DNA of 11,694 bases from Candidatus Hadarchaeota archaeon (GTDB taxonomy: Archaea; Hadarchaeota; Hadarchaeia; Hadarchaeales; Hadarchaeaceae), in contig JBFMBF010000031.1 in assembly GCA_040755315.1 (NCBI GenBank), forward strand, positions 1-11,694. The letters are read 5' to 3'. The position numbers and the translations under genes were made by a program. The notes beneath the pieces were generated by a model that saw nothing but the letters and a program-made list of their open reading frames with translations, did no database searches and was not told where the DNA came from. Positions 1 to 11,694 of the stretch are shown in pieces (within the stretch, counting starts at the first letter, position 1; every line of letters begins with the position of its first letter).

Positions 1-2
1 TT

Positions 3-674
3 GACCTTTACATCTGTGGCCACATCCACTACAAGGTGGAAAGCTCGGCCCACGGCAAGCCCTTTTTGATACCTGGCAGCACAGAGAGGACCCAGCTGCT
101 CCTTCAGGAATCACAAATCCCAAAGGGATTCTACATGGTGGAGTGGGGAGACGGTGTGAAGTTCTGGTTCGTAGAGTTGGAAACTCCAAGAGACTTCTTC
201 TACGAGGAGATGAGGTTCAGTGAGACAAGTATCCCGGACCTCAATAAAACCGTCAGGGCGAAGGTGGAGGAGCTGCTGAAAAGGTTCAGGAAAAATCCAA
301 GGAAGTTGCCGCTCGTAAGATTGAGGCTGAAGGGGACGCTGGCAAAGGAGGCCTCGCGCGCCGACATAGACGAACACTCGATTACTCAGGAGTTCTCGGA
401 CAGAGTCCTGCTCGCGATTTCCAAAAGAGATCTAGCTGTTTCCGGCCTTGAGGAGAAGCTAGAGGCCCTGCGCGAGTTCAGGGAGAAGAAGATGTCGATA
501 GACGAGCAGGCGATGTCGCTTCTTGAGGATTTCCTGAAGGATGCCGAGCATGTGAAAATACTAGATGTCAGGGAGCTCTACGAGCTGCTGCTGGACGACA
601 GGGTGGACGAGGCTCTCGAAAGGATAGAGCGGCTCGTGGAGGGCCAGACGAGCGCGGAGGTTGAGGGCAAATGA
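3..674 (+). CDS. mre11: DNA double-strand break repair nuclease Mre11 (SbcD family), 5'-truncated by the window edge
   Basis: The frame is open from position 3: DLYICGHIHYKVE...FLIPGSTER. This contains the metallophosphoesterase GHxH motif and the following PGS motif, then a capping-domain-like segment (PLVRLRLKGTL). The stop TGA (672-674) overlaps the rad50 ATG (ATGA). The ORF-track start at 36 is internal. Confidence 0.9.
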   Translation, partial: DLYICGHIHYKVESSAHGKPFLIPGSTERTQLLLQESQIPKGFYMVEWGDGVKFWFVELETPRDFFYEEMRFSETSIPDLNKTVRAKVEELLKRFRKNPRKLPLVRLRLKGTLAKEASRADIDEHSITQEFSDRVLLAISKRDLAVSGLEEKLEALREFREKKMSIDEQAMSLLEDFLKDAEHVKILDVRELYELLLDDRVDEALERIERLVEGQTSAEVEGK

Positions 675-3073
675 TAACCCACCTGAAACTGAAGAATTGG
701 AAGTCACACGATGAAACAGAGCTGAGCTTCGGGGACGGCACGAATGTTCTTGTGGGAATAATGGGTGCAGGAAAAAGTGCTGTTCTTGACGGAATAACCT
801 ACGCCATCTTCGGTACCCTGCCAAACGTGAAAACCCGCAGGATAAAGCTGGAAGATTTGATAATGTCGCGGCCAAACAAGAAGGATCGGGCAGAGGTGGA
901 GGTCGGCTTCCTCACCCCAGACGAGACGGAGTATGTTGTGAAGCGGGTCATCGAAAGGGGGAAGGGGACAGTCGTCTGTGAGCTAAGAAAGGCCAGCGGA
1001 GAGCTGGTGGAGAGCGGGAGTTCCGACCGCGTCAACGAGAATATCAGGAGTTTGCTCGACATGGACTACGACCTCTACGAGAGGGCGGTTTATTCCGAGC
1101 AGAACAGGCTCGACTACTTCCTCACCCTCCAGAAGGGAGAGAGGATGAAGAGCATGGACCGGCTCTTGGGCATAGACAGGTGGGAGCTCGTCAGAAAAGG
1201 CCTCGGCACTCTTTCCAACAGAGTTTCTGACAGGGCGAAAGATTTGGCCGAAAGGGTTAGCCAACTGAAGATTGACCCCTCACTACCGAAGCTTCCAGAG
1301 TATGAACGGGATCTCGCGTCGCTCGAGGATTCAAAAAAACATATGGCAGATGAGCTGCGGAGGCTTAAGCCAGAGCTTGATGAACTTAACATGCGGGTTC
1401 AAAGCTACAGGGAACTGGAGCGCAGAATATCGGAGCTGGAAAGCAGGTACAGCGGGCTCGCGAGCGCAGTGAATGAGATTGAGAGCAGGGCCGAACAGTT
1501 GAGGGAGAGACTGGGTGTGGACGCTGACGTTGCAGCCGCCGAGCTGCAGGCCAAGGTACAGCGGCAGAGTCAGGACCATCTAAAAAAACTTTCTCTCCAG
1601 AGAAAGGCCGAGGCCGAAACTTCCAACGCCCTTCTGGAACTCCGTTCATCTGAAAATCAGCTTCAGTCCCTGAAGCAAGAGGCACAAAAGCTTTTGTCCG
1701 AAGTCGAGAGCCGCCGGAGGTCGAAGGAAGAGCTCGAGAAGATAAAGCCGGATGAGCTCAGGGCCTCAGTCGAGATAATGCAGTCTGAGATCCGCAGGTT
1801 GGGCGAGGAGCAGGCCGCGCTGAACGCTAGGACGGAGGACCTGAAGCACTCCATCTTTGACCTTTCAAAGGCGGAAGCTCAGTGCCCAGTTTGCGAGAGC
1901 GCCTTGGAGCAGGAAAAAAAGCAGGAGCTGGTCGCGAAAAAACAGTCGCAGCTGGAGGATTTCTTGAAGCGTTCGGCAGACATCGGGGCCAAGCTGGGGA
2001 GGCTGAGCAGCGACCTGAAGGCGAAGCTGGACCTCCAAGTTCGCGTCATCCTTCTGGTCAAAGACGCGGGAGAACTTCCTGTCAAAGAGGCAGATTACTC
2101 ACGAGTTTTGGAGCAGGCCAGGCTTTTGGAAGGGAAGCTACCAAACCTCCGTGCCGCATGGGAGGTTTCCGCGAAGGAGTCTGAAAGAATCAGGGCGGAA
2201 GCAGAGAATGCCCGCGGAGCGCTTGTTCAAGCCCAGCAGAAGCTTGACTTGAGGCTTGACCTAGAACGCCAGCAGTCAAGCAGGAAGGTGAAGCTTGATG
2301 AAAGCCTTCGGGTCAGGCTGGAGCTGGATGCGGCCAAGTCTTCTCACGATCCAGCGAGGGTGAAGGAGGTCGGGGAGAAGAGGGACCTTCTGCTGCAGAA
2401 GTGTTCAGAGCTCGACGCGAGGGCAAAGGGGATCAGCCAGCTAATCGCCGAGAAAGAAAACTTCGTGAGGAGCATAAGGGAAAAGCTCAGCGAAATCAGG
2501 CGCGGGGAGGTGAAGACGAAGCACCTTCAGAGGGCGGTAGAAGCTCTGGTCACGGTGCAGACTGCCGTGTCCAGAACCCAGACGGCCATGCGCCAGATGT
2601 TCATGGATGGGGTGAATGAAGTGCTAGGCGACTTCTGGGACAGCATTTACCCGTATGGTGACTACGTCGGAGTCAGGTTGGCGGTGGAGAGTGAGGAAAA
2701 GGGTAGCGACTATGTACTGCAGCTGAGGGACAGAGACGGCAACTGGGTTCCAGTTGAGGGGATGGCGAGCGGGGGCGAGAGGACATGCGCCTGTTTGGCA
2801 CTTAGGATAGCATTCTCAACTGTTCTGGCGCCGAACCTAAGCTGGATAGTATTCGACGAGCCCACCCACAACCTAGACAGCGAGGGGATACAGGAGCTGG
2901 CGAGGGCCATGAGAGAGCGGCTGCCCCAGAAGGTCAGGCAGATTTTGCTCATAACACACGAGGAAAGGCTGGAGGCGGCCGTGAGCGGCTATCTTTACAG
3001 GTTCTACCGAGACAAGGCGGCCGGCGAGCCGACTAGGGTCGAGAGGGCCTCTGCTCCGGAGCTGTTCGAGTGA
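671..3073 (+). CDS. rad50: DNA double-strand break repair ATPase Rad50 (SMC/SbcC family), 800 aa
   Basis: N-terminal LKLKNWKSH, Walker A GIMGAGKS, Q-loop YSEQ, long coiled coil with a central CPVC zinc hook (1883-1894, aa 405-408), signature ASGGE, Walker B/D-loop IVFDEPTHNLD and H-loop LITHE. It directly follows mre11. Confidence 0.96.
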   Translation: MITHLKLKNWKSHDETELSFGDGTNVLVGIMGAGKSAVLDGITYAIFGTLPNVKTRRIKLEDLIMSRPNKKDRAEVEVGFLTPDETEYVVKRVIERGKGTVVCELRKASGELVESGSSDRVNENIRSLLDMDYDLYERAVYSEQNRLDYFLTLQKGERMKSMDRLLGIDRWELVRKGLGTLSNRVSDRAKDLAERVSQLKIDPSLPKLPEYERDLASLEDSKKHMADELRRLKPELDELNMRVQSYRELERRISELESRYSGLASAVNEIESRAEQLRERLGVDADVAAAELQAKVQRQSQDHLKKLSLQRKAEAETSNALLELRSSENQLQSLKQEAQKLLSEVESRRRSKEELEKIKPDELRASVEIMQSEIRRLGEEQAALNARTEDLKHSIFDLSKAEAQCPVCESALEQEKKQELVAKKQSQLEDFLKRSADIGAKLGRLSSDLKAKLDLQVRVILLVKDAGELPVKEADYSRVLEQARLLEGKLPNLRAAWEVSAKESERIRAEAENARGALVQAQQKLDLRLDLERQQSSRKVKLDESLRVRLELDAAKSSHDPARVKEVGEKRDLLLQKCSELDARAKGISQLIAEKENFVRSIREKLSEIRRGEVKTKHLQRAVEALVTVQTAVSRTQTAMRQMFMDGVNEVLGDFWDSIYPYGDYVGVRLAVESEEKGSDYVLQLRDRDGNWVPVEGMASGGERTCACLALRIAFSTVLAPNLSWIVFDEPTHNLDSEGIQELARAMRERLPQKVRQILLITHEERLEAAVSGYLYRFYRDKAAGEPTRVERASAPELFE

Positions 3074-3088
3074 AAAGCGAAATACTGT
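3070..3088 (+). repeat. Left copy of a 19-bp imperfect direct repeat (gtgaaaagcgaaatactgt); partner at 10157-10175
   Basis: 17/19 identical to gtgaagagcgaaatattgt. Both mismatches are synonymous (AAA/AAG, CTG/TTG), and both copies begin at a GTG start codon. Confidence 0.75.
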
Positions 3089-3255
3089 TGCTTTCAAGCG
3101 GCGCCGTTACGTTGGCTTCTGCTCAAGACGGCAACGGCGGCTACGGGAACGGGGGCAACGGTTATGGAAATGGGAACGGTTACGGGGACGGAAACGGTTA
3201 CAACGGCGGCGGGAACGGCAATGATGGTAATGGTTACGAGCCGGAGCCCCCGGAA
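3085..3255 (+). repeat. Diverged direct repeat of the giant gene's signal-peptide/GNG region (partner ~4221-4398)
   Basis: 3104-3134 matches 4240-4270 at 30/31 nt. 3157-3184 matches 4341-4368 exactly (aacggttatggaaatgggaacggttacg, 28 nt). Confidence 0.92.
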
Positions 3256-3285
3256 CATCTTTAGTTATCTGCCCAGCGGACCTCG

Positions 3286-4137
3286 TTAGACAACATAATC
3301 TGGAGTCATAACATAACCCACCAGAGTTTTTTCAGAATGTTTTGTTTTATTGAAGTATAACTGGCCCCCCAGCGTCCACACTGTTGTCGAATCGTACACA
3401 ACTTTAACTGTAAGTTGTGATTCTGGAATCCAAGAAATTTGAGTAAAACTTGAGTTCCCCATCATCTCTATTTTGGAATCTGGAGCGTTAAATATTATTG
3501 TGCCACTATACTGTCCAGTCTGGCGCAACACATAACTTTCAAAAGTCCCGGCGGGAACAGTCACATTTTCTTTGCGAACAACTTCTGTTATCGTCGTTAT
3601 TTGTGCATTTGCTGAAGTGTTTTGTTCAAAGTCGGACTCGGAGAACGTTCCATTATCTGAAAAAGTATTTCCCACTCGCAGTGGAGTTTCATAAAGAAAA
3701 AGAGGTTTGTCCCAAAATTCTTCGCGTATTTTAAACTCGTCGCGGCGGAAGTATTCCCTTATCACATGAGAATAAGCACGGTTGTCCATGGCAGGTAAAT
3801 AATAATACAGTGAATAAGTATCGGGCTCGGCCGTGTTAAAAAACTTGTAAACCCAATAGTTCTCGCCACGCAACGTTCTATTTTCAATATACCGCGCCAT
3901 TTCAAAGTAAGATTTGGCAGTTTTTTCTCCAGTAATTAAATCATTCTCCTGCGCCTTAACTTCCCATGTTTGTGTCCATTTCTCACCTTTGTAGAGCCAC
4001 ACCACATAGACAACTGGAATTATAAAAATAGCGATAAATAAAAAAAGGAAAAATATTTTAAGCTTTGCCTGCCCTTTTTTCTCCCAAGTAATAACCGATT
4101 TCTTTGAACTGGATACGCCACGATTCGGTTGAGCCAT
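3286..4137 (-). CDS. Single-pass membrane-anchored hypothetical protein (~283 aa) with a beta-rich extracellular domain carrying an 'ExVTVPAGTF' motif (DUF3108/TapB-like)
   Basis: The likely start is ATG at 4137 (MAQPNRG...), which avoids overlap with the divergent gene. A basic N-terminus precedes a hydrophobic helix IFFLFLFIAIFIIPVVYVVWLY. Other motifs are PLRVGNTF and ENVTVPAGTFESYVL, plus several N-x-S/T sequons. The gene is AT-rich compared with its flanks. Confidence 0.8.
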   Translation of the reverse strand: MAQPNRGVSSSKKSVITWEKKGQAKLKIFFLFLFIAIFIIPVVYVVWLYKGEKWTQTWEVKAQENDLITGEKTAKSYFEMARYIENRTLRGENYWVYKFFNTAEPDTYSLYYYLPAMDNRAYSHVIREYFRRDEFKIREEFWDKPLFLYETPLRVGNTFSDNGTFSESDFEQNTSANAQITTITEVVRKENVTVPAGTFESYVLRQTGQYSGTIIFNAPDSKIEMMGNSSFTQISWIPESQLTVKVVYDSTTVWTLGGQLYFNKTKHSEKTLVGYVMTPDYVV

Positions 4138-4178
4138 CACTACCCTTAAAAGTTGTATTAGAAAGTTAATAAGGTAGG
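4138..4178. promoter_or_regulatory. Putative compact divergent archaeal promoter region (41 bp between two ATGs)
   Basis: TTAAAA at 4146-4151 lies ~28-33 nt before ATG 4179 (+). TTATTAA on the - strand (4172-4166) lies ~29-35 nt before ATG 4137. This spacing suits TATA boxes of leaderless or short-leader transcripts. Confidence 0.4.
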
Positions 4179-7100
4179 ATGAAGGCTGGACCCATATTGG
4201 CACTAGCCCTAGTGTGTATGCTAGTTTTGTCAGGTGGCACCGTTACGTTGGCCTCTGCTCAAGACGGCAATGGTGGAGGTTATGGGAACGGTGGCAATGG
4301 GGATGGTTATGGTAATGGTTACGATGGCGGAAATGGAGGTAACGGTTATGGAAATGGGAACGGTTACGAACCGCCCGACTATTCGGAGCCTCCAGAATAC
4401 CCAGAACAAGAGTACCCAGAACTTGGAGATGTATGGGATCAGCTACAGGGGCAAACGGAATGGCTGGGGGACTGGTATTCCCAATATGAACAATATACGG
4501 ACGATTATTCAAGGGATTGGCTTTATGAAAAGTTGGAAGAGCGGGCGCAGTGGGCCGTATACGAGCAGGACCCAAGTTACCATCTTGAGTATCAGGCACC
4601 CATTCAGAAAATGAATAGTGTTGTGGAAAGCTTAGGTATTTGGCAAGAATTCGGGTGGTATGCGATATTGGATGGTAAAGAGGTTTGGGCGCAGTTTCCA
4701 GAATCAGACATATTTCCAAATATATGGAAAGATTTGTGGGGTGAAACAACAATAGAAATTATACCATTACAAACGTACCTTCCCTCGCCGGGCGAGTCTC
4801 CACCTTTTGAATATCCTACGGTGGGAAACTATTCCATTTACAACTACTTAGACAGCGACGGTAGAGAAGGATATGAACATGCTCAAGAAGATGTTCGTTT
4901 AACAATAATGGAGGTCCAAGAAGAATTTCAAGCCTCGTTTGATGATTATTATTCAGACATCTCCAACATGGCAGAGGCATATGAAATAGACTATAATGAC
5001 TTGGAGGCTCTGCACCTAGCGTATATTGGCGCTGAGGGCCCACAAGAACAGGAAATACTAAGAGAAGCGTATTCAGCCAAAGCGATTGAGCTGTGGAACA
5101 CATACTGGGAATTAGAAAAAGAAGCGATGCAAATGGGTCAGGAGGTAAAAGAGCGTCTGGAGTATATCAAAGACGTTGGTTATGATTTATTCATGGACGC
5201 TCTACTGCGTTGGGACTCGTTAGATGTAATACTTGGAAGTTCGGCTGATTTGCATGTTTACGATTCGTTGGGGCGGCATGTTGGGATTAACTACGAGACT
5301 GGCGAGGTAGAAACGATGATTCCAGATGCAGAATTTATGTTTATTGAAAATATTGATAACACGTTGTTAGATGAGCGCGTTCAAGCAATTTACATAAGGA
5401 ATCCAAGTGAAGAAGCTTACGGAGTGGAAATCATTGGGACTGAAGATGGCAGTTACACTTTAATTACCGTTGGGGACATTGAGAACACTTTTGTTTATTG
5501 GTGGAAATCCAAGGTTTCAACATCCAGCGAAGAAAACCACTCGTACATTATCTCTGTTTCTCCAGTCATGCTAAACCCCCCAGACGGCCTGCTAGCAACG
5601 GACAACACTCCAAACTTTGATTGGGAACCCATCAACAAGCTCCTCGGCAAGTACGATGTCCAGATTGACGACGACGCTTATTTTTCATCGCCAACTATCG
5701 CAGTTTCGTTAAAAACTGACAACTACACTCCAGTGGTCGGGCTCGCCGATGGACATTATTATTGGCGCGTCCGCGTCGTGGACATGGCTGGCAACCCAAG
5801 CCCGTGGTCAGAAACTCAGCAGTTCACAATCGACACCAAGCCACCAGCTTCAGCCGTCGACCAGGTCAGCTCTTTCTGGCGGAAAGAAGTCCCGTTCTAC
5901 GTTAGCGTGACGGCGAGCGACGGCCTGAGCGGCGTTGAGAGTGTTGAGCTGTTCTACCGCTATTCAAATGACAACTCAAGCTGGGGTTCGTGGACATCTT
6001 TTGGTGCTGACAACCTCGCGCCTTACTTGTGGACATTCGACGCTCCGGAGGGCGACGGCTACTATCAGTTTTACTCTGTCGCCTTTGACCACGCTGGCAA
6101 CGCTGAGCTGCCAGACCTCGGCGCAAAAGCAACAAAGAATCTCCTTCCAACCGACGATCTGTACACAAGCCAATGGGGCACTTGGAGCCACGCGCAGGAA
6201 ATAGGAGTGGACGCCTACAACGTGAGCTACTTAAAATTCGACCTGTCGGGTTTGCCTGCAGGCAGCGCCATAGCGTCCGCAAAGCTTCACCTCATGTTAA
6301 AGGCCGCGGAGGACGGTGGCCAAAAAGCGGTTGTTAAAATTGGCAACGTGGAAAACGACGCTTGGTCGGAAGATTCGTTTGTGTGGGAAAGCAGGCCGCC
6401 AGTTGGGGCAACGCTGGATAATTTAACAATACAATCTTTTACAGGGGTGGACTGCGGCTCTCCAGCTTGGCACCAGTTTGAAGTCACCGAGTTCGTCGCC
6501 GACCAGTTCCAAAAAGATGCGGTTGCAAGTTTCGCATTGTTGAGCGAGGAAGATGACCTCATAGTTTACTTTGTTTCGAAGGACGGTACTTCAGCATACC
6601 CGAGTGAGTACAAACCATACCTTGAAGTCGCGTATCTTTCCCCGCTGCCGGATGCTTGGTCTGGCGTTGACACTGTGACCCCTGAGTCTGTTGTGGGTCA
6701 GACAAAGTCCTACTGGCAGAATGCGTTGATGGTTCCGTTCGAAATAAGTGCCGCCGCGTCAGACCCAATTCCAACCAACGAGGCAATGCCGAGCGGGGTC
6801 AAGTCAGTAAGTTTGTATTACAGATACTCTTTGGACAACTTAACCTGGGGAGAATGGAAACTTTACGGCGTCGACGGCGGCAAGCCCTGGAGGTGGGAAT
6901 TTGATGCTCCAGAAGGGGACGGGTACTACGAGTTCCGCAGCGCGGCCTCCGATGCTGCAGGCAACGAAGAGGCCGTCACACAGAGGTTCATCGAGCATTT
7001 CGCTGATTCACTTGACACTGGAACGTGGTCGGTGGGCAATGTTAGAGTAAAGTACGACAACGTCCGGGTTTTGGACGGTCGGCTGGAGATGAGTGCCCGG

Positions 7101-10070
7101 GCCAACAAATCCGGGGAGTACGGGGCTCTTTACCTGGTTTCAAAAGAGAGGTTCGACATCTCCCAAGGCCTGGTTGTGGACGTTCAAATGACGGTTCCGA
7201 CAGACAACGCCCCAGCCGACTTCCGCAGCGAGTTCTATCTGGCGTCAGCGTTCACGACGGGCACAAACCCGCATGATTTGCCCGATTGGCTCAGGGTCTC
7301 CGCCAGCGTGGACCGAAACGGCGTCACTTGGATGCTCCAGCGAAAGCGGCTCAGCGCGGGCGTGGGCTTGGGCACGCTTTACACGAGCGGCTCCACTCAC
7401 AATCTCAGCGGAACTTGGAAAATCGCCATCAACGGCGAAAACTTCTCAGTCTGGCTTGACAACCAGCAGGTTGAAAACTGGAGGCCTCACGGGCTTCCGT
7501 TCACAAATGCTTACGTTTACCTAGCGGAGCGCACAAAGGTCGCTCCTGTTTACACAGTGAGCTTCGGCCACGTCTTGGTACAGGAGCTGGCGGACGCGAG
7601 CGCCGGAGTTGACACCACGTCGCCCCAATCATCCGTGACTCCAACGGAGCGGTACTGGCAAAACGCGGGGATGGTGCCGCTCGACGTGACGGCCACCGCA
7701 GGCGATTCTGCACCGCAGAGCAGGGCAGTGCCAAGCGGACTTGAAACAGTCACCCTCTGGTATCGTTACTCGCCAGATAATTTGGATAATGGAAAATGGT
7801 TGAGGTTCGGCATTAATGATCATGAGCCTTGGGGATGGAAGTTCGGCGCACAATGGGGCGAGGGACACTATGGGTTCATAAGCGAAGCTAGGGATGTCGC
7901 CGGAAACACTAGCCTCCCGTCAACGTTGTTAATGGCCAGATTGAGGGGAGACGGGGGGATTGATTATGTTGAAGAGGAAGGAGAATACGGCACGTATCTT
8001 CGCCCGGTGCCACACATCAGCTGGATTGAAATCGAGGGAGAAGGCGTCAGCGGATACTGGGAAAACGGCTGGCCAAGGTGGATAGACATGAATGTGCTTG
8101 GCGTGGACTTTGTCGTGAAAGCCGAGGTTGAGGAGATGTGGTCGGAAGCTCCCCTGCCATACGATTCCGTATACGAGTTTGAAGGGTTCAGCGGACGGCT
8201 ATGGCTCCCGGAGCCGGTTTTGGCTGGCGATATCGAAATACTTGCGGTGGATGGGATCATCGCGGGCATGCCCGACAACATATCCGGCGAAGTCAGAGTG
8301 ACGGTAAGGTCCGTGCACACGCTTGACGCGGAGGTGGAGATAGGCGTCGACGCGACGCCGCCGGCATCGTATGTGGATCCAATCGAGCCATACTGGCAGG
8401 TCGACACGCCTTTCACCGTGACGGCATCGATGAAGAATGCGGAAAATGTGAACGTGACGTACAAACTGGAAGAAAACACGCGCAACTTTTTCGCGCTGTT
8501 TGAAGGAGAAGTCGAGTGGACACAGCTTGCGCCAGCGCCTTTCACGGCTTTGAAGACAGGGCCGATTATTGTTGATGGGCATTGGCGCTACAGAAGCGCG
8601 GGCATATGGCGCGTCACCCCCGACGGCGGGAGAATCATAGGCAGAAACTTTGACGAGGGAGTAGATGATCGCCTGTGGGAATATGATGTGGACCGCGACC
8701 AGTGGCACTATATAGTAGACACTCAGGGATTGGGTGAGTGGAGAACCATAACAGACAACAACAGAATGTTTATCTTGGGCGTGAATGGCCATCCCAACCC
8801 GCTTTACATCTATGATTTCAGAACCCACGCGCTGCACAAGATCAATTATTCGATCCCGGAGTTTTATCAGGAGGACGGCACGTTCCGGGTGAATTATCTG
8901 CAGGGCTGGAAAGAAAAGACGGGGGAGCTGTTTGTGGGGACATTTTACGAGCGGTACAATTACTGGCAGGAAGCCAACATGGTGTACCTGCCTTGGAGGG
9001 GCGAGTGGAAGTATCGGTGGGGGCCGCTGCCTCAAGATGCTGACACAAACGTAAGCTATTTCGACGATTGGGAAAGTTCGCTGCAGAAAATAGTAACGGT
9101 AGACCGTATCATGCCGAAGGAGACCAGCGGCACAGCCAAAGTTGAACTTTATTATCGGTACTCCCCCGACAACTCCACATGGGGTGACTGGAAGATGTTT
9201 GCTTCAGACGGCGAGGCACCATACGAGTGGTCCTTCGACATACCCGCGGGTCACGGGTTCTACGAGTTCTACTCCGTGGCGATTGACGTGGCCAGCAACA
9301 TCGAGGACGCACCCGACGAGGCAGACGCCCGCTGCGCCACCCTGATACCGGCAATGATTGACATCGACCCGGACACACTGAACCTGCGAAACAACGGGGG
9401 CTGGATAACCGCGTACATTGAGCTGTTGCCCGGCTTTGACGTTTCAAAAATCAGGATTGACACAGTCGCGGTTGAGGGGGAGACCATCCTCCAGAGCGCA
9501 GTTCCAGCGGTGTCCGACCCGAAGTATGGGTTCGTGAAGGACCCAGAAATCAAGGACCGCGATGGGGACGGGCTGCCGGAGCTGATGGTAAAGTTTGACA
9601 GGGCAGCGGTGCAAGCTCTGCTAGAGGCAGGAAAAAATGTGGAAATAACAGTCATCGGCAGGTGGGGCGAGGCGCCGTTCCGCGGAAGCGACAACATCCG
9701 GGTGATCGACTTGGGCTGGGGGCAGGGAACCAGCAACGGCCACGGAAACAATCAATCACTGTCAGGCCAGTCCGGAGCGAACCAGGGGCATGGGGCGCAA
9801 GATACGCCGCCGAGACATGGTGGGCAGTCCTCCGAACAGGGCGATCAAGGGAAGGGACAAGGACCGCCTCAGACGCTACCGGGTCATGATGATCAGCCGC
9901 AAGCCCAAACAAATGGAGCGGGCAACCAAGGAAATCAGAGCCAACGTCAAAGCGACTTAAATAGGAACCAAGGCAACCAAAGTAGTCAAAACGGTCAGGA
10001 ACAGCAAGGTAATTCAAGCGGCAACCAAGGCGGCCAAGGACAGGGAAAAGTCAATGGCAAGAACAAATAA
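4179..10070 (+). CDS. Giant secreted multidomain cell-surface/adhesin-like protein, 1963 aa
   Basis: Domain order: Sec signal peptide (aa 1-27, ASA|Q); GNG/GYG repeats; acidic W/Y-rich region; SADLHVYDxxGRHVG module; Fn3/Ig-like domain (TDNTPNFDW...GHYYWRVRVVDMAGN); four Ig-like repeats (DxxxPxS...YRYSxDN...W...DxAGN) carrying inserted domains; a C-terminal domain (IDIDPDTLNL...DRDGDGLPELMVKFDR); and a Q/G/N-rich tail. It is one uninterrupted 5.9 kb ORF. Confidence 0.9.
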   Translation: MKAGPILALALVCMLVLSGGTVTLASAQDGNGGGYGNGGNGDGYGNGYDGGNGGNGYGNGNGYEPPDYSEPPEYPEQEYPELGDVWDQLQGQTEWLGDWYSQYEQYTDDYSRDWLYEKLEERAQWAVYEQDPSYHLEYQAPIQKMNSVVESLGIWQEFGWYAILDGKEVWAQFPESDIFPNIWKDLWGETTIEIIPLQTYLPSPGESPPFEYPTVGNYSIYNYLDSDGREGYEHAQEDVRLTIMEVQEEFQASFDDYYSDISNMAEAYEIDYNDLEALHLAYIGAEGPQEQEILREAYSAKAIELWNTYWELEKEAMQMGQEVKERLEYIKDVGYDLFMDALLRWDSLDVILGSSADLHVYDSLGRHVGINYETGEVETMIPDAEFMFIENIDNTLLDERVQAIYIRNPSEEAYGVEIIGTEDGSYTLITVGDIENTFVYWWKSKVSTSSEENHSYIISVSPVMLNPPDGLLATDNTPNFDWEPINKLLGKYDVQIDDDAYFSSPTIAVSLKTDNYTPVVGLADGHYYWRVRVVDMAGNPSPWSETQQFTIDTKPPASAVDQVSSFWRKEVPFYVSVTASDGLSGVESVELFYRYSNDNSSWGSWTSFGADNLAPYLWTFDAPEGDGYYQFYSVAFDHAGNAELPDLGAKATKNLLPTDDLYTSQWGTWSHAQEIGVDAYNVSYLKFDLSGLPAGSAIASAKLHLMLKAAEDGGQKAVVKIGNVENDAWSEDSFVWESRPPVGATLDNLTIQSFTGVDCGSPAWHQFEVTEFVADQFQKDAVASFALLSEEDDLIVYFVSKDGTSAYPSEYKPYLEVAYLSPLPDAWSGVDTVTPESVVGQTKSYWQNALMVPFEISAAASDPIPTNEAMPSGVKSVSLYYRYSLDNLTWGEWKLYGVDGGKPWRWEFDAPEGDGYYEFRSAASDAAGNEEAVTQRFIEHFADSLDTGTWSVGNVRVKYDNVRVLDGRLEMSARANKSGEYGALYLVSKERFDISQGLVVDVQMTVPTDNAPADFRSEFYLASAFTTGTNPHDLPDWLRVSASVDRNGVTWMLQRKRLSAGVGLGTLYTSGSTHNLSGTWKIAINGENFSVWLDNQQVENWRPHGLPFTNAYVYLAERTKVAPVYTVSFGHVLVQELADASAGVDTTSPQSSVTPTERYWQNAGMVPLDVTATAGDSAPQSRAVPSGLETVTLWYRYSPDNLDNGKWLRFGINDHEPWGWKFGAQWGEGHYGFISEARDVAGNTSLPSTLLMARLRGDGGIDYVEEEGEYGTYLRPVPHISWIEIEGEGVSGYWENGWPRWIDMNVLGVDFVVKAEVEEMWSEAPLPYDSVYEFEGFSGRLWLPEPVLAGDIEILAVDGIIAGMPDNISGEVRVTVRSVHTLDAEVEIGVDATPPASYVDPIEPYWQVDTPFTVTASMKNAENVNVTYKLEENTRNFFALFEGEVEWTQLAPAPFTALKTGPIIVDGHWRYRSAGIWRVTPDGGRIIGRNFDEGVDDRLWEYDVDRDQWHYIVDTQGLGEWRTITDNNRMFILGVNGHPNPLYIYDFRTHALHKINYSIPEFYQEDGTFRVNYLQGWKEKTGELFVGTFYERYNYWQEANMVYLPWRGEWKYRWGPLPQDADTNVSYFDDWESSLQKIVTVDRIMPKETSGTAKVELYYRYSPDNSTWGDWKMFASDGEAPYEWSFDIPAGHGFYEFYSVAIDVASNIEDAPDEADARCATLIPAMIDIDPDTLNLRNNGGWITAYIELLPGFDVSKIRIDTVAVEGETILQSAVPAVSDPKYGFVKDPEIKDRDGDGLPELMVKFDRAAVQALLEAGKNVEITVIGRWGEAPFRGSDNIRVIDLGWGQGTSNGHGNNQSLSGQSGANQGHGAQDTPPRHGGQSSEQGDQGKGQGPPQTLPGHDDQPQAQTNGAGNQGNQSQRQSDLNRNQGNQSSQNGQEQQGNSSGNQGGQGQGKVNGKNK
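4260..4370 (+). repeat. Coding low-complexity Gly-Asn/Gly-Tyr repeats (QDGNGGGYGNGGNGDGYGNGYDGGNGGNGYGNGNGYE)
   Basis: Directly visible in the translation, immediately after the predicted signal peptide cleavage site. Confidence 0.9.
5832..9341 (+). repeat. Four diverged Ig-like protein repeats starting at ~5832, 6669, 7611 and 8349
   Basis: Shared pattern: D-T/A-x-x-P-x-S-x-V, (F/Y)W, P(F/L)x(V/I)xxxAxD/S, SG, VxL(F/Y/W)YRYSxDN, W, PxxWxF, GxGxYxFxSxAxDxAxN. Confidence 0.88.
6117..6640 (+). other. DNRLRE-type (CBM96/disaggregatase-related) domain within the giant protein
   Basis: Hallmark pattern: SYLKFDLSGLPAGSAIASAKLHL, W-S-E-xx-xx-W-xx-R-P (WSEDSFVWESRP), FEVTEFV, FVSKDG and a terminal KPYLEV. 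Confidence 0.75.
9711..10067 (+). repeat. Coding Gln/Gly/Asn-rich low-complexity C-terminal tail with recurring NQG units
   Basis: ANQGHG, GNQGNQS, RNQGNQSS, GNQGGQG. The sequence aaccaagg recurs at the DNA level. There is no hydrophobic segment. Confidence 0.88.
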
Positions 10071-10141
10071 ATCCACATTGTTTGTAGTGTTTTGCAACAA
10101 ATTCATTGTAACGGCTGTCCGCCGCCGAGTTAGTGAAACTT

Positions 10142-10159
10142 TTTTAGGTGTTTTAGGTG
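10142..10159 (+). promoter_or_regulatory. Tandem 9-bp repeat (ttttaggtg x2) providing an AGGTG Shine-Dalgarno site and the GTG start of the kinase-like gene
   Basis: ttttaggtg occurs at 10142-10150 and 10151-10159. AGGTG at 10146-10150 lies 6 nt upstream of GTG 10157. Confidence 0.55.
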
Positions 10160-10175
10160 AAGAGCGAAATATTGT
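10157..10175 (+). repeat. Right copy of the 19-bp imperfect direct repeat (gtgaagagcgaaatattgt)
   Basis: 17/19 identical to 3070-3088 and also encodes MKSEIL. Confidence 0.75.
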
Positions 10176-10687
10176 GTTTAAATAGGAAGCCAAGGCTGGT
10201 CGGCAGGGGGATGTACAGGGAAGTTTACAGGTTAGGGAAGATGGTGATAAAACTGGAGAGGAACGAAAGGAGCGAGCAGGCTGCTCTGCACGCCCGGGCC
10301 GTGAAGACAGACAACCGCAACAAAACGCTGTCGGATGAGTTGAACTTCCTCCCAAAGTATCATGGGGCGGCGCTGGTGGGCGTCAAATCTGGTAAAAAGG
10401 TCAGGCCAGCGCTAGCTACCTTCCACGAGTACATCGAGCCGCTCCCGGTATTTTCCCCGCAGAACATCAAGCCGATACTGCTGCTACTCCTCGAAGCCGG
10501 GGAGAGGGGCTACATCTTGGACATAAAGCCCGGAAACTTTGGGAGGAAAGGGAAAAAACTGTACTACTTGGATGAGTACGGAGTCGGCAAAAGCCCCATC
10601 CCGCCAGATGTCATGGAAGAATTCAGCACTTTTCTCCAGTCAGCTCTGAAAATGCTCAGGCTGGACAGGCTATCCCGTAAGCGGTGA
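10157..10687 (+). CDS. Minimal protein-kinase-like (PKL fold) protein, 176 aa
   Basis: Gly-rich loop LVGRGMYREVY, beta3 lysine MVIK, hinge HEYIEP, catalytic loop ILDIKPGNF (DxxxxN) and metal-binding YYLDEYG (DFG-equivalent). Confidence 0.75.
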   Translation: MKSEILCLNRKPRLVGRGMYREVYRLGKMVIKLERNERSEQAALHARAVKTDNRNKTLSDELNFLPKYHGAALVGVKSGKKVRPALATFHEYIEPLPVFSPQNIKPILLLLLEAGERGYILDIKPGNFGRKGKKLYYLDEYGVGKSPIPPDVMEEFSTFLQSALKMLRLDRLSRKR

Positions 10688-11692
10688 GAGCTCTTTCACA
10701 ATCTGTTCAACAACTGCTGATGCTGCGCCCAAGTACTTGCTCGGGTCCATCAGCTCCTGAAGTCTCTTTGCCGGAACAATTTTGGTTACCTGCGGTTCCT
10801 TCAGAAGGACCTGGAGCAGCGTGGAGTTCTTTTCAATCGCCTTGGTTGTGCACTTCCTGAGGAGGGCGTGCGCCTCCTGACGGCTTGCCCCGCCTTTCGT
10901 GAGTTCTATCATCACCGCCTCGGCCATGTTCAGCCCCTTCATGTGTTCAAGATTGCGTTTCATGTTTTCCGAGAAGACGCGGAGTCCATCGAAAACCTTG
11001 ATGGTGGACTTGAGCATCTCGTCCGTGAGCAGGAACGATTCCGGAAGGATCACTCTCTCGCAGGCGGAGTTTGTAAGGTCGCGCTCGTGCTCCAGCACCA
11101 TGTTCTCCAGAGCCGCCCCAGCGTCCGCCCTCGCCACCCTCGCGAGGCCGCATATCTTCTCGCACCTGATGGGATTCCTCTTGTGTGGCATGGTGCTGCT
11201 GCCAACCTGCCCCTCGGCGAACGGCTCCGCCAGCTCCCCAATGTCTGTGCGCTGGAGGTTTCGGACTTCTCGAGCCATTTTTTCCAATGTTCCAGCCAAA
11301 AGTCCGAAGAATGACATTAGCTCCGCCAGTCGGTCTCTCTGCAGAATTTGGTTGGAAGCTTTTGCAGCACCCAGGCCGAGCTCTTTCATCACAATCTCCT
11401 GAATCATGATTGCTTTTTCACCCCAAGCGGCACCAGTTCCGACGGCGCCGCTCATCTTCCCGACCAAGATGCGAGGCTTCAACTGCCCAAGACGTTCGAT
11501 GTGTCGCCCCAACTCAGATGCCCAGATTGCTAGCTTAAGCCCAAGAGTCGTCGGTACCGCGTGTTGCCCGTGGGTTCTCCCAACCATGACAGTGTTTTTG
11601 TGATTTTTGGCAAGGCGGAGAATGATGCCGAGCAATTTCTTCAGGTCTCGTTCCACTATTTTCAGGGCGGCCTTGATTTGCAGGGCAGTCGC
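10670..11692 (-). CDS. purB: Adenylosuccinate lyase, 5'-truncated by the window edge
   Basis: The frame is open to the window edge (ATALQIKAALKIVERDL). Motifs: GRTHGQHAVPTT, GKMSGAVGT, QILQRDR, the fumarate-lyase-family signature GSSTMPHKRNP, and HERDLTNS. It overlaps the kinase 3' end by 18 bp. Confidence 0.95.
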   Translation of the reverse strand, partial: ATALQIKAALKIVERDLKKLLGIILRLAKNHKNTVMVGRTHGQHAVPTTLGLKLAIWASELGRHIERLGQLKPRILVGKMSGAVGTGAAWGEKAIMIQEIVMKELGLGAAKASNQILQRDRLAELMSFFGLLAGTLEKMAREVRNLQRTDIGELAEPFAEGQVGSSTMPHKRNPIRCEKICGLARVARADAGAALENMVLEHERDLTNSACERVILPESFLLTDEMLKSTIKVFDGLRVFSENMKRNLEHMKGLNMAEAVMIELTKGGASRQEAHALLRKCTTKAIEKNSTLLQVLLKEPQVTKIVPAKRLQELMDPSKYLGAASAVVEQIVKELSPLTG

Positions 11693-11694
11693 AG

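Follow-up and report, generated by a model that had tools for sequence, protein, structure and literature searches.

A 7.1-kb island between rad50 and a kinase gene in a Hadarchaeota archaeon, likely the product of DNA joining at short matches

How did a 7087-bp block (7.1 kb) with genes for likely secreted proteins come to separate rad50 from a kinase gene in an uncultured Hadarchaeota archaeon, with a copy of the kinase start at each of its ends? The locus lies in a window of 11,694 nucleotides, the whole stretch of DNA analyzed here, and its features are collected in Table 1. An earlier note on this DNA had claimed that the ORF overlapping the rad50 stop and the kinase ORF share the N-terminus MKSEIL, with 17 of 19 nucleotides identical and synonymous differences, and both the ORFs and the sequence comparison bear this out: the two copies stand 7087 bp apart and differ at one lysine codon (AAA/AAG) and one leucine codon (CTG/TTG). 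Moreover, either 19-nt copy finds only these two sites at no more than two mismatches in the whole 1.21-Mb assembly (genome G000), so that the motif is not common genome-wide. A scan of candidate gene starts across the same genome gave 25 upstream copies at up to two mismatches, only two of which lie directly after the stop of a long ORF, both within the island.

Table 1. Features of the rad50-kinase locus, with positions in the window.
Feature	Position	Strand	Remarks
rad50, left host gene	671..3073	+	4-nt overlap (GTGA) between its stop and the left GTG; Pfam SMC_N, AAA_23, Rad50_zn_hook
Left repeat copy	3070..3088	+	displaced native kinase start, codons 1-6; host allele at first variable site
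64-aa chimeric mini-ORF	3070..3264	+	from ORF list; absent from protein collection
9-bp core AGCGAAATA	3076..3084 / 10163..10171	+	shared by the two copies and the empty G002 allele
Diverged copy of giant gene 5' region	3094..3256	+	partner at ~4230-4400 (5' ends offset by 1136 bp)
283-aa protein	3286..4137	-	one hydrophobic stretch (by eye); weak DUF3108-like match below cut-off
1963-aa giant modular protein, likely secreted	4179..10070	+	signal-peptide-like start, Big_13, CBM96
Insert-derived upstream region of restored kinase	10071..10156	+	lacking at the empty site of G002
Right repeat copy	10157..10175	+	restored kinase start; host allele at second variable site
Kinase, 176-aa protein-kinase-fold gene	10157..10687	+	
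purB (adenylosuccinate lyase), 3' part	10670..11694	-	convergent host gene, right flank; Pfam Lyase_1, ADSL_C

The locus without the island is found in a congener, G002, in which rad50 is coupled directly to a kinase that starts with MKSEILC. In addition, the kinase adjoins rad50 in 13 of the 17 family-f1 genomes that carry it, and at both of two metagenome loci. Removal of the island through the 9-bp core restores the allele of G002 at each of the two variable positions. The earlier note had held that the block was inserted at the kinase start and that the kinase was regenerated beyond it, and the empty site together with this deletion supports that view; none of the three circumstances which it had named as contrary applies, namely relatives in which rad50 never adjoins the kinase, kinase homologs that start elsewhere, or a 19-mer that is common genome-wide. 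The same junction also holds an insert in G030, which is unrelated to the island and lacks a junction repeat.

The host-facing side of each repeat copy carries the empty allele of G002, so that no later mutation is required, and the remainder that is identical is the 9-bp core; the pattern comprises two positions only, and drift after an exact duplication would give the same outcome about half the time. With gaps, the similarity reaches approximately 45 nt: the bases downstream of the left copy resemble the empty kinase allele, at a score reached by 1 of 400 shuffles, and also the signal-peptide region of the giant gene. The leftward extension is not significant (33 of 400 shuffles reach its score), and a decayed rad50 end within the right copy was rejected as unsupported on that count.

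On the far side of the island, the kinase retains its full 176-aa frame, intact and under purifying selection (dN/dS ~0.14), which suggests that the insert restored the end of its target gene; no Pfam family matched the kinase. Upstream of the restored start, the sequence AGGTG at positions 10146-10150 presumably works as a Shine-Dalgarno-like signal, while a sigma-70 promoter scan, whose model does not cover archaeal promoters, found no site.

Regarding the cargo, codons 1-6 of the kinase run, in the mini-ORF at the left end, in frame into the end of a signal peptide and a Gly/Asn-rich repeat of the giant-gene type. The diverged 5' copy matches the giant gene at 78.5% over 107 nt, with mostly synonymous differences (9 synonymous and 2 non-synonymous in two ungapped blocks). 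The in-frame fusion of this left stub to a diverged giant-gene signal-peptide region had been absent from the earlier note. The gene for the 283-aa protein is of low GC (GC3 0.37) and has a 41% paralog on contig C4. The giant protein combines a low-GC N-terminal part of 460 aa, Ig-like (Big_13) and CBM96 domains, and a Gly/Gln/Asn tail, and has many paralogs in G000 and in its relatives. It had been described as a surface protein: the signal-peptide-like start and the Ig-like and CBM96 domains suggest as much, but no C-terminal anchor was seen.

Overall, we favor, at a probability of about 60%, an insertion with target duplication that involved neither integrase nor transposase, in which DNA of a related archaeon was joined to the host at two short matches. 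The scar is real and of a known kind; short-match joining of DNA likely left it, not a mobile element, and the earlier note's own alternative, that the block arrived by recombination, fits best. At the left joint, the host strand would exit the kinase after about codon 5 and join the signal-peptide region of a giant-gene paralog, to which it bears a loose likeness, thereby yielding the in-frame MKSEIL mini-ORF; at the right joint, the donor end, with a ribosome-binding site and GTG AAG, would rejoin the host slightly upstream of the first joint, by a few bases. This would duplicate the stretch of host sequence that lies between the two joints and includes at least the 9-bp core, and near-matches on its flanks would complete the 17/19 repeat. 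Such a product would have survived because the kinase kept its full frame and, likely, a new initiation signal. In Methanococcus maripaludis, the ycaO-derived repeats of the MIC island are attributed to two 9-nt motifs (PMC12667266), and MMEJ is described as demonstrated in Haloferax (PMC12281630).

The donor was sought at the level of both DNA and protein. Positions 3030-5700 gave none in 121 genomes, with DNA of the left part of the island matching, in the 120 other genomes, only the flank and two marginal stretches, and positions 9840-10200 gave none in 65 genomes. Residues 1-174 of the giant protein led to no donor in 65 genomes (N-terminal matches in 0 of 64 others), and neither did residues 1-467 in a search of 1.84 billion representatives. 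A 21-nt near match to positions 10138-10158 in three genus-g7 genomes (E 0.017-0.25) was rejected as chance, as in both of the genus-g7 genomes inspected it falls between genes of an unrelated region, and the motif is single-copy in G000. Since the donor was not found, the mechanism is one that we infer, and its joints lack the comparison with a donor sequence that MIC allowed.

The same generic process would likely lie behind other duplications at gene ends and tRNA ends in the genus. Junction repeats scoring at least 11 were found at 11 of 44 indels between G000 and G002, against 9 of 600 random window pairs; an inverted-orientation control gave 4 of 44, and at a score of at least 12 the counts were 9 of 44 for direct and 1 of 44 for inverted orientation. 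These repeats are 14-65 nt long, are unrelated in sequence and cargo, and lie mostly at tRNA or gene ends, with five of the 11 at tRNA ends, which are classic integrase targets. As about a quarter of the indels between the congeners have such repeats, much of the accessory genome of a deep-subsurface lineage may have come by this route. G002 has a second giant-gene island that lacks a junction repeat, and the repeat is therefore not a hallmark of the family; no second island of the present kind was found in the relatives searched.

The kinase start is the point at which the best-surviving alternative, which we consider unlikely, departs from a duplication. In the donor lineage, the giant gene would already have stood before that lineage's own kinase allele, and homologous recombination in the kinase/purB region, together with one illegitimate left joint, would have displaced the native start, leaving the right copy and the first ~12 codons as a foreign allele. 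The first 36 nt of the kinase do hold 7 differences from G002, mostly A/T-ward, against a background of 5.9% (p = 0.0045, for a region chosen after inspection), an excess that may reflect a longer donor-derived 5' end; moreover, in argJ-like and tfs gene-end cases of the genus, foreign homologous ends extend past the repeat, and the kinase stands apart from rad50 in the lineages G030, G021, G036 and G007. However, A/T enrichment is also expected when a start loses its translational coupling, which counts against a one-sided replacement, as does the finding that no giant gene lies beside the kinase at any of 26 other loci (1.5-kb flanks for 24 of them). Such a replacement would also merely shift the first insertion one step earlier.

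A broader reading, somewhat more doubtful again, is that Hadarchaeota might routinely gain giant secreted-protein genes and small cassettes at gene termini, recombinase-free, by exploiting host translation signals. As parts of the same tentative whole, the rad50-stop-coupled kinase start would have given a start codon and a charged n-region to the incoming signal peptide, the cargo would thereby have been switched on while the donor ribosome-binding site restarted the kinase, and a second, nested start replacement would have produced the present low-GC N-terminus of the giant gene. If true, this would represent a route to strain-specific archaeal cell surfaces that is reversible through the 9-bp core.

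The earlier note had likened the block to integrative elements and had named mobilization in trans as one way in which it might have arrived. That the island is the remnant of a site-specific integrative element of the dusA or prfC type, with attL and attR, a crossover in the 9-bp core, and an integrase lost or acting in trans, appears improbable. The locus does show a direct repeat at the breakpoint, a conserved target gene and an empty site in relatives, as att elements do, and the allele pattern equals the outcome of a single attP x attB crossover. In addition, dusA elements and SXT are described as targeting 5' ends and bringing a new N-terminus and promoter (10.1101/2021.06.18.448947), thaumarchaeal att sites are reported as often shorter than 26 bp and in some cases within protein genes (PMC6563490), and both G001 and G002 possess tyrosine recombinase genes. 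Nevertheless, as the earlier note had stated, no integrase or transposase lies inside the island: ORF and Pfam searches of it found no gene for a recombinase, integrase, transposase or casposase, and Pfam neither intact genes nor remnants of genes for integration, replication or transfer. PF00239 and PF16795 had no match in G000, in which the single PF00589 tyrosine recombinase resembles bacterial integron-type integrases and sits on a separate, foreign-looking contig of 7.4 kb (C40); the assembly is 86.6% complete, and an integrase may thus be missing from it. Att-like inverted arms around a 6-8-bp overlap were rejected, as the best match, 6 of 11, is the null mode (447 of 500 random windows reach at least 6). 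Moreover, a related element reuses the site at none of the 26 other kinase loci, the left end cuts into the signal peptide of a cargo gene, and the MKSEIL repeat has, by eye, no sequence in common with those that accompany other insertions in the genus.

It is more improbable still that a transposase or casposase acting in trans made a target-site duplication, followed by one mutation in each copy. A duplication of 9 or 19 bp would fall within known ranges (19-26 bp is given for IS1630, PMC2853133), and among the IS-like elements of G000 is one that has terminal inverted repeats together with a duplication of 8-9 bp, but terminal inverted repeats between the island ends were rejected (their score, 8, is attained by 44 of 300 random pairs), the ends of the IS-like element on contig C6 do not occur in the window at up to four mismatches, and the island encodes no transposase. 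The findings support neither an att-site nor a transposon origin, nor the earlier framing as an integrative element. Least credible of all is an assembly chimera or a chance repeat. In its favor, a single assembly shows the locus, and mixed bins are possible (contig C10 of G002 has 98% identity to the start of the window and 82% to G000 elsewhere), but the repeat, unique in the genome, lies exactly at the breakpoint set by the empty allele, the genes on either side belong to the host and keep the ancestral order, and a repeat that is imperfect and shorter than the assembly's 51-nt contig overlap is a poor seed for a mis-join.

An insertion with target duplication at short matches would represent a clean archaeal gene gain without integrase, backed by an empty-site congener, and of a sort that island finders requiring an integrase would miss; the island reveals no new element or enzyme. 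A literature search, with subscription journals outside its scope, returned no papers on Hadarchaeota islands. The MIC island is, as described, likewise archaeal, of ~10 kb and bounded by direct repeats that come from a protein gene of the host, with two 9-nt matches, a host gene that stays functional, a first cargo gene that has lost its 5' end but may start anew at an in-frame GTG, and, as far as its main text goes, no mention of an integrase (PMC12667266); the present island shares the host-gene-derived repeat and the absence of a recombinase. MIC differs in its 221-bp repeat at a gene 3' end, its known donor and its observed loss (PMC12667266), whereas here a 19-bp repeat lies at a 5' end and the cargo encodes likely secreted proteins. 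Insertions with long target duplication (Kobayashi) are also shorter than 20 kb, lack mobility genes, have an empty-site relative, carry an imperfect copy of a unique target on their flanks, and are reported with a gene fusion at the junction, but they hold restriction-modification cargo and repeats longer than 30 bp, and no archaeal case passed their filter; the present island has no R-M genes and an ungapped repeat of 19 bp (~45 nt only with gaps). The dusA elements and SXT/R391 at prfC resemble it, as reported, in their 5'-end insertion, in an imperfect repeat of ~20 bp, and in restoring the gene with an element-supplied new start and upstream signals (10.1101/2021.06.18.448947, PMC4344509), but they are described with their own tyrosine integrase, one site reused across many genomes, and excision, none of which is seen here. 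Thaumarchaeal cryptic integrated elements are reported to have short direct repeats and empty-site validation, with 14 of 68 in protein-coding genes; such targets are 3'-distal and the elements are treated as mobile (PMC6563490), whereas the present island has a 5'-start target and host-lineage secreted-protein cargo. The compared archaeal cases lie at 3' ends or tRNAs, while the scar described here lies at the start of a gene.

The MKSEIL repeat proposed in the earlier note was confirmed as real: 17 of its 19 nt are identical, both differences are synonymous, and the copies lie 7087 bp apart. It is also rare, either copy being matched at two or fewer mismatches by only these two sites in the source assembly (1.21 Mb, 50 contigs, completeness 86.6%), of which the window makes up all of contig C31. 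Among candidate gene starts in this genome, 25 upstream copies were found at two or fewer mismatches; two of these (2/25) directly follow the stop of a long ORF, and both belong to the rad50-kinase island.

Features of the rad50-kinase island and its flanks
Feature	Position	Strand	Remark
mre11 end			first gene, left edge of the window
rad50	671-3073		
64-aa ORF	3070-3264		mini-ORF
283-aa protein	3286-4137	minus	
1963-aa protein	4179-10070		giant gene
176-aa ORF	10157-10687		kinase
purB			convergent with the kinase, right flank

The kinase was present in 24 of the 60 other genomes searched, and in 13 of those 24 the rad50 end lies no farther than about 35 nt from where the kinase starts, the arrangement that the synteny check was to look for; within the family, rad50 adjoins the kinase in 13 of the 17 genomes that carry it, and the same adjacency is seen in both metagenome loci. 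In 9 of the 24 genomes, the rad50 end is absent within 1.5 kb of the kinase. The empty site itself was found in a congener (G002), where the rad50 stop overlaps the kinase start by 4 nt and MKSEILC follows, so MKSEIL is the true kinase N-terminus. A giant gene lies beside the kinase in none of the 26 other loci (24 genomes, with 1.5-kb flanks, and 2 metagenome loci), and sequence comparison confirmed the 7087-bp block as an insertion at the kinase start.

As a reference, G002 is 8% contaminated and of patchy identity to the source genome (84% on average, 92% across kinase and purB, 98% in the window's first kilobase); its orthologous kinase carries the label Candidatus Hadarchaeota in the protein collection. 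Three of its contigs (C10, C71 and C76) match the window ends (1-1009 and 11644-11694) at 98-100% identity and break at one 51-nt stretch; set against the genome average, this near-identity suggests either mixed populations in the G002 bin or a recent mre11/rad50 exchange. The rad50-kinase junction of another genome (G030, L041:9741-11533) holds an independent and unrelated minus-strand insert of small genes (1794 bp), which are homologs of a cluster on source contig C29 and pilin-like by eye, with no Pfam match. The 259-bp rad50-kinase gap in G021 (L040) is a remnant with the same two ends.

The kinase had no Pfam match. Its AlphaFold2 model, from 15 homologs (pLDDT 84.9), resembles protein-kinase folds (116 matches at E<=0.001, TM-scores mostly 0.4-0.55), and it retains the conserved residues Lys32, Asp122, Asn127 and Asp139. 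Compared with the G002 ortholog, 24 synonymous and 11 non-synonymous changes were counted (ratio 0.14), and the gene has therefore been functional for most of the time since the split from G002, in agreement with the claim that it was kept intact on the far side of the block. Its first 36 bases differ from G002 at 7 positions, where the background divergence is 5.9% (p=0.0045, in a window picked after inspection). This minimal protein-kinase-fold family, which has no name, occurs in 25 of the 56 Hadarchaeota genomes searched, usually coupled to mre11-rad50, and is a candidate DNA-repair-linked kinase.

At the junctions, the sequence past the left copy resembles the empty kinase when gapped (1 of 400 shuffles was as good), and from 3094 on it duplicates the signal-peptide end and the Gly/Asn repeat of the giant gene. 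At the left end of the block the host sequence thus runs in frame into a cargo gene, at a point where host and cargo sequences are loosely alike. A Shine-Dalgarno-like AGGTG, read directly six bases upstream of the right-copy GTG, is the predicted initiation signal. We favour, with a probability of about 0.6, a mechanism in which the incoming DNA would derive from a relative, two joints would form at short homologies, of which the second would lie upstream, and the product would survive through an initiation signal supplied by the donor. The boldest reading considered, that start-codon capture is a routine route to strain-specific surfaces, is unlikely.

The G002 base stands in the left copy at the first variable site and in the right copy at the second, and deleting the block via the common 9-bp core restores the G002 allele at each. 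Such a pattern would be expected from one crossover, or from two joints, between non-identical sequences, but two positions are weak evidence. No donor or second island copy was found with island-end DNA in 121 and 65 genomes or with the giant N-terminus in 65 genomes, nor any donor for giant residues 1-467 among 1.84 billion representatives. Related giant genes adjoin different housekeeping genes in the source genome, G002, G004 and G013, and the one other giant island with both ends comparable, in G002, has no junction repeat. A G002 island of at least 13 kb (L080:1-9243 and L032:1-4488) carries secreted/membrane protein genes and tandem ORFs with common N-termini; its flanking genes are neighbours on source contig C24, and its junctions show no repeat.

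The best of the alternatives, one-sided homologous replacement, is unlikely, and less probable still is the remnant of an att-bearing element. The integrative-element reading of the earlier note is not supported: no recombinase or transposase was found in the block, no terminal inverted repeats at the island ends (their score is equalled by 44 of 300 random pairs) and no arms of att type at the repeat (best 6 of 11, the null mode). The source genome has one PF00589 gene, which is integron-integrase-like by eye and adjoins a GNAT gene; its 7.4-kb contig (C40, L112), whose genes look bacterial by eye, is possibly a bin contaminant, and PF00239 and PF16795 had no match in the 86.6% complete assembly. 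PF00589 genes are present in G001 and G002. A transposase-made duplication is very improbable, and an artefact is hardly credible.

The island also holds a second duplication, in that the mini-ORF (over 3094-3256) and the giant 5' end (~4230-4400) form a nested gene-start pair around a low-GC minus-strand gene. Over two ungapped blocks, they differ by 9 synonymous and 2 non-synonymous changes (ratio 0.08); across 56 aligned codons, which are repetitive, the ratio is 0.15. As divergence is mostly synonymous, the mini-ORF fragment either derives from a paralog or allele that was functional or is itself under selection. GC3 is host-like in the fragment (0.61), 0.37 in the minus-strand gene, 0.41-0.42 in giant residues 1-460 and 0.61-0.72 in most of the remaining giant. 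This points to one of two histories, in no settled order of events: the giant's original start was displaced by a later low-GC block, or a tandem array was already present in the donor, as exemplified in a G002 island by two plus-strand ORFs with near-identical N-termini and a minus-strand gene between. Window positions 4404-5200 (giant residues ~76-340) is acidic, Tyr/Trp/Glu-rich and low in GC, with no convincing relative among the 1.84 billion representatives.

Junction repeats recur across the genus. Comparison of the source genome with 1.01 of the ~1.1 Mb of G002 (alignments >=200 nt at >=72% identity) gave 44 indels of at least 300 bp, and direct repeats scoring >=11 flank 11 of them; random window pairs, a null that ignores gene boundaries, reached this score in 9 of 600 cases. 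The other 33 indels lack a repeat. The inverted-orientation control on the same windows gave 4/44, some being IS ends, and at a score >=12 the counts were 9/44 direct and 1/44 inverted. Five of the 11 lie at tRNA 3' ends (one by ARAGORN, four by eye), four at protein-gene 3' ends (argJ-, pheT- and MoaD-like by eye, and a putative tfs), one is the kinase start and one is unclassified. Since G002 also has the stub in the pheT-like case, that event predates the split. Cargo is varied, with Fic (Pfam) and nucleotidyltransferase-HEPN, RelE-like and ATPase genes (by eye). The Fic-domain insert (1.2 kb, G002 L052 ~16900-18140) comes with a 16-bp repeat, free of mismatches, where the argJ-like gene has its 3' end; the present tail of this gene is foreign and homologous, the native one being displaced. 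The nucleotidyltransferase-HEPN-like pair (source C9 40450-41527) lies between 65-bp repeats (64/65) at the MoaD-like 3' end. The tRNA-end inserts (C19 16156-22408, C19 12463-13878, C11 2681-3035, L109 and L134) span 0.35-6.3 kb, with repeats of 15-20 bp of apparent tRNA 3' ends, and no tyrosine recombinase was found on their contigs in the source genome. In addition, a TFB-like gene (source C39 4496-6009) carries an in-frame 1512-bp insertion missing from G002, probably an intein.

As far as the accessible text of the papers cited here goes, the island restores a gene start like the dusA and prfC elements (10.1101/2021.06.18.448947, PMC4344509), which, unlike it, encode an integrase. Those thaumarchaeal elements that lie in protein genes occupy 3'-distal sites (PMC6563490), whereas here the site is a gene start. 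The next-closest case is the class of insertions with long target duplication (PMC2853133), from which the island departs in length and cargo. MMEJ with Mre11/Rad50 has been demonstrated in Haloferax (PMC12281630). The closest match is the MIC island of M. maripaludis, in which two 9-nt motifs account for the ycaO-derived repeats and the first cargo gene has a possible new GTG start (PMC12667266).
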